From: a virus
DNA length: 64,000 bases
Direction: 5' to 3' (one strand)
IMG/VR virus record: IMGVR_UViG_3300027809_000002
Shown: piece after piece, positions 1 through 64,000 of the stretch
How the letters are laid out: every line of letters starts with the position of its first letter
Position numbering within the stretch: position 1 is the stretch's first letter
Notes under the pieces: model-generated
What the model was told of the DNA's origin: nothing
What the model saw: the letters and a program-made list of their open reading frames with translations, nothing else
The model's database searches: none
Made by a program: the position numbers and the translations under genes

Positions 1-25
1 AAAAATATTTTCAAAATGAAAAATC

Positions 26-37
26 GAACAATTGTTC
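26..37. repeat. perfect 12-bp palindrome GAACAATTGTTC
   Basis: Read directly. It shares the AACAAT/ATTGTT half-site with the palindrome at 1235-1246. Confidence 0.9.
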
Positions 38-240
38 TAATTTAAATATTTAGATTTTCATATATAATTAAATTGTAATATGTAAATATATTAGGATCAT
101 ACCTTGAAAAAATTATGGATGGATCGCGTATTATTTTTATATTGTAATTTAATAATATAGATAATTAGAAACCGGATCATAACGCAAATAATTAATATCA
201 ACCTTAAAATTCATAATATCAAAAATAGAATTAGTTACTG

Positions 241-720
241 TATATAAGCCCTTCTATATAGCGCCTTATATATAAGCCCTCTTATATGTACTTGTATATG
301 CACTTGTTGTATATGTCCTTCTATATGGGTTGTTGTATATGTATGCTTATATATGGCCGTATATATAGCGCCTTGTATAGTATGTATGTGTATAGTGTAT
401 GATGTAATGTATTGTACGCATTGTATAACGTACTGTATTAGCTCATATACAGCGTTTAGATATAGAGTAATACAAATAGGTTACTATATGTAGGATGTAC
501 GTATATAGGCGCGTATGTACTGTTATATATGTTGCTATATATAAGGCTTATCATATGCGGTATATGTACCTATATATCCATACCTACTATATGTACCATG
601 TGTACCATATGTACCATGTTCCCTATATACCATAACCATAACAACCGCGATATATACAGCTGATATATATAGGCTATGGTATGTACTGTATATGTACTAT
701 ATGTAAGCGCGTATATAGTG
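241..720. repeat. degenerate tandem array of roughly 30 units, each starting TATAT(A/G) followed by a 5-10 nt tail containing G/C
   Basis: TATATAAGCCC occurs at 241-251 and 269-279. TATATAGCGCC occurs at 255-265 and 362-372. There are many TATATGTAC(C/T) units. No credible ORF on either strand. Confidence 0.8.
591..639. repeat. 9-bp tandem repeat (A/G)TGTACCAT x3, decaying into GTTCCCTAT / ATACCAT / AACCAT
   Basis: Read directly. It produces the MVHMVHMVH artefact in minus-strand ORF 570..911. Confidence 0.85.
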
Positions 721-1100
721 TAGTAGTATGCGTATGTGTATGTAGTGTAGTGTGAGTGCGTATGCATGTGTGTACAGTGTGTATGTGTATAGTATGTGTG
801 TATGTATAGTAGTAGTGTGTAGTAGTATGCAATGAGTACACAATGCAATAGTGTATGAGTGTACAATGAGATAAGATAACATAGTACATTGATACATTGT
901 AAGGTTATCAATTACCAGTTAATAAGTAACGTGTAATACGTAGGATGTAATATAAAGTGTCTAACAGTACGTATAAGAGTAGTTAGTGTGTAGTAATACA
1001 ATTGCATTAGTATGTAGTGTAGAATGTAATACAGTACAATCTGAGAGGTCAATTAGTAGTATATTGGGTGATTTTTGATAAAACAGTATAGTATAGAGTG
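700..1100 (+). repeat. C-depleted G/T/A low-complexity tract (GTAGT / TATG / TGTG words)
   Basis: I count only 6 C in 721-840. The 14-mer GTGTAGTAGTATGC is repeated at 718-731 and 817-830. Confidence 0.8.
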
Positions 1101-1108
1101 TATTTGAT

Positions 1109-1275
1109 GGAATATTTGAGTGTATTATGTAGTGTGCCATGTGAGTATGTATGTATGCATTGGGGAATTTTGAGTGATGCAGTAAGGGAATTGTGAGCGT
1201 GATACAGTAACGTACAGTCGTCATGTTCCAGTGAATTGTTAACAATCGAGCCGAGTTCATGGGAATTTTCGAGTG
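1109..1275 (+). repeat. four copies of the box GGAAT(T/A)T(T/G)(C)GAG(T/C)G
   Basis: GGAATATTTGAGTG at 1109-1122, GGAATTTTGAGTG at 1164-1176, GGAATTGTGAGCG at 1187-1199, GGAATTTTCGAGTG at 1262-1275. Confidence 0.75.
1235..1246. repeat. perfect 12-bp palindrome ATTGTTAACAAT
   Basis: Read directly. It lies between box copies 3 and 4. Confidence 0.9.
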
Positions 1276-1386
1276 TCTTTCATACAGTAATTTATGCATA
1301 GTACCACGCAATTTCAAGCTGCACAATTACAAAGTAAAAACATTACCGTACATAACTAATGTTACGTTGCATATGTAGAGCCGTAA

Positions 1387-1544
1387 GGGTGGGTGGTTTA
1401 CATTCTGCTATATATACGAACAAATATTCGGCCGCATGACCCCACTTTCTCTCACACGGATAACCTGCATAATCACCTTATAATCTTGCATAATTACATC
1501 CATTTATACAAAGGGGAGGGGGTGGTTTCGACTATATACTCGAC
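1387..1544 (+). repeat. two copies of a composite motif: G-run, then GGTGGTTT, then CTATATA..C(G/TC)GA(A)C
   Basis: Copy 1 is GGGTGGGTGGTTT at 1387-1399 plus CTATATATACGAAC at 1408-1421. Copy 2 is GGGGAGGGGGTGGTTT at 1513-1528 plus CGACTATATACTCGAC at 1529-1544. Confidence 0.7.
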
Positions 1545-1565
1545 AATTCATCGACTGTATCCGAC
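1528..1565 (+). repeat. four (T/C)CGAC boxes spaced 12, 11 and 10 nt apart (iteron-like)
   Basis: TCGAC at 1528, 1540 and 1551; CCGAC at 1561. Looser TCGAC/TCGAA/TCGGA copies continue to about 1748. Confidence 0.6.
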
Positions 1566-1762
1566 TAACTAAATATATAATATGGACGAATTCAGAAACC
1601 GCGATATATCAACGTTTCACTCGACTTTTACTCGTATATACAATCGGATAAGTATAAATCAGTATCAGTCCGAATATAATAATAAGTTTGTACAAATTAT
1701 GTTGCTTATATTTTCCATTACATATATAATCGAATTAATTCAATCGAAAGGGATGATTAACT

Positions 1763-2011
1763 TTGGATCAATGTTATAAATGCAAGAGGGCAATACCGAC
1801 ATACGAAACTAACGTTGGAAGTAATAACGAAGATTTATGTAACGCTTGCTATTCAGACCAAACAAACTCAACATTAACCGATTTCCAATTAGCAGCTAAG
1901 ATTCAAAAATTCGCTTTAGACATTAATCGCGGATTAACTTATCCACTTGAATCATTAGATCGTTTAATCGCGCTTGGTGAAGCTGCTAAGAAATTTAAGG
2001 AGAACAATTAA
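1763..2011 (+). CDS. hypothetical small protein with two CxxC pairs (zinc-ribbon-like)
   Basis: TTG start about 9 nt after AAAGGGA. Contains CYKC...CNAC. First gene of the rightward early block. Confidence 0.5.
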   Translation: MDQCYKCKRAIPTYETNVGSNNEDLCNACYSDQTNSTLTDFQLAAKIQKFALDINRGLTYPLESLDRLIALGEAAKKFKENN

Positions 2012-2012
2012 T

Positions 2013-2198
2013 ATGAAAGCAGCTTATTTAAACGGTAAATATTATCTTGCTGAAGATCATGATGCATTCGGTTGGTACGGTTATGAAATTACAAAAGAAG
2101 CTTATGAAGCTTTGAAGAAATGTGATATCAGCGAAAATGATGTAGACTTGAATGAATATGACAAGGAATTATATAAAGCTGAGGTGTTGGATCAGTGA
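2013..2198 (+). CDS. hypothetical protein (61 aa)
   Basis: ATG 10 nt after AAGGAG. Tightly packed with its neighbours. Confidence 0.5.
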   Translation: MKAAYLNGKYYLAEDHDAFGWYGYEITKEAYEALKKCDISENDVDLNEYDKELYKAEVLDQ

Positions 2199-2428
2199 GA
2201 ATTAAATGGGAAGAAAGTATATATGATGTTCTAGAAAAAGAAAATGACGATCAATCGTTAAAAATACAATTAAGTGACGGTACTTTTAAATGGTTAGATG
2301 TATCCGATGTAGACGAAATTGAAATTGAATGTAATAATTGTGACGAAGAAGTTTTTGTTGAAAATGGTACGTGGGCTTTAGATGCTGGATTATGTGAAAA
2401 ATGCTATTACGCATATCAAGGAGGATAA
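2195..2428 (+). CDS. hypothetical protein with CNNC...CEKC
   Basis: GTG start after GAGGTG. Its start overlaps the upstream stop. Confidence 0.5.
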   Translation: MRIKWEESIYDVLEKENDDQSLKIQLSDGTFKWLDVSDVDEIEIECNNCDEEVFVENGTWALDAGLCEKCYYAYQGG

Positions 2429-2432
2429 AAAT

Positions 2433-2651
2433 ATGAAAAAGTTAATTTTAGCTGGTGCTGTTATTTTAAGTTCAATCGGTCTTGTGGGGTGTCAGCCTCC
2501 TGAAGAAACATTTTATTTTGAAGGCAAGTTAATGAAAGAAAGTCGTATCGCTGATATTATTGAGGATCGTTTAGAACAGCAGCTTGGAGAAGAGAACGGA
2601 ATGGATATTGATGTAGATATCGTTATTAACGAAGAAAGAGAGGATGATTAA
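2433..2651 (+). CDS. putative lipoprotein
   Basis: AAGGAGGA RBS. Signal peptide MKKLILAGAVILSSIGLVGC with lipobox L-V-G-C. Confidence 0.6.
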   Translation: MKKLILAGAVILSSIGLVGCQPPEETFYFEGKLMKESRIADIIEDRLEQQLGEENGMDIDVDIVINEEREDD

Positions 2652-2652
2652 T

Positions 2653-2961
2653 ATGAATTACGAAATTGGTCAAATGGTTGAGTTAAGTTGGGAAGATAAA
2701 GATGGTTATGCGCGTTGGCAATACATGGTTGCTATAAGAAACTTTGATGATAGAACACAATTTATAAAAGAATACGGTGGTCGTTTTATGGAATTTGCAT
2801 CTAAAGATGGATCAGAAAATAAAGAACCGGATTCAAGAGATAAACATAAAATTAAAGTTATTCCGTTGTATCAAAATGGACGACCTGTTTTCTCTAAACG
2901 TTCATTCTTCGGATTAGGCGGTTATAACTTTGAACCAACAACAAAGGATGGTGAAGTTTGA
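2653..2961 (+). CDS. hypothetical protein
   Basis: ATG after GAGGATGA. Coding-like composition. Confidence 0.5.
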   Translation: MNYEIGQMVELSWEDKDGYARWQYMVAIRNFDDRTQFIKEYGGRFMEFASKDGSENKEPDSRDKHKIKVIPLYQNGRPVFSKRSFFGLGGYNFEPTTKDGEV

Positions 2962-3161
2962 TGATGTATTTAGCTTGTTATTGTTTCCTTATAATGATTT
3001 ATACCTTGTTCCGCTCCCTTGCCAACGATAAAGTCAAAGGTGATGTCAGGGTATGGACTATGCTTATATATTTCCCTGTAGCATTATTTTCGGATTATAT
3101 ATTTTCCTTTAAACCTAGCTTAACTGCTGGGTTTTTATTTTGCTTGTTTACAATTAGTTAA
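2961..3161 (+). CDS. small membrane protein
   Basis: TGATG overlap with the upstream stop. Two hydrophobic segments. Confidence 0.45.
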   Translation: MMYLACYCFLIMIYTLFRSLANDKVKGDVRVWTMLIYFPVALFSDYIFSFKPSLTAGFLFCLFTIS

Positions 3162-3209
3162 AGTTATGTTTATAATAAGTTAAATGAAAATTAAGGGAGT
3201 GGATCAGGA

Positions 3210-3416
3210 ATGGCGAAATTAGAATTAACATTAACACATAACGAAGTTGAATCTATAGTTAGACAGTGGGTGCAGGAACATTATTCTGAATTAGATATAA
3301 AAACGATTACAACTTTAACAGGTAAAAAAGCTGAAATAAATATGGAATTCGGTGATAATATCATCCCTATATTTAAAGGTTTTAAATTTCATCTTGACCA
3401 AAAGGAGGGAAAATAG
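3210..3416 (+). CDS. hypothetical protein
   Basis: AAGGGAGTGG RBS. Confidence 0.5.
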   Translation: MAKLELTLTHNEVESIVRQWVQEHYSELDIKTITTLTGKKAEINMEFGDNIIPIFKGFKFHLDQKEGK

Positions 3417-3417
3417 T

Positions 3418-3693
3418 ATGAGTAGCGCATGTACTTGTCATATTAATAAAGATGAATGTTTATGGTGTTTAAAAAGAATAAGGTTTGAAGACAACGGAAA
3501 TATAATACTTATCAATGATGAACATGGAAGTTTGACTGAATTCCAAAAACATGAAGATGGCAATTTATACGTTTGTTCTGAAAATGGCGATGATAGACAA
3601 GTTGCTGGTTCTAAAATAAACAAGAAACAACTAAAAGAGTTAATGTTGTTCTTGGATAAAAATTACGGTTATTTATTGGAGGGTGTAAAATAA
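3418..3693 (+). CDS. hypothetical Cys-rich protein (CTCH..CLWC)
   Basis: AAAGGAGGGAAA RBS upstream of the internal ATG at 3418. Confidence 0.5.
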   Translation: MSSACTCHINKDECLWCLKRIRFEDNGNIILINDEHGSLTEFQKHEDGNLYVCSENGDDRQVAGSKINKKQLKELMLFLDKNYGYLLEGVK

Positions 3694-3745
3694 TAGGTAT
3701 CAAATCGGTATAACCTGTATATGATGTAGAAAAGGAGTGATTAAT

Positions 3746-4228
3746 ATGAAGATCAAAATGGTTCTCTTGAGTATATTGGCAGCTGGAATCCTGACTTCTT
3801 GTTCGGTAAGGGATAATACGGAAAAAACTAAAGAAATTCCAAAAAATGACAATAAAGTTGAAATAATTCAGGAAAATAACCAATTAGAAACTAAGGTTAA
3901 AGACACGCAAAACATCATTAAAATGGCGTTGCGAGAAGCTTATAAGAACGATGAAAAGCTTAGTATATTAGAAACTGATGTTGTTATCGATAAATCAGGT
4001 AGAAACATATCTTTAATTTATAATGTGGATGCTTTTGTGGATCACTTTAAGGTTGACCGTCAAATCGGTAAAGATTATTTCGCTAGTCAGGTTAACTTAG
4101 AACAATGGGGATGGATTAAAAATAAATGCTTTGAATTATACGGAAAAGAAGCTGGGATTACTGCTGCAAGTGACATTACTATCATCATAGTTAATAAGAA
4201 TGACGGAAAAGAGTTAAAGAGATTGTGA
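3746..4228 (+). CDS. putative lipoprotein
   Basis: AAAGGAG RBS. MKIKMVLLSILAAGILTSC with lipobox L-T-S-C. Confidence 0.6.
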   Translation: MKIKMVLLSILAAGILTSCSVRDNTEKTKEIPKNDNKVEIIQENNQLETKVKDTQNIIKMALREAYKNDEKLSILETDVVIDKSGRNISLIYNVDAFVDHFKVDRQIGKDYFASQVNLEQWGWIKNKCFELYGKEAGITAASDITIIIVNKNDGKELKRL

Positions 4229-4257
4229 CCTCACTACCAAGTGGGGTTATTTTTTTC
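4229..4257 (+). terminator. intrinsic terminator
   Basis: Stem CCTCACT/AGTGGGG, loop ACCA, followed by TTATTTTTTT. Confidence 0.75.
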
Positions 4258-4278
4258 GCAAAATTTTAAAAATAAATG

Positions 4279-4307
4279 TGGACAAGTTAAATTAGTTAGT
4301 ATATTAT
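4279..4307 (+). promoter_or_regulatory. sigma-A-like promoter
   Basis: TGGACA, 17 nt spacer, TATTAT. Confidence 0.55.
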
Positions 4308-4337
4308 GGAATTATCACATGAAGGGGGTTGCTAGAA

Positions 4338-4550
4338 ATGAATTTAACTCAAGAAGGATTTATTTTGAAAACTAAGTGTGGGTATTACGTTGCTGTTAGA
4401 AGTATGATTACAGTTTTAGTTACTGATGCATTTAAATCTACATTCTTTGATAATTCAGATAAGGTTGTAGGTTTTCAACAGAATTACTTCGAACAATGGG
4501 GAGAAGAACTAGAAATAATTCCTGTTTACAGAACATTACAATCTTATTGA
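4338..4550 (+). CDS. hypothetical protein
   Basis: GAAGGGGG RBS. Confidence 0.5.
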   Translation: MNLTQEGFILKTKCGYYVAVRSMITVLVTDAFKSTFFDNSDKVVGFQQNYFEQWGEELEIIPVYRTLQSY

Positions 4551-4563
4551 GAGGATGAACGAA

Positions 4564-4803
4564 ATGAATACGATGCAAAAATCTATGTTTATAGATGCGC
4601 TTGTAACTAGGAAGGATAATTTAAAACAATCAGTAGAAGATGCTAAAAAACAAAGTAAAGATTTGAATATATTTCAAACTTACCAAAAAGGTATGATAGA
4701 TGGAGCTGCAATGGCTGTAGAAGAAGAAATTAAATGTTTAGAAACGTACTTAGCTTATTTGCAAGAATGTAAAACTGAAGAGTTGCAAAAGACACTTCAT
4801 TAA
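4564..4803 (+). CDS. hypothetical protein
   Basis: ATG 9 nt after GAGAGG. An alternative start is at 4555. Confidence 0.5.
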   Translation: MNTMQKSMFIDALVTRKDNLKQSVEDAKKQSKDLNIFQTYQKGMIDGAAMAVEEEIKCLETYLAYLQECKTEELQKTLH

Positions 4804-4804
4804 C

Positions 4805-4833
4805 TTGACTGCAATAAAGTTAAAGTTTAGTAT
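4805..4833 (+). promoter_or_regulatory. sigma-A-like promoter with an AAAGTTAAAGTT spacer
   Basis: TTGACT, 17 nt spacer, TAGTAT. Confidence 0.65.
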
Positions 4834-4867
4834 TTAGCTATATTATAAAATTTGGAGGTAATAAGTT

Positions 4868-5140
4868 ATGAAACTTAAAGAAACACGCGTATTTACACAA
4901 CCTAATTGTCCTAATTGTGACCGAGTTAAGGAATTTCTGAATGGAAATGGTTTTGATTATGAAACTGTTGATATAACAAAAGATGCAGCAGCTAAAAAAT
5001 TCCTTGAAGATAGTGGTGTCGCTGCAACTCCTGTAACTCAATTTGTTGTAGAAGAAGATGGTAAAGAAAAGGCGTTTAATGTAATTGGATACAATTTAGC
5101 TGGATTTTCTGATGTAATTGATGAATTGGAGGAAGAATAA
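4868..5140 (+). CDS. glutaredoxin / NrdH-like small redoxin
   Basis: GGAGGT RBS. CPNC active-site motif near the N-terminus of a 90-aa protein, consistent with a thioredoxin fold. Confidence 0.65.
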   Translation: MKLKETRVFTQPNCPNCDRVKEFLNGNGFDYETVDITKDAAAKKFLEDSGVAATPVTQFVVEEDGKEKAFNVIGYNLAGFSDVIDELEEE

Positions 5141-5389
5141 ATGTTTGCTGATGCTAAAGTATTTGATCCGTTAGTATGGAATGAAATTTTAGGAGTTAAG
5201 GTTTCAGGTGTTGATAGAAATGGTGGAGAACATCATGGAGAACTTTATTTGTTAGAAAGTTTCGATGCTGACCAACTTCATTTATACGGTAAAACTCCAA
5301 TGAATGAAGTTAAAATAAGTGAGTTAAAAGAAATCAGTAAAGCTGAAGATGGACAACCTAATTCGTTAGTTCTTACATTAATTAAATAG
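5141..5389 (+). CDS. hypothetical protein
   Basis: Starts immediately after the upstream stop (TAA then ATG). Confidence 0.5.
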   Translation: MFADAKVFDPLVWNEILGVKVSGVDRNGGEHHGELYLLESFDADQLHLYGKTPMNEVKISELKEISKAEDGQPNSLVLTLIK

Positions 5390-5400
5390 GGGGAATTTGA

Positions 5401-5832
5401 ATGTTTGGGAAGAAAGCCTTGAAAGATGAATTAAATTTTCAAAGAAAACAAGTTTTACGTCTTGAAAGTGAAAAATGGGAATTAGCAAGAGATAAAGCTC
5501 AATTAGAAAGAGAAAGAAATAATTTAGAACATAGTCTCACTGGACATAAGGATGCAATTTCTGAATTAAAAAAAGAAGTGAAACGATTGGGAGAAGAAAA
5601 TAAAAGAATAGATGATGACAGATATAATTTAGCGAAAGATTACACGAAATTATCAAAGAGAAAACCAACTAAAGATGAACTTATCGTTCAATTAGCTGAA
5701 CTACTTCTTGATGAAGAAAGAGGTGGAGAATTAGAAAGTTTAGTAAAGCAAATGAATGCAGCTTTAAGAATTAACAAAAATCAACCTGTACCGCAAGGAG
5801 ATGAACCACAATGGATCAACCCACAACCGTAA
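5401..5832 (+). CDS. coiled-coil protein
   Basis: Heptad-rich, E/K/L-rich sequence. GGGGGAA RBS. Confidence 0.5.
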   Translation: MFGKKALKDELNFQRKQVLRLESEKWELARDKAQLERERNNLEHSLTGHKDAISELKKEVKRLGEENKRIDDDRYNLAKDYTKLSKRKPTKDELIVQLAELLLDEERGGELESLVKQMNAALRINKNQPVPQGDEPQWINPQP

Positions 5833-6611
5833 ATAACTTAGAGAATGTAGTTGGAAAAGAAAAGTTAAAGAAGATTGATACAGTCCTTAAAAAGTTCCTT
5901 GCTAAAAATAAAACTGATCCTGATTATCTTAAAGCGTACATTCGTATAGATGATGTAGATTTCGCTGCTACAGATAAAACAGTCGCTTGTATGATTATGT
6001 TCCGTAATAAATATGATACGCGTCATACTGGTATTCATTATTACCAAGAACATGATAAAGAATTCAAGAAAATCGAAAATCAATCGGCTATAGAAGAAAT
6101 AGCTGCTGGTTATCCTGATGTTCCGGCTCTTTATCACAATTTAGATTTAACTGATTACACATCGTTCGAATTGGATCAGAAACAAATTGAAGACTTAATC
6201 AAAGTGAATGATGCTATGATCGACATTTGTAAGATGAAAGGAATTAATCCTGTTTGTAAGCTATTCGCCTTTAATAACATTTTCTTCAGTGTTGAAGGTG
6301 TTAAGGATATGGGTTTCGAATACAAAATACAGCAAGAAAACAATTTAAAAGATTGTATCGACTTCACTTACAATCCTGAATTAATGGCTAACATCCTTAA
6401 ATCGATTAAAGAGTTTAAAAAGTTTGTTAATACAGCTACTTTCTATTATAAAGAAGGTGAATCACTTGTAGTAAGAGCTGTTGATGTTGATTATGAGTAT
6501 ACGTTTATGTTAGCTCGCAAAATATCAGAAGAACCTAAAAAAACTAAAAAGTCACCTGAATTAAAAATTGAAGAAGCGGAAGTATCTTATGCTATGACTA
6601 TAAAAAAATAG
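5811..6611 (+). CDS. hypothetical protein (266 aa)
   Basis: AAGGAG lies 11 nt upstream. Overlaps the upstream gene by 22 nt. Confidence 0.5.
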   Translation: MDQPTTVNNLENVVGKEKLKKIDTVLKKFLAKNKTDPDYLKAYIRIDDVDFAATDKTVACMIMFRNKYDTRHTGIHYYQEHDKEFKKIENQSAIEEIAAGYPDVPALYHNLDLTDYTSFELDQKQIEDLIKVNDAMIDICKMKGINPVCKLFAFNNIFFSVEGVKDMGFEYKIQQENNLKDCIDFTYNPELMANILKSIKEFKKFVNTATFYYKEGESLVVRAVDVDYEYTFMLARKISEEPKKTKKSPELKIEEAEVSYAMTIKK

Positions 6612-6621
6612 GAGTGATTGC

Positions 6622-6987
6622 ATGGAGCTTAAACCGATTTATAAAATTGATGATTTGGTTGAAGTAAAAGATTACTCTCAAGGTAAAACAGGTATCATCC
6701 GTGAAGTTAAAGTCCACTATGAGGATCAGAAGAAACTCGATAGGGACAAAGATAAAAACATCATTGATACAACTGAAATAACAACTCTTGAGATTAAATA
6801 CCTAATCGAATTTGACCATGCAACTGTTTGGTTCGTTCAAGACAGGCTGCAACTTGTCTATGATGAATCCGAAATGGATAAGTTCTTAATAGATATTATG
6901 CTCACTAATCGAAAAAAATACCCACAAATTATTGATGAAACAATCGGAAGGATGGATTTGAATTATGGCGAAACGAGTGACAGTTGA
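6622..6987 (+). CDS. hypothetical protein
   Basis: AGGAGTGA RBS. Confidence 0.5.
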   Translation: MELKPIYKIDDLVEVKDYSQGKTGIIREVKVHYEDQKKLDRDKDKNIIDTTEITTLEIKYLIEFDHATVWFVQDRLQLVYDESEMDKFLIDIMLTNRKKYPQIIDETIGRMDLNYGETSDS

Positions 6988-7180
6988 TTATAAGAATGGT
7001 GAAACAAGATGTTTCGAAGCTGAAGAAACAGGAGATATCGAAAACGCTATAATGGGATTATGTGATACTATCATATTCCCTTTAACTAACGGAACGATGC
7101 AAGTTATTTATATTCCTAATACAATTGGAATCAACTTTGAGCCTGAAGAGATAGAGGTATATGGTGATGACGAAAATTAA
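6965..7180 (+). CDS. small acidic hypothetical protein
   Basis: Overlaps both neighbours. E/D-rich. Confidence 0.45.
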   Translation: MAKRVTVDYKNGETRCFEAEETGDIENAIMGLCDTIIFPLTNGTMQVIYIPNTIGINFEPEEIEVYGDDEN

Positions 7181-7877
7181 TGATGTAAAATTGCTAATAG
7201 ATGAAGTGGACAAAAACAGAACATTCGCTGATAAAATTAAAGCTGCAAGAAAACTAAAAAAAGATAATAAAGAAGATGAATTGATTGTAAAAGCTGTTGA
7301 CCACTACTTAGATTCGATTAGAGTCTATGTGGTTGGCTTGCTTGAACGAATTAAAGAAAGTGATGATGAAGCTTGGAATGAGTTTTCTGACCTTCCTGAC
7401 ATCCGCAACTTCATTCATTACTACACACATAATATCGGTGAGTTTTACAAATTTAGATACTCAATGGACGTTATCTTGCATGAAGTGAAGTGGCAAATGT
7501 TCTATCACATCAAAAAGAATTATCGACCATATGATGACACCGATGAAATTAGTTTGCTGATCCATAGTATGCGTAGCTGGATTAAATTTAAAGTAGGAAA
7601 GGCCATTAGTCAGGTTTACAAGCCGAAAAATCCTGAAGAAGAGTTCTTACCTAATATTGAAATCATTGATGATGGTTACGATGAAACTAAGGGCGAAATG
7701 TTAGAAATAGCAAAGAATCTTTTAGATGACCAATGTTATCAAGTTCTTTGTTACAAGATAATTGATGACCACAACTTAACTAAGATTGGAAAGTTGATGG
7801 GATTTTCAGTTGATACAGCAAAACGTAGATATGAAAAGGCTATAGGTGTTATGAAAGAGTATTACGAACAGAATTAA
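7161..7877 (+). CDS. putative phage sigma-like factor
   Basis: C-terminal LTKIGKLMGFSVDTAKRRYEKAIGVMKEY resembles the sigma-70 region 4.2 HTH. The start may be 7167. Confidence 0.45.
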   Translation: MVMTKINDVKLLIDEVDKNRTFADKIKAARKLKKDNKEDELIVKAVDHYLDSIRVYVVGLLERIKESDDEAWNEFSDLPDIRNFIHYYTHNIGEFYKFRYSMDVILHEVKWQMFYHIKKNYRPYDDTDEISLLIHSMRSWIKFKVGKAISQVYKPKNPEEEFLPNIEIIDDGYDETKGEMLEIAKNLLDDQCYQVLCYKIIDDHNLTKIGKLMGFSVDTAKRRYEKAIGVMKEYYEQN

Positions 7878-7878
7878 C

Positions 7879-7907
7879 TTTACGTAAAAATTAAGTTATG
7901 TTAGGAT
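7879..7907 (+). promoter_or_regulatory. sigma-A-like promoter (extended -10)
   Basis: TTTACG, 17 nt spacer, TGtTAGGAT. Confidence 0.5.
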
Positions 7908-7937
7908 TAAATTATAAAATACTTGGAGGTTTTACCA

Positions 7938-8528
7938 ATGACAAAGACAATTAATTTGAAAGAACTATTTGATATCCAAAAAACTTTAGATGCTTACATT
8001 GCTGAAAAACGCGGTTTAATTTTAACTGAACGTACCTCTTTAATGAAACGTTTCTTCGCTGGTATCGTTGAATTTACAGAATGTGCTAACGATCATCAAG
8101 AGTCATTCAAGGATTGGAAACCGGATAATAAACCTAAATCGACTACTTTAGAAGAGTATGTTGATGGATTGCATTTCATTTTATCAAGTGGAAATAACTT
8201 GGCTGCTGCTAAATTAATTCCTGATCCATCTGATGACGATTTCTTACCAATCGTACTTGAGTTTGGAGAAGGTACAGGTAAAGATGAAATGGTAATGTCT
8301 TACTTCACAAACGCAATTGCATTAGAACTTGAGTTATACGGTGGCTTACAACAATCAATGCATGATTACCTTTCTGAAGATTATCACGCTTTAGTTTGCA
8401 CATACTTAGGACTTGCTAACCAAATTGGTTTCTCACCTGAAGAAATTAAAGCTGCATACCTTGAAAAGAACAAGGAAAACTTCGCACGACAAAATGGAGA
8501 ATCAACAAAAGAAGGATATGAAGCTTAA
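7938..8528 (+). CDS. dimeric dUTPase-like / all-alpha NTP pyrophosphohydrolase
   Basis: GGAGGT RBS. The N-terminal LKELFDIQKTLDAYI pattern and the length recall the dUTPase_2 family. From memory, not searched. Confidence 0.45.
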   Translation: MTKTINLKELFDIQKTLDAYIAEKRGLILTERTSLMKRFFAGIVEFTECANDHQESFKDWKPDNKPKSTTLEEYVDGLHFILSSGNNLAAAKLIPDPSDDDFLPIVLEFGEGTGKDEMVMSYFTNAIALELELYGGLQQSMHDYLSEDYHALVCTYLGLANQIGFSPEEIKAAYLEKNKENFARQNGESTKEGYEA

Positions 8529-8534
8529 TTAACG

Positions 8535-8545
8535 TCTACCTCCTT
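8535..8545 (+). promoter_or_regulatory. anti-RBS element TCTACCTCCTT
   Basis: Perfect 11-nt complement of AAGGAGGTAGA at 8640-8650, which is the RBS of gene 8657. Confidence 0.5.
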
Positions 8546-8561
8546 TTCCAGTAATTCACTA

Positions 8562-8591
8562 TTGATTAACTTCAATGATAAATGTTATAAA
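8562..8591 (+). promoter_or_regulatory. sigma-A-like promoter (extended -10)
   Basis: TTGATT, 18 nt spacer, TGtTATAAA. Confidence 0.55.
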
Positions 8592-8656
8592 TTAATTATA
8601 GCTAGTATCATTTGAGGTTAAAGTGAATATACTGTAAACAAGGAGGTAGATTTTTT

Positions 8657-9238
8657 ATGACTAAATCAAAAATTAAATATGGCGATTGGGAAAATGATGA
8701 TCTGTTACTTGCTGAAACGGTTTTACGGTATGTTAGGAATGGGGATGTTATAAATGATGCGTGTAAGGAAGTTGAGGAAAAATTAAATTACACAAGAACG
8801 TTCACAACGTTAAAACATAGATGGTTCACTGTATTGAAACAACAGTATGAACACGCGTTTAACTTAGCTCTTAAAGAAGGTAAAAAGAAAAAGAAAAAAA
8901 GATATAGACAATCTCAAAATCCAAATCCTGATGAAATAGGGATCAATGATGTATTAAAGGTTGTTAAAGCATACAGTGAAAAGGTAAGTAGAGAAGACGA
9001 AGACAGAAAACGTAACGAAGAACTTAAAAAAGAGAATCAGGCCATAAAGAATAAATTAAATAAAATCAATGAAGAGTTAGAAGTTATTTCGGATTTACTT
9101 CAACATGAAAAAGCTAAAAATAATGATTTAATTAAAACGATACAAACTTTAAAGTCCATAGGATTTAATTTAGATACAGATTCAGGGAAGAGATATAAAG
9201 TAGATAAACAAGGGGTTGTAGAAGTACCTGCTCGTTAA
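8657..9238 (+). CDS. RsfA-family (Myb/SANT-like) transcriptional regulator with a coiled-coil tail
   Basis: WENDDLLLAETVLRYVRNG...RT...HRW...LKQQY closely follows the B. subtilis RsfA signature as I remember it. Confidence 0.65.
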   Translation: MTKSKIKYGDWENDDLLLAETVLRYVRNGDVINDACKEVEEKLNYTRTFTTLKHRWFTVLKQQYEHAFNLALKEGKKKKKKRYRQSQNPNPDEIGINDVLKVVKAYSEKVSREDEDRKRNEELKKENQAIKNKLNKINEELEVISDLLQHEKAKNNDLIKTIQTLKSIGFNLDTDSGKRYKVDKQGVVEVPAR

Positions 9239-9257
9239 GAGTTGGGTACTTTTTTTA
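9223..9257 (+). terminator. intrinsic terminator
   Basis: Stem AGTACC/GGTACT followed by a T7 run. Confidence 0.65.
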
Positions 9258-9269
9258 TACATAATTATT

Positions 9270-9299
9270 TTGACTTTTTAGTGAATAAAATGGTATATT
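9270..9299 (+). promoter_or_regulatory. sigma-A-like promoter (extended -10)
   Basis: TTGACT, 18 nt spacer, TGgTATATT. Confidence 0.6.
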
Positions 9300-9332
9300 T
9301 TACACAAGAACTTACGTTTGGAGGATGAAGAA

Positions 9333-9509
9333 ATGTTTCTATTTTGGTTATTTATTTATTTATTGATTGGGGTTATTGTTGCCTTTAAAACTCAAGTTTA
9401 TTCTAAAGTATCATTCGTTTTACTTACGATATTATGGTTGCCAATGTTTATTGTTGGACTAGCTATTATTGCGCTAATGATTTACGAAGAAAGAAAGGGG
9501 CGTATGTAA
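9333..9509 (+). CDS. small two-TM membrane protein
   Basis: GGAGGA RBS 7 nt upstream. Paralogue of the next gene. Confidence 0.5.
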   Translation: MFLFWLFIYLLIGVIVAFKTQVYSKVSFVLLTILWLPMFIVGLAIIALMIYEERKGRM

Positions 9510-9706
9510 TGTTAGCTGCTGTTTTATTTTACTTATTAATAGGATTGCTTGCTTCTATAGAAATAGGTTTCGATAATTGGTTAGGTTATATATTATTCGC
9601 TTTATTATGGTGTCCACTTATGATTTTAGGATTGTTCGCATTAGGTATGGAAGCTTATGAAGATTTTAAATATAAAAGAAAAGGTGATAAAAATGAAAAA
9701 AGTTAA
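9509..9706 (+). CDS. small two-TM membrane protein (paralogue)
   Basis: TAATG coupling to the upstream gene. Shares YLLIG...LLW.P(M/L).I(V/L)GL with it. Confidence 0.5.
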   Translation: MLAAVLFYLLIGLLASIEIGFDNWLGYILFALLWCPLMILGLFALGMEAYEDFKYKRKGDKNEKS

Positions 9707-9953
9707 ATTGCAGCGTGAAGAAAAATTTAAAGCAAGTCTTCGTTCGTGGGGAGATTTCGACAACAGACCTATGATCCGTGACCGTGAACATGTGCTGGAA
9801 GATGAACGCGATTATATGATGAAAGCTGAACGTATCAGAAAAGAAAAAGAACGAATTGCAAAAGTTACAGGTGACGATCCAAAAAACATCCATTTACACG
9901 ATAATTGGGGTAATTCTGAGGTATATGATTTCGCGAACCGCCCTCTCCAATAG
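9693..9953 (+). CDS. hypothetical basic protein
   Basis: AAAGGTGA RBS. Confidence 0.45.
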   Translation: MKKVKLQREEKFKASLRSWGDFDNRPMIRDREHVLEDERDYMMKAERIRKEKERIAKVTGDDPKNIHLHDNWGNSEVYDFANRPLQ

Positions 9954-10062
9954 GACAGTCAGAAGTTAAAGTTAATAATTTGTCGAAAAGTATTTTCAAG
10001 CGATAAAGCCTATTCTATTGGGAAGGGATAGCATTTGGAAATAATTACATGAGTCAAAAAGC

Positions 10063-10092
10063 TTGACAAGCATAAAGTATGCCGTATATAAT
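10063..10092 (+). promoter_or_regulatory. consensus sigma-A promoter
   Basis: TTGACA, 18 nt spacer, TATAAT. Confidence 0.7.
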
Positions 10093-10184
10093 TTAATTAT
10101 AGACTACACGAGTTAAGTTATAGTTTAAAGTTAATATATAATTTGTATTTATTTTAACTCTTATTAAATATTGGAGGTTATAAT

Positions 10185-10451
10185 ATGATTATAGAAATTG
10201 ATAAAAATAATATTTACCCTGCCGCTGAAGAGGTACAAAAGAATCTTCTCAAGAAAGCAATAATTAAAAGGACTGTACCTGAGTGGGGAGGAACTACAAA
10301 GCAAGTTTCTGAAGAAGCTAGGCCTTTGCATTTTAAATATAAAAGTGGAACTGAACTTAGTGGACAACCAGTGTTACAAGTTGTTGTTTTAGGAGTTACA
10401 GCAAGAGAATTTGATTTTAAAGATTTAGATTCATTTGAATTCCAAAGCTAA
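10185..10451 (+). CDS. hypothetical protein
   Basis: TGGAGGT RBS. Confidence 0.5.
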   Translation: MIIEIDKNNIYPAAEEVQKNLLKKAIIKRTVPEWGGTTKQVSEEARPLHFKYKSGTELSGQPVLQVVVLGVTAREFDFKDLDSFEFQS

Positions 10452-10473
10452 ACTATAACTTTAGCAAATGTTG

Positions 10474-10502
10474 TTGACAAGTTAATTAATAACTGTTAAG
10501 AT
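10474..10502 (+). promoter_or_regulatory. sigma-A-like promoter of the tRNA/ncRNA unit
   Basis: TTGACA at 10474-10479, 17 nt spacer, TGtTAAGAT with the -10 at 10497-10502. Confidence 0.6.
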
Positions 10503-10568
10503 TAACTTATAAACGTTACACATACGTTTCGCCATATGTTTTCTCTCTTTCATATCTTGGATCAGATT

Positions 10569-10602
10569 TTCTGTACTAGTTACGCGTAAGGCTGGTACAG
10601 AA
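10569..10602 (+). ncRNA. leader hairpin / near-palindrome upstream of tRNA-Asp
   Basis: 11-bp stem TTCTGTACTAG/CTGGTACAGAA. The loop contains the palindrome TTACGCGTAA. Confidence 0.6.
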
Positions 10603-10606
10603 TCAT

Positions 10607-10677
10607 GGGGAATTAGTTTAGTGGTAAAATACACGGCTGTCTACCGTGAGTCAGGGGTTCAACTCCCCTATTCCTCG
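10607..10677 (+). tRNA. tRNA-Asp (anticodon GTC), no encoded CCA
   Basis: Hand-folded cloverleaf: acceptor GGGGAAT/ATTCCTC, D stem GTTT/AAAT, anticodon stem CACGG/CCGTG, loop CTGTCTA, T arm AGGGG-TTCAACT-CCCCT. Position 37 is a pyrimidine, which is unusual. Confidence 0.8.
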
Positions 10678-10687
10678 TTTATAACAT

Positions 10688-10761
10688 GGCGTTTGTAGCA
10701 TTGTTGGGAATGCAACCTAAGAGTCCCTTAGGTAGAAGGTGTTCGACTCACCCTTACGTCA
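10688..10761 (+). ncRNA. aberrant tRNA-like element / possible tRNA pseudogene (74 nt)
   Basis: T arm (A)GGTG-TTCGACT-CACC(C). Acceptor has 5 of 7 pairs. D loop contains GG. The anticodon arm is either a 7-bp stem ACCTAAG/CTTAGGT with a 5-nt loop, or a 5-bp stem with loop GAGTCCC (GTC present, but A at 33 and C at 37). Confidence 0.5.
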
Positions 10762-11309
10762 CCGAAACTATAAAACTTTAGTCATGTTGAAGTGGTTTAG
10801 GCGAAACCCTAAACAAAGCATATCCGTCCTACTGCGATATAAAAAGAAGGCTAACATGATGTCGTGACTGGTTCGGCGACATTAAAAGATAAACGACAGA
10901 CAGACTTCCTGTATGCGATCTCCATGTTCAAAGGATCGAACATACGAAAACTTTACATCAACTACAGTGAATGAGGTTTGGACATGGTTTCAATCACTGG
11001 TTGATTCAACGGTTAAAGTTAAAGGTTAAAGAACCGTGTGACCCTAGTATAAATGGTATATTAAAATGCGAACGCTGTTTATACGTTAAAACTTTCTACA
11101 ACGTTAGTCGCATACGGTATGTAGAAGTCGCATTAAGTTGAAAGGTTATGAGTGCGACAAAACAAATTAAAAGAACCATCCCTACACAAGATAAGTTCTT
11201 TTATTGGGACGTAAGCGCCCGTTAAACTTAGGAACATATGAGTCCTGAAAAAAAGAAACGCGTATAAAATTCTCGTTTGTTTTCGTTGAGCCGCTTAATC
11301 GCGGCAATA

Positions 11310-11432
11310 TGGGTTGTAGTTTAAGAAGGAAAAACATTATAAATGCGTTTGAGACGATGAAGCATACTAGTCAAAGCGAAAAGTCGTTGATGCGTTTATA
11401 AAAAAGTTAGGTTCGACCCCTGACCAACCCAC
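11310..11432 (+). ncRNA. 123-nt tRNA-like RNA with a long hairpin in place of the anticodon arm
   Basis: Acceptor TGGGTTG/CAACCCA. D arm GTTT-AAGAAGGA-AAAC. T arm (G)TTAGG-TTCGACC-CCTGA(C). Between them, a 13-bp stem TTATAAATGCGTT/GATGCGTTTATAA, a 6-bp stem, and a terminal loop of about 24 nt. Confidence 0.5.
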
Positions 11433-11437
11433 CGCAT

Positions 11438-11503
11438 GCAGGATTATGGTATTGCAGTTACTTCAGCTGAAACTGTAAGGTGGTTCGACTCCACTATCCT
11501 GCT
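11438..11503 (+). ncRNA. 66-nt tRNA-like element lacking a D arm
   Basis: Perfect acceptor GCAGGAT/ATCCTGC. T arm GGTGG-TTCGACT-CCACT. Only 10 nt where the D arm should be. Anticodon-like arm GTTAC-TTCAGCT-GAAAC (CAG, one A-A mismatch), which includes the palindrome TCAGCTGA. Confidence 0.5.
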
Positions 11504-11602
11504 ACTATCATGGTGTGAAAACACCTCCTACCCCCTTAGGAATATAGGTTAATTTGTTTTTCATAGTTATAAATTTTCCTTTCTAGTTGTTTATCAAAGA
11601 AG

Positions 11603-11632
11603 GCATCGGCTTAATCGCTGGTGCTTTTTTTG
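11603..11632 (+). terminator. intrinsic terminator ending the ncRNA unit
   Basis: Stem GCATCGGC/GCTGGTGC, loop TTAATC, then a T7 run. Confidence 0.75.
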
Positions 11633-11675
11633 TTGTAAAATTTGGTATTAATGGTTTCCGAAAGGATGTGATCGA

Positions 11676-12089
11676 ATGGCTGAAGTTACAAATAAAATTA
11701 AAACAAATTTAGAAAAGTCTCCAAATGGACAGGAATTGTTAGTTGTAGAAGATGTTAATGGCGTTAAAGCCGTACCGATGGTATTAGTTACTATTGATGA
11801 AAACGGAAAGTATTCTTACGCTGGATCATTAGGTGGAGGTGGTGGCTTAACAGCTGAACAAGTTAATCAAATGTTAGCTGGATATTCTAAAACTGACCAT
11901 AACCACGATTCCGTTTATGCTAAAACATCAACTTTAAGTAATTACGCTACAACAACTCAATTAAACACGAAATTAACTGCAAACAAAATGACTAGCATTC
12001 CTAATAGTGCTGCTACTGATGTAGCTGGTGTTGTTGCCGATTTAAACAAATTATTAGCTGGTTTAAAAGCTGCTGGAATCATGTCGTAA
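11676..12089 (+). CDS. putative virion fibre/decoration-like protein (137 aa)
   Basis: AAAGGATGTGA RBS. G5 linker, then a TDHNHD..Y motif and a C-terminal ADLNKLLAGLKAAGIM helix of the kind seen at fibre or head-fibre ends. A monocistronic unit flanked by two terminators. Confidence 0.35.
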   Translation: MAEVTNKIKTNLEKSPNGQELLVVEDVNGVKAVPMVLVTIDENGKYSYAGSLGGGGGLTAEQVNQMLAGYSKTDHNHDSVYAKTSTLSNYATTTQLNTKLTANKMTSIPNSAATDVAGVVADLNKLLAGLKAAGIMS

Positions 12090-12093
12090 AAGG

Positions 12094-12117
12094 GATCGCT
12101 TCGGCGGTCTTTTTTTA
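12094..12117 (+). terminator. intrinsic terminator
   Basis: Stem GATCGC/GCGGTC, TTCG loop, T7 run. Confidence 0.8.
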
Positions 12118-12130
12118 TTTTCTTATTCAA

Positions 12131-12150
12131 GTAATATTGGTTTATAGAAA
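12131..12150 (+). promoter_or_regulatory. conserved 20-mer GTAATATTGGTTTATAGAAA (candidate late promoter)
   Basis: Near-identical copy GTAATACTGTTTTATAGAAA at 14733-14752. Related GTATTAATGTTTTAGAA at 33484-33500. Each lies just upstream of an RBS. Confidence 0.5.
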
Positions 12151-12169
12151 AGTAAGGATGGTGAATAAA

Positions 12170-13033
12170 ATGTCTGAAGTAAAACAGTATTTAACTAAAG
12201 ATGGTCATGTATTCGAAAGTTTAGTTGAGTTAGGTGGAGCTAATCCGAAAGAATATGATTTAAAGTTATTGCAAGCTGCTGAAGCAAGGGTTATTAAAGG
12301 TACTAACAAAACTCTTCGTACAGCTTTAAATAGTTTAGCTGGCTTCAAAAATATGAAGAACGATGGAGTTAAAGTTAAGGAAGTTAAAGATGCTGAATTC
12401 GATGAATACGGATTAAGTGACTCCTTCTATACAGAACAACAAATGGGTACAATTCGTAGAGCTATTGACCGTTACCATGAAGGTTATGATATAGCGACAC
12501 CTTTCCAAGAAAACGGCGTAATACAGCTTGCTAAGTACGAATTAATGATGAACGAACTTGGAGCTAAAATAGCCCAACATCCAACTAAAGATGATATAGC
12601 AAGTTTGAAAATGATTCAGGATTTACATGCAAAACTAAACAACGATATGAAGTTTACAACAAGACAATCTGTTGGTGACGCTAATTCTGAAGATATGTTT
12701 ACAAATGCTGTAGTTGAATATGAGAAGCGATTTAAGGAAGAATACTTTGCATTTGAGCATATTGAAGACCGCGATGCTATGCAAGATATTCTAATTAAGT
12801 TTGCGGATCGTGTAGTTGATTTTATGAAAGAATCTCCTACTTATTATCATTTCAAAAAGAAAATGTCTGATGAATTAGATTTAAAACCAAAAGATTTAGA
12901 TTTAATTGGCCGCTTTACTATTGAAGAATTTTACGACTTCCTTCAAATAAATGCTGACAGAAAGATGATTCAAGAAAAGAATGATTTAACGTTTGATGAT
13001 AGCTTTAAAGATAGAGGTGAGGACAATGAGTAA
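12170..13033 (+). CDS. putative terminase small subunit
   Basis: Assigned by position only, immediately upstream of and overlapping the large terminase. AAGGATGGTG RBS. Confidence 0.35.
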   Translation: MSEVKQYLTKDGHVFESLVELGGANPKEYDLKLLQAAEARVIKGTNKTLRTALNSLAGFKNMKNDGVKVKEVKDAEFDEYGLSDSFYTEQQMGTIRRAIDRYHEGYDIATPFQENGVIQLAKYELMMNELGAKIAQHPTKDDIASLKMIQDLHAKLNNDMKFTTRQSVGDANSEDMFTNAVVEYEKRFKEEYFAFEHIEDRDAMQDILIKFADRVVDFMKESPTYYHFKKKMSDELDLKPKDLDLIGRFTIEEFYDFLQINADRKMIQEKNDLTFDDSFKDRGEDNE

Positions 13034-14669
13034 AGAAGAAGAAATCGGAACTAAACCTATAGGTGGTATTAGTCCGGTGAATAAAAACAGGCGACAATTT
13101 ATTCGTGAAGTACGTCAAGGTGTAAGACGTTCTCAAGTTGACCTTATCGACTTCATTCATTATTACCGTTCACATCCTGTAGAAGCTTGTTACGATATAT
13201 TAGGTATTTCACTTATGCCTTATCAGAAGGAACTATTAAAGAATTCTTGGTGCAAACCGTTCCCTCTTTGGTGTATGAGTCGTGGATCAGGTAAATCTTA
13301 TCTTGCTGCTATTGATATGGCCTTGAACGCTTTATTATTCCCTAATATGCGTATTGGCATTATCGCTCCTTCTTATCGTCAGTCTAAGTTCTTATTCCTG
13401 AAGTTTAAAGAAGAAGTATACAACAAATCGAAACTGCTACGAAAATTTGTTTCCGGTAATTTAAAAGAAGGTAATGAAGAGTGTAAATGTCAATTTTTAA
13501 ATGGTTCATTCATACAGGCGTTACCGCTTGGTGATGGTTCTACGATCCGCGGTCAGCGTTACAATAATATTTACGTGGATGAATATGCTGCTATCGATGA
13601 ACAAATTGTACGACTAGTTGTAGAGCCGATGTTAACCGTTAAACGTGCGTTCGATCCTAACAATCCTGAAAGTTCAGAAGGAAACCGTATCGTTATCTTC
13701 TCTTCTGCATACTACACTTGGAATCATTTCTACGCTGCAACTCAAAGATACTTGAGCCGTGTTAAAGCTGGAAATCCTGATTATTATGTAGCTATTGTTG
13801 ATTATCGTATGCCTTTAAAATATGGATTATACGATGAAAAAGCAATTCAGAAAGCGAAACGAGATAATACAGAAGGTGACTTTATGATGGAGTACGGATC
13901 AGTTTTCCAAAGTGAAAGCGCTGGTTCTTGGATTCCTACAATGTTATTTGACAGACGTATTCGTTGGGCTGAAGAATTAGAACCAAGATTAATGGGAGAA
14001 AAACATAAATCATACGGTTTATATTGTGACTTCTCTATCTCACAAAAAGACTTTGCTGATAATACTACATTCTTGGTTTGTGAACTTGATCCGCTTGGAT
14101 TTAACAAACCTGTAATGATGCGCGCCCAAAAAGGTATGACATTAGAAGAAATACATGCACAAATGCGTAAGTATGACCGTGACTTTAACCTTGACCATAT
14201 TTGGATGGATGGTGAGAAATTAGGATTAGCATTAAAAGGTTACTTGGAAAAATCTTATGATGACCCTGATTCTAAACAAGAACAATTACCGCTGCTTGAT
14301 ATGGAAGGAAATAATCCTGATGTATACGGTAAGAAGATTGTAAAATACTTCAAACATAATCAGGAGAACAACCATAACATGGGACTTGCTGCTAAACGTA
14401 TGATTGAACAAAAACGTATTTATATGCCTGTATTGCAAGATCGTCACGAAGAACCGGATATCGAATTAGCATTCCTTGAGTTAATCGCAATGAAAAAAGA
14501 GATTACGCAAATCAAAGCTGTACCAAGTGGAATGTATTATAAATTCGAACAGGAGAAAAAGTCAGGACTTAAACGTGACCGCTGGACGGTATTCGCTTAT
14601 AGCTGTATGGCATTGGAGCAAAGATTGAATGGAGAAGAGGAAGATGATTTCATTTTCGCGGTTGTATAA
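13026..14669 (+). CDS. terminase large subunit
   Basis: Walker A-like SRGSGKS, Walker B IYVDE, appropriate size, and synteny with the portal gene. Confidence 0.85.
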   Translation: MSKEEEIGTKPIGGISPVNKNRRQFIREVRQGVRRSQVDLIDFIHYYRSHPVEACYDILGISLMPYQKELLKNSWCKPFPLWCMSRGSGKSYLAAIDMALNALLFPNMRIGIIAPSYRQSKFLFLKFKEEVYNKSKLLRKFVSGNLKEGNEECKCQFLNGSFIQALPLGDGSTIRGQRYNNIYVDEYAAIDEQIVRLVVEPMLTVKRAFDPNNPESSEGNRIVIFSSAYYTWNHFYAATQRYLSRVKAGNPDYYVAIVDYRMPLKYGLYDEKAIQKAKRDNTEGDFMMEYGSVFQSESAGSWIPTMLFDRRIRWAEELEPRLMGEKHKSYGLYCDFSISQKDFADNTTFLVCELDPLGFNKPVMMRAQKGMTLEEIHAQMRKYDRDFNLDHIWMDGEKLGLALKGYLEKSYDDPDSKQEQLPLLDMEGNNPDVYGKKIVKYFKHNQENNHNMGLAAKRMIEQKRIYMPVLQDRHEEPDIELAFLELIAMKKEITQIKAVPSGMYYKFEQEKKSGLKRDRWTVFAYSCMALEQRLNGEEEDDFIFAVV

Positions 14670-14732
14670 TGACCTTTTAAATTAAAAACTCTTCTTTGGT
14701 AAGGGCTATTGCGAAATTAAAATATGCACTTT

Positions 14733-14752
14733 GTAATACTGTTTTATAGAAA
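14733..14752 (+). promoter_or_regulatory. second copy of the conserved 20-mer (candidate late promoter)
   Basis: GTAATACTGTTTTATAGAAA, about 20 nt upstream of the portal gene start. Confidence 0.5.
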
Positions 14753-14771
14753 TTGAGGAAGGAGGTTGAAC

Positions 14772-16142
14772 ATGGAAGAAGTTGCTAAAGGCGGTTACGT
14801 ACCGAAGACTGAAGAAGACTATGCTTTTGGTTCTGCTCGTACTAATAAGGAAGAGAGAGAACGGTATAGTTCAGCGGTATTGCATAACGCCGGATTAGAA
14901 ACAAACGAACTATTGGCTGATTATCAAAACAATTTCCCTAAAATTGTAAGCCTTGCTCATTTCTATGCTGATAAAATTGGACTTGTTAAGTCTAGTATCC
15001 GTGTTTATGTTACCTTTACTTATGGTGACATCTTATTTGATGGTGGTACTAAAAAGAACTTGAAGTTCTGTCAGACCATGAAAAAGAAATTAAAGTTAAA
15101 CAAGGTACTTAGACAAAGTTTACAAGACCTTTATAAAGCAGGTAACATCTTTTGGTTTCGTGAAAAAGATGATAAAGGAAAAACAGTTTGGATTCATCAA
15201 TTAGCTCCTGCTGATGTTAAAGTTAAAGGTCATTTTCGTGATAGACCTGTAGCTGAATTGAAACTTAATACGACTGATGAAACTACAGTCCCATATGGTT
15301 TAAGTAAAGGGACGACAGAAAATTATAAATTACCTTTAGAACAATCTTATCATTGTGCGATTGATCGAGAAGGATATAGTCGTTACGGTAAATCAATTGT
15401 TACATCTGCATTTGAGCCAATTCAACATATTGAAGAATTGATGGATATGGAAAAAGAAACAATCGACCAAGTTATTGACTTCATGATTATCTTTACTATC
15501 GGTGACAAAGACAGACCTGCTGGTGAAAAGGCGATCAATAAGTTAACCGAAAAAGTACAGAACTTAAAAAATAGTTCTCGTTTAGTTGGTAATCACACAT
15601 TAAAAGCTCAAGAAATTAAGCCTGATACAGCATTATTCAATCCTGAAAAATATGAAGTGCCGATGAAAATGTTATTACAATCATTGGGTATCACTCCATC
15701 AATCTTTACGGGTGAAGGTAGTTATGCCACTGCAAGTGCTGGTATGATGTCCGCTAAACAAACAATGGAAAATGCGCGTGAGGAAATCATTGATGCATTG
15801 GATCAGTTGTTCTATGATATGGCCGTTGAAACTGGGTTGAATCCTGATAATAACCCAACTATTAAATTAGGTAAGTTAAACCTTACTGATGAAAAAATTC
15901 AACATGCTATATTAAGAGACTTATATCTTGACGGTATCCTTTCAGGTGATACTTATGCTGAACAGCATGGATATGATCTTGAAGCTGAACAAAAAGAAAT
16001 TCAAGAAGAGAAGAAGTATAAAATCGAACCACGCCCAATGTCAAGCACGATGTCGTTTGGTAATGAAGGTGGTCGTCCTTCTGATTCACCTCAAGGTGCA
16101 AATCCTGATAATCCTGATAAGAAACCATCAAGGGATCAATAG
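14772..16142 (+). CDS. portal protein
   Basis: GAGGAAGGAGG RBS. About 456 aa, directly after the large terminase. Confidence 0.7.
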   Translation: MEEVAKGGYVPKTEEDYAFGSARTNKEERERYSSAVLHNAGLETNELLADYQNNFPKIVSLAHFYADKIGLVKSSIRVYVTFTYGDILFDGGTKKNLKFCQTMKKKLKLNKVLRQSLQDLYKAGNIFWFREKDDKGKTVWIHQLAPADVKVKGHFRDRPVAELKLNTTDETTVPYGLSKGTTENYKLPLEQSYHCAIDREGYSRYGKSIVTSAFEPIQHIEELMDMEKETIDQVIDFMIIFTIGDKDRPAGEKAINKLTEKVQNLKNSSRLVGNHTLKAQEIKPDTALFNPEKYEVPMKMLLQSLGITPSIFTGEGSYATASAGMMSAKQTMENAREEIIDALDQLFYDMAVETGLNPDNNPTIKLGKLNLTDEKIQHAILRDLYLDGILSGDTYAEQHGYDLEAEQKEIQEEKKYKIEPRPMSSTMSFGNEGGRPSDSPQGANPDNPDKKPSRDQ

Positions 16143-16153
16143 GAGGTGAAAAG

Positions 16154-17164
16154 ATGCTGAAGTTCGAAAGAGCTGATATAACAAAATTTGAATTTGCTGA
16201 AACGAAAAATCATTACGATTTCACTTACATTTTAGCTTCTTCAGTACCTAACTTTAATGGTTGGCATGCTGATGCTGAAGCTTTAGAAGCTGCTAAAGAA
16301 ACGATTATCAACGAACCTTTAATCATTGTTCCTGATTGGGACAACTTACCTACAGGACATTCGTTAGCAAATTTCCCTAAATTAGATTGGGATGCAAAAA
16401 TAATCGGCACTCATATAGCCGCTGAAACGTTTGTTGAAAATGAAATAACTCATTTAAAAACTACAGCTAGGGTATGGAAAATTAGACATCCTGAAGAAGC
16501 TGAACAAATGAAAATGCTTCATGAAGCTGGTTCTCTTAGATTCTCAATGGAATGTTCATTTGAAGAAGCTGGCGTTGAAGGTACTATTCGTAAAGCTAAA
16601 GATGTTAAATTTATAGGTTCTGCTGTAGTCGATGATCCGGCAAATCCTTTTAGCTATTCGCTAGAGGTTGCAAATAAAAAAAAAGAACAAGGAGGTTCAA
16701 ATTCTATGTTTAAAACATTAGAAGAAGCGGTTGCTCATATCGGCGGTCTTAATGTTAAGTTAGAATCTGCTGAAACAAAATTAGCTACTGCTACTAAAAC
16801 TATCGAAACTTTAACAGGTGAAAAATCAACATTAGCTGAAACTTTAGAAACTGCTAACAAGAATGTTGACAAATTAACTGCTGAAGTTAAAACACTTACT
16901 GAAGAAAAAGAAACTGCTGCAAAGGCTAAATTAGCTACAGAACGTTTTGCTGAAATGGCTGAATACGTTGAATACACTGAAGCTGAAAAAACTGAAACTG
17001 CTGCTAAATTCGGTGAAATGTCTGAAGAAGTTTATGGTTTAGTTTTAGAAACAGCTAAACGCAATGGTAAAAAAGAAGCACAAACTGAAGTTGCTGGTGT
17101 ATCTTCTGATACAAAAGTTAACGTAAAAACTAACAAAAGTTCACTTGCTGGACTAATTGATTAA
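16154..17164 (+). CDS. scaffolding protein, possibly a protease-scaffold fusion
   Basis: The C-terminal half is an A/E/K/T-rich coiled coil. Lies between the portal and capsid genes. Confidence 0.5.
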   Translation: MLKFERADITKFEFAETKNHYDFTYILASSVPNFNGWHADAEALEAAKETIINEPLIIVPDWDNLPTGHSLANFPKLDWDAKIIGTHIAAETFVENEITHLKTTARVWKIRHPEEAEQMKMLHEAGSLRFSMECSFEEAGVEGTIRKAKDVKFIGSAVVDDPANPFSYSLEVANKKKEQGGSNSMFKTLEEAVAHIGGLNVKLESAETKLATATKTIETLTGEKSTLAETLETANKNVDKLTAEVKTLTEEKETAAKAKLATERFAEMAEYVEYTEAEKTETAAKFGEMSEEVYGLVLETAKRNGKKEAQTEVAGVSSDTKVNVKTNKSSLAGLID

Positions 17165-17180
17165 TAGGAGGTAATTTATA

Positions 17181-17621
17181 ATGGCATTTGCTCGTTTTAC
17201 AAACCCTGAGTCTTTCTACTACCGTAAAGATTTAACAGTAACAAAACATGGTGATTGCATCGCGAAAGTTGATTTACCTTTCGGTACACCAGCTAAACGC
17301 GATCCAAAAACTAAATTATTAGAACCTGCTGCTGATTCTACGCAATTCGAAGGTATCGTCGATAAAATCATCCTTGATTATCAAGAAACTGACCGTGGTC
17401 GTTTAAAAGTTAAAGCTGGCGAACGTTGTCGTCTTGGTGTTGGTTATGAATATGAATTCGTAACTAAAGGTTTAGCTTCTGTTGATCCTGCATTAGTTGT
17501 TGGTGATGCTGTAGAAGTTAAAGCAGGTAAATTTATTAAACTAGCTACTGGTGTAGCGGTTGGTGTAGTAACAGAAAAATTTGCAAATGGCGAAATTGCT
17601 ATCGCTATTAAAAAGGCATAA
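17181..17621 (+). CDS. head decoration-like protein
   Basis: Lambda D-like position between the scaffold and major capsid genes. Codon usage typical of a highly expressed gene. Confidence 0.4.
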   Translation: MAFARFTNPESFYYRKDLTVTKHGDCIAKVDLPFGTPAKRDPKTKLLEPAADSTQFEGIVDKIILDYQETDRGRLKVKAGERCRLGVGYEYEFVTKGLASVDPALVVGDAVEVKAGKFIKLATGVAVGVVTEKFANGEIAIAIKKA

Positions 17622-17636
17622 GGAGGTTTTTATATA

Positions 17637-18575
17637 ATGGCTTACACTGTTGCAGAACGTAAAAAGTTTTTTGAACAAGTTAAAGAATACTCTACAGCTT
17701 CAACATATGATGAAAAAGCTCAAGCTTTATCAAAAGTAATCCAAAATTTAGCTATGACAACAGCAGGTAAAGAAGAGCTTGCACAATTAATCACTGAGAA
17801 TTTAGAAGCGGAAATGAAAGCATACGATATTCGTCCTTTACTTTTCGATACTAAACCTCGTGCTTGGAATGAAAAAGTTGAGTACAAACGTAAAGGTAAA
17901 TTCCGTGCGTTCCACATTACTCGCGGTGGTTACGTTCCTAAATCTCAAATCTTCCAAGATGTAGTAATGGCAATGCCTGAAGAGTTTGCTGTTCGTCCAG
18001 CTTGTCACGAAGACCAATTAAAAACAGGTCGTATCGGTTCAGTTGAAGAGTTACGTTCAGGTGCTATTGAAGCATTAGTTACTCTATACTGCAAATACTT
18101 CTACAAAACTTTAGAAACTGTTGTAAACGTAACTGACTTACCGAACAACGTATTTAAAATCAATGGAGCTTTAGATAAAGTAACATTAGATAAAGCTTTA
18201 GCTGCTGCTGCAAAACATGGTAGTGTATCAATCGTTGGTACTTACCAATCACTATTACCAATCACTGATTTCACTGGTTACACTGATACACAAAAAGATG
18301 AAATCATGCGTACTGGTAAATTAGGTGTTTACCGTGGAGCTAACATCGTTCGTTTAGACGAATTCTACGATGAAGACGGACAAGACGTAATCAAGCAAGA
18401 CACTATCTTCTTAGTAGTTCGTAAAGCTGGTCACGTTGATGATTTCGGTGAAACATCTAACAAAGCGATCACTGATGACGAACACGATGAATTCTCTATC
18501 AAGATTAAAAAATGGTGGGGCTTCACTATTTTATATCCTGAATATGTGTTCATGATTAAAACGAACGCTCAATAA
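17637..18575 (+). CDS. major capsid protein
   Basis: Synteny, 312 aa, strong AGGAGG RBS, strongly biased codon usage. Confidence 0.7.
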   Translation: MAYTVAERKKFFEQVKEYSTASTYDEKAQALSKVIQNLAMTTAGKEELAQLITENLEAEMKAYDIRPLLFDTKPRAWNEKVEYKRKGKFRAFHITRGGYVPKSQIFQDVVMAMPEEFAVRPACHEDQLKTGRIGSVEELRSGAIEALVTLYCKYFYKTLETVVNVTDLPNNVFKINGALDKVTLDKALAAAAKHGSVSIVGTYQSLLPITDFTGYTDTQKDEIMRTGKLGVYRGANIVRLDEFYDEDGQDVIKQDTIFLVVRKAGHVDDFGETSNKAITDDEHDEFSIKIKKWWGFTILYPEYVFMIKTNAQ

Positions 18576-18626
18576 TAGGAGGGGATTTTCCCCTCTTAAA
18601 TTTAAAAACAAGGGAGAGGTCAGGGA

Positions 18627-19016
18627 ATGGCTGCTAAACGATTTGTATTCAAAAACAATTATAGAGGTTTCTTATCAATCAACTTCGATGGGATTTATCC
18701 TACAAGATCGGCTGAGACTGGAAGACAACTTACATTATCTGAAGAAGAGTATGACCATATTAAAATGTACTCACCAAAAACACTTTACAGATTCTTAGAG
18801 CCTGTTGGTTTTAAATTTGATAAAGAAGTAGAAGTTGTACCATTTGAGCCGGAATATTATTTCGAACTTCGTGACGAAAAACGTACTGAAATTTTAAAAA
18901 CTTTAACTTTAGAACAATTAGTTAGTATTCAGGATTTAGCGCTTCAAAATGAAATTGACAATAACGCTACTGATGCTGTAAAACAACAAATCCTATTAGC
19001 TGCTGCTGGTAAGTAG
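18627..19016 (+). CDS. hypothetical head-associated protein
   Basis: Assigned by position. GGGAGAGG RBS. Confidence 0.45.
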   Translation: MAAKRFVFKNNYRGFLSINFDGIYPTRSAETGRQLTLSEEEYDHIKMYSPKTLYRFLEPVGFKFDKEVEVVPFEPEYYFELRDEKRTEILKTLTLEQLVSIQDLALQNEIDNNATDAVKQQILLAAAGK

Positions 19017-19017
19017 T

Positions 19018-19380
19018 ATGGAGCGTTTACTACAGGTCATTAGGCGTAGATTAGCTGATTTAGAGCTGATGGATAAACTTCCTGAAGAGAAGACCGCATT
19101 CACTAATGAATATTTAACTGACGTTCTAAATGATGCATTAGATACGTTAGGTTATGAAGTGCCTTTACCTTCCAAGAGACACGAACAGTTAATCGCCTTA
19201 GAGGGCGCTATAATTGTAGTCACTGGTTTAAAAGCTTGGAGTGACGGTGAAAGTTATTCATACAAATCTGATGCTGTACAAGTAACGCGTGGACTTATGC
19301 CACGACATTTCAAAGATACAATTTCACTGTTAAACGGTCAGAAGAACGAAATAATTGAAGGGATTGTGATGGAACTATGA
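19018..19380 (+). CDS. head-tail connector/adaptor (gp6-like)
   Basis: Assigned from position and the N-terminal helical pattern. Confidence 0.45.
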   Translation: MERLLQVIRRRLADLELMDKLPEEKTAFTNEYLTDVLNDALDTLGYEVPLPSKRHEQLIALEGAIIVVTGLKAWSDGESYSYKSDAVQVTRGLMPRHFKDTISLLNGQKNEIIEGIVMEL

Positions 19381-19550
19381 ATTTAAATAAAACGGTTAAG
19401 TCGGAAGAGTCTTGGAAGATGCATGTTGATTTATTAAGATATGTTGACTGTATTGAAAATAAATCTCTTAGAGCATTGATTAAAACTAAAGTCCTTGACG
19501 TTGCAAATGCAGTTAAGGATTCAATAGAAGAATTAGAAGGAGGTCATTAA
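19377..19550 (+). CDS. hypothetical protein (57 aa, below the ORF-track cutoff)
   Basis: ATGA overlap with the upstream stop. Fills the gap before the tail gene. Confidence 0.45.
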   Translation: MNLNKTVKSEESWKMHVDLLRYVDCIENKSLRALIKTKVLDVANAVKDSIEELEGGH

Positions 19551-19552
19551 TA

Positions 19553-20065
19553 ATGGCTGAAGTAGTATTTACTGGTAGAGAAGAAATCTATAATGGTTTC
19601 AACCGAAAACTTTATTTTACAACAACATCTGCTAAAGCATTACCAACTGATACTAATATCGTTTGGACTGAGTTAGGTTATGATGATTCATTTAGTTTCG
19701 ATGAAAACGAAAACGAAACACAAAAATACAACAAGCGTAGTAAATCACACAAGAAAAAAGGACGTAAAGAGTACACGTTTGATATTTCTCAAATGTATGC
19801 TGGTGTTCAATTTTCTATCTTCATGCTTAAAGGTAAGAATGGTACACTTAAACAAATAACAACTAATGATATGGATCAAGTTGTAGAGGTTAACTTCTTC
19901 CACAATTGCGATATCAACTCTCCTAAATTCGCTGGTGGTGGCGATGACAAGGACGATACGATTTCTGCTTCAGGTTCTTACGAAAATCGTTTCTTATATG
20001 ACAAGGAAGGAACTGGCGCTAAGTTATTGTTCGCAACTGACGGAAGCCATGTGGTTACACCCTAG
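19553..20065 (+). CDS. major tail protein (short form)
   Basis: GAAGGAGG RBS, 170 aa, assigned by position. Followed by a terminator at 20355-20387. Confidence 0.6.
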   Translation: MAEVVFTGREEIYNGFNRKLYFTTTSAKALPTDTNIVWTELGYDDSFSFDENENETQKYNKRSKSHKKKGRKEYTFDISQMYAGVQFSIFMLKGKNGTLKQITTNDMDQVVEVNFFHNCDINSPKFAGGGDDKDDTISASGSYENRFLYDKEGTGAKLLFATDGSHVVTP

Positions 20066-20345
20066 CGCTCCCCTAGCGCCAACTGGCTTAAAGGTTGATA
20101 CTAAAACTGATACATCAATTAAGATCAGCTGGACAGCCGTAACGGATAGCAGGGGTATTAAAGGTTATGACGTTTACCAAGATGGAGTCAAGAAAACGAC
20201 TCTTGTCGGTTTAACTCATACAGCTAGTGGTTTAACTGCTAACACTGAATACAAATTCAAAATTAAAGCTGTAGCAAATGACGATATGGTTTCTGACTTC
20301 AGTACAGAATTAGCCGTAACAACGAATGCTGCTACAGGTGGATGA
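19553..20345 (+). CDS. major tail protein long form with a C-terminal FN3 domain, made by a +1 frameshift at 20060-20065
   Basis: The zero frame ends ACA CCC TAG. The +1 frame continues AGC GCT CCC... and encodes a clear FN3-like domain (PTGLKVDTKTDTSIKISWTAV...YKFKIKAV). Confidence 0.6.
20060..20065 (+). other. candidate +1 programmed frameshift site CCC_TAG
   Basis: A shifty proline codon followed by a stop codon. CCCTAGCGC is duplicated at 20060-20068 and 20071-20079. Confidence 0.55.
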
Positions 20346-20354
20346 TGAAAAAGG

Positions 20355-20387
20355 TGGCAAGGGGATGATTCCTCTTGTCATTTTTTA
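20355..20387 (+). terminator. intrinsic terminator after the tail gene
   Basis: 11-bp stem TGGCAAGGGGA/TCCTCTTGTCA, loop TGAT, T6 run. Confidence 0.75.
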
Positions 20388-20402
20388 TTAGGAGGGGATT
20401 AT

Positions 20403-21095
20403 ATGTTAAGTTATATGCACGAAGAGATATATGTATACATCGATAACCTTATAACTGAAGAAGTTAAAAAGACAGGTGATAATATATCTTTCGATGATAA
20501 TTGGTACGGAATAAGAAAAGGTAAAATTAAAATTATCTTAGGTGGAGCTACAACTAAATTAACAATTAAACTAAATGAAGGTACAGCTGTACTTGATTTT
20601 GTCGGTAAAGCAAACGATGTAGTAGAGTTGGATTTTGAAAAGATGATATTTAAATTGAATAATAAACTGATATTCTTGAGTTCGTATATAGCCCCTGCCA
20701 ATACAGAAGTCGTCAAAATAAGCCTATCGTTTGGTACGGGCAGTCACCAGTTCTCTTATTTTGGATTAAAAGAAGTTAAGAACGACAATGACTTAAACTT
20801 CTGCACATCACTGGATTATAACTATTCAGAAGAAAAAATGACACGAACAAATATAAATAACGAAACAATTGATATTGGGAGTGCGAAACCGGAATATTCA
20901 TGGAGTATTAATGGTTTATGGAACAACGAGGAAGTTAGTAAATTTGGCGATTTGTTCAATTTACGTTTCATTGATGAAGATGGCAAACCTATGGTTAGGT
21001 TAGTCGGCTGTACAAGAAACAGCTTTAAAAATGGTTCTTCAGACAGTGGAGATTTAACTTATTCGTTGAGTGGTAAATTCAAAAAAATCATGTAA
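20403..21095 (+). CDS. hypothetical structural protein (230 aa)
   Basis: AGGAGGGGA RBS. Lies within the tail module. Confidence 0.45.
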   Translation: MLSYMHEEIYVYIDNLITEEVKKTGDNISFDDNWYGIRKGKIKIILGGATTKLTIKLNEGTAVLDFVGKANDVVELDFEKMIFKLNNKLIFLSSYIAPANTEVVKISLSFGTGSHQFSYFGLKEVKNDNDLNFCTSLDYNYSEEKMTRTNINNETIDIGSAKPEYSWSINGLWNNEEVSKFGDLFNLRFIDEDGKPMVRLVGCTRNSFKNGSSDSGDLTYSLSGKFKKIM

Positions 21096-21111
21096 AGGTA
21101 TGGTGTTGAAA

Positions 21112-21561
21112 ATGGCTGTATTAAAATTCACTGACAAAATTAAGAGTTTAAAACGTAAATCGAATGTTGATTTCATTGATGGAACTGGCGAAGTTGTATC
21201 ATTTGAAGTAACTTCTGTAAAACAAGAAGCTTTAGATGAAATCAATAACAAGTATAATGCATTAGTACCAGCAGTACCTACTAAAAAATTACCTTCTCAA
21301 AAAGGAATCAAAGTTGTTGCTGATCCTGATAATCCTGTTTACAAAGCTGAAGTCATTCGTATTGATAAAGAACGTATGTATGAAATGGCTGCTCTTTTCT
21401 TACGTGAAGGAGAAGGTCTTGAAGGTACAGTTGAAGAACAAGTTGAACTTATTAAATCAGTTGAGCTTGCTGGATTCGTTGGTAAAGTTGTAAATAAAGG
21501 TCTTGAAGTTTCAGGTCTTTTAAATGATGAATCTGATGAAGAAATCGAAGAGGGAAAGTAA
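21112..21561 (+). CDS. tail assembly chaperone (gpG-like)
   Basis: Acidic C-terminus. Ends in the slippery heptamer GGGAAAG immediately before its stop. The start could be 21100. Confidence 0.65.
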   Translation: MAVLKFTDKIKSLKRKSNVDFIDGTGEVVSFEVTSVKQEALDEINNKYNALVPAVPTKKLPSQKGIKVVADPDNPVYKAEVIRIDKERMYEMAALFLREGEGLEGTVEEQVELIKSVELAGFVGKVVNKGLEVSGLLNDESDEEIEEGK

Positions 21562-21755
21562 GTCTTTGTCCTACTAAAAAAGTAGAAGAAGGAATTACCG
21601 ACTTTTATATAATGTTAGACTTGTGTGAACGCTATAGTATCAATCCTCAAGATTGGAATTCTATAGATCATGACAAACGAGTTCTTATGAGAGCCAAATG
21701 GGAACTTGACCGTGATTATCGCGATAGACAAGCTAAACAAAATCAAGGAGGGTAG
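21112..21755 (+). CDS. tail assembly chaperone frameshift product (gpGT-like)
   Basis: The -1 frame is open only from 21540 (TGA TGA at 21534-21539) to the TAG at 21753-21755. It has no start codon of its own near its 5' end. Confidence 0.6.
21552..21558 (+). other. -1 programmed frameshift heptamer G_GGA_AAG
   Basis: Same heptamer as the lambda G/GT site. Correct frame geometry. Confidence 0.65.
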
Positions 21756-21798
21756 GTGCTAAATGTGCCTATCCTCTTTTTATATAGGTGGTGAAAAT

Positions 21799-22230
21799 AT
21801 GAGAAATAACCCAATGGTAAAACCGATGTACGAAACAATGCGCCGTGATGTTAAAATGACCATCGATAAAGTAGGAGAAGAAGTTGTATTCGAATGGACT
21901 GAAATGGTTGGTGGCGTTTGGAATGAAGTATATGAGATTTGGGAAGGAGGGGTGATGAAAAAGAAGTTTTATAAAGAAATGGGTATCGGTAAAATTTACT
22001 GGTACAAAGAAGATTTAATTGAAGTTGAATATGGAAAGTTAAATGTCGGTGATTGTATCGTTCGTTTTGTTTATGATTCTCCTGTATTTGATGTTTTAAG
22101 AGGTAAGCATAACGTTGTATTTGTCTATAAAAACCAACGATTCGCTTTTAACTCCCCATTTGATATAGGTGATTCTATTCAAGGTAAGATGACTTGTAAA
22201 GTAGTCCGTGGTACTAAATCGACTGAATAG
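21799..22230 (+). CDS. head-closure / neck protein (putative)
   Basis: AGGTGGTG RBS. Size and neighbourhood are consistent. Confidence 0.35.
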   Translation: MRNNPMVKPMYETMRRDVKMTIDKVGEEVVFEWTEMVGGVWNEVYEIWEGGVMKKKFYKEMGIGKIYWYKEDLIEVEYGKLNVGDCIVRFVYDSPVFDVLRGKHNVVFVYKNQRFAFNSPFDIGDSIQGKMTCKVVRGTKSTE

Positions 22231-22240
22231 AGGTGTACCG

Positions 22241-22705
22241 ATGATTAAAATGAGTGTTGATACAAAAGATTTAGTTAAACTCGCTGCTCAACTTAGACAA
22301 TTTACGGCTGCTGCTGAACACGAAGCTCAAGGTGTTATTATCGAACTATCAGATAAGACTAATAGAGCGTTTGATAACAAGATGCTTAGTTTGGTATACG
22401 ACAAGTACACTCCTTACAAATACAAACGTACTGACCATTTAAGAGGTAAAGATGGTTCTAAAGTTGAGAATATGAGTGTTGATGGATCGTATGCAATGTA
22501 TGAATTTTACATTGATGAAAACAGTCGTGATAGAAAAGGTGAAACTTGGTACAACAAAGCTGAACGTGTTGAATCAGGTGATTTACGTGGATCAGCGCCG
22601 GAACGACCTTTCATTGAAGAAACTCAAAGTGAATTATTAAAAGGCTTAAAGCAAGCTGAAAGAAGTTATATGACTAGGATGAAAATGCTAATGAGTAGGA
22701 GGTGA
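22241..22705 (+). CDS. HK97 gp10-like tail-completion/neck protein (putative)
   Basis: AGAGGTG RBS. Remembered family pattern in the N-terminal helix. Confidence 0.35.
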   Translation: MIKMSVDTKDLVKLAAQLRQFTAAAEHEAQGVIIELSDKTNRAFDNKMLSLVYDKYTPYKYKRTDHLRGKDGSKVENMSVDGSYAMYEFYIDENSRDRKGETWYNKAERVESGDLRGSAPERPFIEETQSELLKGLKQAERSYMTRMKMLMSRR

Positions 22706-22709
22706 TTAG

Positions 22710-23174
22710 ATGGTATTGATGTATGACCAATCAAAATATGTTGAAACGACAAAAGGAATAGTAAAAGAATTTGCTCAAAAGCAAGTTCCTGAAGCGAAAA
22801 TTATATTGGGTGAATTACCTAATGCTGATGATAATTTAAACATTGACAGACCTAATATATACATTGAGTACGAACGTGACTTATCTATTGATGATAGGTA
22901 TGGTTATAGGAATGGTAGAGGTGGACACAAGAAGCGTTATCGTCTTACGTATTCGTTTCAAATTATAACTCAAGGTGATACGTATGGAGTAATGGATAGG
23001 GATAGAATTGTACAGAAAATAGTTGCTGCTGTAAATAAGAAAGAAACTTCAGTTGAATTCGCGCAACGTGGTTTGTACAAATTGGGAGGTAAATTCGTAA
23101 GTAGTTATCGTGTACGTGAGAATTTATTCTTGGCTAGGGTTGAAATTCAATTTATCATTCACTTTGAATCTTAA
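22710..23174 (+). CDS. tail terminator-like protein (putative)
   Basis: Assigned by position, just before the tape measure gene. Confidence 0.3.
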   Translation: MVLMYDQSKYVETTKGIVKEFAQKQVPEAKIILGELPNADDNLNIDRPNIYIEYERDLSIDDRYGYRNGRGGHKKRYRLTYSFQIITQGDTYGVMDRDRIVQKIVAAVNKKETSVEFAQRGLYKLGGKFVSSYRVRENLFLARVEIQFIIHFES

Positions 23175-23193
23175 TATAAGGAAGGTGTAGTAA

Positions 23194-26100
23194 ATGCAAG
23201 AGAATAGTCGCGTTGGTATTCGGTTTGAGGTAAATACTAAAGAGTTACAGGAAATGAATAAAGCTATACAGACTATTGAAAAGTTTAACCAAGCTTCATT
23301 AAAGATGTCTCAATCAATGAACCAAACGTCTACAGCTGGCGCTAAAAACGCTCAAGTGATTCGTAATATGTCACAAGAAGTAGATAAAATCAAAGGCGCT
23401 ACTTCTGCTGCTGGGACATCTATTGAGAATGCTAAGAAAAGTATTTCTGCAATGGAACAAGCAACGCAAAAATTAACTAATCAACTTAAAAGTTATGGCC
23501 GTGACGTTAAAGTTATGGTTGATTCAAACGGAAAAATGAATGCAAGCTTCAAAGATGCACAAGGTAATATCGTTAAGATGAAAGGTGAATTAGATTCTGC
23601 TAACGGACGTTTCGTTAACTTCTCTAATTCAGTTCAAACGACAAACAATCATTTAAAACAATTAGCACAAGCTGAAAAAGCTGCTGCTCAAGAACAGAAG
23701 AAGTTGGCTCAAGAAGCTGCTAAAGCTGCATCTGAAATGAAAAAGAACGAACAATACGCTGAATCTTTAACTCGTGCATATAATAAGTTGCATCAAGGGG
23801 TTGACCTTTCTAACGTACTTCGTATGAACGGTGGACAATTCGATGTTTACAATAATGCTATTAAAGGTAACAGTGAAATCATTCGTGCTAACATTGACCG
23901 TCACGGTAAGTTCACACAAACATTACGTGACCAACAAGGAGCTTTAACAACTATCAACGGTTATTATAACCAATCACACGGACGTTTAGTACAGTATTCT
24001 GAAGCTGTTTCTTCCGGTAATAATAAGGTAGCAAAATCAATGCGCGATGCTGAACAGGAAACTAGAAAAGGCACAAACGCAATGGGTGAATGGGCTAACC
24101 AAACAAGGATAGCATTTGAACGTATGATCCAGTGGACTGCTGTTACAACTGTATTCTTCCAAGTGGTTAACGGCCTTAAAGCTATCGGTACAACAATAGT
24201 TGAAGTTGACCATCAAATGACTAATCTTAAAAGGGTTATGGGCGAAGACCAATTCATGGGCGCTACTGATTCTGCTGCTGGTTTTGACCGTATGTTAAAG
24301 ACTGCAACTAATACAGCTCAAGAATTAGGGGTTACAGTTGTTGGCGTTTTAGAATCAATGAATGAATTCGCACGTCAAGGTTTCGATGAAAATACTATTA
24401 ACTATTTATCACGTATGTCAACTGTATTCTCTAAAGTAGCAGATATTGATATGTCAACTTCCGCTTCCTATTTAACTTCTGCAATGAAAATTTTCAATTT
24501 AGAAGCTGAACAATCTATTCAAATTGTTGACCAATTAAACCAAGTAGATAATGATTACGCTGTTAGTTCTGATGACTTAGCTCAATCATTAGCTCGTGCT
24601 GGTGGTACTGCTAACGCATTCGGTGTAAGTTTAGAGGAAGTTTTAGGGCATACTGTAGCTATCGGTGAAGCGACTCGTGAATCAGGGGCTATTGTAGGTA
24701 ACTCATTAAAAACAATTTATTCTCGTATTACAACTGTTGACTCCGCTATTTCAGGATTAAAAAATGTAGGTGTAGATGTATTTGATAATATTACAAAAGA
24801 TTCTAGAAATGTTAATGATATCTTAGGTGATTTAGCTGGTAAATGGGGAGGACTTTCTAAGTCGCAACGTGAGAACTTAGGTGTTACTATTGCTGGTCGT
24901 CACCAATTATCGCGTTTCATGGTATTAATGGATCGTTGGCCGCAAGCAATAAAAGCTACAGATACAGCTTATCACGCCGCTGGTTCAGGTATGCGTGAGT
25001 ACGATAAGTACATGCAGTCTATTGATGCGAATATGAATTTAGCTATTGCTGCATTCCAAAAATTAGCTATCGCTTTAGGTGAAGCTGGTATCGGTGCTGC
25101 TATGGTAGCTGCTCTTAAAGGCGTTACAATGTTCACTGAAGGTATTACATTTACAGTTGAAAAATTAGGAGCTGTATCATTTGCTATCCCTGCTGTAATT
25201 GCCACTTTAGGATTCTTAGGAGTTGCGTATGCTAATAGCGCTCGAGCTGCTCAAGCTGCTGGAACTGCTTTAGCTGTACCTATGAACAGAGCAGGTATGG
25301 CGATTAACAACTTAGCTACTTCAATGGGTGCTTCTACAACTGTGGCTGCTGGTATGGGTGGGGCTGTATCAAAGTTAACGACTGGTCTTAGAACTTTAGC
25401 TATGGTTACAATTGCCAATCCGTTCTTTTGGGTTACTGCTGCTGTAATAGGAGTTACATCATTAATCGGTGGTATGTCTCAAGCGAAACAAGAAGTAGAA
25501 TCAATGGCTGAATCTGCTCGTAATGCTGAATATGAGTTTGACCAATTAAATAAACGTATTGATGAAAGCAAAGATGGAGCGAACATGCAATACGATTTAA
25601 ATAAATTGGATTCAATGAGAGACAAACTTAAAGAAGTTTCTGATGGTGCTAGTTTTACTGAAGCTGCATTCCAAAACCAAAAAGCTGCATTTGATAATAG
25701 CGCTATGTCTAGTGTTAATTTAGGTTTTAAATTCACTGAGCTTAAAGATAACTTAATGGCTAAATGGAACGATACTGATTCTTGGTTCGAACGTTTACCT
25801 TCAGACCTTAAAAAGACTGCTGCTGAACTTGGCGTAACTTATGAAAAAGGTATGACATTCAATGAATTCATCGCTCAATTAGATGAAAAATCAATTCGTG
25901 CAACTGACTCTTATAATAAGTTAAACGAAAAAATCAAGTCAGGCGACAAACCTGAAGGTATTCTTGAAGCCGCTAAAGCTATGAATGATTTAGCTGATAA
26001 CACTGAAGAAGCTTTCAGCGCGTTTTCTAAAATCGCTGGTTTCAAAGATGAAATGATTGCTTCATTAAAAGAGCAAATGACTTACATTTCATTAATGTCT

Positions 26101-29100
26101 AAAGTTCCTCAAGAACAGCGTAGTGCATTAGAGGATTCAGGACTTAAAGAAGCTATCGGTTCTGTTGCTGATAGATTGAATTTAGGTAAAGATGCTGCTG
26201 ATGGAATGTACAATGGAAACCAAAAAATCATAGATCAAGCTGGCGCTAATATTAATGCATACGAAAATGTTAAAAAAGCTGTAGAGGATTACGCTAAAGC
26301 TGGTAACGAAAAAGAACGTCAAGATGCTGAAAATCGTTTCAATGAATCTCGTAATATCATTAAGTCGATTAATGAAAGAAGAGTTGAAGCCGATAAGTCA
26401 TTAGAAAACGCTGATATCTTTAAAACAGCTGAAGGTGTAAAACGTGAAGAGTTAGCTCGTTCAATTGAAACAATGCGTATGACTGGTCTTATGAGTAATG
26501 ATTTAGCTAATGAATTAAAGCAAAAAATCGGTGTAGAAGTTCCTAAAGCCTTTAGAGATATGGGACAAGGAGCTAATGAAGCACAAGGTAAAATGCAAGA
26601 AGGAGCTGGTCAAACCGCTTTCAGATTCGAAACTGAGTACCAAAGAATCCAAAGAATTTTAAACGGTACAGCTGAAACATCTGAAAATACTGGCGGACGT
26701 ATTGGTGGCGTTGATAATAACCTTCGTACTAGTGCAGGTCAAAACGCGCAAGCTTACTCTAATTCTAATTCATCTATGCAACAGAATATGAACCAAACAG
26801 CAGGTACTTCTGAGAATGCTGGTGGCCGAGTTCAAGGTGCTAATAGTGGAATGCAAGGATCGATTAATACAACTAGTAATATATTTGGTATCCAATTAGG
26901 CGGTATGGGTAACAACTATAATACATTCGGTCAAACTTCTACTAATACTGCTGGTACAGTAGGCGGAAGTAATAATAACATCGACCAATCCACAAACGGA
27001 ATGTCAATTAACGTTCAAGGTTATTTAAAAGACGTTAGAAATTCCAATAGTGATACTGGAAAATCATATGGAACTTTAGCAAATGACGCTTCTTCCGGTT
27101 CTAGTAGTGTTCATTCTAGTGCCAAATCAGGTCTTGGTGGAGCGAAAAGTGAATCTAACAGTTTGAAAGATGCGTTAAACGACCTTAAAACAGCTTGGAA
27201 CGGATTGAAAAACTTAGGTTCTATTGCTCTTAACTTTGCTACTGGTGGTTTAATCGGCGGTGGCGGTGCTGAAGGAGTTCGTGATTTATCTTCAAAAGTT
27301 AATAAAACTAAAGACTTCGTTAAGAGTGGTGGAGGTACTGCTAAAGGTGTATTCGGTGGATTACCTATAACTTCTCAATTCGGTTATCGTTCTGATCCGT
27401 TTACAGGTGCTACTACAGGTCATAATGGTATGGACTTTGCTGCTCCTACTGGAACACCTGTTCGCGCAACTACTGGTGGTGTCGTAATTAAATCAGGTTT
27501 CGGTGCGTACGGTTCAGGTTATGGTGGTTACGGAAACGTTGTAGCTATCCAAGATATGTCAGGGTTCGTTCATATCTATGGTCATAACAGTGGAGTTAAT
27601 GTTCCTGAAGGTTCATTTGTTGGTGCTGGTACAGTAATTGCATCATCCGGTTCTACTGGTCGTTCAACAGGGCCTCATATTCACTATGAAGTACGTCGTG
27701 GTGGTTCTGCTATTTCTCCTATGCCTTGGGTTGGTGGAGGAAATGAAGGTACTCGTGACCTTCGTAAGTATCACACTGGTGGTATAGTTGATGGTTCTAT
27801 CGTTGATGATAAGTTCCGTAGAAACAATGAAGTTGATACTCGCTTACTGAAAGGTGAAATGGTATTAACTCAAAGTCAACAAAAAAACTTATTTAACATG
27901 ATGAAAACACCGTTAGAAGGAGATCGTAAACTTAAATTCCATGTTGGCGGCGTTGTTGGCGGCATGGGTGGAGGTAACGATTGGAGAAGACTTGCTTACG
28001 ATGACAGCTTTGAAGAAAACGACAGAACTGATCCTAACCGCGGAAAAGCTGGTTATGTTCAGGCTGAAGATGGAAGTTGGGTTTCAAGTAGTTTTTGGGA
28101 TGAACCTGCTCCAAAAATCGCTGCTAAAAATTACAGTCCTGATACAAGAGGTTCTTACGATAAGATTTACGGTTCTTGGATCGATAGAGATTATCGCGCT
28201 TCTTCTAATGGGTTTGTAACTAATAACTTCTATCAAGGTGAATATCGTGATCGTGTATCTTCAGCTAGTTACGTCAAAGACATCGGCGCATATAGCGTAA
28301 ACGATATGTTATGGTTAATGTCTAATTCAATTAGAGGTTCTGCTAATTCTGAAGATGACAAAAAAGATTATAACAAACAAATTATCGACCTATTGAAACA
28401 AACTAACAACGTTGATTACGCTTCAAGAGCTTTCGACCAAGCTAACTTATTCCTTCCTGAAGGAGTTAAGGATTTAGCTAAGAAGGACTTATTGAATGCT
28501 GTTAGACAAAATGAAGTTGATGCTTACGCTGACCGCACTAAAAAATGGCTTGATGAATTAATCAGTAAGATGCCTAAAGTTAATGAACAAGTAACTAAAT
28601 TCGTTGACCTTCATCGTTCTTTAAATGAAGAGAATGCACGTTACAAGGAAGACACGTTCATTAATGATTTCGTTTCTAAAAACATGGAGTCATTAGGTTT
28701 CACTGAAAAGCCAACTCAACTAGAAGCTCTTGAAAACAAAATGAAAGAAATGCAAGAAAGAAGTAAAAATCTTCTTGAGCAAAACGCAAAAATCAAGTAC
28801 AACACAAACAACCTTGAAAATTCAGCTCAATTAGCTCAATACCAAAAAGAGTTTTCTGCTATCAATGAACGTTTATATCAAGATCGCTCTTATGGTAAGT
28901 TGATGGGATACAGCGAAGAACAAATCAACAATTCAACTAAAGAACTTGAGAATCAATGGAAAGAAGCTTATGCAAGATGGGAAGAACTTTACAACTCCAT
29001 TGAAGGTAATAAACAGATTATGTCTGACAACGAAAAAATCTTAGGTTCTCTTTCTGAGCAATACAAAAAGCTCCAAGCCGAAATGGAAGAAACGAAGAAG

Positions 29101-29946
29101 AAAACTGAAATCATGGAAAAGATTAAAGACAAAGTTAATGCTATCTTTGATTGGAACGCTTCATCTTTAATCACTGAAAAGACTGATGAATTCGGAAATG
29201 TTGTACGTGACGTTGAGGGTACTGTACGTGCTGTCCTAGATGTACAAAAGGCTATCAATGATATCACGAAAGACATCTATGATAACATCGATAAAACAGT
29301 TCAAGAAATGATTACAGAAATCATGACATCACAACTTCCTGACCTTGGCAAAGTCTTTGAACAGAAAGGTGATTATTCTGGAATTGAGCAAGGTATCAAT
29401 GGCGCAATTGAGAAAATCAAACCAACTTGGAATGAGACTTTAGATTACATGGCTGGTTCTATGACTCAAATGTTCAACGGCCAACAGTGGGCTAATGTCA
29501 TCGGAAACTGGACTAGTAACATGGGACAAGCATTAAATAACTTTGCTCCTATCATGGAAGGTATTTTCTTGCAAACGTCTGAAGTTATTGCTAAGACTAT
29601 GACAGAACTTCCACAAATGGTTAACACGGCTATCCAAAACATTACAGTTGGTTTATTCAACACTGTAATCGGAATCTTAAATCATATGGTTGGATTAGTG
29701 AATCAAATCGTTCCTGCAACTCAACGTATTCCAGCGTTTGAAGAAATGAAGTATGCTAAACCAACTTACACTCAAAACAACGAAACTAACAACGAGACAC
29801 AAACGCACAAAGCTGATACTAATGTTTATAGAAACGTAACTTACGTTGTACAAACTGGTGTCGCAATAGCTAGTGAATCAGAACTTAAAGAGTTCGTTAT
29901 GTTGATGAAGAAAATGATGGATGAAGAAGAGGAGCGTGGCAACTAA
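23194..29946 (+). CDS. tail tape measure protein (2250 aa) with an embedded M23 peptidase domain
   Basis: Assigned from length, coiled-coil and TM segments. The M23/LytM motifs are HNGMDFAAPTGTPV ... GPHIHYEV. Confidence 0.9.
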   Translation: MQENSRVGIRFEVNTKELQEMNKAIQTIEKFNQASLKMSQSMNQTSTAGAKNAQVIRNMSQEVDKIKGATSAAGTSIENAKKSISAMEQATQKLTNQLKSYGRDVKVMVDSNGKMNASFKDAQGNIVKMKGELDSANGRFVNFSNSVQTTNNHLKQLAQAEKAAAQEQKKLAQEAAKAASEMKKNEQYAESLTRAYNKLHQGVDLSNVLRMNGGQFDVYNNAIKGNSEIIRANIDRHGKFTQTLRDQQGALTTINGYYNQSHGRLVQYSEAVSSGNNKVAKSMRDAEQETRKGTNAMGEWANQTRIAFERMIQWTAVTTVFFQVVNGLKAIGTTIVEVDHQMTNLKRVMGEDQFMGATDSAAGFDRMLKTATNTAQELGVTVVGVLESMNEFARQGFDENTINYLSRMSTVFSKVADIDMSTSASYLTSAMKIFNLEAEQSIQIVDQLNQVDNDYAVSSDDLAQSLARAGGTANAFGVSLEEVLGHTVAIGEATRESGAIVGNSLKTIYSRITTVDSAISGLKNVGVDVFDNITKDSRNVNDILGDLAGKWGGLSKSQRENLGVTIAGRHQLSRFMVLMDRWPQAIKATDTAYHAAGSGMREYDKYMQSIDANMNLAIAAFQKLAIALGEAGIGAAMVAALKGVTMFTEGITFTVEKLGAVSFAIPAVIATLGFLGVAYANSARAAQAAGTALAVPMNRAGMAINNLATSMGASTTVAAGMGGAVSKLTTGLRTLAMVTIANPFFWVTAAVIGVTSLIGGMSQAKQEVESMAESARNAEYEFDQLNKRIDESKDGANMQYDLNKLDSMRDKLKEVSDGASFTEAAFQNQKAAFDNSAMSSVNLGFKFTELKDNLMAKWNDTDSWFERLPSDLKKTAAELGVTYEKGMTFNEFIAQLDEKSIRATDSYNKLNEKIKSGDKPEGILEAAKAMNDLADNTEEAFSAFSKIAGFKDEMIASLKEQMTYISLMSKVPQEQRSALEDSGLKEAIGSVADRLNLGKDAADGMYNGNQKIIDQAGANINAYENVKKAVEDYAKAGNEKERQDAENRFNESRNIIKSINERRVEADKSLENADIFKTAEGVKREELARSIETMRMTGLMSNDLANELKQKIGVEVPKAFRDMGQGANEAQGKMQEGAGQTAFRFETEYQRIQRILNGTAETSENTGGRIGGVDNNLRTSAGQNAQAYSNSNSSMQQNMNQTAGTSENAGGRVQGANSGMQGSINTTSNIFGIQLGGMGNNYNTFGQTSTNTAGTVGGSNNNIDQSTNGMSINVQGYLKDVRNSNSDTGKSYGTLANDASSGSSSVHSSAKSGLGGAKSESNSLKDALNDLKTAWNGLKNLGSIALNFATGGLIGGGGAEGVRDLSSKVNKTKDFVKSGGGTAKGVFGGLPITSQFGYRSDPFTGATTGHNGMDFAAPTGTPVRATTGGVVIKSGFGAYGSGYGGYGNVVAIQDMSGFVHIYGHNSGVNVPEGSFVGAGTVIASSGSTGRSTGPHIHYEVRRGGSAISPMPWVGGGNEGTRDLRKYHTGGIVDGSIVDDKFRRNNEVDTRLLKGEMVLTQSQQKNLFNMMKTPLEGDRKLKFHVGGVVGGMGGGNDWRRLAYDDSFEENDRTDPNRGKAGYVQAEDGSWVSSSFWDEPAPKIAAKNYSPDTRGSYDKIYGSWIDRDYRASSNGFVTNNFYQGEYRDRVSSASYVKDIGAYSVNDMLWLMSNSIRGSANSEDDKKDYNKQIIDLLKQTNNVDYASRAFDQANLFLPEGVKDLAKKDLLNAVRQNEVDAYADRTKKWLDELISKMPKVNEQVTKFVDLHRSLNEENARYKEDTFINDFVSKNMESLGFTEKPTQLEALENKMKEMQERSKNLLEQNAKIKYNTNNLENSAQLAQYQKEFSAINERLYQDRSYGKLMGYSEEQINNSTKELENQWKEAYARWEELYNSIEGNKQIMSDNEKILGSLSEQYKKLQAEMEETKKKTEIMEKIKDKVNAIFDWNASSLITEKTDEFGNVVRDVEGTVRAVLDVQKAINDITKDIYDNIDKTVQEMITEIMTSQLPDLGKVFEQKGDYSGIEQGINGAIEKIKPTWNETLDYMAGSMTQMFNGQQWANVIGNWTSNMGQALNNFAPIMEGIFLQTSEVIAKTMTELPQMVNTAIQNITVGLFNTVIGILNHMVGLVNQIVPATQRIPAFEEMKYAKPTYTQNNETNNETQTHKADTNVYRNVTYVVQTGVAIASESELKEFVMLMKKMMDEEEERGN
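27370..27720 (+). other. M23 (LytM-type) metallopeptidase domain within the tape measure
   Basis: GYRSDPFTG..HNGMDF (HxxxD) ... STGPHIHYE (HxH). Confidence 0.8.
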
Positions 29947-30311
29947 TGGCTGGATATTTTAAATTAGGAGTGGATGGAGAAGGTTATGCCTTCTTCGTTC
30001 CTTCTTCTTATAGTAAACCGGAAAAGATTTTAGGTTCAGGTACAAGACGTACGATTAGTGGAAAAGGTAAACGAGATATCATAACAACTAAGATGTCATT
30101 CGCTTTAGGATTCGAAAGTTTAGATATAGATGAAGTTGCTAACTTGTACACACAATTTGAAAAGTATTCTAAGCAAGGTAAAAATTTATCTTTCTTTGAT
30201 GACAGCGGAAAGAAATACTTTGTTCATTGGGGAGAAGAATTTGGAATTAACGAAAGACAAAAGAATGGTGTGGAGTTATGGAGTGGATCAATTACATTGG
30301 AAGAGGTGTAA
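29946..30311 (+). CDS. minor tail protein (gpM-like position)
   Basis: TAATG coupling to the tape measure gene. 121 aa. Confidence 0.4.
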   Translation: MAGYFKLGVDGEGYAFFVPSSYSKPEKILGSGTRRTISGKGKRDIITTKMSFALGFESLDIDEVANLYTQFEKYSKQGKNLSFFDDSGKKYFVHWGEEFGINERQKNGVELWSGSITLEEV

Positions 30312-30314
30312 AAT

Positions 30315-33300
30315 ATGCAAGGTCGTTTAAGTCAAATAACTAGATTCCCTATTATGAAAGTCCTTGTTGACTTTGACGATAAGGGATATTCAGATTTAAG
30401 TAAATGGTACGACATAGCTGATTATGTCTTAGAGGTTACAGGGAGTAAAGAAAAAGAAGGAGAAAAGACAGGTGGTGTCACTCATGACATCGTTAGCTTT
30501 TCTGTAGATAATTCGGATAAACATTTTAATAATGATAATCCAAATAGTCCATTCAAAGGTAAAATCAAAAGTAACATTAAATTTAAAGTAATGGCCGGAT
30601 TTAAAGAAGAAGCATTGCAAGTATATGCTGCTGGTTACATTGAAGCTTTCGAACCTGCTTGGAAAGAAACAAAATACAATATTAAAACAATCGATTACAT
30701 GAAGTTATTTAAGAAAGCTGAAGTTCCTAAAGAATCATATCGTGATATCTCTTTAGAGCAATTAATAAACATCTTATGTGATGCTGCTGGATTACCTGCT
30801 CATATCGTGCGTAAGATTCCTAAAACGGATTTCTTTTATAGATATGTAAAGTTTGATGAAGAAAATTGTTTTGAAGCATTAGGTAATTTGATTAAAGCTA
30901 CTGTAGGTTCTGCTTATTTTGAAGGTGAAGAATTCATTGTTGAAACTAAATTAGCGCTTGACTACAGATTAGATACAGCTGAAAAGTGTACAATCTCTAT
31001 TGATGATATGTTTGAATTCGATGAATCTGTAGATGCTTCAGATATCGTCAATACGGTTTCTATCAGTTCACAATACAAAGACATTGCTCCACTTGAAATC
31101 GTGTGGGAAACGCCTGAGAATGTCGTTAAAATTCAAAATGAAATCATTAAGTATCTTGGTGGTAATTCAATTAAAATTGACCAAGCTAATTTACCTATAA
31201 TCAATACCAAAGATGAACCGATTGTACTAAAAAATATCACACAAGGAAAGACTATCTACATCCAAGCTGTAGATGTTAAGACTGGTACAATTACGATCCA
31301 TCCTGACAGTTTAACAAATGTTGGGTTGAATGATATGTTATCAGTAAGTTATTCGTATCAACAACTTGCTTTACTAACTTTGAAAGAACGTAAATTCACT
31401 ATCCAATTCAGTGATGACATCGATTCGATAAATACCTTAGATGTTGCCGTATGGGATTCTAAAGGTGAAAAGAAGCTTGTCTATTCTGATAAGCCTAACG
31501 TACAAAACACTGTATCATTACAATCATTCAAGTTTTCTGCAAAAGATAAACGTTGTGAGTTTGTACTAAAAAATAACTATAGCGACGATATAACTATTTC
31601 TACATTGCAAGTACGCGGATATCCAATTAAGGTATTAAATCCGATTGAAGTGTACGTTAAGAACGAACCGTCTATTTTAAAGTATGAAAAGGCTGAGTGG
31701 TCATTTCAAAACAATTACATCAACAATGTTAAATTAGCTCAAAAGATTGGTCAATTCATCGCTGATAATTACAGTGAACATCGTAAGAAGCTGCAAATTA
31801 AAATCGATGGATTCCCTGAACTAAAACTTAATCATGTTGTAAAAGTAGTTGAGCCTAAAAGTGGTACTAATCATAAATTTACCGTTGAACGTATAAACTA
31901 TTCATTCAGTATTACTAACGGTTGGACAATGGATTTAAGTTTACTTGAACTTGATAAGTCACCGTGGATTTATGAATCATTTAAAGGTGAGTCATGGGAG
32001 AATACCAATTCAGGAAAACCGAACTTAGACTTCATTAGTGAAATCAATGCTAACTTGATCCGTAACGGTGGAGCTGAATTATACACTGGATTCGCTGACT
32101 ATAATGATGTACAAGCTTTAGATGGCAAACATTTAATTCCTGACTACTGGCGCTTTGTTCGTGAAACTGGTAACGCGACATCGCGTATTCGTTCCGGTGG
32201 TAATTTAGTGCTGCATGGTATGAACAGTTTTGAAATCACAACCACAAATAGTGGTAGTGGTTATTATGAACAGATTTTAGATGGTATCAAACCAAGTAAT
32301 AATTACGTTTTATCATTTGTGGCAAGTCCTGACTCCTGTATTGGTAAGGGCTATTTAGATTTTTATAATGGCGCTGAATTACTGGATACAAAAGTTATAG
32401 ACATAGATGCTTATAAAACGTATGAAATCAAAGCTGTTAGCCCTGACCGAACGAATAAGGCTGTTGTTCGTCTTGCTAAAATCGGTAGCAATAATAGTGA
32501 TGAATCAATTGTGTTCGACAAAGTTAAATTAGAAAATACAGATACATCAACACCTTATATTGAAACCGATAATTCAACTGCTATTCAAATGAAACAGAAA
32601 TATGCTAATTCTTTAATGTTAGGTAACAACTATGGTATTGAAGTATTCGACCAAAACAATAACATTAAAGTTAGAATGGGACAATATCAAGCTGGTCAAT
32701 ACGGACTACAGATATTCGGCGGTGGTATCAATATCATTAACGGATTACCTGAAGACCAAATTTCAGACGATGCTACAGGTAAATGGAATGAAGCAAGCGA
32801 AAATGTGAAGAAGTTAGCTGATGACAGTATAATATCAATTATAGAAAAACAAGTTCTAAAGCGTGAATTCAAATCGATTGAGCTTGAATACGGATCATTA
32901 TTATCTATCGCTAAAAATTATTTTCCTGTTGAAGATGGAGTTGTAGAAATTTCTAACTTCAAATTATATTTCGATAAACTTAAAAAGTATTTAACCGTTG
33001 ATGAGGATTTAAATAACGGCGCTGCTATCTTAGCTGAACCGAACATGACAAGAGATAGTAAAGTTGATCCAATGTTATATGCACAAAGATTTTCTGATTA
33101 TGAAAATGCTAAACTGAAATTAAATGAAGCTATCGAACAACGTTCTAAAGATATGATTAAAGAAGCTAATGATTTAATTGAATCAGTTAAAGACCAAGTG
33201 ACTTTCTCTTGTGACATATACAGTACGAACGGATTAACTTTCGTTAACGGCCAAAAAGCAACTAAGTTATATGCAGTTGTTCGTAGAGGTAAAGAAGATA

Positions 33301-33473
33301 TAACTGATTTACTTGATGCTGCATCATTCATTTGGAAAAAGAAAGATAACGAAGGAAACTTTGATGATGATTGGAATTTGAACCATATTGGAGTAGGGAA
33401 AGAAGTTATGCTTCCTGACAACGATATTTTCAGACGCGCAACGTTTTCTTGTGACATTGACCTCCCTGAATAA
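30315..33473 (+). CDS. tail tip / central fibre (host-specificity J-like) protein
   Basis: 1052 aa, downstream of the tape measure. Contains a fibre-type coiled-coil module also found in gene 35300. Confidence 0.5.
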   Translation: MQGRLSQITRFPIMKVLVDFDDKGYSDLSKWYDIADYVLEVTGSKEKEGEKTGGVTHDIVSFSVDNSDKHFNNDNPNSPFKGKIKSNIKFKVMAGFKEEALQVYAAGYIEAFEPAWKETKYNIKTIDYMKLFKKAEVPKESYRDISLEQLINILCDAAGLPAHIVRKIPKTDFFYRYVKFDEENCFEALGNLIKATVGSAYFEGEEFIVETKLALDYRLDTAEKCTISIDDMFEFDESVDASDIVNTVSISSQYKDIAPLEIVWETPENVVKIQNEIIKYLGGNSIKIDQANLPIINTKDEPIVLKNITQGKTIYIQAVDVKTGTITIHPDSLTNVGLNDMLSVSYSYQQLALLTLKERKFTIQFSDDIDSINTLDVAVWDSKGEKKLVYSDKPNVQNTVSLQSFKFSAKDKRCEFVLKNNYSDDITISTLQVRGYPIKVLNPIEVYVKNEPSILKYEKAEWSFQNNYINNVKLAQKIGQFIADNYSEHRKKLQIKIDGFPELKLNHVVKVVEPKSGTNHKFTVERINYSFSITNGWTMDLSLLELDKSPWIYESFKGESWENTNSGKPNLDFISEINANLIRNGGAELYTGFADYNDVQALDGKHLIPDYWRFVRETGNATSRIRSGGNLVLHGMNSFEITTTNSGSGYYEQILDGIKPSNNYVLSFVASPDSCIGKGYLDFYNGAELLDTKVIDIDAYKTYEIKAVSPDRTNKAVVRLAKIGSNNSDESIVFDKVKLENTDTSTPYIETDNSTAIQMKQKYANSLMLGNNYGIEVFDQNNNIKVRMGQYQAGQYGLQIFGGGINIINGLPEDQISDDATGKWNEASENVKKLADDSIISIIEKQVLKREFKSIELEYGSLLSIAKNYFPVEDGVVEISNFKLYFDKLKKYLTVDEDLNNGAAILAEPNMTRDSKVDPMLYAQRFSDYENAKLKLNEAIEQRSKDMIKEANDLIESVKDQVTFSCDIYSTNGLTFVNGQKATKLYAVVRRGKEDITDLLDAASFIWKKKDNEGNFDDDWNLNHIGVGKEVMLPDNDIFRRATFSCDIDLPE

Positions 33474-33483
33474 CTTTGGGGAG

Positions 33484-33500
33484 GTATTAATGTTTTAGAA
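33484..33500 (+). promoter_or_regulatory. related copy of the late 20-mer
   Basis: GTATTAATGTTTTAGAA, upstream of the fibre gene RBS. Confidence 0.35.
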
Positions 33501-33526
33501 TCAAAATAAAGAAGGGAATGGTAAAG

Positions 33527-35272
33527 ATGGGAAATATAGTTGCTTCAGGTCAAATTACGTTAGTTGATTTAAATGATGCAAAGGTATTGCAATTGTACGT
33601 AAATTCTAATCAACCTAAGATTCAGATTTACAACCCTAATGGTACTGGTAGTTATGTACCGGATTGGAGTCAGGCTGCAACGAATGTTGTATTAACACCT
33701 CAAATGTTTATCGCTGGTTCTAATCAAGATATCATCACTGATCCAAGCGTAAAGATTAAATGGTATGATGCTGCTGCTCCTACAGTTGAATTAGTAACTA
33801 ATGCTAATTATGAAATTCCAACTACTGGACTTAAAACATTAAAGATTAAAACTAACTTATTATCGAACAAAAACCAAATCAGTTTCATTTGTAAAGTTAC
33901 TTGGTTTGATCCTGATGTTCAAGCTGAAATTGAAGCAATTGCTACAATCGATTTCGCTAAAGTTACGGCTGGTACGAACGGTTCTAATGGTCAGAATGCT
34001 ATTACAGCTGTTTTAACAAATGACACTCATACTGTACCGACTGATAGCGCTGGTAATGGCGGTGTATTCACTACAGCAACAACTACAATGATGGTTTACA
34101 ATGGAGCTACTGATGATAGCGCGAACTGGACATATACAGCTGTTGCATCAAGTGGAATTACAGGAGCGTTCGATGGTACAACTAAAAATATGTACAAAGT
34201 GTCAGCAATGTCTGTTGATTCAGGAACAGTAGATATTACAGCTAAGAAAAGTGGACAACCTGATATTGTAAAACGTTTTACTATTATCAAAAACAAACAA
34301 GGTACAACTGGTTCTTCAGCAACTTCTTATTGGCTAGTTAATTCTGCTCCTGCAATTCAAAAAGATAAGACAGGAAAATATGTACCAGCAACGTTAACTG
34401 TTGATATGAGATCACAAGTAGGTTCTGCTGCTCCTGCATTCTATGGTGGCCGATTGATGATTTATGAATCAACTGATGGCACTACATGGGGAACTGCTAA
34501 ATATACATCTTCTGCAAATGAAACAGTCCCTAAAGTTTGGACTCCTACAACTGGCATTAAAGCTATTAAAGTTGAAATGTATTTAGCTGGCGGTACATCT
34601 AACAAACTTGATGAACAAACAATACCTGTAGTTTCTGATGGTACTGATGGAACAAACGGAACTAACGGTCAAAACGCAATTGTAGCTTATGTTTGGACAC
34701 CTGACGGAAATGTTGTTCGTAACAATGAAGGAAGCGTAAAAGCTCAATGCGATATTTATAATGGCGTAAACCAAGTGACTACAGGGTTAACTTATCAGTG
34801 GTACAGATACAAAGCCGGACAGACAGATCAAGGAGCTGGTGTTGGTTGGGAAAAATTAACCGCAACAATTAACTATGGTTGTACTGGTTATACATCTGCA
34901 ACATTAACAATCCCTGCTGGCGCTGTAGATAGCATGACTAGTTTCATTTGTTTAACGGTTTATAGTGGTAAAACATATAAAGATGTTGCTACTATAATTG
35001 ACCAATCAGACCCTATCCAGTTAGTTATCTTTTCTCCTGAAGGAACTGTCTTTAAAAACGGTCAAGGTGAAAAAAATCCTACAGCTAAGTTATATCAAGG
35101 TGGAAATGAAATAGATGTTAATGGTACAATATATGATTATAAGTGGTCTTTAAGGGATGGGAGTGCAGTTGTCGATCCTAATTTTACCGCTTTAGGAAAA
35201 ACAATTAAAGTTACAGCCTTACAAATTAATAATATAGGAAACTTAGTTTGTGATGTATGGACAAAAAGTTAA
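33527..35272 (+). CDS. tail fibre protein with Ig-like repeats
   Basis: The N-terminal IVASGQITLVDLNDA is shared with the next gene (IIASGTITLTDLSDA). T/G/S-rich beta-type repeats. The start could be 33518. Confidence 0.55.
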   Translation: MGNIVASGQITLVDLNDAKVLQLYVNSNQPKIQIYNPNGTGSYVPDWSQAATNVVLTPQMFIAGSNQDIITDPSVKIKWYDAAAPTVELVTNANYEIPTTGLKTLKIKTNLLSNKNQISFICKVTWFDPDVQAEIEAIATIDFAKVTAGTNGSNGQNAITAVLTNDTHTVPTDSAGNGGVFTTATTTMMVYNGATDDSANWTYTAVASSGITGAFDGTTKNMYKVSAMSVDSGTVDITAKKSGQPDIVKRFTIIKNKQGTTGSSATSYWLVNSAPAIQKDKTGKYVPATLTVDMRSQVGSAAPAFYGGRLMIYESTDGTTWGTAKYTSSANETVPKVWTPTTGIKAIKVEMYLAGGTSNKLDEQTIPVVSDGTDGTNGTNGQNAIVAYVWTPDGNVVRNNEGSVKAQCDIYNGVNQVTTGLTYQWYRYKAGQTDQGAGVGWEKLTATINYGCTGYTSATLTIPAGAVDSMTSFICLTVYSGKTYKDVATIIDQSDPIQLVIFSPEGTVFKNGQGEKNPTAKLYQGGNEIDVNGTIYDYKWSLRDGSAVVDPNFTALGKTIKVTALQINNIGNLVCDVWTKS

Positions 35273-35299
35273 GTAATAAAATCGAGAGGAATGTTGGGA

Positions 35300-38200
35300 A
35301 TGGTAAAACAAATCATTGCAAGTGGCACTATAACACTTACAGATTTATCGGATGCTATTATTGGTGGTGTTAAACCGACTAATCCAAAACCTAATCAGTT
35401 ATGGATTGATGACAGTAAAACACCTAACCAATTATGGAAATGGAATGGTACAAGTTGGATTGAGCAAACATTAGATTTAGGGAAATTAGACCCTGATGCT
35501 GATGGAAAGATAGAAAATCATGAAACTACTATTGGGAATATGGTTGACGATGCTAAAATTGATATTACGGAACGACAAGAAGTTAAAAATAAATTAACTC
35601 CAATTATTGGTCAATCTGTTGCTGACAATTTATCTTCACTACCTACAGCTGCCCAATTGTGGACTAATGGTGTTGGTGAAGTTTTCACAATTCGTAAAGC
35701 TGCACAAAATGTAGGTATTAAAACAAATGAAGCTGTTTATGTAGCTGTAGAAACTGCATACAATTCATTGCAAACTTATTTAAATGGAATGACTCCTAAA
35801 CCTTGGGATGCTTCAGCTGCTAATAAAGATAAACCTATCACTGTAGTACCTACTGATTGGAGAACTAAATGGTTAGACTATTTCAAAGCTGTACAAACGT
35901 TAACTGTAGCTGTTCAAACTAAGTTACAAGGTAATATAGATGGAATTAATTTCATAGGAAGAAATCTCGTTTTGGATTCTGATTTCTACTTAACTTCAGT
36001 TGGAAATAAAGCAGTTTCGTTTGTTAATGATTTAAAAGATTTAAGAGGTAAAACTATAAGTGTAAGTGTTGATATTGAAGTTGTAAAAGCTGTAGCTCCA
36101 CCTTCAGGCGCTTTTAGAATTGGTTTTGAACCTTCTGTTAAATATGTAGATGGGACTACGCAATATTTTGGAGCTTGGAAACAATTAACTGCTGGCGAAA
36201 GTTTCAAAGGAAGAATCACAAATAGCATGACATTAAAAGATGTTGAAATTGAGTCGGTTGTTCAAAATAGTGTTTACGTTCAAACTGGCGGCGATGTTGT
36301 AAAAGCAGGAAGGCCAAAACTTGAATTAGGAAGTAAGGCAACTGAATGGACACCAGCGATTGAAGATATCGATAAAGCTATTAAAGATGCTGATAAAAAA
36401 GCTCAAGATGTTACTAATTCGGTAAATGATATGTCTCTTGATTCGAAATTAACACCAGTTGAGAAGATTCAACTAAAGACTGATTATGATTCAATTACTG
36501 CTGAATTCAGTACAACACTAGCTTCAGCTGACGCATTTAATTTGACTTCATCATCGGAAAGGGCTGCATACAATACAGCTTATAACGCATTAAAGACTTT
36601 CGTTGATCCATTGTTAGTTAAAATGAACGAAACTTCAGGTGTAGATAGAGCTGTATTTAGACAACGTTTCAAAGATTACTATGATACTAAAGCTAAATTG
36701 TTGAAGAAGGTTTCCGATACGTCTAAAGGATTAATAGATGATGTTGCTAGTCAAGGCGCTAATATTCTTGTGAATAGTTCGTTTTTACGTGATGAAACAA
36801 ATTTAATAAGTAAGTCTTGGGGATTAGCCGCGAATGTAACAATAGAAAATTCTAATGATTTTGGCGGACTTAAAGTCATCAAATCAGCTCAAAGTGGATT
36901 ATCGGCAAACGCTTGGAGAGGTGCTAATTCAAAACTTTTCCCTGTTACAACAAATAAAGATATGACAGTTAGTATATACGCTTATTCTCCTGATATTGCT
37001 GCTTTAGATTATGGAATGTCAGTTGAGGTAAGAGGTTATGATATCTCTAAAAATCGTATAATGGCACAAACTTTCGCCGTTGAAACAAAACCAACAAAGA
37101 GTCTTGAATGGCAACGATTTAATTTCACTTTTAAATTTACTGATCCTAAAGTTATTTATTTCGAATATGTCTTCTACGTTAGAAGAAATGGGATTGGAAT
37201 ATTCGCTAAACCGATGATTCAATATGGTGGCACTTTAAGTGAATGGAGTCCTAATCCTAATGATTTAATCATTGAAGAATTAGACAAAAAAGCTGAAGAA
37301 AGCAAAAATGCTATCGCTGATATGTCTAGTGATAATAAATTAACTCCTTTAGAAAAAGTTCAATTAAAGAAAGAATGGGGTACAATAGCTGCTGAGAAGC
37401 CGCAATTTGAAGCTTTAGGTAAAAGTTACTATGGAGCTTCAGGTGAACTTAATGCGTACATTAATGCTTATAACGTATTGAATAATACATTAAACGGAAC
37501 TACTGGTTATCTGAAAAATATGGCTTCTACAGATACGATTAACGGTGCTACATTCCGCGCTCAATTTGACACGTACTATGCAAAACAAGCTGAATTAATC
37601 AAGAAAGTAAATAACATTATTCAAGGTAATATTGACGGAATACAAAGTACAAGAAATATTCTTTTGAATTCTAAAAGAGCAATTTCCGTAAATGATTATT
37701 TATTAAATGATTATACACTTACTGAAGATTTTATTGCTGGACAGAATTATACGTTCGTTGTGAAAGGTTCTGTTCCTTCCGGTCAAAGATTTGGTATTTG
37801 GCAAAACGGCGGTTCTACTAATGTAGGATATGCTGAAGTTGAATTTATTGAAGGTAGTGGTATTTATTACGTTACATTCAAAGCGGTAGCTACTACAACT
37901 AATAATCAACGTTCTTTACGATTGTATAATGTCCCACAAAACACAACTAGTGCTACAGTTGAATGGGTAGCATTATACAAAGGAACTAAACCTTTCGATT
38001 GGTCAGCTGCTCCTGAAGATGCTGATACAGGTAAAACAAACTTGATTGTCGATTCTGAATTTAAGTATTTAGCTAATTGGATTTTTAACAAAGATAGAAC
38101 TACAATTAAAACCGGAATAATGCCCAATGGAATTAGAAACATCGAAACAATAGTAACTTCTTCTTATACTGATTTCGCTCAATATATAGAAGTAGAACCT

Positions 38201-39793
38201 AATACAGAATATACGTTTTCTTGTAATAGTGGTGGTTCTTTCCAAATATATTTATGGGAAAAGAAAGCTGATAAAACAGCAACTAATGTTTACAAAGATA
38301 ATGTAAAGACGTTTTCTAATCCGTGGGATATGTCATCGCCGAGATCAACAACAACATATACAATCAAAACTCAACCTGATGCTAAATATATTCATTTTAT
38401 ATTCAGGGTTAATTATACTGGCGCTACCCAAACAGGAGGACGTATTGCACTTCCTCAATTAGAAAAAGGTACTACAGCAAGTGAATGGAAACCTAATCCA
38501 TTCGATACTACTAACGGTGAAATATTCCTTCAAGGTTCAGCTACAGATATAACAGACAGAAACAGAAAACTAACAGTTAACGGAAATGTCATTTATGACA
38601 GTATTGACGGTAGAGGTTTAAGACTCGTTACATTAAAGAAAGATACTTTAGCTGTAGTTGATGATATCACTTATGATGTATACGGTTCTGATGTACCTAG
38701 AAATGATTTAGCTACAAAAATTAATTCTTTAGGTAATGACGTATTCATAACTTTAAGTTCTTGTGATGCAATCAATTTCAATACAAACTTATTGACTGCT
38801 CTTGTTTCAATTGGAGCTTCAGGAACTATCCTACAGGGGCGTTTGCCTTATGCGTTTATCGGTATGAAAGGTTTAGGTCGCTACAATGGACTAGAACAAT
38901 GGACAGGTCTTGGTAATGTATTCCCTCCTGCTACTATAAGTTGTAAAGTTGTTAACGGAATGATACAAGGAGTCAATAACAACAATGGTCAATCTGATGC
39001 TAACGTTCGTAAGGATTTACGTTTGAATGCTCCCTTACCAACAAGTATCCTCATGGACGCGAACGGTATAACAGCAAGTGGTACTGATGCTAGTAAGTAT
39101 GCTCGTTTAGATTATCGTGGCCTTTACATCGCTGGTGGAGCTATTCAAATTGATGGTGGTCTTTCGGAAGCTCAACTCGCTTCAGGTGTTACGAGAAAAA
39201 TGTCGTATCTAGATAGTAATGGTTTATACACTGGACAGGTAAACATTGGTGGTTCAGGTCAAAATGGTATTTTATCCATTAAGAATGCTTCCAACAGTGA
39301 AGTTGTCCGTGGCGATACAAACGGTTTGACAGTAAATAATGGAGCGATCACTATCTATCGACCTGATGGTGTTCCATTCATTCAAAACGGAATGCAAAAA
39401 TGGAATTTCGGTGTTATGTCTCATGAACCATACTTTAGAGGTGGTAACATCGGAATGAATCAATGGTGGTGGGAAACAAAAGCCGGAACTAACCGAACGG
39501 ATCAATCTTGTCAATTCTATTCTTTTCAAAAGTCAGGAAGGTATCTGAATTTAGAGTTAGGTTTTTATGTTGAAAACGCTGGTGCTGAATGCGCTGTCGT
39601 TATTTACGATAGAGGTGGATCGAGAATCCTTATTCAAAGACCATTCACACATAATAATGCATCGTTTGCAGAAACCATGAGATTAGATTTAGGAACTCCA
39701 AATTACGAAGTTGATGCTATTTACCTATGCTTATACTCTTGGTCAGCTTCTTTAGCTAGACTTCGTTGCATTCGTATTTGGGTAGATGGTTGA
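35300..39793 (+). CDS. large multi-module tail fibre / receptor-binding protein
   Basis: Four beta-sandwich-like modules, each ending in a G(S/T)xA(T/S)EW.P.P.D-type motif. Two DMS.D.KLTP.EK..LK coiled-coil modules. The start could be 35291. Confidence 0.6.
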   Translation: MVKQIIASGTITLTDLSDAIIGGVKPTNPKPNQLWIDDSKTPNQLWKWNGTSWIEQTLDLGKLDPDADGKIENHETTIGNMVDDAKIDITERQEVKNKLTPIIGQSVADNLSSLPTAAQLWTNGVGEVFTIRKAAQNVGIKTNEAVYVAVETAYNSLQTYLNGMTPKPWDASAANKDKPITVVPTDWRTKWLDYFKAVQTLTVAVQTKLQGNIDGINFIGRNLVLDSDFYLTSVGNKAVSFVNDLKDLRGKTISVSVDIEVVKAVAPPSGAFRIGFEPSVKYVDGTTQYFGAWKQLTAGESFKGRITNSMTLKDVEIESVVQNSVYVQTGGDVVKAGRPKLELGSKATEWTPAIEDIDKAIKDADKKAQDVTNSVNDMSLDSKLTPVEKIQLKTDYDSITAEFSTTLASADAFNLTSSSERAAYNTAYNALKTFVDPLLVKMNETSGVDRAVFRQRFKDYYDTKAKLLKKVSDTSKGLIDDVASQGANILVNSSFLRDETNLISKSWGLAANVTIENSNDFGGLKVIKSAQSGLSANAWRGANSKLFPVTTNKDMTVSIYAYSPDIAALDYGMSVEVRGYDISKNRIMAQTFAVETKPTKSLEWQRFNFTFKFTDPKVIYFEYVFYVRRNGIGIFAKPMIQYGGTLSEWSPNPNDLIIEELDKKAEESKNAIADMSSDNKLTPLEKVQLKKEWGTIAAEKPQFEALGKSYYGASGELNAYINAYNVLNNTLNGTTGYLKNMASTDTINGATFRAQFDTYYAKQAELIKKVNNIIQGNIDGIQSTRNILLNSKRAISVNDYLLNDYTLTEDFIAGQNYTFVVKGSVPSGQRFGIWQNGGSTNVGYAEVEFIEGSGIYYVTFKAVATTTNNQRSLRLYNVPQNTTSATVEWVALYKGTKPFDWSAAPEDADTGKTNLIVDSEFKYLANWIFNKDRTTIKTGIMPNGIRNIETIVTSSYTDFAQYIEVEPNTEYTFSCNSGGSFQIYLWEKKADKTATNVYKDNVKTFSNPWDMSSPRSTTTYTIKTQPDAKYIHFIFRVNYTGATQTGGRIALPQLEKGTTASEWKPNPFDTTNGEIFLQGSATDITDRNRKLTVNGNVIYDSIDGRGLRLVTLKKDTLAVVDDITYDVYGSDVPRNDLATKINSLGNDVFITLSSCDAINFNTNLLTALVSIGASGTILQGRLPYAFIGMKGLGRYNGLEQWTGLGNVFPPATISCKVVNGMIQGVNNNNGQSDANVRKDLRLNAPLPTSILMDANGITASGTDASKYARLDYRGLYIAGGAIQIDGGLSEAQLASGVTRKMSYLDSNGLYTGQVNIGGSGQNGILSIKNASNSEVVRGDTNGLTVNNGAITIYRPDGVPFIQNGMQKWNFGVMSHEPYFRGGNIGMNQWWWETKAGTNRTDQSCQFYSFQKSGRYLNLELGFYVENAGAECAVVIYDRGGSRILIQRPFTHNNASFAETMRLDLGTPNYEVDAIYLCLYSWSASLARLRCIRIWVDG

Positions 39794-39820
39794 TTAATAA
39801 CAATGAAAGGGGGTGATTAG

Positions 39821-40183
39821 GTGAGCGATGTTACAAATGTTTTTGTAAGAGTTGATGAAAATGGCAATATAACTAATTCTATTTCAGGGCCTAATATTTG
39901 TTTATCAGTAGAGAATTCTACTGAGTACGATTTAATTATTAACAAAGTACCTGCTCAACAAGCTTTTGAAATTAGAAAGTACAAAGTTGCTATGGAGGGA
40001 TTCAGACCTAAATTAGTATTAAAAGATGGTGAAACACCACCTGTAATCCCTGAACCGGAATTAACTTTAGCGCAAAAAGTTGAGAAGTTACAAGAAGAAT
40101 TAAAGGCGCAACAAGAAATGAATTTAGATTTTCAAAATGCTACTTATGGAACACTGGACTATCTTTTTAGCAAACAAAATTAA
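39821..40183 (+). CDS. hypothetical protein
   Basis: GTG start after AAAGGGGGTGA. Confidence 0.45.
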   Translation: MSDVTNVFVRVDENGNITNSISGPNICLSVENSTEYDLIINKVPAQQAFEIRKYKVAMEGFRPKLVLKDGETPPVIPEPELTLAQKVEKLQEELKAQQEMNLDFQNATYGTLDYLFSKQN

Positions 40184-40203
40184 TTAGAAAGAAGGTAATA
40201 TTA

Positions 40204-40461
40204 ATGGCTGAATTAAATTATCCACAATACGTTTTCGATGACAATATTTGGATGCCTAATCAACAAGCTTTTATTTGTCGCATGGTTGGTTATGGTGTTC
40301 CTTTATCAACTTATCCTGTTCGTTATCACGCTATCGTTAATAATGGTGATTGCCCTACTTTTATGGCTGAGTACGAAGCGTATAAAGCTTCTCAACAAAA
40401 ACAAGTTTTAGAACAAGAAGCTAAACAAATCCAAGATGCTTCTGCAATTCCTCAAGGATAA
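40204..40461 (+). CDS. hypothetical protein (XkdX-like position)
   Basis: GAAGGTAA RBS. A small gene between the fibre and lysis genes. Confidence 0.4.
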   Translation: MAELNYPQYVFDDNIWMPNQQAFICRMVGYGVPLSTYPVRYHAIVNNGDCPTFMAEYEAYKASQQKQVLEQEAKQIQDASAIPQG

Positions 40462-40466
40462 TCATT

Positions 40467-40898
40467 ATGATATCTTTACTAGACTTTGTAAAAGTTGCTA
40501 GTGAGATTGCACAATCCCCCTTCGTATTCGCTATTTTGCTAATCATCGTTGGGGGATTAGCTTTTTGGTATCTTTACAGAAAAGTCAATAAAAAAGAAGA
40601 CGAACAGCAAGTGGCCAATGAAGAAGCGCGTAAAACTTATGAGAAACACCAAAAAACTTTACTAAAGATTATGGATGACAATAATCGAAAAAGTGAAGCA
40701 AGGGAGAATTTGCTAATGGATCATAATAAAGACTTAGTAACAGAAATAAACAAATTTAATAACTCCCTTGAAGATATTACAGGGACAGTGAAGGAAGTTA
40801 GTACAAGCGTGTCGAATATACAAAAGCAACAGGAAATGATGCAACTAAAGAATGATAAAGAGTTTGAAAGATTGTGGGATAAAATTAATAAAGATTAA
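40467..40898 (+). CDS. N-terminally membrane-anchored coiled-coil protein (BhlA/XhlA-like topology)
   Basis: One TM segment (FVFAILLIIVGGLAFWYLY), then a charged coiled coil. Adjacent to the endolysin gene. Confidence 0.4.
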   Translation: MISLLDFVKVASEIAQSPFVFAILLIIVGGLAFWYLYRKVNKKEDEQQVANEEARKTYEKHQKTLLKIMDDNNRKSEARENLLMDHNKDLVTEINKFNNSLEDITGTVKEVSTSVSNIQKQQEMMQLKNDKEFERLWDKINKD

Positions 40899-40917
40899 AA
40901 GAAAGGGTTGATGAAAA

Positions 40918-41691
40918 ATGGCTAAAGTATCAAGTCATGGAGGACATAATGCAAAAGTTCAAGGTGCTAATTGGGGCGACAGAAAAGAACACGTTATGGA
41001 TCGTCAATGTAACGCTGATTTTATTAGCAAGTTACGCGGATTAGGTCATGATGTTAAAGATGATACTGATGATTTAGGAACAACTCAAAATATGATTGTT
41101 AATAACCAAGTACGAAACATTAACTCTCGTTACAATGATGTAGGTTTCTCTTGGCATTTAAATGCTCATGATACAACTGGTCACGGCGTAGAAGTGTTAT
41201 GTTATTCAGAAAAAGAATTACCGATGGCTAATAAGATTTCTGCTGAGATTGCAAAACGTACAGGCTGGCGTAACCGTGGCGGTAAAATCCGTAATGACCT
41301 TGGAGTTATTCGTTCTACTGCTTGTCCGGTATTCTTAATCGAAGCTGGTTTCATTGATAATGATAGCGATATGGCAAAATGGAATGTAGATAAAATTACT
41401 TCTGCTGTTATCTTCGCTTACTTTGGACAAGAAACAAGTGGAGGTTCTAATAATAATACAGGAGGTGCTGCTAAAATGTGGGTTATGAAAACTGGTGGTC
41501 TTGGTTGTCCTTTAGCTCAAGAAATGATGGACAAGTTAGCTGAGTTCAATGTTACTGGTAAATTAGTGTATCAAGGTCAAGGAATCTTCTATCTTGAAAC
41601 AAACCCTGTAGCTGATCGTAACCAATTAGGACCTATTCATTGGTATTGCAAAGATTACAAAGGTTGGTTCGTTGAATTATTAGAAGTATAA
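40918..41691 (+). CDS. endolysin, N-acetylmuramoyl-L-alanine amidase (Amidase_3 type) with a C-terminal binding domain
   Basis: SHGGHN ... WHLNAH ... GVEV ... FLIEAGFIDNDSD pattern. Confidence 0.8.
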   Translation: MAKVSSHGGHNAKVQGANWGDRKEHVMDRQCNADFISKLRGLGHDVKDDTDDLGTTQNMIVNNQVRNINSRYNDVGFSWHLNAHDTTGHGVEVLCYSEKELPMANKISAEIAKRTGWRNRGGKIRNDLGVIRSTACPVFLIEAGFIDNDSDMAKWNVDKITSAVIFAYFGQETSGGSNNNTGGAAKMWVMKTGGLGCPLAQEMMDKLAEFNVTGKLVYQGQGIFYLETNPVADRNQLGPIHWYCKDYKGWFVELLEV

Positions 41692-41710
41692 TAAAAAGGA
41701 GTTGTTAAGA

Positions 41711-41938
41711 ATGGATAAAGCTAGTGTTATTCGTGTTATTGTCTTAGTTGCTACGATGGTGAACGCTGCTCTTACTTTAGCTGGTTTACCTCCAATTCCA
41801 ATTGGTGAAGCTGAAGCTACTGTCATTTCCGTTATTTTAATGGGTGCTGTTGCTTCTTGGACAACTTGGAAAAATAACTATTTAGGTAAAAAAGGTAAAG
41901 CTCAAAAAGAAGTTCTAAAAGATAAAGACTTACACTAA
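41711..41938 (+). CDS. holin (SPP1/phi-LC3-type)
   Basis: AAAAGGAG RBS. Two TM segments, then TWKNNYLGKKGK and a charged tail. Confidence 0.7.
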   Translation: MDKASVIRVIVLVATMVNAALTLAGLPPIPIGEAEATVISVILMGAVASWTTWKNNYLGKKGKAQKEVLKDKDLH

Positions 41939-41953
41939 ATAATGAATTATAAG

Positions 41954-41991
41954 TAACCTCTTGGACATAATACGTTCAGGGGGTTATTTTT
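41954..41991 (+). terminator. intrinsic terminator of the late operon
   Basis: 13-bp stem TAACCTCTTGGAC/GTTCAGGGGGTTA, loop ATAATAC, T5 run. Confidence 0.8.
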
Positions 41992-42066
41992 ATGGGATTA
42001 AACATTGTAGCTATAATAGTTGCTGTATTCTTAATTCTTATGTATGGTTGGTTATGGTTTGGATAA
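41992..42066 (+). CDS. possible 24-aa hydrophobic peptide MGLNIVAIIVAVFLILMYGWLWFG
   Basis: The ATG abuts the terminator T-run. Its GGGGG RBS lies within the 3' arm of the terminator stem. Confidence 0.25.
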   Translation: MGLNIVAIIVAVFLILMYGWLWFG

Positions 42067-42093
42067 ATAAAAAAGAGGGGTTAATTCCCCTCT
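42066..42093 (-). terminator. intrinsic terminator of the leftward operon
   Basis: Stem AGAGGGG/CCCCTCT, loop TTAATT. On the minus strand it is followed by TTTTTTATTTAT. Confidence 0.8.
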
Positions 42094-42134
42094 ACAAAAT
42101 AACGCTTTTGTTCGGTTTCACTAACCTATGATTC

Positions 42135-42209
42135 TTAACAAGCTACGCCATAATTACTGTTTTCATTGTATTTTTCTTCCCATTCTTTTTGCTTTTCCTT
42201 TAACTTCAT
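42135..42209 (-). CDS. possible 24-aa peptide MKLKEKQKEWEEKYNENSNYGVAC
   Basis: GGTGGGG RBS. This would be the last ORF before the terminator. Confidence 0.3.
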   Translation of the reverse strand: MKLKEKQKEWEEKYNENSNYGVAC

Positions 42210-42244
42210 TTCCCCACCTACTTTCTTACAAAATTCAAATTTTA

Positions 42245-42460
42245 TTAATTTTCACCTTCATGTTTTTGAATTAAATTTAAAACTTCTTCAGCGTATGGTT
42301 CGTCAGTATTGACTACATAATAATGAGGATCAGGGTTTCTTCCTTCTTCTTTCCTCATAATCCCAATCTTTCTAACAATACCATCTAGAACTAATAACTC
42401 ACTTTCGGTAGATACCTTTAGCACATCCTCTATTTTCAATACACCAAATTTATTTTTCAT
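42245..42460 (-). CDS. hypothetical protein
   Basis: Start codon immediately follows the upstream stop. Confidence 0.5.
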   Translation of the reverse strand: MKNKFGVLKIEDVLKVSTESELLVLDGIVRKIGIMRKEEGRNPDPHYYVVNTDEPYAEEVLNLIQKHEGEN

Positions 42461-42461
42461 C

Positions 42462-42749
42462 TTAACACCCCTCCTGTTTTAATTTTTCGATTGTCTCCAT
42501 GAACACTCTTTGTATTTTCAAAAAATGAACATCATCATCGAATGAACCGCACCAATCTGTAGTTATAATAACCATACCTACCATCTTAGTAAATTTAAAT
42601 TTATTCTCTTCAGGATTAACTTCTAACGCGAATGATTGACCTGTATAATCCCATTGTTTAATTGCGTTGAACCAAGTTCTCGCTCCATTAGTCATATTGA
42701 TATCGAAATCAAAAAATCTAGCTCTTTCTTGCGCTTCTTTCCATTCCAT
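42462..42749 (-). CDS. hypothetical protein
   Basis: ATAATG overlap with the RuvC-like gene. Confidence 0.5.
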   Translation of the reverse strand: MEWKEAQERARFFDFDINMTNGARTWFNAIKQWDYTGQSFALEVNPEENKFKFTKMVGMVIITTDWCGSFDDDVHFLKIQRVFMETIEKLKQEGC

Positions 42750-43318
42750 TATTTATCTCTCCTTCTGTTCTTTAGATATCCATTTCTAATTAACCAGTCA
42801 ATACCAATACCTACAGCATCCGATTGATCGTCCGTTTGGAACACGAATGGTGGAGTTTTAAATTCAGTCTTTGCCTGTAACTCTTTTTCATACTTCTTGC
42901 ATTCAGCTTCAACTTTTTCTTTACTAGCTTCTCCATGACCAGTAAAGCGTAATTTAAATTGTTTGTTATGAACATCTTCAATTTCAAGGTTACAGAATAC
43001 TTTTTCAGCGATACCATGTACTTTAGCTAAGATTGGTGATTCGAAACTTACATTAACACCAGCCATTGCATCTTTTGTTTTAGTTACAAGTTCTTCTTTA
43101 ATTACAACGTGTGGGTAATACATATTTCTTAAACGGAATAATTCGGCTTCTATATTAGCTAACTTCATTCCAATTTGCTTGGTTGAAAAATGATGATTAG
43201 GTATATGTCCGAAGTTAAGTATTTTAGGTTTATCTTTAACTATGAATACAGCCCAACCGCTTGAATTAAGTGATGGATCAAAGACGATTAAGTAAAATGG
43301 TTTTTGTTCTTCAGACAT
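42749..43318 (-). CDS. ruvC: RuvC-like Holliday junction resolvase
   Basis: IVFDPSLNSSGWAV (catalytic D), KEE, and DQSDAVGIG motifs. Confidence 0.7.
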   Translation of the reverse strand: MSEEQKPFYLIVFDPSLNSSGWAVFIVKDKPKILNFGHIPNHHFSTKQIGMKLANIEAELFRLRNMYYPHVVIKEELVTKTKDAMAGVNVSFESPILAKVHGIAEKVFCNLEIEDVHNKQFKLRFTGHGEASKEKVEAECKKYEKELQAKTEFKTPPFVFQTDDQSDAVGIGIDWLIRNGYLKNRRRDK

Positions 43319-43851
43319 TAGTTGTACTCTCCTTTAACGCGTGTGTGTTTTTCGAATATCATCATAAATAAATTATTTTCATCAACATCTTTAACTTCTA
43401 AAACTTCACGTTTGAACTCGTGGAATAATTTATATTTAAAATTAGAACTTAACTTTGTGTCACCTTCAAATTTATTTTGAATTAATGTGATGTATATTTC
43501 TTGTACATATGGCATAAACTGTTCATATACGTTCATTCCACCAATGATCCATAAATCTAAATTACCTGTAACTAAATCATATTCATTAAAAATCCTCTCA
43601 ACTGAATCTACATGATATAAATATTTACCATTCTTATACGCTGCTGGATTACTTGTCAAAACAACATTCTCTCTATTTGGTAAGGGCTTGCTACCAAGTG
43701 ACTCAAATGTCTTTCTACCCATTACTACGATATGACCTTCTGTGAGCTCCTTGAATCGGTTTAAATCATAAGGGAGGGAGCGACCCCAAGGAAGAGAATT
43801 TCCGTCACCTATAACGCCGTTCAAGTCACAAGCTAAAATCATCTTTATCAT
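43318..43851 (-). CDS. folA: dihydrofolate reductase
   Basis: ILACDLNGVIG...LPW...DL.RFKELT.GH.VVMGRKTFES signature. AAGGAG RBS. TGATG overlap with the upstream HNH gene. Confidence 0.85.
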   Translation of the reverse strand: MIKMILACDLNGVIGDGNSLPWGRSLPYDLNRFKELTEGHIVVMGRKTFESLGSKPLPNRENVVLTSNPAAYKNGKYLYHVDSVERIFNEYDLVTGNLDLWIIGGMNVYEQFMPYVQEIYITLIQNKFEGDTKLSSNFKYKLFHEFKREVLEVKDVDENNLFMMIFEKHTRVKGEYN

Positions 43852-44378
43852 CAACAAACAACTCCTTTAATTTCTTTTTCCCATTCTTTTCTTTGAGCGA
43901 TAGCTTCATCTTTATCTTCAAATGATTTTCTTTTTATCTTTTTATTGATATTTATTTGTGATACCCATTTCCCTTTAGTCTTACAATAACTAACGCCCTT
44001 AATTCCTGAAGTGTTATTTTTGAAAATACCTTTGTTATGTTGCTGCTCACTGTCTGTCGATATTTTCAAGTTAAAGTCAATGTTATTCAAACCATTTTTA
44101 TCTTTGTGATCCACTGTTAATCCTTTTGATAATTCACCATTTTTAGATTCGATTATCAATCTATGCATAAGGATTTTTTCTTTTCCTTTTCCACCTCTAG
44201 CGTAATAAGTATAACTTGTTCTATCTGTATGCATATACCATCTATAACTTAAAACTAATTCTTTATGTTCTTTCGAGAAAAATGTACTACCTTTGATATT
44301 CCCATGTTTATCTAACATGAATAATTCTATACAGTCGTCATGTTCTACATAGTTGTTAGGCGTGAATTTATTTGACAA
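43851..44378 (-). CDS. free-standing HNH homing endonuclease with an AP2-like DNA-binding domain
   Basis: TVDHKDKNGLNN (HNH core) followed by SGIKGVSY..KGKWVSQI (AP2-like). TTG start. Confidence 0.7.
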   Translation of the reverse strand: MSNKFTPNNYVEHDDCIELFMLDKHGNIKGSTFFSKEHKELVLSYRWYMHTDRTSYTYYARGGKGKEKILMHRLIIESKNGELSKGLTVDHKDKNGLNNIDFNLKISTDSEQQHNKGIFKNNTSGIKGVSYCKTKGKWVSQININKKIKRKSFEDKDEAIAQRKEWEKEIKGVVC

Positions 44379-44489
44379 GATAACACCATCCTTTTTTTAA
44401 AAGTTAAGGAAAGGCATAAAGCCCTTCCTATTTATTTACCCTCTTTCCATTCAGAAATTATTTTAGTAATTTCATACACATTGTTTTCT

Positions 44490-44762
44490 CTATTCATTGA
44501 TATTCACCTCTTCTTTGTTAATAGTTATAATTGTAGTTGTTGTTTTCTTGATTACTTTACCTTTAATTTCTTTAGCTAAAGTTTTTGCATATTCAATATT
44601 TTTTTCTGTATTTTCATATTTGAGAGAGTTACCTTCAATACTAGTAAAAGAAACTGTCTCAAGTTTACTTGAAGGGGTGAATCTCGCTGCACTAACGAAC
44701 AATCCATCCTTTTCTACAATATATCTGACTATAACTTCGTGTTTCGCTACTTTGTTTTCCAT
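44490..44762 (-). CDS. hypothetical protein
   Basis: AAAGGGGGA RBS. Confidence 0.5.
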   Translation of the reverse strand: MENKVAKHEVIVRYIVEKDGLFVSAARFTPSSKLETVSFTSIEGNSLKYENTEKNIEYAKTLAKEIKGKVIKKTTTTIITINKEEVNINE

Positions 44763-44780
44763 TTTAAATCCCCCTTTTTA

Positions 44781-45722
44781 TTATTCAGCTACTTGCATTT
44801 TAACGCGTGGTAACTTAACTTCATCATCATAGAATCTTAATTTAAAACTATCCGGTGTGAAGTCGTAGAATCTTTTAACTTTAGGATCAATCCATAATTC
44901 AGGTGTTCTATGAGTTTCGTTTTGCATTTGTTGTAGCATTGGCATAATGTGACGGTCATAAACATGTACATTATCGATGTTGAATACCAAACTACCAATC
45001 TTAAATCCTGTAACTTGAGCAACCATGCATTGTAAAATGTAATATTGGAATACGTTAAATGGTTGTCCTAAACCTAAATCATTTGAACGGACATTAACTG
45101 TAAGGTGTAATTCGCCGCGTTGAGTTTGCCAATGAGTTTCATATACACATGGTTCTAATGCCATATCATCTAAGTCTTCAACGCACCATAATGTTGTTTT
45201 AATACGGCGTGATTTAGGATTTGACTTCAATGTGTAAAGCAGATAATCAACCTGATCCAATTTCCAATAACCTTTAGCATCGTGTGGTACAGCATTCATT
45301 AATTCATCGTCATTAATCATATCAATTAATAAATCTGTTTCCTTAACTGTTCTAAATTTGTTTATTAATTGCCAACCGTAAGCTTTACCAATTGTTCCAT
45401 CTTCTCGTTCCCATTCAGACCAAACAGTTTTATTAGTACCATTCAACTTTCTTAAATCGTCTACAACATTCGATTTCCAAACCCAAATCCAAAACATTTC
45501 TTTAATCGCTAACTTCCATGCTACATACTTAGAAGTTAAGATTGGTACAGCTCCACTTTCAAAACGTAGCTGCTTATTTAAGTATTCAATCGTATGAGCT
45601 GGTGTTTTAACTCCTTCATCATTCCATACGGTTCTTACATCTTGTCCAATTGTAGAACATCCTTCTTTTAATACTTGCCAAAATTGTTCTTCGTAAAGTC
45701 TATCGTAATGTGTTGTCATCAT
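44781..45722 (-). CDS. thyA: thymidylate synthase (B. subtilis ThyA / phi3T ThyP3-like subtype)
   Basis: KEMFWIW, VWSEW, DQVDYLL..LK.NP.SRR, MALEPCVYE, RSNDLGLGQPFNVFQY, DNVHVYDRH. Confidence 0.8.
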   Translation of the reverse strand: MMTTHYDRLYEEQFWQVLKEGCSTIGQDVRTVWNDEGVKTPAHTIEYLNKQLRFESGAVPILTSKYVAWKLAIKEMFWIWVWKSNVVDDLRKLNGTNKTVWSEWEREDGTIGKAYGWQLINKFRTVKETDLLIDMINDDELMNAVPHDAKGYWKLDQVDYLLYTLKSNPKSRRIKTTLWCVEDLDDMALEPCVYETHWQTQRGELHLTVNVRSNDLGLGQPFNVFQYYILQCMVAQVTGFKIGSLVFNIDNVHVYDRHIMPMLQQMQNETHRTPELWIDPKVKRFYDFTPDSFKLRFYDDEVKLPRVKMQVAE

Positions 45723-45731
45723 TGTTCCCCC

Positions 45732-45917
45732 TTAAATATCAACTTTCATATCTAATTTTAAATCTCCAGGTTCCCATTCATGAACACGATAATTTTGTTG
45801 TGACTTAACTTTAATTTCGATTTTTTCTAATGGGATATAAGCATTTATTTTTCTTTGAATATCATCTTGAATTAACTGTTTAATTTGTTCTGAGTTATAA
45901 GAAAGAGCGATTTCCAC
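45732..45917 (-). CDS. hypothetical protein
   Basis: Start overlaps the upstream stop. Confidence 0.45.
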   Translation of the reverse strand: MEIALSYNSEQIKQLIQDDIQRKINAYIPLEKIEIKVKSQQNYRVHEWEPGDLKLDMKVDI

Positions 45918-46192
45918 TATTCAACACCACCTTCGTAAATATCGGCTAATTTGTGAATTAATTTAGCGTAAGTTTCATCTTCTTCAATCTCTTTATCTAC
46001 AGCAGGATCAGCAGCTTCTACCTTCCCTGTTTTTTCATCTTCCACTAATTCAGCGTTGAAAATCTTTTCAATACGTTCATCTAAAGCTTTATCGTAACCT
46101 TCTAAGTTACCACTCTTTTCATCCCAAATCGCTGCAACTCCACCGATTAAAACTAACAATTCCGTTTTTGTAAAAGTTATTTTGTTTTCCAT
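45917..46192 (-). CDS. small acidic protein
   Basis: AAGGAGTTGAAG RBS. Strongly E/D-rich C-terminal half. Confidence 0.5.
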   Translation of the reverse strand: MENKITFTKTELLVLIGGVAAIWDEKSGNLEGYDKALDERIEKIFNAELVEDEKTGKVEAADPAVDKEIEEDETYAKLIHKLADIYEGGVE

Positions 46193-46224
46193 TTAACTTC
46201 AACTCCTTAATAAGTTATGTTTCA

Positions 46225-46253
46225 AATATAAACTACTATTTTATGTTCGTCAA
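46225..46253 (-). promoter_or_regulatory. sigma-A-like promoter (leftward)
   Basis: On the minus strand: TTGACG, 17 nt spacer, TATATT. Confidence 0.6.
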
Positions 46254-46260
46254 CACTTTT

Positions 46261-47001
46261 TTATGAATGTTTTGATAAAAATAATGGACAAGCATGTTTG
46301 TACTCGCAAAAGTTATTACACCAAAACCAATTGTACGTAGCTGCATAATTACTTGATTTAATCTTTTCCCATTGCGCTTTAATCTTTGCTTTAGCTAATT
46401 CTAAATGCACATCGTCGATAATCACTGTACGTGTTTCGTTATGCATAAAGTGGTCAAATTCAAAGATGTCAGGTTTAACACCAGTAACTAAATAATAAGC
46501 TAATGGATAAACATATGGTTGCCACTGTTCGCTCATTTTCTTAGGCGTAAACGGCTTAGATGACTTGAAATCTCGAATAACTATCTTACCGTATTCATTA
46601 GTGTAAGCTAAGTCAATAAAGCCATATAGTTGTGGTACAGTGAAATCAAATCCTACAGTGAATTCTAATTCTGATCCAATGAGTATTCCCTTTCTTCTCA
46701 TTTCAGTTAATACATAATAGCGTTCAATAATGGCCTGTTTACCTTTTTGATAATATTCACCACGCTTATCTTCAGGTATTTCACAAGTTGGGAATCCTTT
46801 ATCGAAATCAGCTACAGCGTATTGGTCAACTTGATAATTACCTTTAGCTATTTTATCAAAGATATCATGACAAAGTTTACCGAAAGCTCCATACCAAGTC
46901 GTTACAGGCGATACAATGTTTGTTCCTTCTACATAATCGAATTTAAAACTTAACGCGCATACATCAATTAAAGTTAACCTACTTGATGATAAATAATTCA
47001 C
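46261..47001 (-). CDS. PD-(D/E)XK nuclease, Cas4/RecB-exonuclease-like, with a C-terminal Cys cluster
   Basis: An early Cys (LIDVCALSF), IDL...VIRDFKSSK, and a terminal WFWCNNFCEYKHAC that looks like Fe-S ligands. Confidence 0.65.
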   Translation of the reverse strand: MNYLSSSRLTLIDVCALSFKFDYVEGTNIVSPVTTWYGAFGKLCHDIFDKIAKGNYQVDQYAVADFDKGFPTCEIPEDKRGEYYQKGKQAIIERYYVLTEMRRKGILIGSELEFTVGFDFTVPQLYGFIDLAYTNEYGKIVIRDFKSSKPFTPKKMSEQWQPYVYPLAYYLVTGVKPDIFEFDHFMHNETRTVIIDDVHLELAKAKIKAQWEKIKSSNYAATYNWFWCNNFCEYKHACPLFLSKHS

Positions 47002-47028
47002 TTTACTTCATCCCTTTCCAACGAATAG

Positions 47029-47253
47029 TCACTTTTTATACTTCATTTCATCTTTCGCAATTTCATAACTAACCCATAATAATACGGCGATAATCACCAT
47101 TGACCAAAATATAACTTTACCAACTAATATTCCAAACCAAACTACACCACCTAATACAGCTATAACTATCCAAAAAGTTATGAAGGCCGCCGCAACAACA
47201 GCAGCAAGCCCCAAAACTATGAATAAAAATACTTTTAAAGTTTCTTTAATCAT
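47029..47253 (-). CDS. small membrane protein
   Basis: Two to three TM segments. Confidence 0.5.
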   Translation of the reverse strand: MIKETLKVFLFIVLGLAAVVAAAFITFWIVIAVLGGVVWFGILVGKVIFWSMVIIAVLLWVSYEIAKDEMKYKK

Positions 47254-47452
47254 TTTTATCTTCCTTTCTGATCCCTAAAAGTCGGTTATATTCTTTTGCA
47301 AAATCAATGAAATGTTCCCTAGTTTCAACTAACTTCTTCTTTGTGAAAATAACTTCTTTACGTAACTTTTGAATTTGTTTTATATTCCAGTATTGCCAAA
47401 CGCCAACTATTATAGAAAGTAATCCTATGCCAATGTCATATTCATTCATCAT
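47246..47452 (-). CDS. small membrane-anchored protein
   Basis: One N-terminal TM segment. Confidence 0.5.
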   Translation of the reverse strand: MMNEYDIGIGLLSIIVGVWQYWNIKQIQKLRKEVIFTKKKLVETREHFIDFAKEYNRLLGIRKEDKND

Positions 47453-47594
47453 CTTCTACCTCCCTTGTAACTTCTTCGACTATAAATTGATTAGAGATAT
47501 CACCATTCAAATGAGAATCTACAAAACTTAAAACTTCTGAAGGTGTGAATTGTCTACTTTCGATAGTTATTTTCAAAGTTATCGATTCTGTCAT
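47442..47594 (-). CDS. hypothetical protein (50 aa, below the ORF-track cutoff)
   Basis: AAAGGAGAAAA RBS. ATGA coupling with the upstream ORF. Confidence 0.45.
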   Translation of the reverse strand: MTESITLKITIESRQFTPSEVLSFVDSHLNGDISNQFIVEEVTREVEDDE

Positions 47595-47746
47595 TTCGTT
47601 TTCTCCTTTGCTTTTTTATAAATCATTTGTTTAATGAACTTTCTTCTGAAATGATAAACTTTATTAAGGTGACGTTCTAATTCAATAAGATTATCATAGT
47701 CATCCCACAATTCTTCAACTAATGTTTCTAAGTCAGGAAAAGTCAT
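47591..47746 (-). CDS. hypothetical protein (51 aa, below the ORF-track cutoff)
   Basis: AAAGGAG RBS, 7 nt spacing. Confidence 0.45.
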   Translation of the reverse strand: MTFPDLETLVEELWDDYDNLIELERHLNKVYHFRRKFIKQMIYKKAKEKTK

Positions 47747-47758
47747 ACCATCACTCCT

Positions 47759-48115
47759 TTAGTATCTAATTACACGTAAATCTAATTTATAAGCTGTAGC
47801 AATGTCAATCATATTACGTGTGCCATGACTTGAACCGTCCCAAAAGCAAATACAAGCGTCAGCATATTGAGCCATTTCTTTATTACGTTTAGCTCCTGCT
47901 TTCTTACCGTGAGTTTCCCAATCAGCAGGGAATTGTTTTACAGGGATGTTATATTCTTTAGCATACCATTCACCTAACTGATCCGCCCCTTCAGCTGTAC
48001 CACTTACAATTTCAATATCACGTTTATCTAAAGTTACAAACAAATGATTTAACATCGCTTTTAACTTTCCATAATCAGTGAAATTCCTACCACCTGCTAC
48101 AATAATTTTCATCAT
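47759..48115 (-). CDS. DUF2493 / SLOG-superfamily (DprA/LOG-like Rossmann) protein
   Basis: IIVAGGRNF...IVSG.A.GADQLGE.YA ... remembered YspA/DUF2493 pattern. Confidence 0.55.
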   Translation of the reverse strand: MMKIIVAGGRNFTDYGKLKAMLNHLFVTLDKRDIEIVSGTAEGADQLGEWYAKEYNIPVKQFPADWETHGKKAGAKRNKEMAQYADACICFWDGSSHGTRNMIDIATAYKLDLRVIRY

Positions 48116-48118
48116 TTT

Positions 48119-48244
48119 TCATTCTCCTTTCATAAGCCATTTATAAAATTTACCTAAGTATTTGAAATAAATCATTGATACAGGTATAAGAACCATTCCT
48201 GTTAATACGCCATACATAAGACCCCTAATTATAAACCATTCCAT
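48119..48244 (-). CDS. 41-aa membrane peptide
   Basis: GGGGGAG RBS. Hydrophobic core. Confidence 0.4.
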   Translation of the reverse strand: MEWFIIRGLMYGVLTGMVLIPVSMIYFKYLGKFYKWLMKGE

Positions 48245-48255
48245 TGTTACTCCCC

Positions 48256-49278
48256 CTATTGATACCATTTTGGATTTTTTAAACAAAGATTAAATGTTTC
48301 CATATTCAAATCAGCCGGATCAGCTATAAATGGTGGTATTGTAATCCACACATTACAACCTTTTTCTTTTAACCGCGCTGCTGTCTTCATAGCTGCTACT
48401 TGACCAGCCATCGATTCATCATCATCATGGTCAATAAACAACACAATATCGACCCCTAACGATGCTAATAAGTTAAGTTGACGTTCTGTAACTGAAGTCC
48501 CTAATGTAGCTACAAAATTATAATGTCCGTATTGGTAAGCTCTCCACACACTATTAGCAGATTCAACAACACCAATCCAACGTTTTTCCCTAGCGTACAT
48601 ACTAGCGACATAAAAATTGTATAACGTTAAGTTAGCTGATTGGCCTTGTTGAGTTGAACCGAACATATACTTAGGATTGATATTATCATTCGTTGTACGT
48701 CCCTGAATAGCTACTAGACGATTCTGTTCATCAAATACAGGGTGAACTATTCTATCCTTTAAAGAACCGTTAAATGGGTAATAACCAAGCATAAATTGTT
48801 TTGCTACTTCAGGTGTGTAACCTCTATTTGCCCAATACGGATGTAAACCAAATTGAATCGCATTACCTATAGCTGGATCAATCGGAACTGGTTCAGTTAA
48901 TTCTTCTTCATGATAATTGTAACCTTCAATCATTCCGTTATTAATTTGTTTGTCCATTTCCTTTCCACTTGCAAAAGACATCCAACCTATTGCATCTTGG
49001 AAACTATGACCGCATTGCTTAGTAATAAATTCAATTAAGTCAAGGTTAGAAAATGTCTTTTTAGTGAAGTCAGTCACACGGAACTTTTCTTCATCATAAT
49101 TATAAGTTGCCGCGCATCCATTTGGATTATCCCCACCTCTAAACCAAGCAGGGAATCTCCAATCTGAACGATTTTTATTCATTGGTCGTAACAGTTTAGA
49201 GGGGCAACCTAAGAAGGTGAAAAGTACCCCTATATCAACTGTCTTGTTTAATTGCGCTATCTCTTTTTTAGTAATCAT
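48256..49278 (-). CDS. dnaG: DNA primase (TOPRIM domain)
   Basis: VVESANSV (TOPRIM Glu) ... LFIDHDDDESMAG (DxD). Lies directly upstream of the helicase gene in transcription order. Confidence 0.65.
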   Translation of the reverse strand: MITKKEIAQLNKTVDIGVLFTFLGCPSKLLRPMNKNRSDWRFPAWFRGGDNPNGCAATYNYDEEKFRVTDFTKKTFSNLDLIEFITKQCGHSFQDAIGWMSFASGKEMDKQINNGMIEGYNYHEEELTEPVPIDPAIGNAIQFGLHPYWANRGYTPEVAKQFMLGYYPFNGSLKDRIVHPVFDEQNRLVAIQGRTTNDNINPKYMFGSTQQGQSANLTLYNFYVASMYAREKRWIGVVESANSVWRAYQYGHYNFVATLGTSVTERQLNLLASLGVDIVLFIDHDDDESMAGQVAAMKTAARLKEKGCNVWITIPPFIADPADLNMETFNLCLKNPKWYQ

Positions 49279-49297
49279 ATAATCACCCCTCTATTTG

Positions 49298-50656
49298 TTA
49301 TACACCTTTAATTTTACCGTCAGCCCAACCTAATTCTTTAACGCTATGAATGTTTTGTTGGAAATCAAACACAATAGCTCTACCGATTAAGTTTTGGTCA
49401 ACTTTACGTCCTGTAGTTAATACTAATTCATGAGTACCATATTTCAATGGATCAGAAGTATCAGTTCTGTACAAGAAACAAATAACATCGGCTAACTTGC
49501 CAAAATGTGATGTCTCCCAAAACTTCCATTTCTTCGTTTGTTCATTTATGATAGCTTGTCCTGAAGTGATTACAGGTATTTTACATTGCTTGGCTATCTT
49601 CTCTTTCAATGTATCAATCTTAGCCGCCATAACTAAATCTGTACGACCTACATCGATTTCGTGAGATTGTATTTTAACATAATCGTAGACAAATAGCTGA
49701 ATGTTGTACTTTAACTGTAACTCTTTAACTTTACTTTCAAGTTTGCTATTATCCATCATATTAGCATTGAAATAATAAAGCGGTAATGATTCAACTTTTT
49801 CCCATGCTTGATTTACTAATTGTTCTTGCATTTCATTAAGGTTATCATTAGAAATGGAATCTTCAGGAACACCTGATAATTTAGAAACGATACGCAAAAG
49901 AATCTCTTCTTCTGTCATTTCTGTATCGGCATATGCTACAGGTATTCCATAAGCTTCAACCAAGAATATAGCTATATCAAGCATGAATGAAGATTTACCG
50001 ACCTTTTCAGGCGCTCCAATAACGTATAGAGCTGCTGGACGTAACGCTTTAAACATTTGGTTAAGAAGAGGGTATTTTTCAGCTATACTGATACCTGCCG
50101 CTTCTTTACTTTTAATTGCTTCTCGTACACGTTGTACTTTAGTACCAATCTTCTTAACTTCTTCATCGTTATCTAAGTTGGATCGTAAAGCGTAAATATT
50201 TTCTTTTATTCTTTCGTCAATAGCTTGTACATCAATGAATTCTTGACCAGCTTCAGAATCGTAATTTGTTTCTGCATAAGCGATAACTTTGTTAGCTGTT
50301 ACAATTGCGTTTCTTCTGTACGTATAACTTTTTAACATCTTAACTTGAGCTTCAATTGAAGGTGTTTCAGGTAAAGTGTTATCACGGAATGTACCTTCAA
50401 TCATGTAAGTACCACCAGCTGTTAGAAAGTTTTGATGTTCTTGTTTTCTTTCTGCTTCCAATAGTGTCATAATACCTTCAGCACTAATACCTCCACTAGC
50501 TGATGCTCTTAACATAGCGCCAAACATAACACGATTGTTGTGATCCACGAAATCATTTGGCTTTAACTTTTGAGCAATTTCAGGAATCATTGCTTCACGG
50601 TTGTACATAACTTTCAAGATATAAAATTCAGTTGATTTACTATGAAGTTCGGCCAA
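49298..50656 (-). CDS. dnaB: replicative DNA helicase (DnaB-like)
   Basis: Walker A GAPEKVGKSSF, RecA-like C-terminal domain, 452 aa. Confidence 0.8.
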   Translation of the reverse strand: MAELHSKSTEFYILKVMYNREAMIPEIAQKLKPNDFVDHNNRVMFGAMLRASASGGISAEGIMTLLEAERKQEHQNFLTAGGTYMIEGTFRDNTLPETPSIEAQVKMLKSYTYRRNAIVTANKVIAYAETNYDSEAGQEFIDVQAIDERIKENIYALRSNLDNDEEVKKIGTKVQRVREAIKSKEAAGISIAEKYPLLNQMFKALRPAALYVIGAPEKVGKSSFMLDIAIFLVEAYGIPVAYADTEMTEEEILLRIVSKLSGVPEDSISNDNLNEMQEQLVNQAWEKVESLPLYYFNANMMDNSKLESKVKELQLKYNIQLFVYDYVKIQSHEIDVGRTDLVMAAKIDTLKEKIAKQCKIPVITSGQAIINEQTKKWKFWETSHFGKLADVICFLYRTDTSDPLKYGTHELVLTTGRKVDQNLIGRAIVFDFQQNIHSVKELGWADGKIKGV

Positions 50657-50661
50657 TTAAA

Positions 50662-51264
50662 TCACCCTTTTAATTCTTTTCTAAACAAATGCATACATTG
50701 TTCATAATAACTTTCTTTTTCCAACATATGAATAAGTTTGTCTACCTTTGCATATAATACTTCTAAAGACTCATTATTTTCGATGACGATACCTTTTAGA
50801 CCAGCTTGTTCTGTTTCTGTTGAATGACCAAACGCTCCCATATCGATATCACCATCACGTTCAACCACACGACTTACACATTTATCAAAATCAGTAACAA
50901 CTTTAACCGGAATGTAACCTTTTTCTAGGTAGTGTGAATACTCGTATGTACGTCTTACATCCGTAATAACGTGCAACGGTTTTTCGTCTAGTTGAAATGT
51001 TTCAGTATAATTATTATGGTCTTTAATCCATAACTCAATATCTTTATCAAGTAAGTCAATCCATTTAGTTTGACCACAAATTTCTTTAACTTTTTCGCCA
51101 ATCTTGATTAAGTTTGTTTTAGTAGGAGGTAAACCAAGTATTTCAGCTGTCCTCCTTATTCTATCGGCAAGGGCAAACTTCATATAAGTATGTCGTAATT
51201 CTAAATGGTTAGCAACGGTATCTTTACCGCTACCGCGTAGACCAAGGATCATAATATTAACCAT
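50662..51264 (-). CDS. P-loop kinase, putative deoxynucleoside monophosphate kinase
   Basis: AAAGGAGGAAC RBS. ILGLRGSGKDT P-loop. Confidence 0.45.
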   Translation of the reverse strand: MVNIMILGLRGSGKDTVANHLELRHTYMKFALADRIRRTAEILGLPPTKTNLIKIGEKVKEICGQTKWIDLLDKDIELWIKDHNNYTETFQLDEKPLHVITDVRRTYEYSHYLEKGYIPVKVVTDFDKCVSRVVERDGDIDMGAFGHSTETEQAGLKGIVIENNESLEVLYAKVDKLIHMLEKESYYEQCMHLFRKELKG

Positions 51265-51565
51265 TTGATTGTTCCTCCTTTTCTTTTTCAAGCTTTAACT
51301 TAACTCCTTTTGTTGCTTTACGGATATCCATTACAGCCTTTTGAATGAATGATTTTAAATCTTCAACTGTAGTAACGTCACAATCGATAATTTCTTTATT
51401 TAAAATAGCTACACAAGCACTTTCTAAGTTAGGGTAGAAACCATCTTCTTTATAATCGAATACACCAGTCCCTTTACCATCTTTTTGTTTCTCATAACGT
51501 TTATTGATTACTACGTTAAGTGGCTTAGTTGTAATTTTATAGTTTTCAGTTACTTGGATTTCCAT
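51257..51565 (-). CDS. hypothetical protein
   Basis: GGAGGG RBS before the internal ATG at 51565. Confidence 0.5.
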   Translation of the reverse strand: MEIQVTENYKITTKPLNVVINKRYEKQKDGKGTGVFDYKEDGFYPNLESACVAILNKEIIDCDVTTVEDLKSFIQKAVMDIRKATKGVKLKLEKEKEEQSNG

Positions 51566-51566
51566 T

Positions 51567-51938
51567 TTATTTACCCTCCATTTCAGAAATGATTTCATTT
51601 AATTTAGCTAATACATTTTCTTTTCTTGAATCATTTTTACTTTCATCATTAGTTAATTGTAATTCGTATACAGAACTTAAAATAGGTGATAACTTTTTGA
51701 TTTTTTCATGAATAGTTTTACCATGTTCATCTAACCATTCATTATCAAAATCACTTAAATAAGAACCTTCTAATACATCCATATCTTCATCTGTTGCGTT
51801 CATTTCTTTGAAGATATGACCAGCTGCACAATAACATTTTCCGTACATTATATTATCTTCGTGGTAATTACCATCTGCTAAATATTCAGCTGCTTCAATA
51901 CGTTTTCTTGCTCCTTTTAAAATTTCAATTAAATTCAT
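51567..51938 (-). CDS. hypothetical protein
   Basis: AAAGGGGGTAAA RBS. Confidence 0.5.
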   Translation of the reverse strand: MNLIEILKGARKRIEAAEYLADGNYHEDNIMYGKCYCAAGHIFKEMNATDEDMDVLEGSYLSDFDNEWLDEHGKTIHEKIKKLSPILSSVYELQLTNDESKNDSRKENVLAKLNEIISEMEGK

Positions 51939-51939
51939 T

Positions 51940-52101
51940 TTATTTACCCCCTTTATTACTTAAATTTAAAATATAAAACATAGCTGACATGAAGATGATG
52001 AAACCTAAAATCATCAAGTACCATTCATCGTTAGCGAAACAAATTCCTGATCCTAAACCGTAGATTAATAACGCGCATGTAATTTTGAAGTTTTTACTCA
52101 T
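51940..52101 (-). CDS. 53-aa membrane peptide
   Basis: Overlaps the upstream stop (ATGAGTAA). Two hydrophobic segments. Confidence 0.4.
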   Translation of the reverse strand: MSKNFKITCALLIYGLGSGICFANDEWYLMILGFIIFMSAMFYILNLSNKGGK

Positions 52102-52303
52102 CGATGTTCACCATACTTTCAATGAAATAAGTTGTAACTTGTCCACTTAATTTTTCACAAGTTTTATCGAATTCGTTACTATCTTTTGTATCGTGTGGAA
52201 ATTTAATAAGACCAGTACCTTTGTTTTCATAAGTTTCTTCTTTCTCTACCCACGGAAGTAAAGTTCCGATACCACCTGTTACATTAGTTAATTTGCTTCT
52301 CAT
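52094..52303 (-). CDS. hypothetical protein
   Basis: AGGGGGA RBS before Met-14 of the ORF-track ORF. Confidence 0.45.
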   Translation of the reverse strand: MRSKLTNVTGGIGTLLPWVEKEETYENKGTGLIKFPHDTKDSNEFDKTCEKLSGQVTTYFIESMVNIDE

Positions 52304-52317
52304 TTTAAATCCCCCTA

Positions 52318-52746
52318 TCACCATTCGGTTACGTTTAACCAAGCTGGTGTTTGTTCTTTAACCTTGTCCTTATTGTAATTGGTATTTCCGTAATTTACAA
52401 CCGTTTCAGCGGAAATATTTTCATTTTTATTTAAGTTATGTTGCTCTTGTCGTCTTCTAACCTTCCAATATTCGATTGATTTAGGCAAACAATCAAAGCC
52501 TAAACTTGCCATTACGCGTATCTTCCATCCCATCATAGCGCAATATTCTATCGTATCCATTATAATTTCTTCAACAGTTAAATCGGTTTCAACATTATTT
52601 TCTTCGATATACTTCTTTACATCTTTCTTCAAAGTTCTTGATAAGTAAATACCCATCATTCTCTTTTCAGGTTGAGTAAATGGCTTATCACCTTCAAACT
52701 TTTGAATAAATAAATCAGTTATATCACGATTCTTAATTTTCACCAT
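52318..52746 (-). CDS. hypothetical protein
   Basis: Strong AAAGGAGGAAAAG RBS before the internal Met. The ORF-track start is 52821. Confidence 0.5.
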   Translation of the reverse strand: MVKIKNRDITDLFIQKFEGDKPFTQPEKRMMGIYLSRTLKKDVKKYIEENNVETDLTVEEIIMDTIEYCAMMGWKIRVMASLGFDCLPKSIEYWKVRRRQEQHNLNKNENISAETVVNYGNTNYNKDKVKEQTPAWLNVTEW

Positions 52747-52787
52747 TTGCTTTTCCTCCTTTGATCCCTTACCATAGAATAGGCTTT

Positions 52788-52991
52788 TTATTTCTTCAGC
52801 ATAGCTCCACTTGTAAGCCACGCTCTGAAAGATGACCTGAATACAGTTTTAACTTCATCGCTATTTTTAGTTTTATAATACATACAAACATCATCAAATT
52901 TAACTATAGTTCTTTCGCGATTACCTTTGACCCACGTTTGACCTACAGCTAAAACACCTCTAAATCTAGTTCCGTCAGTATATGTTATCAT
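52788..52991 (-). CDS. hypothetical protein
   Basis: AAAGGGGGA RBS. Confidence 0.5.
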   Translation of the reverse strand: MITYTDGTRFRGVLAVGQTWVKGNRERTIVKFDDVCMYYKTKNSDEVKTVFRSSFRAWLTSGAMLKK

Positions 52992-53006
52992 TATAAATCC
53001 CCCTTT

Positions 53007-53189
53007 TTATTTCTGCTTGTTGTCAAATAACACAAGTCCGATATACCATCCGAGCATTATTAACACAATACCAGCTACGATATATAAAATTAAATCATAT
53101 AAGCAAATTAAAACAACCAAGAACAACACTATAAATATAAACATCAATCCTGCTATTGTGAATTTAACATGTTCCATCATACGTTTCAC
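53007..53189 (-). CDS. small membrane protein
   Basis: AAAGGGGTGA RBS. Two TM segments. Confidence 0.5.
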   Translation of the reverse strand: MKRMMEHVKFTIAGLMFIFIVLFLVVLICLYDLILYIVAGIVLIMLGWYIGLVLFDNKQK

Positions 53190-53236
53190 CCCTTTTTAGG
53201 CAAAATTAAAGAAGGGTAGGTCAATACCCCTCTTAT

Positions 53237-53416
53237 TTATTTTTTAACCTGAATCTGACCGTATATAGCGATTAAAATACCAACTGTAGCTAAATCGTAA
53301 TTACCTTGGAAAACCGATATGCAAGACATTAACATCATTATTAATGATAACAACTCGACTAGTGGCGAATAAATTTTACCCCAATGTTTCTTTTTCCATT
53401 CGATTAACTTTTTCAT
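53237..53416 (-). CDS. 59-aa membrane protein (below the ORF-track cutoff)
   Basis: AGGGGGGAAG RBS. Two hydrophobic segments. Confidence 0.45.
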   Translation of the reverse strand: MKKLIEWKKKHWGKIYSPLVELLSLIMMLMSCISVFQGNYDLATVGILIAIYGQIQVKK

Positions 53417-53428
53417 ATTACTTCCCCC

Positions 53429-54091
53429 CTATTCTAATTCATCTGCATCATTAGCCAAACGGCCTCTAAAATTCCAATTTAGTTCGCAAACACTAGCGTA
53501 TTCCTTTTGACCTAAGTGTTTGATATAAGGCTCAAATCCGCTTAATTCAGGTACTTTAAGATCATTCTGTCCAGTGTGACCTTCAACAATTACTTTGCAA
53601 CTATCATGAATTCGAGTTAATACTTTTTTAAGTTCTTTCTTAGTGAAGTTTTGGGCTTCGCTAATGATAACTACACTGTTTTTGATGTTAGTACCACGAG
53701 CGAAAATATGAGATTTAGGATAAACCCATACATTACCGTTCTTTTCGTTCATGACATTAGCTTCTCCTGAAATGACTCTTTCGGGATTCTCGCCAATTTC
53801 TTCTAAAGCATCTTTTAATGGAACTAAATAAGAATGTTCTTTTTCTTCTTGAGTTCCTGGTCTGAATCCCATTTTATCCTCTTCTACAGGAGCGAAAATA
53901 TAAACTAATGGAGCTTCAAGTAATTTAGCACAAGCTACAGCTAATGTCGTTTTACCTGTTCCTGACCTAGAATTAACGAAAGTAAGTTGTTTAGTTAAAA
54001 TTGAATGCACATAATCTTTTTGTTCATTAGTTAATTTATCTGCAAATCCGAATAACATACTATCTTTAGGTAGTCCATGTAGTTCTTTCAT
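53429..54091 (-). CDS. phoH: PhoH-like ATPase
   Basis: NSRSGTGKTTLAV Walker A, and IISEAQN plus GHTGQNDL, which are characteristic of PhoH. Confidence 0.75.
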   Translation of the reverse strand: MKELHGLPKDSMLFGFADKLTNEQKDYVHSILTKQLTFVNSRSGTGKTTLAVACAKLLEAPLVYIFAPVEEDKMGFRPGTQEEKEHSYLVPLKDALEEIGENPERVISGEANVMNEKNGNVWVYPKSHIFARGTNIKNSVVIISEAQNFTKKELKKVLTRIHDSCKVIVEGHTGQNDLKVPELSGFEPYIKHLGQKEYASVCELNWNFRGRLANDADELE

Positions 54092-54110
54092 ATTTATCTC
54101 TCCTTAGTTT

Positions 54111-54422
54111 TTAGATGATTTTTTCAATCGCATATGGATCAATTGCAAATCCTGAATCCTGTACTAATTCAGATACTCTACCCATCGTTATACCTAATTC
54201 TCTACCGATTGTACTGAATTTAACGCCACGAACATATCTATCAAGAAGGACTTCTTTAAACTCTTGTGAGTAAACGTGTTTCGCTCCTTCTTTCTTTTGT
54301 TGTTCTAACTTGTATTTCTTTAATCCTGATTTAACTTCAGCGATACCACACCCTAATTTGGATGCGATATCGTCTAATTTCAACCCTTCGGAATATAAAT
54401 CGATTAATTTGTTTTTATACAT
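54111..54422 (-). CDS. small DNA-binding protein with two HTH motifs
   Basis: LDDIASKLGCGIAEVKSGL and FSTIGRELGITMGRVSELV. Confidence 0.5.
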   Translation of the reverse strand: MYKNKLIDLYSEGLKLDDIASKLGCGIAEVKSGLKKYKLEQQKKEGAKHVYSQEFKEVLLDRYVRGVKFSTIGRELGITMGRVSELVQDSGFAIDPYAIEKII

Positions 54423-54427
54423 TTAAA

Positions 54428-55417
54428 TCACCCCTCTTGATTTGTTTGTTGTAATGCATTGTCACGATATAAACGAACTTGATTTAAAATATGTGGAGCT
54501 TGTTCAGCTGTTAAATTGTATGGATTAGTAACTTGTCCATTAGTTAAATGTGATAAAAATTGCATAGCTGTCTCATTTGACATTTGAAGTTGTTGAGTAA
54601 TAATAGCAACAATTTCATCAACTTGATTACTTAAAGCTGCATCTGTTTTAATTACGTTTTGTTGTTCAGGTTTGGCTTCAACGAAACCTTTATCTTTTCT
54701 AGCGTGTTCAAGGACAACTTTTAATAATGTTGAATTATCAAATTTGTCAATTACAGCTGGGATAAGTTGGTTCTTATCTTTATCTAAAACGTCAGAACGT
54801 ACACGCTCACATTTGTGATTTTGGCCTGTTTTCTTTAGCATCAAATGAACATCTACTTCATACGGCAAACGTTTTTCTGTATCAGGAACTAAAGGAGTAT
54901 TAGGATCAATTTTCATCATTGTTCCTTTTAAGTAATTATCTTTTGTATGAGCTGTAATGATTAAATGAGCATCAAGACGTTTTAAGTTATTGATAATTTC
55001 GTAGAAGATATCTTTTGGCATATCATTCTCGTTAAACTCTAATTTAAACTTATCTGGATTACCTGATTTCTCTTTCATGTACTCTAATGAATATTTCTTA
55101 ACTCGTTGCCATAACACTGTGCCTGAATCGATAACGATTGTTCTATAGTGCGAAACTCCTGTTTGTTGTTGAGCGAACAATAACTGTTTTGTTAAATTAA
55201 GTATAGCCATTGGATCATCATTATCAAAGATATCAAAGTCAGCGACATGTGAATACATTTCTGATTTCTTTTCAGGATCAATTACTAATGTTGGTGTTTC
55301 AGCTCCAAAGATAGCTACTGTTGATTTTCCTGAACCGTCATGACCTGATAATAATATCGTTACAAATAACTCCTTCATACCAGCTTTACGTATTCCTAAT
55401 TGTTCCATTGGGTTCAT
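54428..55417 (-). CDS. AAA/RecA-like ATPase (AAA_24 / Sak4-like class)
   Basis: Walker A GHDGSGKST, Walker B TIVIDSGT. Lies next to the SSB-like gene. Confidence 0.5.
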   Translation of the reverse strand: MNPMEQLGIRKAGMKELFVTILLSGHDGSGKSTVAIFGAETPTLVIDPEKKSEMYSHVADFDIFDNDDPMAILNLTKQLLFAQQQTGVSHYRTIVIDSGTVLWQRVKKYSLEYMKEKSGNPDKFKLEFNENDMPKDIFYEIINNLKRLDAHLIITAHTKDNYLKGTMMKIDPNTPLVPDTEKRLPYEVDVHLMLKKTGQNHKCERVRSDVLDKDKNQLIPAVIDKFDNSTLLKVVLEHARKDKGFVEAKPEQQNVIKTDAALSNQVDEIVAIITQQLQMSNETAMQFLSHLTNGQVTNPYNLTAEQAPHILNQVRLYRDNALQQTNQEG

Positions 55418-55499
55418 GCTACATAACCTCTTTCAAATTTTATTTTTAAGGGGCTTGTCATAAATTGACTCACCCCTGCATATTATAAATTAAAGTTAA

Positions 55500-56648
55500 T
55501 TATTGTTGAAAAGGATTGCCGCCTTGTTGACCACCGAAGAAGTTTTGAGCTTGATTACCAAACTGTCCTTGTGGTTGTTGGTTAAATCCTTGTTCAAATG
55601 GCGCTGTTTGAGAAGTATCAACATCGTTGAAATTAGGTTGTCCACCAAAATTACCTTGCTGTTGTACTTGTTGCTGTTGGCCTGTAAATGGATTTTGCTG
55701 CATTTGCTGTTGACCCATTTGTTGTTGACCTTGATTACCAGCATCAGGATGTCCACCGAAAGGATTTTGTCCTTGTGGTTGATTCATTGGCTGCTGATTA
55801 GTCTGTTGTTGTTGTCCAAATGGATTACCTTGTGGTTGATTAAAGCCACCTTGCATTTGATTATTTACATTGTTGAAACCGCCTTGTTGCTGTTGTTGGC
55901 CGAATGGTTGACCTTGAGGTTGTCCGCCGAAACCTTGTTGTTGTTGACCAGCGTTAGGTGATGGAGCTTGTACATTAATACGTCCAGCTTCAACACGTTC
56001 GATTTTATTGTTCGGATCACCTACAGGCATTCCAAAATCATCATAAGTAATATCTGCTTTATTGTAGTAGTAGTAACCAATTTCAGCGTTTGCACCTTCT
56101 CCTAATCCAGCTGCTAAAGCTCCTTGGATAACTTGTGGATCATGAACTTCTACTTTAATTACTGCTGGATCATAAGGTTGTCCAGTCTTTTTATTGATTG
56201 CTAGTTTTTTATCTTTATCTAAGTTATAAGAAACAACAACGAATTTAAGTACATTACCTAAGTTTTGGAAGTTAACAATTTCTCCACCGATACGACCAGC
56301 GAATTTATGTGCCATTGGTTTACCTTCTTGGTCAACGGCTTCTTCAACATCTACAAATGAAGTTACGTTTGTGTAAGTAACACCACTTTGTTCAGCTGTA
56401 AATTGTTCAAGTTTAGCTAAGTTAACGCGGATACTTGGTTTGTCATTTACCGAGAAGTTATCTAAAACACGATTACCGATGTCTAATGGAAGTCTAACGT
56501 TGATTGAACCAAAGCCTTTAGCGAACACTAGTAATTCTTTTCCGTAAACTTCACCAGTATCTTTTTTAGCGCGATCCTGAACGTAAGTTAATTGTCCAGT
56601 TACGATACCCATGTTAATGTACTTGAAATTCGGTTTATAATTTGTCAT
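55500..56648 (-). CDS. putative ssDNA-binding protein with a 150-aa Q/G/N/P-rich C-terminal low-complexity tail
   Basis: Assigned from its position in the replication module. The tail resembles an expanded E. coli SSB linker (GGQPQGQPFGQQQQ...). No acidic tip. The N-terminal fold was not verified. Confidence 0.35.
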   Translation of the reverse strand: MTNYKPNFKYINMGIVTGQLTYVQDRAKKDTGEVYGKELLVFAKGFGSINVRLPLDIGNRVLDNFSVNDKPSIRVNLAKLEQFTAEQSGVTYTNVTSFVDVEEAVDQEGKPMAHKFAGRIGGEIVNFQNLGNVLKFVVVSYNLDKDKKLAINKKTGQPYDPAVIKVEVHDPQVIQGALAAGLGEGANAEIGYYYYNKADITYDDFGMPVGDPNNKIERVEAGRINVQAPSPNAGQQQQGFGGQPQGQPFGQQQQQGGFNNVNNQMQGGFNQPQGNPFGQQQQTNQQPMNQPQGQNPFGGHPDAGNQGQQQMGQQQMQQNPFTGQQQQVQQQGNFGGQPNFNDVDTSQTAPFEQGFNQQPQGQFGNQAQNFFGGQQGGNPFQQ

Positions 56649-56703
56649 TTAAAATTACCTCACTTTTTGAATTTGTTTTGTTGTATTGCTGTTTACATTT
56701 ATT

Positions 56704-56732
56704 ATTCTATTAAACTTTAACTTTTAAGTCAA
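56704..56732 (-). promoter_or_regulatory. sigma-A-like promoter (leftward) with an AAAGTTAAAGTTT spacer
   Basis: On the minus strand: TTGACT, 17 nt spacer, TAGAAT. Confidence 0.65.
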
Positions 56733-56879
56733 TTACTTTTTGAAAACTTTTTTAACTTTTTTAGAGTTATGTTCTAAACACTTGCTGTAACCGTAGCGGA
56801 AGCCATCGGAATAACCGATATAGCAACCACTACCGAAACAAGCTACACATAATAAAAACGTTACAACCATTTGAATCAT
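56733..56879 (-). CDS. 48-aa membrane peptide
   Basis: TAATG coupling to the nrdF stop. Confidence 0.4.
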   Translation of the reverse strand: MIQMVVTFLLCVACFGSGCYIGYSDGFRYGYSKCLEHNSKKVKKVFKK

Positions 56880-57865
56880 TAACGCTCAACTCCTGCAAAA
56901 TTCCAATCTGATTTACGCATACGTTCAACTGTAGGTTTAACATAAGAAGCGCCTTTCATGCTGAAGAAATCATGATTTTCTGCTTCTGTACTTAATGCGT
57001 TCAATACAATAGGATCAATGTCTACATGTTCGAAAATTGGTTCTTTACCAAGATTCATACATACTTTGTTCGTATTGTAACGTAAGAACTGTTTAACTTT
57101 ATGAGTTAAGCCTAAATCAGCATAAAGTTCTTGGATATAACGCAATTCATTTTCATACAGGTCATACACTAATCCTTTAAACTCTTCATCGGCAATTAAA
57201 CGCTCTTGTTCGGAAAGGGATGCATAAATTTCTTGAGCTACCAGTCCTGTATAGATACCGTGAATGTTTTCATCTATCATGATTTTTTTAATAATTTCAC
57301 CACTTGCTTTCATCATGCCCTGACCGGATAGATAGAGTGGGAAGAAGAATCCTGTATAGAATAACTTACCTTCTAAAAGACAAGATGCGGCCATTGCTAA
57401 ATATAAACTTAGAGAATCGTTAACTCCTTTGTAATATTTCATAATACGATTCATCTTGTATTGTTGAGTTGGATGTTCTTCAACCCATTTTTCAAGCTGC
57501 TTAATCCGTGGAGCTGTAGCCAATGCTGAGAAAATACGACTGTACGATTTAGCGTGAATAACGATTTCTTCCATTTCGATGAATTTGAATACAGTTAACT
57601 TTTGTGGACTTGTAATATGACGTAACCAGTTGTCGATACCATGATTACCACCTTGGAAGAAATCAAGTCCAGTTAATCCGGCCAACACTTTTAAATACGT
57701 ATCCTGTTGTGTTGCACTCAATTGTTCCCATTTCTCTTTATCGTTAGAAGGAGCAAATTCATCTTCAAACCATAATAATTTCTTTAATTGATTTAACATA
57801 AATTCCGAATAATTATCTTCAGGTTCGTTCCAATTTACTATACCGTGTATCACTTCATTTGTCAT
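56879..57865 (-). CDS. nrdF: ribonucleotide reductase class Ib beta subunit
   Basis: AGGAGGA RBS. Di-iron ligand pattern (E..H motifs). Adjacent to nrdE and nrdI. Confidence 0.85.
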   Translation of the reverse strand: MTNEVIHGIVNWNEPEDNYSEFMLNQLKKLLWFEDEFAPSNDKEKWEQLSATQQDTYLKVLAGLTGLDFFQGGNHGIDNWLRHITSPQKLTVFKFIEMEEIVIHAKSYSRIFSALATAPRIKQLEKWVEEHPTQQYKMNRIMKYYKGVNDSLSLYLAMAASCLLEGKLFYTGFFFPLYLSGQGMMKASGEIIKKIMIDENIHGIYTGLVAQEIYASLSEQERLIADEEFKGLVYDLYENELRYIQELYADLGLTHKVKQFLRYNTNKVCMNLGKEPIFEHVDIDPIVLNALSTEAENHDFFSMKGASYVKPTVERMRKSDWNFAGVER

Positions 57866-58382
57866 ATTTAATCCTCCTAAAACTTTCAACTTCTATTTTT
57901 GACATATAAGAAACTTCATTTAACCTAGCGTGATTTCCATGATATTGTTTAGCTGCATGATTATAAGCGTTAGCTGCTGCTATTTCATCACTGAAAGTAC
58001 CTATAAAAATAGGTTTCTTATCAACTTGAATCCTTACATCATAGGAGTTAAACTTCTTTCGAAATCTAACTCCCTTATATTCGGATGTGTTATCTTTTCT
58101 TTTTAATTTACTTCTGTTTGACATGTTTTGTGAATGAGTAACTCTTCTTAAATTCTTTTTTACATTATTAAAAGGGTTCATATCTTCATGGTCAATTTCT
58201 ACATTAGGATCATATTCATCCATTATTACTCTATGCATCTTTCTTAATTTACCGTCAATAATAGCAACAGGATAACCGCGAACTTCTTCGTGCCAATTAA
58301 AGTTAGATAAATAACCATAATCTTCAACATCAACAGTTGCTATATTATCAGAATTACTCATAGGAATAAACCTGACATTCAT
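57855..58382 (-). CDS. free-standing HNH homing endonuclease with an AP2 domain, between nrdE and nrdF
   Basis: EIDHEDMNPFNN (HNH core), then YKGVRF...YDVRIQV...IGTF...AA.AYN (AP2). Confidence 0.75.
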   Translation of the reverse strand: MNVRFIPMSNSDNIATVDVEDYGYLSNFNWHEEVRGYPVAIIDGKLRKMHRVIMDEYDPNVEIDHEDMNPFNNVKKNLRRVTHSQNMSNRSKLKRKDNTSEYKGVRFRKKFNSYDVRIQVDKKPIFIGTFSDEIAAANAYNHAAKQYHGNHARLNEVSYMSKIEVESFRRIKYDK

Positions 58383-58395
58383 TTCCATATCCCCC

Positions 58396-60483
58396 TTATA
58401 CTGAACAAGCTTCACATTCTGAAACTTGAGTTAACTTAGTGCGAACATAATATAATGTTTTAACTTTCTTCTTATGAGCATACGCATAAATACGTCCTAA
58501 ATGCCTTGTATTAGCTTCTCCTTTGTAGTGAATAGTAAAGGATATCCCTTGGTCAATATGCTTTTGGATTTCAGCAATAACATCTACAACCTTAAATGGA
58601 TCAATGTCATAAGCTGATTCGTAATATTCTTCAGCTTCATCTAAAAACGGCGCTGGATACTGTACAGTGAACTTATTTGTCGTTCTAGCTTCAATTTTAT
58701 TAACAATAGGTAAAACACCCTGAGTTGCATTTTGAACGTAACTGATGCCACCTGTAGGTGCTGAAGCTAAACGGTACGAGTGATACAAGCCGTGAAGCAT
58801 AACATTCTCTTTTAACTTGTTCCAATCTTCTTGAGTAGGAATGTAGATACCTTCAAATAACTTTTGTACTTTTTTCGTTTTTGGATTATAGTCTTCAGCG
58901 ATATGCGGTTCGAAATATTCACCAGTTATATAAGTTGATTGTGAGAATCCATAGAAAGTTCTTCCTTTTTCTATTGCCATTCTGTTTGATTTAACTAAAG
59001 TATGATAATTAATTGTACTGAAGAATGTACGACAGAAATCGATAGAAGCTTTAGAACCATACGGAATTTTGTTTTTAGCTAAATATCCATGCAAGTTCAT
59101 GAATCCTAAACCAACTGATTTCATAACTTCATTAGCTAATTCGATAGTTGGAACATTTTTTATTTTAGAGAAATCAACAACTGAAGTTAACATTTCCATA
59201 GCTGCATGAACATCACTTTCTAACTTTTTACCTTCCATTACATTTACAATATTCAATGATCCTAAGTTACAACTGATATCTAGTCCTAATTCATCATCTT
59301 CACCGTAATCAGCTTTTGTTGTACGAGAAGAGTATTCAAGGATTTCAGTACACAAATTAGATTTCTTAACTTTACCTAAATATTTTAATGGATGTGCATT
59401 ATTTACATTACCTTCAAACATTACATACGGATATCCTGATTCGAATAACACACGCATAATGTAATCACAAAACATTTCGTTAGCTGACATTTTCTTTTTC
59501 TTAACGTTAGGGTTATTTACAATTTCATCGTACATTTCGTCCCATTCAATTTCATCGATGTCTAATCCGTATTGTTGTTTAACATCATATGGAGAAAACA
59601 TATAGAACTCTTCATCTTCTTCAGCTAATTCTAAGAATTTATCAGGAATAGAAACACCAATTGAAAGTGATTGGATACGTGTCTTTTCATCGGTATTGAT
59701 TTTCTTTGTATCCAAGAAGTCGATAATATCCCAATGGAAGATGTTTAACCATGCAACACCTGAACCTTTACGCGCTCCTAATTGATTAGCGTAAGAGAAT
59801 GAGTCCTCAAGTAATTTCATAACTGGAACAACGCCACTAGCACGGTTAGCAATACCTTTAATAGGATCACCTTTAGCACGTAAAGCAGTTAAGTTTAATG
59901 CTACACCGCCACCTAATTTAGATAGTTCTAATGAGTTAGCAATACGGAATGAAATGTCATTCATGCTATCTCCTACATCTAATAAGAAACATGATACCAT
60001 TTCACCACGAGCGTATTTACCTGCATTTAAGAATGTTGGTGTTGCTGGTTGGTATCGTTGCTGCATCATTTTAGTACAGAAATTTAAAGCTTTAACGTAA
60101 TTACCTTGTCCTAAGAATAAAGCTGTCATTGCAACACGGTCTTCGTAACGTTCTAAATAACGTGTTCCCTCTCTGTTCATAAGAGCATAGTCAGTGAAGA
60201 ATTTCAAAGCGCTCATAAATGAAGGGAAACGGAAATTGAATGAATAAGCATTATTAAATACTGCTTCAACTTGTTCCGGTGTATACTGATCCAACACGTC
60301 TTTATCATAATATTTCTCATTAACCATATAATTAATTTTCTCTTCGAAGTCCAAGAATGAACGAAGATTTTCGTTAATGTATTCCATGAAATAACTTCTT
60401 ACTGCTTCTTTATCTTTGCTTAATTGGTATTTACCATCAACTTTAGTTGTTACTTCGTTGTTAAGTTCAACCCATCTTGACAT
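58396..60483 (-). CDS. nrdE: ribonucleotide reductase class Ib alpha subunit
   Basis: 695 aa. NLCTEI active-site motif. C-terminal redox pair CEAC. Confidence 0.9.
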   Translation of the reverse strand: MSRWVELNNEVTTKVDGKYQLSKDKEAVRSYFMEYINENLRSFLDFEEKINYMVNEKYYDKDVLDQYTPEQVEAVFNNAYSFNFRFPSFMSALKFFTDYALMNREGTRYLERYEDRVAMTALFLGQGNYVKALNFCTKMMQQRYQPATPTFLNAGKYARGEMVSCFLLDVGDSMNDISFRIANSLELSKLGGGVALNLTALRAKGDPIKGIANRASGVVPVMKLLEDSFSYANQLGARKGSGVAWLNIFHWDIIDFLDTKKINTDEKTRIQSLSIGVSIPDKFLELAEEDEEFYMFSPYDVKQQYGLDIDEIEWDEMYDEIVNNPNVKKKKMSANEMFCDYIMRVLFESGYPYVMFEGNVNNAHPLKYLGKVKKSNLCTEILEYSSRTTKADYGEDDELGLDISCNLGSLNIVNVMEGKKLESDVHAAMEMLTSVVDFSKIKNVPTIELANEVMKSVGLGFMNLHGYLAKNKIPYGSKASIDFCRTFFSTINYHTLVKSNRMAIEKGRTFYGFSQSTYITGEYFEPHIAEDYNPKTKKVQKLFEGIYIPTQEDWNKLKENVMLHGLYHSYRLASAPTGGISYVQNATQGVLPIVNKIEARTTNKFTVQYPAPFLDEAEEYYESAYDIDPFKVVDVIAEIQKHIDQGISFTIHYKGEANTRHLGRIYAYAHKKKVKTLYYVRTKLTQVSECEACSV

Positions 60484-60827
60484 TTGTTTACCTCCTTGAC
60501 AACCGTATCTACATCATGATTGTCTCCACTTAATTCAAATTTGTATAAAACAGGTACATTATATTCAGCGGAAATTATATCAGCCGCCGCACAAAATCTT
60601 TTTCCCCATACGCGATTACCTGAGCCTATCACCCCTTTCAAATGTTCACCGTTAACTTCTAAAAAGTTAAGGCTTGTATCAGGACATTGACCTATACCTG
60701 TAGTGAAAGTTATTAAAATAAAAGGTTCATCCAGCCTATCAACCTCTTTAACTGAAAAACAAGGGAATGGAAGCTTCTTTACAAAGCGTTCAACATTCCC
60801 TGTTTTACTATCATATATAACTTTCAT
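60450..60827 (-). CDS. nrdI: NrdI flavodoxin-like protein
   Basis: VIYDSKTGNVERFV ... GSGNRVWG pattern. Lies upstream of nrdE. Confidence 0.8.
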   Translation of the reverse strand: MKVIYDSKTGNVERFVKKLPFPCFSVKEVDRLDEPFILITFTTGIGQCPDTSLNFLEVNGEHLKGVIGSGNRVWGKRFCAAADIISAEYNVPVLYKFELSGDNHDVDTVVKEVNKCQDGLNLTTK

Positions 60828-61189
60828 TATTTAACGGTTAAAGTTTCTGAAACAGACTCAAGAAGGTGGATTTTAGCTTCAGCTGGAATGATCCCTAGAT
60901 TAATATAATCTTGAATCTTTTTGACATCAATTTCATCCTTCTTGCACATATCTAACTTTCCAATATTAAGAAGATACTGTTGCATTGAATCAGCCGCTTT
61001 AACTGAAGTTTTATGAGAACGAGTTACGTTACCAAAACCAGTTTCTAATTTGCCATCCTGACCATTAAACGCTTCTGATATTGCTTTACGCGCTGCTTCT
61101 TTAGCCTTTTTAGCTTCTTTCTCTAATTTAGAGAAGTAAATATATTTTTCTGTATCATTATTGAAGTTTGGTAAATTAATATTAAACAT
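60827..61189 (-). CDS. hypothetical protein
   Basis: ATAATG coupling to nrdI. Confidence 0.5.
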   Translation of the reverse strand: MFNINLPNFNNDTEKYIYFSKLEKEAKKAKEAARKAISEAFNGQDGKLETGFGNVTRSHKTSVKAADSMQQYLLNIGKLDMCKKDEIDVKKIQDYINLGIIPAEAKIHLLESVSETLTVK

Positions 61190-61334
61190 TTTTAAATCCC
61201 CTTTTCATTCGGTTATTGTCGTCCCATTCCATTAGCTTGTTTGCTAATTTCGATACCTTGTCCCAATCCAACAAACCCTTACGATATTTAACATCTAAAC
61301 AATCATAGTAACGATCAATGAATAACAGTTCCAT
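61182..61334 (-). CDS. hypothetical protein (50 aa; shortened from ORF-track 61182..61400)
   Basis: The upstream part of the ORF-track ORF overlaps the better-supported ORF 61336..61512. Confidence 0.35.
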   Translation of the reverse strand: MELLFIDRYYDCLDVKYRKGLLDWDKVSKLANKLMEWDDNNRMKRGFKNV

Positions 61335-61335
61335 A

Positions 61336-61512
61336 TTAATCTTCGTTAATTTTAATTGTGTGATATCCTGAAACAAGATGTTGAACATCTGTATTAACAC
61401 TGTCGATAACCAAAGTTACTGTTGTGATTGGATATTCAACCGCTTCATCTCCGCGACCTTCTTTTTTAATACTTACCTTTGCTTCTTTTACTAACGCTTC
61501 AAATTTAGCCAT
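61336..61512 (-). CDS. hypothetical protein (58 aa, below the ORF-track cutoff)
   Basis: TTGGAGGAA RBS 9 nt upstream. Translated by hand: MAKFEALVKEAKVSIKKEG... Confidence 0.5.
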   Translation of the reverse strand: MAKFEALVKEAKVSIKKEGRGDEAVEYPITTVTLVIDSVNTDVQHLVSGYHTIKINED

Positions 61513-61543
61513 TTTCCCATTCCTCCAATTAATTTATTAGTTT

Positions 61544-61589
61544 ATTAAATTAAAATGCTACCATTCAACTTTTGGAATCGTGGTAGCAT
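61544..61589 (-). terminator. intrinsic terminator (leftward)
   Basis: 9-bp stem ATGCTACCA/TGGTAGCAT. On the minus strand it is followed by TTTTAATTTAAT. Confidence 0.65.
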
Positions 61590-61618
61590 GTATTAATCAT
61601 TAATACTTGTCCACCAAA

Positions 61619-62383
61619 TTATTTTCGGTTTGAATCATCAATTACTTCATAAAGAGTTTCGATAACACTCCCAAAGAAATGATGTTTGTATTTTTTATTC
61701 TTCTTAAGACCGATAACTGTAGCTGTCATATCTCCATGTCTTTCTAAAACTTCATATCTGCTATTTCTACCTTTGAAATTCATGATGTCTCCTGCTTCAA
61801 TTTTTTCAGGATTAGGAACATTCGTAAATAATTCAGGAACTTCTTCACCTATTGCTCTAAACAAAGCGATGACTTTACCGATGTGTTCGTTGAAAGTATC
61901 TTTAGGATCACATTTAGCAATTCCTTTAGCGTAAACGTATCTTGTTTTATGTCCTCTTAGTAGGCAAACAACCGTTCTTTTTTCTTTGTTCACATGGTAT
62001 TCTTCATCTAAAGTTGCATGTGTGATTCTTTCAAAGCCATTGTGTGAAACTTTTACGATATCTTCTTTTTTGTGTGTGAAAGGAACGTGAATCGTTTTGT
62101 TATCAGTGTTGGCGATTTCTTCTTTTGCTAAATCGACGATGTACTTGCGGTAAGAATCGTCCGTTGTGAAAAGTCTGATTCCATCGTCAGTTTTTAAAAC
62201 GTGTTTTGCTGTTTTTAATTGAACTTCGTAATTTGTTGTTTCAGGAATCGTTGCTTCAGTTAGTAACTTAACTGCTAATTGATTTGATTCAATTGCTCTT
62301 TGTGAATACCCAATGGCATCCTTATGTAGTTGCGTTGATGTCTCTAAAGCCGTTAAAGCATCTGTTAATTTTTGTTTGTTCAT
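61619..62383 (-). CDS. hypothetical protein (254 aa), first gene of the leftward block
   Basis: AAAGGGGGAAAC RBS. Confidence 0.55.
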   Translation of the reverse strand: MNKQKLTDALTALETSTQLHKDAIGYSQRAIESNQLAVKLLTEATIPETTNYEVQLKTAKHVLKTDDGIRLFTTDDSYRKYIVDLAKEEIANTDNKTIHVPFTHKKEDIVKVSHNGFERITHATLDEEYHVNKEKRTVVCLLRGHKTRYVYAKGIAKCDPKDTFNEHIGKVIALFRAIGEEVPELFTNVPNPEKIEAGDIMNFKGRNSRYEVLERHGDMTATVIGLKKNKKYKHHFFGSVIETLYEVIDDSNRK

Positions 62384-62407
62384 TATTTGTTTCCCCCTTT
62401 AATGTTT

Positions 62408-62426
62408 GACAACGTTTGTTGTTGTC
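62408..62426. promoter_or_regulatory. inverted repeat GACAAC-N7-GTTGTC in the leader of the leftward operon
   Basis: Read directly. Lies between the leftward promoter and the RBS. Confidence 0.5.
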
Positions 62427-62436
62427 TACGCTTATT

Positions 62437-62465
62437 ATATTACAGGTATATTTTGGACAAGTCAA
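62437..62465 (-). promoter_or_regulatory. sigma-A-like promoter (leftward)
   Basis: On the minus strand: TTGACT, 17 nt spacer, TAATAT. Confidence 0.65.
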
Positions 62466-62562
62466 CATATTTTTTTCATTAATTTAACTATTTTATGTAT
62501 TTATTTTTAAATTATGCACAAAAATAAAGTTAAATTAGGACACTACACGGACAGACATAATT

Positions 62563-62591
62563 TTGCAATTTACGCAATAACTATTTAATAA
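62563..62591 (+). promoter_or_regulatory. sigma-A-like promoter (rightward)
   Basis: TTGCAA, 17 nt spacer, TAATAA. Confidence 0.5.
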
Positions 62592-62604
62592 CTACTTAAC
62601 AAGT

Positions 62605-62614
62605 GGTTGCAACC
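62605..62614. promoter_or_regulatory. perfect 10-bp palindrome GGTTGCAACC (candidate operator)
   Basis: Lies between the rightward promoter and the RBS of the RHH gene. Confidence 0.5.
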
Positions 62615-62637
62615 TACTTATACAGGAGGTAATAACA

Positions 62638-62934
62638 ATGGTTAAAAAAGATAATTACATTCGAAAGCCGTTAGTTTTCAATAAAAAGTCAGCTTGGCAC
62701 ATGGAACTTTACGACAGAATTGAAAATGAAAGCGAAAATTTTTCAGGTTACTGTATGTCTATATTGAAGAATTACTTTGATAATAAGCCAAAAGTAGAAA
62801 AGAAAGTTATTGCTACAAAAGAAAAAACCGAACCTCAAAAGAAGGAAGTTCGGAAAATTAATAACTCAACAAAGGAAAAGGTGACACAAGCTGCAAACTC
62901 ACCTAAAATTTTTAAAAACTTAAAACAGTCATAA
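62638..62934 (+). CDS. ribbon-helix-helix (CopG/Arc-like) DNA-binding protein with a K/E-rich tail
   Basis: PLVFNKK (beta strand), ELYDRIENES (helix), NFSGYCMSILKNYF (helix). This fits the RHH pattern. Confidence 0.5.
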   Translation: MVKKDNYIRKPLVFNKKSAWHMELYDRIENESENFSGYCMSILKNYFDNKPKVEKKVIATKEKTEPQKKEVRKINNSTKEKVTQAANSPKIFKNLKQS

Positions 62935-62964
62935 CCATACCGAGTTGGTAATATACTATTCATA

Positions 62965-63004
62965 AACTTTCGTTTTTAGCGAACGAAGAAGCGGAACGAA
63001 AGTT
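62965..63004 (+). other. 10-bp perfect inverted repeat AACTTTCGTT ... AACGAAAGTT with a competing internal copy (AACGAAG)
   Basis: Read directly. GCGAACGAAG and GCGGAACGAAAG are direct repeats, so either could pair with the same 5' arm. Confidence 0.6.
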
Positions 63005-63061
63005 CTAGAACAATATATCCCCTGCAAATTACCGGAACATTATTAAGTAGTTAATAACGAA

Positions 63062-63127
63062 TTAAAACGGTATAGATGCGATCCACATTAAAGTAAGTCC
63101 TACACTTATTAACACCGCTTCAATCAT
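63062..63127 (-). CDS. possible 21-aa hydrophobic peptide MIEAVLISVGLTLMWIASIPF
   Basis: AAAGGAGTGA RBS 8 nt upstream. Antisense to the region upstream of the rightward membrane-protein genes. Confidence 0.3.
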   Translation of the reverse strand: MIEAVLISVGLTLMWIASIPF

Positions 63128-63206
63128 TTCATTCACTCCTTTATAAGTTCTTGTCTATATTATATCCGCAAAACGAAAATAAAAACCGTGAAAGGACTGG
63201 TAAGTT

Positions 63207-63323
63207 ATGGGTTTAGCGGCTTTTGTTACGACAAGTACGCTAATGGTCTTATGGTTTGGATTTGGATTAAAGTCTTACGTTAAAAAAGTTAAGGAGGATG
63301 AAAAAAATGATAATAAAAATTAA
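63207..63323 (+). CDS. 38-aa membrane peptide
   Basis: GAAAGGA RBS. One TM segment, then a K/E-rich tail. Confidence 0.4.
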   Translation: MGLAAFVTTSTLMVLWFGFGLKSYVKKVKEDEKNDNKN

Positions 63324-63789
63324 TCATGTGGCGTTAATTCCGAGTGTGGGTGTAAAGGAAAAAGAAAAGATGGAAAAATTCATAGAGCCTGAAGTAGTTG
63401 TTAAAAAGAAAAGTAAATTCAATTTAAAAAGAATAGCTACAACGTTATGGACTACATCCGGTGTATTGTTTGCTAAACACGCCGCTTTCGCTGCTGGTAA
63501 TGCTGCTAGTCGAGTTAATTTGTGGGATCAGTTATTTCCTGTATTCGATATCTTCCAACAGTTAGGGATGGTAATTGGAGCTTTCGCTTTAATAGGTGGA
63601 TTGAGTGTTATGTTTGTAAAGAAACGTGTTGGTATGGGAATTATAATGACTTCAGCAATGGTTATAGCTGGTGTGTTCTTAGTACCTTCAGCTGTAATGT
63701 TAATCGCAATAATAGGAAGTATGTTAAATGATACATTGGTTGACGTATTCAATAATTTAAATGTGAAAGGTTCGGTGAATATAAAATGA
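63307..63789 (+). CDS. membrane protein with a long signal-like N-terminus and a two-TM hairpin
   Basis: AAGGAGG lies 10 nt upstream of the ATG at 63307; alternative starts are 63298 and 63370. Contains AAFAAGNAA, then two hydrophobic helices. Confidence 0.5.
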   Translation: MIIKINHVALIPSVGVKEKEKMEKFIEPEVVVKKKSKFNLKRIATTLWTTSGVLFAKHAAFAAGNAASRVNLWDQLFPVFDIFQQLGMVIGAFALIGGLSVMFVKKRVGMGIIMTSAMVIAGVFLVPSAVMLIAIIGSMLNDTLVDVFNNLNVKGSVNIK

Positions 63790-63938
63790 GAACAATTATA
63801 AGTATCGGTATCAGTTTAGCTTTTGGTTTCTTGGTTGGATTTCCATTTGGCATCTCATACACTGTTACGGCTGCTCAAGACTCTTATATAGTTAATTTCA
63901 TTTCTAATCTAAAAGCTGTATGGGAGTTTTTACAATGA
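63786..63938 (+). CDS. 50-aa membrane peptide
   Basis: ATGA coupling to the upstream gene. Confidence 0.4.
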   Translation: MRTIISIGISLAFGFLVGFPFGISYTVTAAQDSYIVNFISNLKAVWEFLQ

Positions 63939-64000
63939 AGATTAAATTTAATGTCCCTAAATTTGAGAAGCCGATGGATCAGCCGCAAATGGTAATTCCG
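63935..64000 (+). CDS. 5' end of a further ORF (MKIKFNVPKFEKPMDQPQMVIP...), truncated by the window
   Basis: ATGA coupling to the upstream gene. The frame is open to the window end. Confidence 0.4.
   Translation, partial: MKIKFNVPKFEKPMDQPQMVIP

Follow-up and report, generated by a model that had tools for sequence, protein, structure and literature searches.

A mosaic of alternating purine-pyrimidine repeats beside the predicted right-hand genome end of a Basilisk-like Bacillus phage

Results

The left edge of the window (the whole 64-kb stretch of viral DNA that we analysed) carries a repeat mosaic at 241-1060 that is the most compositionally deviant DNA in those 64 kb, and homology to sequenced relatives indicates that it is non-coding DNA lying just inside the right-hand end of the genome. 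The source is a Basilisk/PBC4-like siphophage (Sejongvirinae) of the Bacillus cereus group, and papers on Basilisk-like and Slash-like phages make no mention of the region. The position of the mosaic by the end, its composition, periodicity and pattern of conservation, and an architectural parallel with T7 are documented here; as to its role, the explanation that we put first, tentatively and with considerable doubt, is that it serves, as an accessory platform acting in cis, in packaging or in the processing of concatemer ends.

Composition and repeat structure

TATAT occurs 33 times in the first kilobase; elsewhere the mean is 1.39 per kb and no kilobase has more than 8. The alternating purine-pyrimidine character that the preliminary description had proposed is strongly confirmed: in 200-bp windows over about 250-850, alternation reaches 0.74-0.85, which is 7-9 SD above the genome-wide value of 0.474±0.041 and beyond the maximum found elsewhere (0.618). 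Six of the seven perfect alternating runs of at least 14 nt in the 64 kb fall in the mosaic region, TA steps make up 18-23% of the mosaic (vs 9%) and TG steps 9-15% (vs 6.6%), and no other stretch has an alternation of at least 0.65, either in the window or in the whole 80.9-kb genome of pW4. There are no A4/T4 tracts in 241-1060, compared with a mean of 20.2 and a minimum of 5 in other 820-bp windows, and the longest homopolymer is 3. The array is not A+T-richer than the genome (G+C 30-37%), and the tract after the 9-bp tandem, described earlier as written in G, T and A, is indeed short of C, which amounts to 6.7-7.5% of the plus strand in 721-1100.

The mosaic is also the only dense repeat cluster in the genome, and none of its recurring 9-10-mers turns up in the other 62 kb. 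The roughly 30 TATAT units counted previously in 241-720 were recovered as 30 overlapping matches, or 23 distinct cores, as were the exact recurrences of TATATAAGCCC (at 241 and 269) and TATATAGCGCC (at 255 and 362) and the 9-bp tandem, TGTACCAT(G/A), which runs for 3.1 copies at 592-619 within cluster 2. Each unit of cluster 1, a cluster also found by TRF and as repeat family D1, consists of a TATAT(A/G) core and a variable tail that contains G/C. The absence of a fixed period, claimed for the whole region, holds outside cluster 1 but not within 241-380, where the period is about 13.3 bp: successive cores are spaced by 14, 12, 16, 12, 15, 12, 14, 12, 12 and 16, and the periodogram peaks at 13.5 bp with a power that none of 300 random placements reached. 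Spacing in cluster 2, which has seven copies of TATGTAC, is irregular (P=0.05), so that the period is confined to cluster 1; it is the same in PBC4 and pW4, weaker in the Basilisk group, and was not found in the mosaics of the phages Slash and Stills.

Because its units are short (9-16 bp) and degenerate and have no repeat-spacer structure, the region is not a CRISPR array, as had been recognised. The interval first delimited, 231-1330, holds no credible ORF, as stated, but lumps together three different things, namely the mosaic (241 to about 1060), a spacer (1061-1218) and the first half of the terminal-repeat equivalent (1219-1330). The parts that we distinguish are listed in Table 1.

Table 1. 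Features at the left edge of the window. The z value is that of identity to Basilisk over a dinucleotide-shuffle null, for which the null identity of mosaic-type sequence is already 0.54-0.68; DTR, direct terminal repeat.
Feature	Positions	Strand	Character	z	Invariant positions (%)
A+T-rich spacer after last right-arm gene	1-230		81.5% A+T, many A-tracts (A4/T4 density 65 per kb); weak conservation	3.3	20
Mosaic cluster 1	241-380	+	10-11 head-to-tail units, period ~13.3 bp		
Linker between TATAT clusters	381-484		GTAT/TGTA-rich; strong purine-pyrimidine alternation		
Mosaic cluster 2	485-720	+	13 TATA(T) cores, irregular spacing; TATGTAC and GTACCAT words in one orientation		
Most conserved mosaic island	549-599		TATCATATG, then GGTATATGTACCTATATATC (holds near-palindrome GGTATATGTACC), then TATGTACCAT; invariant runs 549-557, 559-578, 590-599		
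Hypervariable tract	721-800		G/T/A, microsatellite-like; turnover by slippage	0.3	10
Second conserved island	801-935		C-poor plus strand; includes TATGTATAGT, TAGTATGCAATGA, ATACATTGTA; invariant runs 801-810, 823-835, 892-901	10.2	55
Mosaic tail	936-1060		C-poor (C 7.5%); moderately conserved; invariant run 1006-1017	5.7	51
Spacer with GGGAATT(T/A)T repeats	1061-1218	+	Poorly conserved; upstream of DTR boundary	3.7	18
DTR equivalent	1219-1438		Homology to Basilisk's 218-bp DTR; left boundary (G/C)GTCATGTTCC...TGTTAACAA, right boundary ...GGCCGCATG/ACCCCAC		
Left-end early control region beyond DTR	1439-1762	+	Ahead of first early gene at 1763; invariant runs 1517-1531, 1537-1544, 1671-1682, 1694-1706, 1721-1730		54
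Second GGGGnGGTGGTTT box	1516-1528		In early control region		
Four CGAC units	1529-1565		In early control region; 10-12 bp spacing		
Palindrome GAAACCGCGATATATCAACGTTTC	1595-1618		In early control region		
TTGCTT-17 nt-TATAAT	1702-1730		Ahead of first early gene (1763)		

Position relative to the genome end

The annotated 218-bp DTR of Basilisk, which is supported by sequencing reads (PMC5000459), as is the 567-bp DTR of Slash (PMC3861416), aligns to window positions 1219-1438. The records of Bak10, Bak1 and Basilisk and that of the independently sequenced BCPST all break at the identical left DTR boundary, the boundary sequences prove to be conserved in the window when it is compared with its relatives, and 81% of the positions in the right part of the DTR region (1350-1460) are invariant among 12 genomes. 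With the DTR placed at 1219-1438 by homology to Basilisk and by the break in BCPST, the mosaic would therefore lie just inside the right genome end, with a 158-bp spacer between it and the DTR equivalent. The earlier suggestion that these repeats stand beside a physical genome end, as in T7, is thus borne out by the Basilisk DTR, the BCPST break and the 13-bp array of T7. The single copy of the DTR in the window is what would be expected of a concatemer or a collapsed assembly, and the predicted order along a concatemer is last right-arm gene, A+T-rich spacer, TATAT/GTAT mosaic, GGGAATTTT-repeat spacer, DTR, early promoters and early genes, the mosaic probably lying upstream of the junction.

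Around the left DTR boundary is a second set of repeats. Copies of GGGAATT(T/A)T in the same orientation occur in the window at 1163 and 1186, relatives have another at alignment position 1067, and a fourth GGGAATTTT lies at 1261, inside the DTR equivalent. The positions of these repeats are conserved across 8 genomes and the sequence surrounding them is not; GGGAATT has only five further plus-strand occurrences in 62 kb. On the other side of the terminal repeat, 1439-1762 has an alternation of about 0.55 and no TATAT array, its only repeated units being the four CGAC units.

Conservation among relatives

The mosaic occurs in all 12 Basilisk-like genomes examined, four of them metagenomic or SRA assemblies; from one lineage to another, Slash-like phages and MaeS included, it measures about 0.8 kb, about 0.42 kb or 0. 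We scored conservation as identity to Basilisk against a dinucleotide-shuffle null, in which mosaic-type sequence already reaches an identity of 0.54-0.68; part of the apparent conservation is therefore low-complexity alignment bias, and raw percent identities, like the result that cores are more conserved than tails, carry this caveat. Measured over that null, 401-540 gives z=4.6 and 541-720 gives z=7.7, against z=3.0-3.7 for adjacent non-coding DNA, and 45-55% of positions in mosaic blocks are invariant among the 12 genomes, against 18-26% in the flanks. The three invariant runs of the island at 549-599 are fixed in 12 of 12 genomes belonging to two genera, and this island is a candidate protein-binding site. 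What distinguishes the mosaics of relatives is indels of whole units (12-13 bp) and of 2-4 bp, together with substitutions that favour transitions (203:118 in the mosaic vs 241:269 in the flanks, p=7e-6; genome ts/tv 1.16), a bias that is in part an artefact of aligning alternating sequence. The hypervariable tract at 721-800, with TRF periods of 6, 15, 19, 27 and 32 and perfect alternating runs of 15-21 nt, is no more similar to Basilisk than are its dinucleotide shuffles.

The Slash-like siphophages of Bacillus megaterium (Slash, Stills and Stahl), whose terminase is 66% identical and whose DTR-core motifs are similar (GGGGGTACTTTAC...CTCCCCAC), likewise have a mosaic between the last gene and the right DTR, with the same vocabulary, an alternation of 0.77-0.84 and no A-tracts. 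Theirs differs in being about half as long (~420 bp) and unalignable with the window, and in having neither the 13-bp period nor the depletion of C; their DTR is 491-567 bp as against ~220 bp here, and the neighbouring gene is on the opposite strand, which implies that the element is tied to the genome end rather than to a gene. In contrast to these phages, MaeS, with a terminase 68% identical and the same DTR-core motifs, has no alternating tract anywhere in its 80 kb, so the mosaic is not indispensable for this terminase family. One word shared by the window (886-898), Slash and Stills, CATTGATACATTG, was considered as homology and rejected: a shared 13-nt substring is expected by chance (P=0.20-0.55), and 20 of the 23 IMG/VR matches to AACAT-N(1-4)-CATTGATACATTG are unrelated contigs.

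On another reading the mosaic would be low-complexity DNA that perpetuates itself and has little or no function. A genome end free of genes would have gathered microsatellites of the (TA)n and (TG)n type that are renewed by slippage, with transitions preserving the alternation; the few fixed islands would then mark small sites within it, for instance operators or a promoter. This we regard as somewhat unlikely. The unit-sized and 2-4-bp indels are what such a process would leave, as are the tract at 721-800, conserved no further than its composition, and the variation in length by lineage; the mosaics of Basilisk-like phages and Slash cannot be aligned and their shared 13-mer is non-significant, neither strand folds better than its shuffles, and the decay of alternating repeats would by itself give the excess of transitions. 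The rest of the pattern speaks against this hypothesis: most blocks (z from 4.6 to 10.2) clearly surpass the neighbouring non-coding DNA in conservation, and genera whose terminases are only 66% identical have kept the same unusual grammar, devoid of A-tracts at 65-74% A+T, in the same place, where neutral DNA should have lost it. Moreover, one would expect so compact a phage genome to have shed 1 kb of DNA that serves no purpose.

A further possibility, which we consider quite unlikely, is that the mosaic works by the mechanics of DNA and not by its sequence, as 0.4-0.8 kb of deformable or non-B-prone, A-tract-free DNA selected for extreme deformability or for a structural transition induced by supercoiling or force. 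As packaging or ejection begins or ends, such DNA could relieve torsional strain or allow tight bends, or it could act as a brake on the motor ahead of the terminal cut; it may tune how the motor starts, stalls or finishes at the DTR, or how the first or last DNA segment is bent in the capsid or released. The extreme alternation, the enrichment of TA and TG steps, the lack of A4/T4 tracts and of any homopolymer longer than 3, and the preference for substitutions that keep the purine or pyrimidine class all agree with this proposal, and, if true, it would explain why the same grammar recurs in genera without alignable sequence, since Slash and Stills share the alternation and the absence of A-tracts but not the sequence. 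Against it, perfect alternating runs are at most 21 nt and TA-rich, which makes them poor for Z-DNA, and (TA) runs of at most 8 bp are too short for cruciforms; the mosaic has no long Z-prone (CG)n or (TG)n runs and no long (TA)n runs, and its inverted repeats are imperfect. In addition, MaeS packages its DNA with a related terminase and no such tract, the transition bias is partly an alignment artefact, and the fixed islands suggest that sequence-specific recognition has a part too.

Coding, RNA and promoter content

As the preliminary description had it, the region contains no credible ORF, and the minus-strand ORFs are artefacts. The plus strand has 24-28 stops per frame over the region; on the minus strand, which is G-poor, only TAA stops are possible, hence the long ORFs there. 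A protein-coding gene was rejected because many of the 12 related genomes carry frame shifts or interruptions in the minus-strand ORFs at 570-911 and 961-1326. We also rejected a structured RNA or ssDNA element: Rfam returned only sub-threshold miRNA matches (20-26 bits against gathering scores of 75-90), and either strand folds no better than its shuffles (z=-0.12 and -0.31). Nor does the region contain a tRNA or tmRNA gene.

It is very improbable that the region is an array of promoters or -10 boxes that titrates a sigma factor or RNA polymerase, or else a non-coding RNA or a small protein. The TATA-rich cores do bear a superficial resemblance to -10 boxes, and three weak sigma-A-like promoter matches on the plus strand (41-68, 136-165 and 204-231) end just upstream of the mosaic; but promoter-like sites are depleted (7 vs 14.3±3.8 expected), with none on the plus strand between 232 and 1615, and TATAT(A/G) lacks the conserved final T of the -10 hexamer, so that the decoy for a sigma factor suggested earlier finds no support. 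For a small protein one can point to the short ORFs that several database records annotate over the mosaic, although ORF frames are unconserved; as to an RNA, the Rfam matches are noise, folding is like that of shuffles, and neither tRNA nor tmRNA is present.

Replication and partition

On the hypothesis of a replication origin, DNA would unwind in the 82% A+T block at 1-230, and a phage initiator would bind the TATAT units as iterons and load the phage DnaB-type helicase. We judge this improbable, even though the A+T-rich block adjoins the only iteron-like array of the genome, neither the surroundings of the replication genes nor the strand-switch regions yielded another iteron cluster, and phages of this group encode a helicase, a primase and a small 'replication initiation protein', with no polymerase annotated in pW4. 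Several findings speak against the origin or unwinding region put forward at first: there are no DnaA boxes, even with one mismatch allowed, the replication module is about 19-30 kb away, and the cumulative GC skew follows gene orientation only. The array is no richer in A+T than the genome, its 13-bp units are shorter than typical iterons of 17-22 bp and out of helical phase, the A+T-rich block upstream is poorly conserved, and MaeS does without the array. Nothing beyond ordinary promoters was seen in the divergent region at 62.4-62.6 kb. Chi-type protection of the end was likewise rejected, since neither AGCGG nor CCGCT occurs in the first 2 kb.

Tandem iterons of 11-13 bp are typical of type II centromeres, and for this reason a parC-like centromere, serving a ParM/StbA-type partition protein in a plasmid-prophage state, can be imagined. 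Relatives encode a ParM/StbA-like protein, a tyrosine recombinase and an antirepressor, and BSG01 was announced as temperate. We give the idea hardly any credence: the array of pW4 is about 12-13 kb from the ParM-like gene, upstream of which there are no iterons, Slash-like phages have the mosaic yet are absent among the ParM matches listed, and neither the GTDB genome collection (queried by a neighbouring protein) nor PLSDB yielded a plasmid or prophage copy.

Discussion

The platform for packaging or concatemer-end processing, which we favour tentatively, is suggested by the position, uniqueness, persistence and constraint of the mosaic, by the architecture it shares with T7 and by the repeats that bracket the cut site. 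Under this model an oligomeric DNA-binding protein, for which the small terminase or an architectural protein would be the candidate, might coat or wrap the same-orientation units, the island at 549-599 and the deformable A-tract-free DNA. The complex could then help to position, start or stop the terminase, which would cut at the DTR boundaries about 0.2-1 kb away, and the GGGAATTTT repeats at -152, -56, -33 and +42 around the left cut site may serve as proximal recognition elements. It is in this sense that we infer the binding of a protein, the involvement of the terminase and the packaging step affected. A search for the small terminase came up empty: the ORF found where it would be expected, at 12137-13033, has no Pfam, NCBIfam or PDB relative and matches only a PHROG of unknown function.

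Several observations run against such a platform. At 0.8 kb the mosaic is much larger than characterised pac or cos recognition sites, its best-ordered cluster would be about 850-980 bp from the cut, and the 13-bp period, weak in the Basilisk group, is missing from Slash and Stills. A role in packaging or concatemer processing, which was among those first proposed, is what we infer, and it is weakened by MaeS, which lacks the mosaic even with its 68%-identical terminase.

Short-repeat arrays beside the terminal repeat of T7, which Dunn and Studier are said to have named SRL and SRR in 1983, have been known since the T7 sequence was published. About 12 units with a CCTAAAG core lie at T7 nt 175-341, directly inside the 160-bp terminal repeat, and the array (nt 170-345) has a period of 13.25 bp with a power of 0.62, as compared with 13.25-13.5 bp and a power of 0.53-0.64 in cluster 1. 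In both phages the array is non-coding, lies inside a short exact direct terminal repeat at the concatemer junction, from which packaging and the processing of ends set out, and has numerous units that point the same way, each with a short conserved core and a tail that varies, which recur at ~13.25 bp (here in cluster 1 only). The two differ in core (CCTAAAG vs TATAT(A/G)) and in alternation, which is 0.39-0.40 in the T7 arrays vs 0.74-0.85 here; the mosaic has 4-5 times the length, and at least about 850 bp separate its ordered cluster from the repeat. In T7, moreover, arrays with the same core flank both sides and abut the repeat, whereas the mosaic is on the right side only, a difference that also counts against the platform. 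Because the function of T7's own short-repeat arrays has, to our knowledge, not been established, the analogy carries architecture and not mechanism. In T3 and T7, packaging specificity has been mapped to sequences no more than 5% from the termini, and it is at the right side of the concatemer junction that maturation begins (PMC3276506).

What we describe is a second phage lineage, unrelated to T7, with the same subterminal array architecture, including the ~13-bp period, and with an unusual physical signature besides, namely a near-perfect alternation of purines and pyrimidines without A-tracts. Since related terminases occur with long, short or no mosaic, this natural series makes the role of the array testable, and it poses the question of whether such arrays help the terminase to find, cut or finish at the end or are by-products of end replication.

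Short repeated sites clustered around a terminase cut site are familiar from other systems: at the R sites of lambda cosB, the pacL and pacR boxes of SPP1 and the pac hexamers of P1, an oligomer of the small terminase bends or wraps the DNA. Those sites number a handful within about 100-250 bp, in contrast to a mosaic of 0.8 kb with dozens of degenerate units, and by analogy the four GGGAATT(T/A)T repeats at the left DTR boundary appear to fit the pattern better and would be the better candidates. The DR2 arrays of the herpesvirus 'a' sequence and the subterminal tandem repeats of poxviruses also lie beside signals for cleavage and packaging or for concatemer resolution; their copy number varies between isolates and their function is unclear or dispensable. 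Their sequences are unrelated, G+C-rich in herpesviruses, and associated with other end structures.

For annotation, the region shows where Basilisk-like genomes should be opened, and the ORFs drawn over the mosaic in several database records are almost certainly spurious.

Location at the end of the genome

By megablast, the window is assigned to the Basilisk-like phages (BLPs; Sejongvirinae, genera Yihwangvirus and Basiliskvirus), siphophages of ~81 kb whose hosts belong to the Bacillus cereus group; its closest database relatives, BSG01, PBC4, BCP6/BCPST and pW4, show ~85-88% identity across the region, and Basilisk and Bak1/6/10 show ~75-77%. The Basilisk record annotates identical 218-bp terminal repeats, inferred from peaks of read starts and a step in coverage (Merrill et al. 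2016, PMC5000459), and this repeat aligns to 1219-1438. The records of Bak1, Bak10 and BCPST, the last a Korean isolate sequenced independently, all break exactly at ...|GGTCATGTTCC, the left boundary of the repeat; in pW4 and BCP6 the record break falls at an arbitrary position within it. The window runs through one repeat copy, as expected from a concatemer-like or collapsed assembly. The interval 231-1330, singled out in the preliminary description as one element, thus comprises non-coding DNA inside the right physical end (241-1218) and also the first half of the terminal repeat. The proposal that it holds T7-type repeats next to a physical end is borne out for position, by homology to the Basilisk repeat and the BCPST break, and we infer the packaging role.

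In pW4, the annotation places early genes, tRNAs, terminase, structural and lysis genes on the plus strand, a replication and nucleotide-metabolism block on the minus strand, and an integrase, a ParM/StbA-like gene and numerous small genes in the right arm. The ParM/StbA-like protein, tyrosine recombinase and antirepressor encoded in this group (pW4 66980-68034, 68245-69153) suggest that these phages are temperate or persist as plasmid prophages; however, genome and plasmid collections yielded neither a prophage nor a plasmid copy. It is very improbable that the mosaic (the gene-free TATAT/GTAT repeat DNA from 241 to ~1060) is a centromere for the ParM-like system, in that the array is far from the ParM-like gene, no iterons occur at that gene, and Slash-like phages carry a mosaic yet have no ParM among the matches listed. 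A replication origin would fit an A+T-rich block adjoining the genome's only iteron-like array, but DnaA boxes are absent, the replication genes are far off and skew is uninformative, and we regard this role as quite unlikely. Apart from the mosaic, notable tandem repeats in pW4 are confined to a right-arm intergenic gap at 72.66-72.78 kb, outside the window (a 33-bp unit repeated 2.4 times, then a 14-bp unit repeated 2.5 times).

Composition and coding potential

All features listed in the preliminary description were present on re-check. TATAT is found 33 times in the first kb, against 1.39/kb elsewhere in the window (maximum 8), but purine-pyrimidine alternation is the deeper property: it reaches 0.74-0.85 over ~250-850 (200-bp windows), compared with 0.474±0.041 in the remainder (maximum 0.618), and all but one of the seven perfect alternating runs of at least 14 nt in the 64 kb fall here. 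TA accounts for 18-23% of dinucleotide steps in the region versus 9% genome-wide. Despite an A+T content of 65-70%, 241-1060 contains no A4/T4 tract, and every other 820-bp window has at least five (mean 20). The recurrent 9-10-mers of the mosaic are absent from the rest of the window. That DNA of this composition is a purely mechanical element seems improbable.

Coding tests were negative on both strands, in agreement with the earlier view that there is no credible ORF. The plus strand has 24-28 stops in each frame; the two long minus-strand ORFs arise solely from that strand's shortage of G, which leaves TAA as the one possible stop, and many of the 12 related genomes carry frameshifts or interruptions in them. 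Database records over the mosaic are blank or hold artefactual ORFs: Basilisk gp138-gp140, BSG01_009, BCP6_001-003 and BCPST_001, all short, H/T/Y/C-rich, on the G-poor strand and without a conserved frame, are compositional artefacts and should not be counted as genes. Searches of the region returned no tRNA or tmRNA gene and no Rfam family, and folding of either strand is no more favourable than that of its dinucleotide shuffles (z=-0.12 and -0.31). Fewer promoter-like sites occur than expected (7 versus 14.3±3.8; none on the plus strand from 232 to 1615), contrary to the suggestion that -10-like boxes act as a sigma decoy. With the RNA and coding tests also negative, we give hardly any credence to a role as promoter or sigma decoy, or to a product, whether non-coding RNA or protein.

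Internal structure and conservation

The region was divided by a 12-genome alignment, itself calibrated with dinucleotide-shuffle nulls, in which identity is already 0.54-0.68.

Features of the region and of the terminase locus (z, identity to Basilisk versus the shuffle null; invariant, fixed in the 12-genome alignment)
Position	Feature	Remarks
1-230	A-tract-rich, A+T-rich spacer	weakly conserved
241-380	cluster 1: 10-11 TATAT(A/G)-core units, variable G/C tails	period 13.25-13.5 bp
381-720	further cores, irregularly spaced; TATGTAC and GTACCAT words in one orientation	
549-599	conserved island	runs of 9, 20 and 10 nt fixed in 12/12 genomes
721-800	G/T/A microsatellite-like tract	z=0.3, 10% invariant
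801-935	second conserved island	z=10.2
936-1060	mosaic tail	moderate conservation
1061-1218	spacer	poorly conserved, z=3.7
1067 (relatives), 1163, 1186, 1261	GGGAATT(T/A)T repeats	all same orientation
1219-1330	first half of terminal repeat	within 231-1330
1439-1762	early control region	beyond repeat; well conserved
1763 (start)	first early gene	
12137-13033	298-aa ORF	directly upstream of and overlapping large terminase gene (12993-14669); usual small-terminase position

The power observed at the period of cluster 1 was reached by 0 of 300 random placements, and PBC4 and pW4 gave the same result; periodicity is weaker in the Basilisk group.

Repeats of this kind could represent a slippage-maintained low-complexity spacer holding only small embedded sites. 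Indels are unit-sized or dinucleotide, mosaic length differs between lineages, and the tract at 721-800 is unconserved, its conservation not exceeding that of its composition. Substitutions are biased toward transitions (203:118 versus 241:269 in the flanks, p=7e-6; genome ts/tv 1.16), as decay of alternating repeats would yield. However, conservation far exceeds that of neighbouring non-coding DNA and the same grammar is kept across genera, and we consider such a spacer unlikely, if still a serious candidate.

Distribution among related phages

The mosaic is present in all 12 BLP genomes, of which one is an IMG/VR contig and three are assemblies derived from SRA data, and in the complete pW4 genome it is the sole stretch with alternation of at least 0.65. 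The B. megaterium phages Slash and Stills (terminase 66% identical; read-derived direct terminal repeats, DTRs, of 567 and 491 bp) have a ~700-bp gene-free stretch in the same location, with ~420 bp in the mosaic grammar (alternation 0.77-0.84, zero A-tracts at 72-74% A+T). In these phages the adjoining gene is on the opposite strand, so the mosaic tracks the end of the genome rather than a transcription unit. No alignment is possible between the two mosaics; a shared 13-mer, CATTGATACATTG, was rejected as evidence of homology (P=0.2-0.55). In 'Microcystis phage MaeS', whose terminase is 68% identical and whose early genes are preceded by the same DTR-core motifs, a scan of all 80 kb found no alternating tract. 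The mosaic therefore varies between lineages (~0.8 kb, ~0.42 kb or none). MaeS (MT362618.1) also encodes a spore-cortex lytic transglycosylase of the SleB type and has the look of a Bacillus-type phage, so its cyanobacterial host assignment merits re-examination.

Comparison with T7 and possible function

Measured in NC_001604, T7 nt 175-341 holds ~12 CCTAAAG-core units with variable tails, directly inside the 160-bp terminal repeat, at a period of 13.25 bp (periodogram power 0.62); inside the right repeat the same core recurs in a looser array. Cluster 1 is alike in construction, period and power. Unlike the mosaic, the T7 arrays lack purine-pyrimidine alternation (0.39-0.40), occur on both sides of the repeat and abut it. 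We know of no established role for them. In T3/T7, the determinants of packaging specificity lie within 5% of the termini, and maturation starts at an RNA polymerase pause on the right side of the concatemer junction (reviewed in PMC3276506); plasmids are packaged only if they carry the junction, according to Chung and Hinkle (1990) as cited in PMC13236587.

The mosaic is best described as a member of the known class of subterminal short-repeat arrays next to short terminal repeats, distinguished by its length, extreme alternation and complete absence of A-tracts. The literature searched on Basilisk-like and Slash-like phages makes no mention of it. Long, short and absent mosaics accompanying related terminases form a natural series, in which array function becomes experimentally approachable.

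Nearer the cut, the GGGAATT(T/A)T family occupies fixed alignment positions (-152, -56, -33 and +42 relative to the left repeat boundary), kept while flanking sequence drifts; GGGAATT occurs elsewhere on that strand only five times in 62 kb. The DNA across the right repeat boundary, 1350-1460, is 81% invariant. These repeats and 1350-1460 are better candidates for end recognition than the mosaic, and the repeats are candidate sites for terminase or an architectural protein.

Taking as observed the position, composition, periodicity and conservation of the mosaic and its parallel in T7, we infer protein binding and an involvement of terminase, and tentatively propose, at somewhat less than an even chance, that the mosaic serves at the concatemer junction as an accessory cis-acting platform that aids packaging. 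An oligomeric DNA-binding protein, either a small terminase or an architectural protein, would coat or wrap the one-orientation units, the fixed islands and the very deformable A-tract-free DNA; the coated mosaic would help packaging to begin or finish at the adjoining terminal repeat, where the GGGAATTTT repeats and conserved boundary sequences would provide the proximal signals for recognition and cutting. Confidence in such a platform is limited by MaeS, by the size of the mosaic and how far it lies from the cut, by a T7 parallel that extends to architecture but not to mechanism, and by a search for a small terminase that identified none: the 298-aa ORF has no Pfam, NCBIfam or PDB relative, and its PHROG match is a family of unknown function.

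Other sequences at the genome end

Within the terminal repeat, 8 bp short of its right boundary, CGAACAAATATTCG (1417-1430) matches the Bacillus LexA (Cheo) box GAAC-N4-GTTC at 7/8 core positions and overlaps the invariant run TATATATACGAACA (1409-1422); it could be an SOS-responsive operator. GGGGnGGTGGTTT occurs twice, within the repeat (1387-1399) and 78 bp past it (1516-1528), and nowhere else in the 64 kb; it resembles a strong ribosome-binding site, yet has no downstream ORF. Similar boxes, GGGGGGTACTTTTAC in the Slash and Stills repeats and GGGGGTGTTTTAC in MaeS, each precede a CTCCCCAC-like element. Just past the repeat, four CGAC units at 10-12-bp spacing (1529-1565) are followed by the palindrome GAAACCGCGATATATCAACGTTTC (1595-1618), and both are probably early-gene control DNA; CCGCGATATAT is also found within the mosaic, at 645-655. 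TTGCTT-17 nt-TATAAT lies at 1702-1730, 33 bp ahead of the first early gene. The consensus promoter scan missed it because its -35 matches at just 3/6 positions; both hexamers are inside runs invariant in the 12 genomes.

Follow-up and report, generated by a model that had tools for sequence, protein, structure and literature searches.

The DNA analysed here (the window) is a 64,000-nt stretch carried by a Bacillus cereus-group phage. At positions 10474-11632 it contains an ORF-poor unit of ~1.1 kb that runs from a promoter to a terminator. The head and packaging genes follow shortly after the unit, and the large terminase gene lies ~1.3 kb downstream of it. Its features are as follows.

10474..10502, + strand: sigma-A-type promoter, TTGACA-17-TAAGAT with a TG extension (consensus scan; kept across relatives)
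10569..10602, + strand: leader hairpin immediately 5' of the first tRNA (predicted fold; Basiliskvirus equivalent at the same place)
10607..10677, + strand: element 1, canonical tRNA-Asp(GUC) with U37 and A38 (ARAGORN call; Rfam 63 bits)
10688..10763, + strand: element 2, tRNA-like, with a 6-bp stem and 5-nt loop (NNUCC) replacing the anticodon arm and an A-CC-G 3' tail (relaxed ARAGORN only; homologues)
10775..10882, + strand: element E, a ~90-nt structured RNA (helices H1-H3, the H1 loop pairing with a downstream ACAUGA), plus hairpin H4 (covariation)
10905..11158, + strand: core of ~255 nt with several hairpins and invariant loops (GGUUAAAGUUAAAGGUUAAAGAACCG; UUAAGUUGAAAGGUUAUGAG) (8-phage alignment)
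11169..11308, + strand: middle hairpins, with an invariant GUUUGUUUUCGUU and a hairpin closing just before slot 3 (comparison; 5 of 32 pairs compensatory)
11311..11433, + strand: element 3 (slot 3), tRNA-like, with acceptor stem, D arm, T arm and A-CC-G tail, and a 65-nt hairpin for the anticodon arm (MFE fold)
11438..11503, + strand: element 4 (slot 4), D-armless tRNA-like, made up of an acceptor stem of 7 bp, a 7-nt linker that contains GG, an 8-bp stem closed by an 11-nt loop, and the T arm (sub-threshold tRNA-Sec score; upper-half conservation)
11512..11595, + strand: sRNA-like tail, comprising the hairpin GGUGUG-AAAA-CACC, a C-rich loop hairpin (UCCUA-CCCCC-UUAGGA) and a single-stranded stretch with an invariant CCUUUCUA (conserved hairpins)
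11596..11632, + strand: intrinsic terminator (fold of -22 kcal/mol, then U7; kept with compensatory changes)

Both ends of the unit had been proposed in an earlier sequence-only reading, which took the interval for a dedicated non-coding RNA unit. The sigma-A-like promoter was found by the consensus scan and is kept in seven relatives, with TTTACA/TGATATTAT instead in two Basiliskvirus genomes. Promoter-like sites were not enriched in the region (11 observed versus 10.2 expected), so the promoter call rests on conservation. The claim of a strong terminator is borne out by the stability of the fold and its U7 tract, and the hairpin is preserved by compensatory changes in eight phages; a simple terminator scan did not give the 11596-11632 hairpin among its sites. 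With regard to coding content, the same reading was right that no ORF reaches 60 aa, the largest within the unit being 56 aa, but not that every ORF lacks a ribosome-binding site, as an SD-like AAGAAGG does precede a 3-codon mini-ORF at 10856-10867. Comparison of the three largest ORFs of the unit with PHROG gave no meaningful match, and the units of relatives differ by indels of 1-2 nt. The promoter, the terminator, the ORF-poor interior and the conserved structure described below agree with a dedicated non-coding RNA unit.

At default ARAGORN settings and at the Rfam gathering score, a single tRNA was called in the 64 kb, the tRNA-Asp(GUC) at 10607-10677. It is preceded by the leader hairpin, which Basiliskvirus genomes replace at the same place with an equivalent hairpin of different sequence. 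The element had been described as a standard cloverleaf with a pyrimidine at position 37, and this was confirmed: the anticodon loop, CUGUCUA, has U33, but U37 where a purine is canonical. The tRNA-Asp of Bacillus carries A37. The CUGUCUA loop is a conserved phage feature, invariant in seven phage tRNA-Asp genes from the Sejongvirinae and Bastillevirinae, and the anticodon stem covaries. Phage tRNAs with anticodon-loop changes evade host tRNases (PMC10264068; PARIS and T5 tRNA-Lys, PMC11464382). The tRNA-Asp of the window is like these in its conserved non-standard U37 and A38 beside an intact GUC, and the conserved U37 appears to fit the idea of nuclease-evading anticodon-loop variants (PMC10264068). 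Elements 2-4 differ in that they are not variants of a decoding tRNA, the anticodon arm being replaced or lost; they therefore cannot stand in for a cleaved host tRNA.

Elements 2-4 were called solely under relaxed ARAGORN settings, which also yield obvious false calls. The relaxed calls and the comparative data agree that these are three odd elements, tRNA-shaped yet non-canonical, as had been proposed. They fall below all tRNA thresholds and depart from the canonical anticodon arm (5-bp stem, loop of 7 nt, U33, purine at position 37). None matched RF00005 at E<=10 (gathering score 29 bits), and the best score, obtained for element 4 against tRNA-Sec (RF01852), was 21.9 bits relative to a gathering score of 47 bits. 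In the ARAGORN and Rfam runs that had been suggested as a check, only element 1 passed standard detection. Three of the four matches in the window to the T-loop motif GKTTCRANNCC lie within the 1.1-kb unit. Membership of the tmRNA or YrlA families was not indicated in the window, with no tmRNA call by ARAGORN and no Rfam match to YrlA.

The phages L014, L013 and pW4 have homologues of element 2, whose acceptor and lower stem show compensatory changes. Across the four homologues the loops are AGUCC, UGUCC, AUUCC and AAUCC. For element 3, the MFE fold is a cloverleaf with one long arm, and ARAGORN called it in intron mode only. A long hairpin had been said to replace its anticodon arm, which is the case, although the inserted hairpin (11337-11401) is 65 nt and not 80 nt in length. 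The upper half of this element recurs in Basilisk and L013, there with a 7-nt loop. Element 3 has the very design of the engineered tRNA scaffold, in which a recombinant RNA takes over the position of the anticodon arm (PMC3753655): a long foreign hairpin stands on an intact acceptor, D arm and T arm. The same upper half bears other inserts in relatives; element 3 differs from the scaffold in being a natural phage gene. The element said to lack a D arm is element 4 (11438-11503), which indeed has none; its cassette is also without a CC tail (UAC).

Slot 3 has previously been annotated by tRNAscan-SE as tRNA-SeC in Basilisk, Bak1 and Bak6 and as tRNA-Ala in Bak10 (PMC6145125), and the slot-3 module of L011 reaches 52 bits with the Rfam tRNA model. 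These calls would suit unusual decoding tRNAs, whether selenocysteine or opal-suppressor tRNAs, tRNA-Ala, or frameshift suppressors with enlarged anticodon loops. This explanation is considered very unlikely. The Basilisk/L013 cassette that was called tRNA-SeC in the 2018 paper has its UCA in a loop with C33 (UCUCAGU in Basilisk) and a variable region of 5 nt, without the long variable arm or the 8/5 acceptor/T architecture of bacterial tRNA-Sec, and against the general tRNA model the copy in L013 reaches 25 bits. In other phages the same slot and upper half carry the 65-nt hairpin, a GACG tetraloop or no anticodon arm, and elements 2-4 of the window are under every tRNA threshold.

The unit was compared across nine related Sejongvirinae genomes or contigs, together with Bastillevirinae myophages. 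It was present in all nine of the former with the module order unchanged, and within this constant frame the fixed slots hold different tRNA-like cassettes in different phages, so that both conservation and modularity are directly observed. The window, L014 and L011 have flanks that are ~95% identical and different cassettes. All cassettes, and all four elements of the window, keep the acceptor stem, the T arm with its UUCRA-type loop and a GG-containing D loop or replacement linker, usually with an A-CC-N tail, and all 16 distinct cassettes from the three slots and the Bastillevirus arrays form the acceptor plus T-stem helix, which is 10-12 bp in the modules. In a hand-fitted alignment of these 16 upper halves, 94.4% of cells were paired compared to 62% in shuffles, and nine of the ten pairs covary. 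The lower halves are wholly divergent, consisting of the 65-nt hairpin, a 42-nt arm, loops of 4, 5, 6, 7 or 9-11 nt, or no arm, and the loss of the anticodon is thus plain to see. An A-U before a G precedes every module, the tail hairpin included. In the Bastillevirus arrays, tRNA-Trp comes directly after a variable tRNA-like cassette, which itself follows a ~90-nt conserved structured RNA. The content of real tRNAs also varies among the relatives (Asp; Trp+Asp; Asn+Trp; none), and L013 retains the entire unit without any canonical tRNA.

The strongest contrast between the two halves was found in slot 4. Its upper half is identical at 41 of 41 positions among PBC4, Bak10 and L013, and at 39 of 41 relative to the window, the difference being a single compensatory pair, while its lower arm differs at ~10 of 26 positions. 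A neighbouring gene of 298 aa is just 53-60% identical at third codon positions across those genera, and this comparison argues against pseudogene decay. The sequence-only reading had offered a decaying tRNA cluster as one explanation. Neutrally drifting remnants of a formerly larger tRNA cluster might be expected to adjoin real tRNAs, as these elements do, at a locus where the number and identity of real tRNAs vary among relatives. Such an origin is nevertheless highly improbable: the 41/41 identity across genera is set against ~35-45% silent-site divergence nearby, the acceptor, T and lower stems show compensatory changes, the loss is confined to the anticodon region, and the lower arms show no recent gene conversion that could explain the upper-half identity. 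The upper halves are evidently under strong purifying and compensatory selection, and the covariation across related phages that had been suggested as a check was seen in cassettes and hairpins alike. Pseudogenes would also be favoured if relatives had intact canonical tRNAs in these slots; no tRNA with a standard 7-nt anticodon loop was found at the same positions in the relatives, where other non-canonical cassettes are held. Judged by these comparisons, elements 2-4 are maintained RNA modules, neither decaying nor decoding tRNAs.

The absence or lack of conservation of the anticodon loops argues against both decoding and decoys for anticodon nucleases. The latter had been put forward with colicin E5-type enzymes in mind, partly on account of a GUC in element 2, and this version is not upheld: GUC occurs in only two of the four homologues of element 2, and in elements 3 and 4 the anticodon arm is either exchanged freely or missing. 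A different kind of decoy deserves more weight, though we regard it as possible rather than probable. Here, abundant mimics would occupy or inhibit proteins that recognize not the anticodon but the acceptor stem, the T arm, the elbow or the CCA tail. Candidate targets would be host enzymes of anti-phage defence that cleave or modify the acceptor stem or 3' tail of tRNAs, or the enzymes with which the host processes and modifies its tRNAs, and the lower arm would be free to vary, or would be varied to avoid recruitment into translation. The confinement of selection to the upper half and elbow is consistent with this, as are the several copies per operon, the A-CC-N tail encoded in most cassettes and the occurrence of different cassettes in close relatives, which is typical of counter-defence loci. 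A defence nuclease with the appropriate specificity is known: Cas12a3 disregards the anticodon and binds tRNA by its acceptor stem, T arm and CCA tail (PMC12851939). However, the present data show no such defence in the B. cereus group, the D-armless slot-4 cassette ends in UAC, and decoys leave the long conserved non-tRNA RNAs of the operon unexplained. Sequence alone cannot separate a decoy from a processing handle.

These conserved non-tRNA RNAs between the elements, like the cassette-like variation among phages, had been overlooked in the earlier reading. Element E had no Rfam match, and also occurs in the tRNA arrays of Bastillevirinae myophages. Its alignment has 100% of cells paired and six pairs with double changes; none of 500 shuffles reached its covariation score or percentage of cells paired, and one of 500 equalled the six pairs. 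For the core, compensatory changes were found in 14 of the 55 pairs predicted from the 8-phage alignment, and the middle region has additional inserted hairpins in relatives. The tail hairpins are conserved and their closing pairs covary. The tail gave a weak match to RsaE/RoxS (20.8 bits), far below threshold. Taken over the core, middle hairpins, tail, terminator and element E, the substitution patterns place the unit under selection at the RNA level.

This bears on whether the locus could instead be an element that works as DNA, for example a packaging site, an origin or a set of protein-binding repeats serving the adjacent terminase genes. The proximity of the large terminase gene (~1.3 kb downstream) and a threefold repeat of GTTAAAG in the core would be in keeping with such an element. 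The substitutions, however, preserve + strand RNA pairing, G-U pairs included, and the promoter, tRNAs and terminator share one orientation. The 218-bp terminal repeats of Basilisk are ~10 kb away. An RNA-independent role is accordingly given the lowest probability of the explanations considered. A packaging site or genome end was also rejected on the grounds that the Basilisk terminal repeats sit at the record ends.

The extent of the structured RNA, more than 600 nt of conserved covarying structure adjoining tRNAs in a phage, raises another explanation, in which the core, middle hairpins and tail, perhaps with element E, fold together as a single large ornate RNA and the tRNA and tRNA-like modules are tethered parts or cargo. 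GOLLD and ROOL, which are phage or prophage RNAs, lie near phage tRNA islands, and GOLLD sometimes has tRNAs in its linker (bioRxiv 10.1101/2024.12.08.627333). The unit is like them in being phage-encoded, beside tRNAs and several hundred nt in covarying structure, a resemblance of context and not of membership, and its several invariant loops could mark tertiary or multimer contacts. With the GOLLD and ROOL models no match was obtained in the window at the gathering score, in 10300-11800 at E<=10 or in seven relatives at E<=5, and no other large RNA of Rfam matched even at E<=10. The supported helices are local hairpins throughout, and no covarying long-range helix was found. One proposed by alifold, pairing GAGUGCGAC with GUUUGUUUUCGUU, was discarded; it conflicts with a well-supported core hairpin and has no double changes. 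In addition, relatives differ in which whole modules they have (element E, element 2, slot 4 and the extra hairpins), and no compensation for the missing ones is visible. A single large fold is therefore rated as rather improbable.

Wider searches added few relatives. With longer patterns and with the two downstream proteins, scans of IMG/VR yielded no more than four further relatives (L010/L013, L011, L012/L015 and L014), and PLSDB plasmids gave no match. The 240 loci matching the 16-mer AAGGTTATGAGTRCGA in metagenome and genome-collection scans had no blastn similarity to the unit and were dismissed as chance matches, the pattern being too short. An IMG/VR scan for a T-loop followed by CCCACCNCATG returned mostly canonical phage tRNAs, and the ACCA-CAUG junction is thus not specific to the mimics. 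Permissive Rfam searches of the window and 11 related loci gave only tRNAs and sub-threshold noise (RsaE, rli61, MicC, snoRNAs). A tRNA fragment of the attP type was excluded, as both acceptor strands and the D arms are present and the Basilisk integrase gene is ~58 kb away. No tRNA repair or modification genes (RNA ligase, Pnkp, CCA enzyme, Ro) are annotated in the Basilisk genome. In the literature, no account of these elements was found beyond the tRNAscan-SE calls in PMC6145125.

The explanation we tentatively favour, at somewhat less than an even chance, is that the unit encodes a polycistronic precursor of non-coding RNAs, in which the tRNA-like upper halves serve as handles for RNase P, RNase Z and CCA addition and as scaffolds for structured RNAs. 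From the patterns above we infer its transcription, the enzymes that would process it and the roles that the released RNAs may have. The unit's own promoter would drive one ~1.1-kb precursor containing a single decoding tRNA (Asp), element E, the ~255-nt core, the middle hairpins, the C-rich sRNA-like tail and three tRNA mimics. The mimics appear to retain just the features read by the host tRNA-processing machinery, namely the coaxial acceptor/T-arm helix and the D-loop/T-loop elbow, along with the A-U just before the first G and, usually, an A73-CC-N 3' end. RNase P sites usually have a U at -1. RNase P would cleave the 5' ends of the mimics, and their 3' ends would be completed by the CCA-adding enzyme acting with RNase Z or exonucleases; the mimics would thereby punctuate the precursor into separate stable RNAs. 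They may double as tRNA scaffolds that display a replaceable lower arm, for example the 65-nt hairpin of element 3, and would not decode.

Several observations count against the processing model or sit less easily with it. Two adjacent mimics (slots 3 and 4) exceed what punctuation needs. That the GG of the D loop is retained, along with the elbow as a whole, suggests a requirement for the full L-shape, beyond a cleavage signal. The Bastillevirus mimic lies directly upstream of a real tRNA, whose RNase P site could set the 3' end of the upstream RNA. Lastly, the quick swapping of cassettes among close relatives is more reminiscent of an arms-race locus than of a housekeeping signal for processing.

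Precedents for parts of this arrangement exist. The species 1 and 2 RNAs of T4 are stable RNAs co-transcribed in the phage tRNA cluster. In viral and cellular systems, represented by the MHV68 tRNA-miRNA (TMER) units and MALAT1-mascRNA, a non-decoding tRNA-like fold is fused to another non-coding RNA; a cut by RNase P or RNase Z at the mimic sets the ends of its neighbour, and CCA is added without aminoacylation. The likeness to TMER and MALAT1 lies in this fusion; those systems are eukaryotic and use pol III or nuclear processing. To our knowledge, no bacterial phage examples with swappable tRNA-like cassettes have been described. Abundant long non-coding RNAs adjoin the tRNA genes of phage K (PMC9241854). 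As in phage K and T4, non-tRNA structured RNAs lie in or beside a phage tRNA operon and are presumably freed by tRNA-processing enzymes. The unit differs from both in having no sequence or Rfam relationship to those RNAs, in that most of its ‘tRNAs’ are anticodon-less mimics, and in that the operon persists without a real tRNA in L013.

The findings correct several annotations. The ‘first phage tRNA-SeC’ and the tRNA-Ala of Basilisk-like phages, as well as the tRNA-Asn and tRNA-Leu calls in Bastille-like phages, belong to the mimic family. At least three structured RNAs without previous annotation are also added, namely element E, the core and the tail; these are candidate phage regulatory RNAs in the B. 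cereus/anthracis group, whose phages are under development as therapeutics and diagnostics. A bolder claim, which we hold to be possible but unlikely, is that the anticodon-less, cassette-swapping mimics shared by B. cereus-group siphoviruses and myoviruses form a class not recognized before and are either counter-defence decoys against host immunity that recognizes the tRNA acceptor stem, T arm and CCA end, or tethered parts of a new GOLLD/ROOL-like large phage RNA. If so, the 1.1-kb operon would serve as a dedicated module for RNA-based host takeover and not as a locus of tRNA supply. The reason that phages carry tRNAs and tRNA-adjacent RNAs is still debated, and this locus offers a clean natural experiment: one conserved operon with interchangeable mimics, selection on the upper half only, and survival without a real tRNA in one phage. 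It separates the functions of the tRNA shape, in processing, scaffolding and protein binding, from decoding.

The unit at 10474-11632 (+ strand) had been described, in the sequence-only reading, as running from promoter to terminator without a sizeable ORF and as holding one canonical tRNA with a pyrimidine at position 37 plus three non-canonical elements. This observation was confirmed. Promoter and terminator were conserved, the longest ORF was 56 aa, and a family search with the largest ORFs of the unit gave no match. Across the 64 kb, default ARAGORN and Rfam at the gathering score called only tRNA-Asp(GUC), whose anticodon loop, CUGUCUA, gives U37. Elements 2 to 4 required relaxed ARAGORN settings, which also yield obvious false calls; they lay where claimed, except that the hairpin of element 3 measured 65 nt and not 80 nt. 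Three of the four T-loop motif matches in the window fell inside the 1.1-kb unit, and indels in the unit among relatives were 1-2 nt.

Features of the unit (+ strand) and its neighbours
10185-10451: 88-aa ORF, upstream neighbour
10474-10502, +: promoter TTGACA-17-TAAGAT with TG extension, kept in relatives
10607-10677, +: element 1, tRNA-Asp(GUC), 63 bits
10688-10763, +: element 2, tRNA-like, relaxed ARAGORN only
10775-10882, +: element E, conserved structured RNA of about 90 nt
11311-11433, +: element 3, tRNA-like, hairpin at 11337-11401, relaxed ARAGORN only
11438-11503, +: element 4, tRNA-like, relaxed ARAGORN only; tRNA-Sec 21.9 bits, below threshold
11596-11632, +: terminator, fold of -22 kcal/mol then U7, compensatory changes in relatives; not flagged by a simple terminator scan
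11676-12089: head-fibre-like 137-aa gene, downstream neighbour

Matches of 10300-11800 to named phages placed the source phage among the Bacillus cereus-group siphophages of the subfamily Sejongvirinae. Identity was about 82-84% to Yihwangvirus (BCPST, BCP6, PBC4, BSG01, pW4) and about 77-79% to Basiliskvirus (Basilisk, Bak1, Bak6, Bak10), with at most 64% of the region covered by any single record. Since the unit is flanked by the 88-aa ORF and by the head-fibre-like gene, followed by a 298-aa gene and the large terminase, it lies at the border of early and structural genes. A perfect consensus promoter (TTGACA-18-TATAAT, 10063-10092) precedes the 88-aa ORF, and read-through from it could also feed the operon.

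The unit was aligned across nine genomes or contigs: the window, the IMG/VR relatives L013, L014 and L011 (partial), BCPST, PBC4, pW4, Bak10 and Basilisk. Module order was constant.

Modules in order
1: promoter
2: leader hairpin (in Basiliskvirus another sequence, equivalent hairpin)
3: 0-2 canonical tRNAs (Asp; Trp+Asp; Asn+Trp; none in L013)
4: element 2, optional
5: element E, optional
6: core, about 255 nt
7: hairpin set
8: slot 3, tRNA-like cassette
9: slot 4, tRNA-like cassette, missing from Basilisk
10: sRNA-like tail
11: terminator

Compensatory changes were present in 14 of 55 pairs of the core, 5 of 32 in the middle hairpins and 4 of 27 in the tail plus terminator. These support local helices. 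The unit is an RNA selected for structure and not spacer DNA. L013 (IMGVR_UViG_3300036783_000113, 2815-4005) carries the full operon (element 2, E, core, slot 3, slot 4, tail), in which neither ARAGORN nor Rfam at the gathering score found a canonical tRNA. Short CDSs annotated within the operon of BCPST (BCPST_089 and the 'capsid protein' BCPST_088, L001 2321-2585) and of Basilisk (gp29, L005 2230-2394) overlap the tail and the tRNA-like cassettes, and are probably annotation artefacts. Four relatives, but not the window, carry a minihelix where elements 2 and E lie in the window: GGCC-UUUGAUC-GGCC, preceded by AU and followed by ACCA or ACCU (L001 1946-1985, L004 1967-2000, equivalent sites in PBC4 and Basilisk). 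It is a microhelix of T-arm type that ends like a tRNA at its 3′ side.

Two core hairpins (11010-11036 and 11127-11158) have invariant or near-invariant loops, GGUUAAAGUUAAAGGUUAAAG and UUAAGUUGAAAGGUUAUGAG, each containing AAAGGUUA, perhaps a recurring motif for protein binding or kissing contacts; GAAAGG is complementary to CCUUUC of the tail. The tail (11512-11595) has a CCCCC hairpin loop and an invariant single-stranded CCUUUCUA 5′ of the terminator, with CACCUCCU additionally in Yihwangvirus-type copies. These correspond to the anti-Shine-Dalgarno at the 3′ end of Bacillus 16S rRNA, and ribosome-binding sites may therefore be pairing partners of the tail, by analogy with the C-rich sRNAs RoxS/RsaE; its RsaE-like Rfam match reached only 20.8 bits.

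Slots 3 and 4, the sites of elements 3 and 4, held at least five and three different cassettes, respectively, across the window and its relatives.

Cassettes by slot
Slot 3, window: 65-nt hairpin instead of the anticodon arm
Slot 3, Basilisk and L013: upper half as in the window, 7-nt loop UCUCAGU (C33)
Slot 3, Bak10: loop GCGCA/GGCGCAC
Slot 3, BCPST, PBC4, pW4 and L014: anticodon arm missing altogether
Slot 3, L011: otherwise excellent tRNA (52 bits), anticodon loop replaced by tetraloop GACG
Slot 4, window, PBC4, Bak10 and L013: D-armless, 9-11-nt loop
Slot 4, L014 and L011: 6-nt loop, 30 bits
Slot 4, BCPST and pW4: 42-nt arm with tip GAUGAUACUAGUUAAAACGA, similar to the tip of the window's slot-3 hairpin, GAUGAAGCAUACUAGUCAAAGCGA

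Downstream of tRNA-Asn/Trp, Farlow et al. (2018; PMC6145125) reported a 'tRNA-SeC' (Basilisk, Bak1, Bak6) and a 'tRNA-Ala' (Bak10); their position and loop sequence identify them as the slot-3 cassettes.

Common to all cassettes were the acceptor stem, a T arm whose loop is of the UUCRA type, and a GG located in the D loop or linker. A-U preceded the first G of every module, and most had A-CC-(A/G/U) 3′ of the acceptor stem. An alignment of upper halves (acceptor stem and T arm) from 16 distinct cassettes, made by hand and fitted to structure, had 94.4% of its cells paired versus 62% in shuffles, and 9 of 10 pairs covaried. The D-armless slot-4 cassettes provided a test independent of that alignment. 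Their upper halves were identical at 41/41 positions among PBC4, Bak10 and L013 and at 39/41 in the window, both differences forming a compensatory change from C-G to U-A, whereas about 10 of 26 lower-arm positions differed between cassettes. Third codon positions of the adjacent 298-aa gene were only 53-60% identical. Purifying selection on the upper half can explain such a contrast inside one cassette; recent transfer cannot.

The decaying tRNA cluster offered earlier as one explanation did not survive this evidence of upper-half selection. Decaying pseudogenes were rejected on that ground and since no tRNA with an intact 7-nt anticodon loop was found in these slots of any relative. Decoding tRNAs were rejected as the anticodon arm is dispensable. 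The other early proposal, decoys for anticodon nucleases such as colicin E5, failed for want of a conserved anticodon loop: the four element 2 homologues share a 6-bp stem and 5-nt loop NNUCC, and the GUC it had pointed to occurs in only two of them. In tRNA-Asp itself, U37 and A38 were invariant, and it may well be a candidate nuclease-evading replacement in the sense of PMC10264068. A packaging site was discarded (the 218-bp terminal repeats of Basilisk are about 10 kb off), as was attP (both acceptor strands present, integrase gene far away).

Element E, which belonged to no Rfam family, occurred in this siphophage, in a single further Sejongvirinae contig and in many myophages of the Bastillevirinae. 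The region 10765-10910 was 82-90% identical to an unannotated stretch lying within tRNA arrays of Bastillevirinae, among them Bastille, W.Ph., Vinny and OTooleKemple52 (copies at L006 2500-2640, L007 2575-2715, L008 2501-2640, L009 2501-2635; also L013 3098-3235). In W.Ph. it is, as read from the sequence, the final element before a terminator-like hairpin and T-run. Its three hairpins, together with pairing of the hairpin-1 loop (GUCAUGU) to an invariant downstream ACAUGAC, were 100% paired, with double changes in six pairs; none of 500 shuffles attained either the covariation score or the percentage of paired cells, and one matched the six pairs. This complementarity suggests a pseudoknot or switch. 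Within element E (10844-10867), an invariant SD-like AAGAAGG is followed after 5 nt by an AUG, located in the strand pairing with the hairpin-1 loop. The mini-ORF that it opens varies in length (MMS*, MTS*, MT* or 12 codons in relatives). It may load ribosomes or act as a start-stop element, or may be a coincidence.

Bastillevirus arrays also contained a conserved RNA, structured and about 90 nt long, and then a variable tRNA-like cassette of the same family as those above (L006 2100-2262, L009 1595-1762, L007 2172-2336), ending ...CCCACCA-CAUG immediately 5′ of tRNA-Trp. The cassette differs between phages (5-nt loop UGUUA in Bastille), scored a sub-threshold 25 bits with Rfam, and is labelled tRNA-Asn or tRNA-Leu in GenBank; its 3′ half was nearly identical to the L011 slot-3 cassette. 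These arrays also carry inserted HNH endonuclease genes, a possible driver of cassette exchange.

Our leading but tentative reading, plausible though far from assured, is that the mimics are processing handles. The whole operon would be transcribed into one precursor. Since the mimics appear to keep exactly what RNase P, RNase Z or 3′ exonucleases and the CCA-adding enzyme read (10-12-bp acceptor/T helix, elbow, U at -1, A73-CC-N), they would be cut out like tRNAs, which would free the intervening RNAs and set their ends: element E, the core together with the hairpin set, and the tail. As stable tRNA-type scaffolds, the mimics would in addition carry variable lower arms. Precedents are the T4 species 1 and 2 RNAs, MHV68 tRNA-miRNA units and MALAT1-mascRNA. 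Engineered tRNA scaffolds (PMC3753655), the abundant lncRNAs beside tRNA genes of phage K (PMC9241854), and GOLLD and ROOL are others. However, punctuation would not need two mimics side by side, conservation extends over the whole elbow, and cassette swapping among the near-identical window, L014 and L011 resembles an arms-race locus. That swapping keeps alive a modified form of the decoy idea, in which the targets would be proteins reading the upper half of a tRNA or its CCA tail; Cas12a3 is an example of immunity of this kind (PMC12851939), and we consider these decoys rather unlikely. Covariance models of GOLLD, ROOL, YrlA and tmRNA gave no match, and a single large GOLLD/ROOL-like RNA seems improbable.

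Viral tRNA-like RNAs and tRNA-linked ncRNAs are known kinds, and some cassettes had already been seen, misnamed as tRNAs. T-arm, acceptor and ACCA modules on which default ARAGORN makes no call also occur in unrelated IMG/VR phage contigs (L262, - strand, around 4677-4780; L269; L292), so that tRNA mimics lacking an anticodon may be spread more widely among phages. What is new is the recognition of the cassettes as one anticodon-less, cassette-swapping family with selection on the upper half only, a conserved operon able to lack any real tRNA, and three further structured RNAs that were unannotated.

Follow-up and report, generated by a model that had tools for sequence, protein, structure and literature searches.

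A tRNA-like RNA element with a variable hairpin in place of the anticodon arm in Bacillus phages of the Sejongvirinae

The element at positions 11310-11432 of the window (the whole 64,000-nucleotide stretch of DNA analysed here, from a Bacillus cereus-group siphophage of the Sejongvirinae) has the acceptor stem, D arm and T arm of a tRNA and, where the anticodon arm belongs, a two-step hairpin of 65 nt. On balance we favour, with some reserve, the reading that it is a non-decoding RNA gene derived from a tRNA, lying in a noncoding operon of the Sejongvirinae, in which the handle for tRNA maturation has been kept and the site of the anticodon arm serves as a slot for variable hairpins. The preliminary description, which did not recognise this class of RNA, was too strong in that respect, as related Bacillus phages have in the same slot a small tRNA-derived family, of which this element is the most derived member.

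The element sits in a noncoding operon of about 1.1 kb made up of tRNAs, tRNA-like elements and structured RNA, and the flanking genes and RNA modules are all on the + strand. The features surrounding the element are as follows.

10474..10502, + strand: sigma-A-type promoter-like site, TTGACA, 17 nt, TAAGAT, with TG before the -10 (consensus scan, 10/12 matches)
10606..10678, + strand: tRNA-Asp (GTC), the first operon module (ARAGORN; 63.1 bits on the Rfam tRNA model)
11290..11305, + strand: leader hairpin GCCGC-TTAATC-GCGGC, 4 nt upstream of the element
11438..11505, + strand: TLE4, a tRNA-like neighbour 4 nt downstream (21.9 bits on the tRNA-Sec model; strict scan)
11603..11631, + strand: terminator-like hairpin GCATCGG-CTTAATCG-CTGGTGC followed by T7 (read from the sequence)

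The promoter-like site, whose position upstream of the tRNA/TLE array is kept in relatives, presumably marks the start of the operon; the terminator-like hairpin, which is kept in all relatives and was not called by a simple terminator scan, presumably marks its end. The tRNA-Asp precedes the element by 630 nt on the same strand of this operon. The leader hairpin shows compensatory variants (GCCGC/GCGGC in the window, GCCGGC/GCTGGC in Bak10, GCCAAC/GTTGGC in UViG36783 and pW4) and is expanded in Ga0209463 and L077. TLE4 has an acceptor stem and a T arm, lacks a D stem and carries a variable middle hairpin; its L058/L005 variant reaches 30.2 bits with the tRNA model. Both the 4-nt spacing between the element and this next module and the ACC tail of the element are typical of tRNA clusters.

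The predicted fold (RNAfold) of the + strand of 11310-11432 comprises an acceptor stem, a D arm, a T arm and the long hairpin, with a minimum free energy of -33.2 kcal/mol (z -4.61) that is reached by 0/200 dinucleotide shuffles. The reverse strand gives -18.8 kcal/mol (z -0.36), which is no better than its shuffles because five G-U pairs become C-A mismatches; the structure is therefore strand-specific and dependent on G-U pairs. The parts of the element are these.

11310-11316, + strand: acceptor stem, 5' strand TGGGTTG (sequence and fold; 2/7 pairs with double-sided changes in eight homologues)
11319-11335, + strand: D arm GTTT / AAGAAGGAA / AAAC (stem strands 11319-22 and 11332-35; from the fold)
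11337..11401, + strand: lineage-specific hairpin in the anticodon-arm slot (13-bp stem, 3-nt bulge, 6-bp stem, 24-nt loop; from the fold)
11337-49 and 11389-401, + strand: lower stem of that hairpin, TTATAAATGCGTT / GATGCGTTTATAA, 13 bp with 3 G-U pairs
11350-52, + strand: UGA bulge (from the fold)
11353-58 and 11383-88, + strand: upper stem GACGAT / GTCGTT, 6 bp with 2 G-U pairs
11359-82, + strand: hairpin loop of 24 nt (from the fold)
11406-11424, + strand: T arm (G)TTAGG / TTCGACC / CCTGA(C) (stem 11407-11/11419-23; sequence and fold)
11425-11431, + strand: acceptor stem, 3' strand CAACCCA, 7 Watson-Crick pairs with 11310-11316
11431-11433, + strand: encoded ACC tail, A11431 C11432 C11433 (read from the sequence)

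Sequence and RNAfold thus reproduce the acceptor stem, D and T arms, 13-bp stem with its three G-U pairs, 6-bp stem and 24-nt loop of the preliminary description. Two of its measurements need correction: the hairpin proper, given as 80 nt, is 65 nt long (11337-11401) and the whole stretch from D arm to T arm is 70 nt, and the D loop AAGAAGGAA, given as 8 nt, has nine nucleotides, GG among them. The segment GGTTCGACCCC at 11410-11420 fits the T-arm motif GGTTCRANYCC. Where the acceptor and T stems meet, the element can be drawn in two ways. Seven Watson-Crick acceptor pairs may be interrupted by an extra C at 11424, standing between the T stem and the 3' acceptor strand and either unpaired or paired with G11406 to extend the T stem to 6 bp. 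Alternatively, the standard tRNA register (G1 = 11311, U-1 = 11310, A73 = 11431) gives a 6-bp acceptor stem stacked on a 6-bp T stem and followed by the ACC tail, at the price of a U7-C66 mismatch and with a U-1:A73 pair.

A strict scan of the whole window for an acceptor stem plus T arm returned three matches only, all on the + strand and within 900 nt, namely the tRNA-Asp, the element and its 3' neighbour; the chance level in shuffles is about 0.5 matches per 64 kb. ARAGORN called no tRNA and no tmRNA at 11310-11432, and the Rfam tRNA model (RF00005) did not match the element at its gathering score or at E <= 10. Set against a canonical tRNA, the element shares the acceptor stem, the D arm with GG, the UUCGANY T loop (consensus UUCRANY) and the ACC(A) tail; the D and T arms covary in homologues. 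It differs in its irregular acceptor/T junction and above all in lacking a 5-bp anticodon stem with a 7-nt loop (U33, anticodon, purine 37), the slot being filled by the 13 + 6 bp hairpin with its 24-nt loop. The 3' half formed by T arm and acceptor has no match in any Bacillus genome in a collection of 185,579 species representatives, and was therefore not copied from a host tRNA; its sole match among these genomes is an ordinary Verrucomicrobia tRNA-Lys. Searching with the most tRNA-like homologue by blastn retrieved phage tRNAs of various kinds (Tyr, Lys, Asn), matched in their T-arm/acceptor halves only.

Of the checks suggested in the preliminary description, Rfam yielded no match, while the collection of homologues was productive: the same slot is filled by eight distinct sequences (Bak10, BSG01, Basilisk, UViG36783, Ga0209463, L073, L075, L077) that have the acceptor, D and T arms in common and whose scaffold covaries. 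Their orthology follows from synteny together with 80-90% identity of the flanking scaffold halves. In the scaffold alignment 98.3% of cells are paired and 6/16 pairs change on both sides, statistics that lean toward structure since the alignment was built by hand from eight related sequences only. None of 500 shuffles reached the observed covariation score, and slid controls were 25-56% paired. Double-sided changes in the D arm convert U-A to C-G at one pair and U-A to G-C at another, and two further pairs of the T stem change on both sides. ACC, followed by G, T or A, is present in every homologue of the slot and also follows TLE1, type B and TLE5; the T-loop consensus is retained in every member. 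As judged from these sequence comparisons, the scaffold is clearly under structural selection.

The anticodon slot behaves quite differently. It holds six unrelated hairpins with no shared sequence, having loops of 3, 4, 5, 6, 7 or 24 nt and stems of 4-19 bp. A 7-nt loop occurs in one of the six types and is irregular, and most of the hairpins other than that of the window are tiny, with 5-bp stems and 4- or 5-nt loops. The long hairpin is thus one occupant among six and not a conserved feature by which the class could be defined. Bak10 and L073 carry one hairpin type in unchanged form, and Basilisk and UViG36783 another, on T stems that differ. Some relatives lack the module and have a different mini tRNA-like element there instead.

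Such variability could also arise by decay. The element would then be a tRNA pseudogene whose anticodon arm was destroyed differently in each lineage, the long hairpin being neutral and persisting between useful RNAs. We regard this as rather unlikely, although several observations point that way. Scores on RF00005 form a series across homologues, from 52.3 bits (Ga0209463) through 25.1 bits (UViG36783) to no match; the single 7-nt loop is irregular; the long hairpin is unique to the phage of the window, and 8-nt direct repeats flank its apical part, which is a signature of insertion; and the module is replaced altogether in some relatives. Neutral decay would not, however, produce the double-sided changes that keep the acceptor, D and T stems paired, nor does it sit well with an ACC tail and T-loop consensus in every member, with five G-U pairs that keep the hairpin intact on the RNA strand only, or with two hairpin types that stay the same on diverged T stems.

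The 65-nt hairpin folds on its own with -18.5 kcal/mol (z -3.2) and, because of its five G-U pairs, forms on the + strand only. It was found only in the phage of the window, every copy in four datasets being 100% identical. Divergent copies were found neither by distant-mode blastn against 50,697 phage records, nor by exact-pattern scans of viral contigs, nor by family-pattern scans of viral, metagenome and genome collections; on contigs reached through two downstream proteins, the relatives carry other hairpins. A blastn-short search with 11336-11405 against the rest of the window and the fetched loci for a source of the insert gave chance matches of 10-13 nt. Three features within the hairpin bear on its origin and possible use.

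11343..11350, + strand: 8-nt direct repeat ATGCGTTT, copy 1 (read from the sequence)
11390..11397, + strand: 8-nt direct repeat ATGCGTTT, copy 2 (read from the sequence)
11348..11352, + strand: candidate k-turn core, UUU bulge 11348-50 and G11351, A11352 facing G11389, A11390 (sequence match)

Deleting one ATGCGTTT copy and the 39 nt between the two leaves TTATAAA-TGCG-TTTATAA, a 7-bp stem with a tetraloop, which resembles the hairpin of the Ga0209463 homologue (CTATA-GACG-TATAG). The flanking repeats suggest that the long hairpin is probably the product of an insertion or duplication of 47 nt within a short hairpin with a tetraloop.

The hairpin might instead be the functional part of the RNA, acting as a protein binder (for example of the L7Ae-family proteins YbxF/YlxQ), a decoy or a guide, with the tRNA body as a scaffold for expression and stability and the hairpins of relatives as alternative cargoes. 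The standard k-turn consists of a 3-nt bulge followed by tandem G-A/A-G pairs between a canonical and a non-canonical helix (PMC5061560), and the window's hairpin agrees with this definition at every defining position: the pairs would be G11351-A11390 and A11352-G11389, with a C helix of 11 bp and an NC helix of 6 bp. Bacillus has k-turn-binding proteins of this kind, bacterial homologues of L7Ae (PMC5061560, PMC9723947). The architecture is moreover that of the engineered tRNA scaffold of Ponchon and Dardel, in which the anticodon stem-loop is swapped for a hairpin insert while the acceptor, T and D arms are kept, and whose products are processed, protected from nucleases and stable in bacteria (PMC3753655); that design is man-made. 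A clean hairpin is present in the slot in every case, and two of the cargo types have been conserved while their scaffolds diverged. Against this, although the candidate is the strongest k-turn match in the window, its closing pair is G-U, weaker matches turn up in shuffles about nine times per 64 kb, and the modules of relatives do not repeat the motif; the candidate k-turn at 11348-11352 should be read as a lead only. Most of the other cargoes are tiny hairpins that make improbable specific ligands. No antisense target stands out either: in an RNA duplex scan that covered 176 translation-start regions in the window, the apex of the hairpin, its loop and the hairpin of TLE4 did no better than shuffles, 80% of shuffled loops scoring equally well. 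Overall we consider it doubtful that the hairpin is the main functional part. The TLE4 loop is complementary to the start of the downstream ORF at 10/11 positions, which, given the result with shuffled queries, is not significant.

A bolder version would have the Sejongvirinae use the natural tRNA scaffold as a display chassis. Its conserved acceptor/D/T body, matured and protected by the tRNA enzymes of the host, would carry exchangeable hairpins that evolve fast, in the phage of the window the 65-nt k-turn-like one, with proteins or RNAs of host or phage as binding partners in takeover or in counter-defence. That there are six unrelated types would then be a result of cassette exchange or diversifying selection and not of decay. 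We offer this as speculation and give it a small chance of being correct.

It is very improbable that the element is a working tRNA gene with an intron in its anticodon arm, from which splicing restores a decoder. The insert is at the usual place of tRNA introns and deletion between the ATGCGTTT repeats does restore a short hairpin, but that hairpin has a 4-nt loop and not a 7-nt anticodon loop, and most homologues that lack the insert also lack a decoding loop. As the preliminary description had concluded, a group I intron does not fit: neither group I nor group II models of Rfam match even at E <= 10, and 65 nt is far under group I size (P3-P9 core of at least about 200 nt). Bulge-helix-bulge splicing is not known to occur in bacteria.

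The tRNA-like domain of tmRNA and the Y-RNA-like YrlA RNAs share with the element tRNA mimicry without an anticodon, and a 14-codon ORF (11357-11401) lies inside the hairpin. A ribonucleoprotein RNA of either kind is nonetheless hardly tenable, in agreement with the preliminary description. ARAGORN found no tmRNA, and the tmRNA and Y-RNA families of Rfam are unmatched at E <= 10. Pseudoknots are absent and so is the G3-U70 pair, position 3:70 being G-C; the ORF lies in base-paired sequence, lacks the context of a resume codon and has LMRL, not a degradation tag, at its end. YrlA has the opposite topology: there the tRNA-like module is internal and the long, Ro-binding stem is built from the ends of the RNA, whereas in the element the ends pair as the acceptor stem and the long stem lies inside.

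The 3' halves of tRNA genes are often overlapped by the attachment sites of phages, relatives encode an XerD-like recombinase, and on the - strand the hairpin is followed by TGTTTTTCC; yet it is scarcely credible that the element is a terminator of - strand transcription or an attP core taken from a tRNA gene of the host, given the lack of any Bacillus match to the T-arm/acceptor half among the 185,579 species representatives, the shuffle-like - strand fold with its C-A mismatches and the + strand orientation of all flanking genes and RNA modules.

We propose, on the reading of the element as a non-decoding tRNA-derived RNA gene, that the part kept is what the tRNA-maturation enzymes of the host would read, namely a 12-bp coaxial acceptor/T-arm helix (6 + 6) with its T loop, the elbow-forming D arm and the ACC tail encoded in the gene. 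Since these enzymes do not read the anticodon arm, its site would be a free slot. RNase P would cut at 11310/11311, the 3' end would be trimmed to ...ACC and completed by the CCA-adding enzyme, and a stable RNA of about 122-125 nt would be released, simultaneously defining the ends of the neighbouring RNAs. The irregular acceptor/T junction, with either the extra C11424 or the U7-C66 mismatch and U-1:A73 pair, makes the RNase P site uncertain. An encoded CC after the discriminator may inhibit RNase Z, to judge by the B. subtilis enzyme, in which case 3' maturation would have to be exonucleolytic. The hairpin, for its part, could bind a protein, for example through the k-turn-like bulge. No tRNA-metabolism enzymes are annotated in phage Basilisk.

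A comparable processing logic, which we extend to the element by analogy, is known from the t-elements of plant mitochondria. These are non-canonical cloverleaves with a GGTTCRANYCC T arm and an acceptor-like helix that are cut by RNase P and RNase Z and receive non-templated C/A additions, whereby the ends of neighbouring RNAs are defined (PMC1920247). They differ in being organellar, in flanking mRNAs and in having no common ancestry with the element, and no variable cargo hairpin has been described for them. A role as a pure processing signal leaves unexplained why a well-paired hairpin is present in the slot in every case, and likewise why the phage of the window keeps one of 65 nt.

By analogy of architecture, the nearest known counterpart of the element is species 1 RNA of phage T4 (rnaC), which together with species 2 RNA (rnaD) is likewise encoded in a phage tRNA cluster beside real tRNAs. 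Species 1 RNA is 137 nt long and has a canonical T arm (CCGGG-UUCGAAU-CCCGG) adjoining its paired termini, a 10-bp stem with a 6-nt loop at the place of the anticodon arm, and an extra hairpin of about 60 nt. Both RNAs combine a tRNA-like T arm and terminal helix with long non-tRNA hairpins; the T4 RNA does not decode and still has no known function (PMC9697503). The resemblance is one of kind and not of family, as blastn-short between the element and rnaC/rnaD gave 7-9-nt matches only and nothing beyond the T loop. The large hairpin of the T4 RNA is in the position of the D arm, whereas that of the window's element is in the anticodon position, and T4 belongs to an unrelated phage family with a Gram-negative host. 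T4 rnaC is also highly conserved in T-even phages (708 records, mostly >= 95% identity), in contrast to the hypervariable slot of the Bacillus phages.

Today phage tRNA genes are discussed chiefly as a codon supply and as an escape from anticodon nucleases. Non-decoding tRNA-like RNAs have been known in phage tRNA clusters since species 1 and 2 of T4, still without a function, and the Bacillus phage locus would be a second, independent example, in phages of Gram-positive bacteria. With the scaffold conserved and the anticodon arm replaced wholesale between phages, comparison separates the needed handle, on which RNase P, trimming of the 3' end and CCA addition would act, from the free part or cargo. 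Should the RNA be processed and stable, the engineered tRNA scaffold would have a natural counterpart in it, and an experimental route would open to the old question of what these phage RNAs do. We found no paper on tRNA-like RNAs in the Sejongvirinae or on such an architecture in phages. The RNA family and the surrounding operon of about 1.1 kb are absent from Rfam, and GenBank records mis-annotate them as short protein-coding genes.

TLE3, the tRNA-like element at 11310-11432 (+ strand) of this siphophage of the Bacillus cereus group (subfamily Sejongvirinae), is a real feature. The acceptor stem, D arm, two-step hairpin and T arm of the preliminary description are all present and are reproduced by RNAfold, with the D loop corrected from 8 nt to 9 nt.

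Parts of TLE3, + strand
Within 11310-11432, acceptor stem: TGGGTTG/CAACCCA (read from the sequence)
Within 11310-11432, D arm: GTTT-AAGAAGGAA-AAAC, 9-nt loop (read from the sequence)
11337-11401, long hairpin in place of the anticodon arm: 13 bp (three G-U), UGA bulge, 6 bp (two G-U), 24-nt loop
Within 11310-11432, T arm: TTAGG-TTCGACC-CCTGA (read from the sequence)

The minimum free energy and centroid folds are this same structure (-33.2 kcal/mol, z -4.61), equalled by none of 200 dinucleotide shuffles. The - strand (-18.8 kcal/mol, z -0.36) folds no better than its own shuffles, so it is the + strand RNA that carries the signal, which depends in part on G-U pairs. When the 64 kb is scanned strictly for a T arm adjoining a 7-bp terminal helix, three matches emerge, tRNA-Asp, TLE3 and its 3' neighbour, all on the + strand in a span of 900 nt, against about 0.5 in shuffled windows. 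Also present, and new relative to the preliminary description, are an additional base, C11424, that separates the T stem from the 3' acceptor strand, and an encoded ACC directly 3' of the element. In the standard tRNA register (G1 = 11311, A73 = 11431) TLE3 has a 6-bp acceptor and a 6-bp T stem, the sixth T-stem pair being G11406-C11424, which keeps the usual 12-bp stack; an extra U-1:A73 pair is possible. A 14-codon ORF inside the long hairpin (MKHTSQSEKSLMRL*, 11357-11401) is probably a chance ORF, because most of it is base-paired and a Shine-Dalgarno sequence is lacking.

The sole call by ARAGORN and by Rfam at gathering thresholds is tRNA-Asp (10606-10678). With Rfam run permissively (E <= 10) over 10000-12000, TLE3 matches no tRNA, tmRNA, Y RNA or intron family, which bears out the earlier exclusion of group I introns, tmRNA and Y RNA. 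TLE3 departs from tRNAs in its anticodon loop and its detector scores. It is a new, extreme variant of the non-decoding tRNA-like RNAs, a kind known from phage tRNA clusters. The nearest known example is T4 species 1 RNA (rnaC), which is encoded within the T4 tRNA cluster. Its termini pair, its T arm is canonical, the anticodon position is taken by a 10-bp stem with a 6-nt loop, and there is an extra hairpin of ~60 nt; it shares no sequence homology with TLE3. T4 species 1 RNA still has no assigned function (PMC9697503).

Homologues lie 3' of a conserved leader hairpin (11290-11305 in the window) and 5' of TLE4, the next tRNA-like element, or of the terminal region. They are carried by Bak10, BSG01, Basilisk, two IMG/VR contigs and several metagenome/Logan contigs, and share the acceptor stem, D arm, T arm and ACC tail; between TLE3 and UViG36783 the scaffold halves show about 80-90% identity. 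The Rfam tRNA model scores the homologues of Ga0209463 and UViG36783 at 52.3 and 25.1 bits, so the family is, on this evidence, tRNA-derived. It is small, previously undescribed and absent from Rfam. In a hand-built, stems-only alignment of eight distinct but related members, fitted to the structure, standard pairs fill 98.3% of cells, and 6 of 16 scaffold pairs show double-sided changes, two each in the acceptor, D and T stems. The covariation score of this alignment was reached by 0 of 500 column shuffles, and slid partners pair in only 25-56%.

The anticodon slot, between D arm and T arm, holds six mutually unrelated hairpin types.

Hairpins in the anticodon slot
Ga0209463: CTATA-GACG-TATAG
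Bak10 and relative L073: CATTG-GCGCA-CAATG
Basilisk, UViG36783 and relative L075: ATTC-TCTCAGT-GAAT
BSG01: 10-bp stem, loop CGAACA
Relative L077: 3 + 6-bp stem, loop GTT
Window: the 65-nt long hairpin

This hypervariable slot within a covarying scaffold is the notable point of the family. Between Bak10 and L073, and between Basilisk and UViG36783, the slot hairpin is unchanged despite T stems that have diverged by compensatory changes. A 7-nt loop is confined to the Basilisk type, and there with C33, so the family as a whole does not look decoder-like. In that type (L060:1416-1493, L009:5091-5164, L075:2292-2366) the loop is UCUCAGU, with UCA (opal/Sec-type) in the anticodon position; most members of the lineage have a potential 13-bp acceptor/T stack, which recalls tRNA-Sec geometry. 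ARAGORN labels the Ga0209463 homologue (L057:2644-2715) 'tRNA-Tyr(ata)' with an anticodon at position 29; the actual loop is 4 nt and the label an artefact.

The family conserves the 12-bp acceptor/T stack, the T loop, an elbow-forming D arm and the ACC tail, the features read by RNase P, by the enzymes of 3'-end trimming and by the CCA-adding enzyme; it varies in the arm that tRNA-maturation enzymes ignore. We propose that a polycistronic transcript would release TLE3 as a stable non-decoding RNA of tRNA shape, and that its excision would also fix the ends of neighbouring RNAs. This role in processing, or as a scaffold, is the best-supported reading, and we lean towards it. Each part of it has a precedent: plant mitochondrial t-elements (PMC1920247), and engineered tRNA scaffolds whose anticodon stem-loop is swapped for a hairpin insert and which are processed and stable in bacteria (PMC3753655).

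That TLE3 is a functionless pseudogene seems unlikely. It is more doubtful still that the long hairpin is functional cargo. No relative of this hairpin was found in any phage, viral, metagenome or genome collection searched, and no antisense target stands out within the window. The sequence itself is real, since the same phage was recovered from four independent datasets (ENA ERZ27241727, JGI 3300030497, JGI 3300003850, SRA SRR4141180), always at 100% identity over 4-5.4 kb (9176-14589). An 8-nt direct repeat, ATGCGTTT, at 11343-50 and 11390-97 brackets the apical 39 nt. If one copy is deleted together with the stretch between the two, what is left is TTATAAA-TGCG-TTTATAA, a short hairpin with a tetraloop, as in Ga0209463; a 47-nt insertion or duplication is therefore the probable origin of the long hairpin. 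Read in an alternative register, its internal loop fits the standard k-turn definition, in which G-A and A-G pairs come after a 3-nt bulge (PMC5061560).

Candidate k-turn in the long hairpin, + strand
11337-47/11391-401: C helix
11348-50: bulge, UUU
G11351-A11390 and A11352-G11389: G-A/A-G pairs
11353-58/11383-88: NC helix

This is the strongest k-turn match in the window; it is a lead only, because shuffled sequences often contain weaker matches and the motif is not seen again in the relatives' modules. An intron, or a tmRNA or YrlA RNA, is in each case very improbable, TLE3 having failed the membership tests for all three, and a DNA-level or - strand feature is equally hard to credit given the strand asymmetry of the fold and a search that found no Bacillus tRNA with the T-arm/acceptor half of TLE3.

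TLE3 sits in a ~1.1-kb stretch without credible genes, flanked by early genes and by head-fibre-like and terminase genes. Relatives (BCPST, PBC4, pW4, BSG01, Basilisk, Bak10) are about 81-87% identical in the TLE3 region.

Other features of the stretch
10474-10502: sigma-A-like promoter, at its start
10687-10763: TLE1, tRNA-like, missed by ARAGORN and Rfam
10765-10860: ~95-nt element just 3' of TLE1, closing stem TCATGTT/AACATGA, inner hairpin GTTTAGG-CGAAA-CCCTAAAC
10906-11260: noncoding block, conserved in all Sejongvirinae relatives
11438-11505: TLE4, 4 nt downstream of TLE3, acceptor stem and T arm without D stem, middle hairpin varying between relatives
11603-11631: conserved terminator-like hairpin and T run, at its end

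Ten such operons, aligned, form a mosaic of modules that are present, absent or swapped between phages, with joints at (C)ATGG motifs. (C)ATGG or ATATGG precedes every tRNA or tRNA-like module (window 10600-11515; relatives' loci L001-L004, L009, L057-L060, L071-L077), and together with the mosaic this points to recombination, or to an exchange of cassettes, where modules meet. The modules include real tRNAs (Asp, Trp, Asn) and at least five tRNA-like kinds uncalled by ARAGORN: TLE1, TLE3, TLE4, a 61-nt 'type B' and a ~90-nt 'TLE5'. Two short CDSs over tRNA-like elements in BCPST (L001, BCPST 70819-71083), BCPST_088 'capsid protein' and BCPST_089 'hypothetical protein', are annotation artefacts.

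TLE1 combines a 5-bp D stem and a T arm with a 6-7-bp 'anticodon' stem capped by a conserved 5-nt loop (NNUCC), and it carries an ACC tail. Relatives show covariation in that anticodon-like stem (CCTAAG/CTTAGG vs CCG(T)GAG/CTCCGG). The ~95-nt element, without an Rfam match, is 90-93% identical to copies in the unrelated Herelleviridae phages W.Ph. and Crookii, in W.Ph. behind a tRNA cluster (Asn, Glu, Asp) and upstream of the portal gene; from sequence, it has the appearance of a small RNA shared horizontally. The conserved block (~280-380 nt across operons) is predicted by RNAalifold to fold into several hairpins, with 6 pairs kept through double-sided changes, and is unmatched in Rfam at E <= 10. 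GenBank records place short hypothetical CDSs over it, such as Basilisk gp29 on the opposite strand.

The TLE4 loop in the window (GTTACTTCAGC, 11457-67) could pair at 10 of its 11 positions with codons 2-5 of the ORF that follows (11679-89); its duplex energy against all start regions is no better than chance. In other relatives the TLE3 slot is filled by type B, a mini tRNA-like element of 61-63 nt (L001:2278-2338, BCPST; L003:1087-1149, BSG01; L058:2440-2501) of the form TGGAGTG … GTGGG-ATCGAAA-CCCAC-A-CACTCCA-CC. The L058 acceptor is one bp shorter through matched two-strand deletions (TGGAGTG/CACTCCA to TGGGTG/CACCCA).

Just before the terminator, a GNRA-capped minihelix, GGTGT-GAAA-ACACC, runs into CACCTCCT (11522-29; together 11512-11529), and TTCCTTTCTAG follows at 11576-11586. 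The 3' end of Bacillus 16S rRNA is …CACCUCCUUUCUA, which the two segments together resemble, as anti-Shine-Dalgarno mimics. An RsaE/RoxS model matches weakly at 11548-11630 (20.8 bits, E 1.7). A 3'-terminal sRNA able to sequester ribosome-binding sites may lie here.
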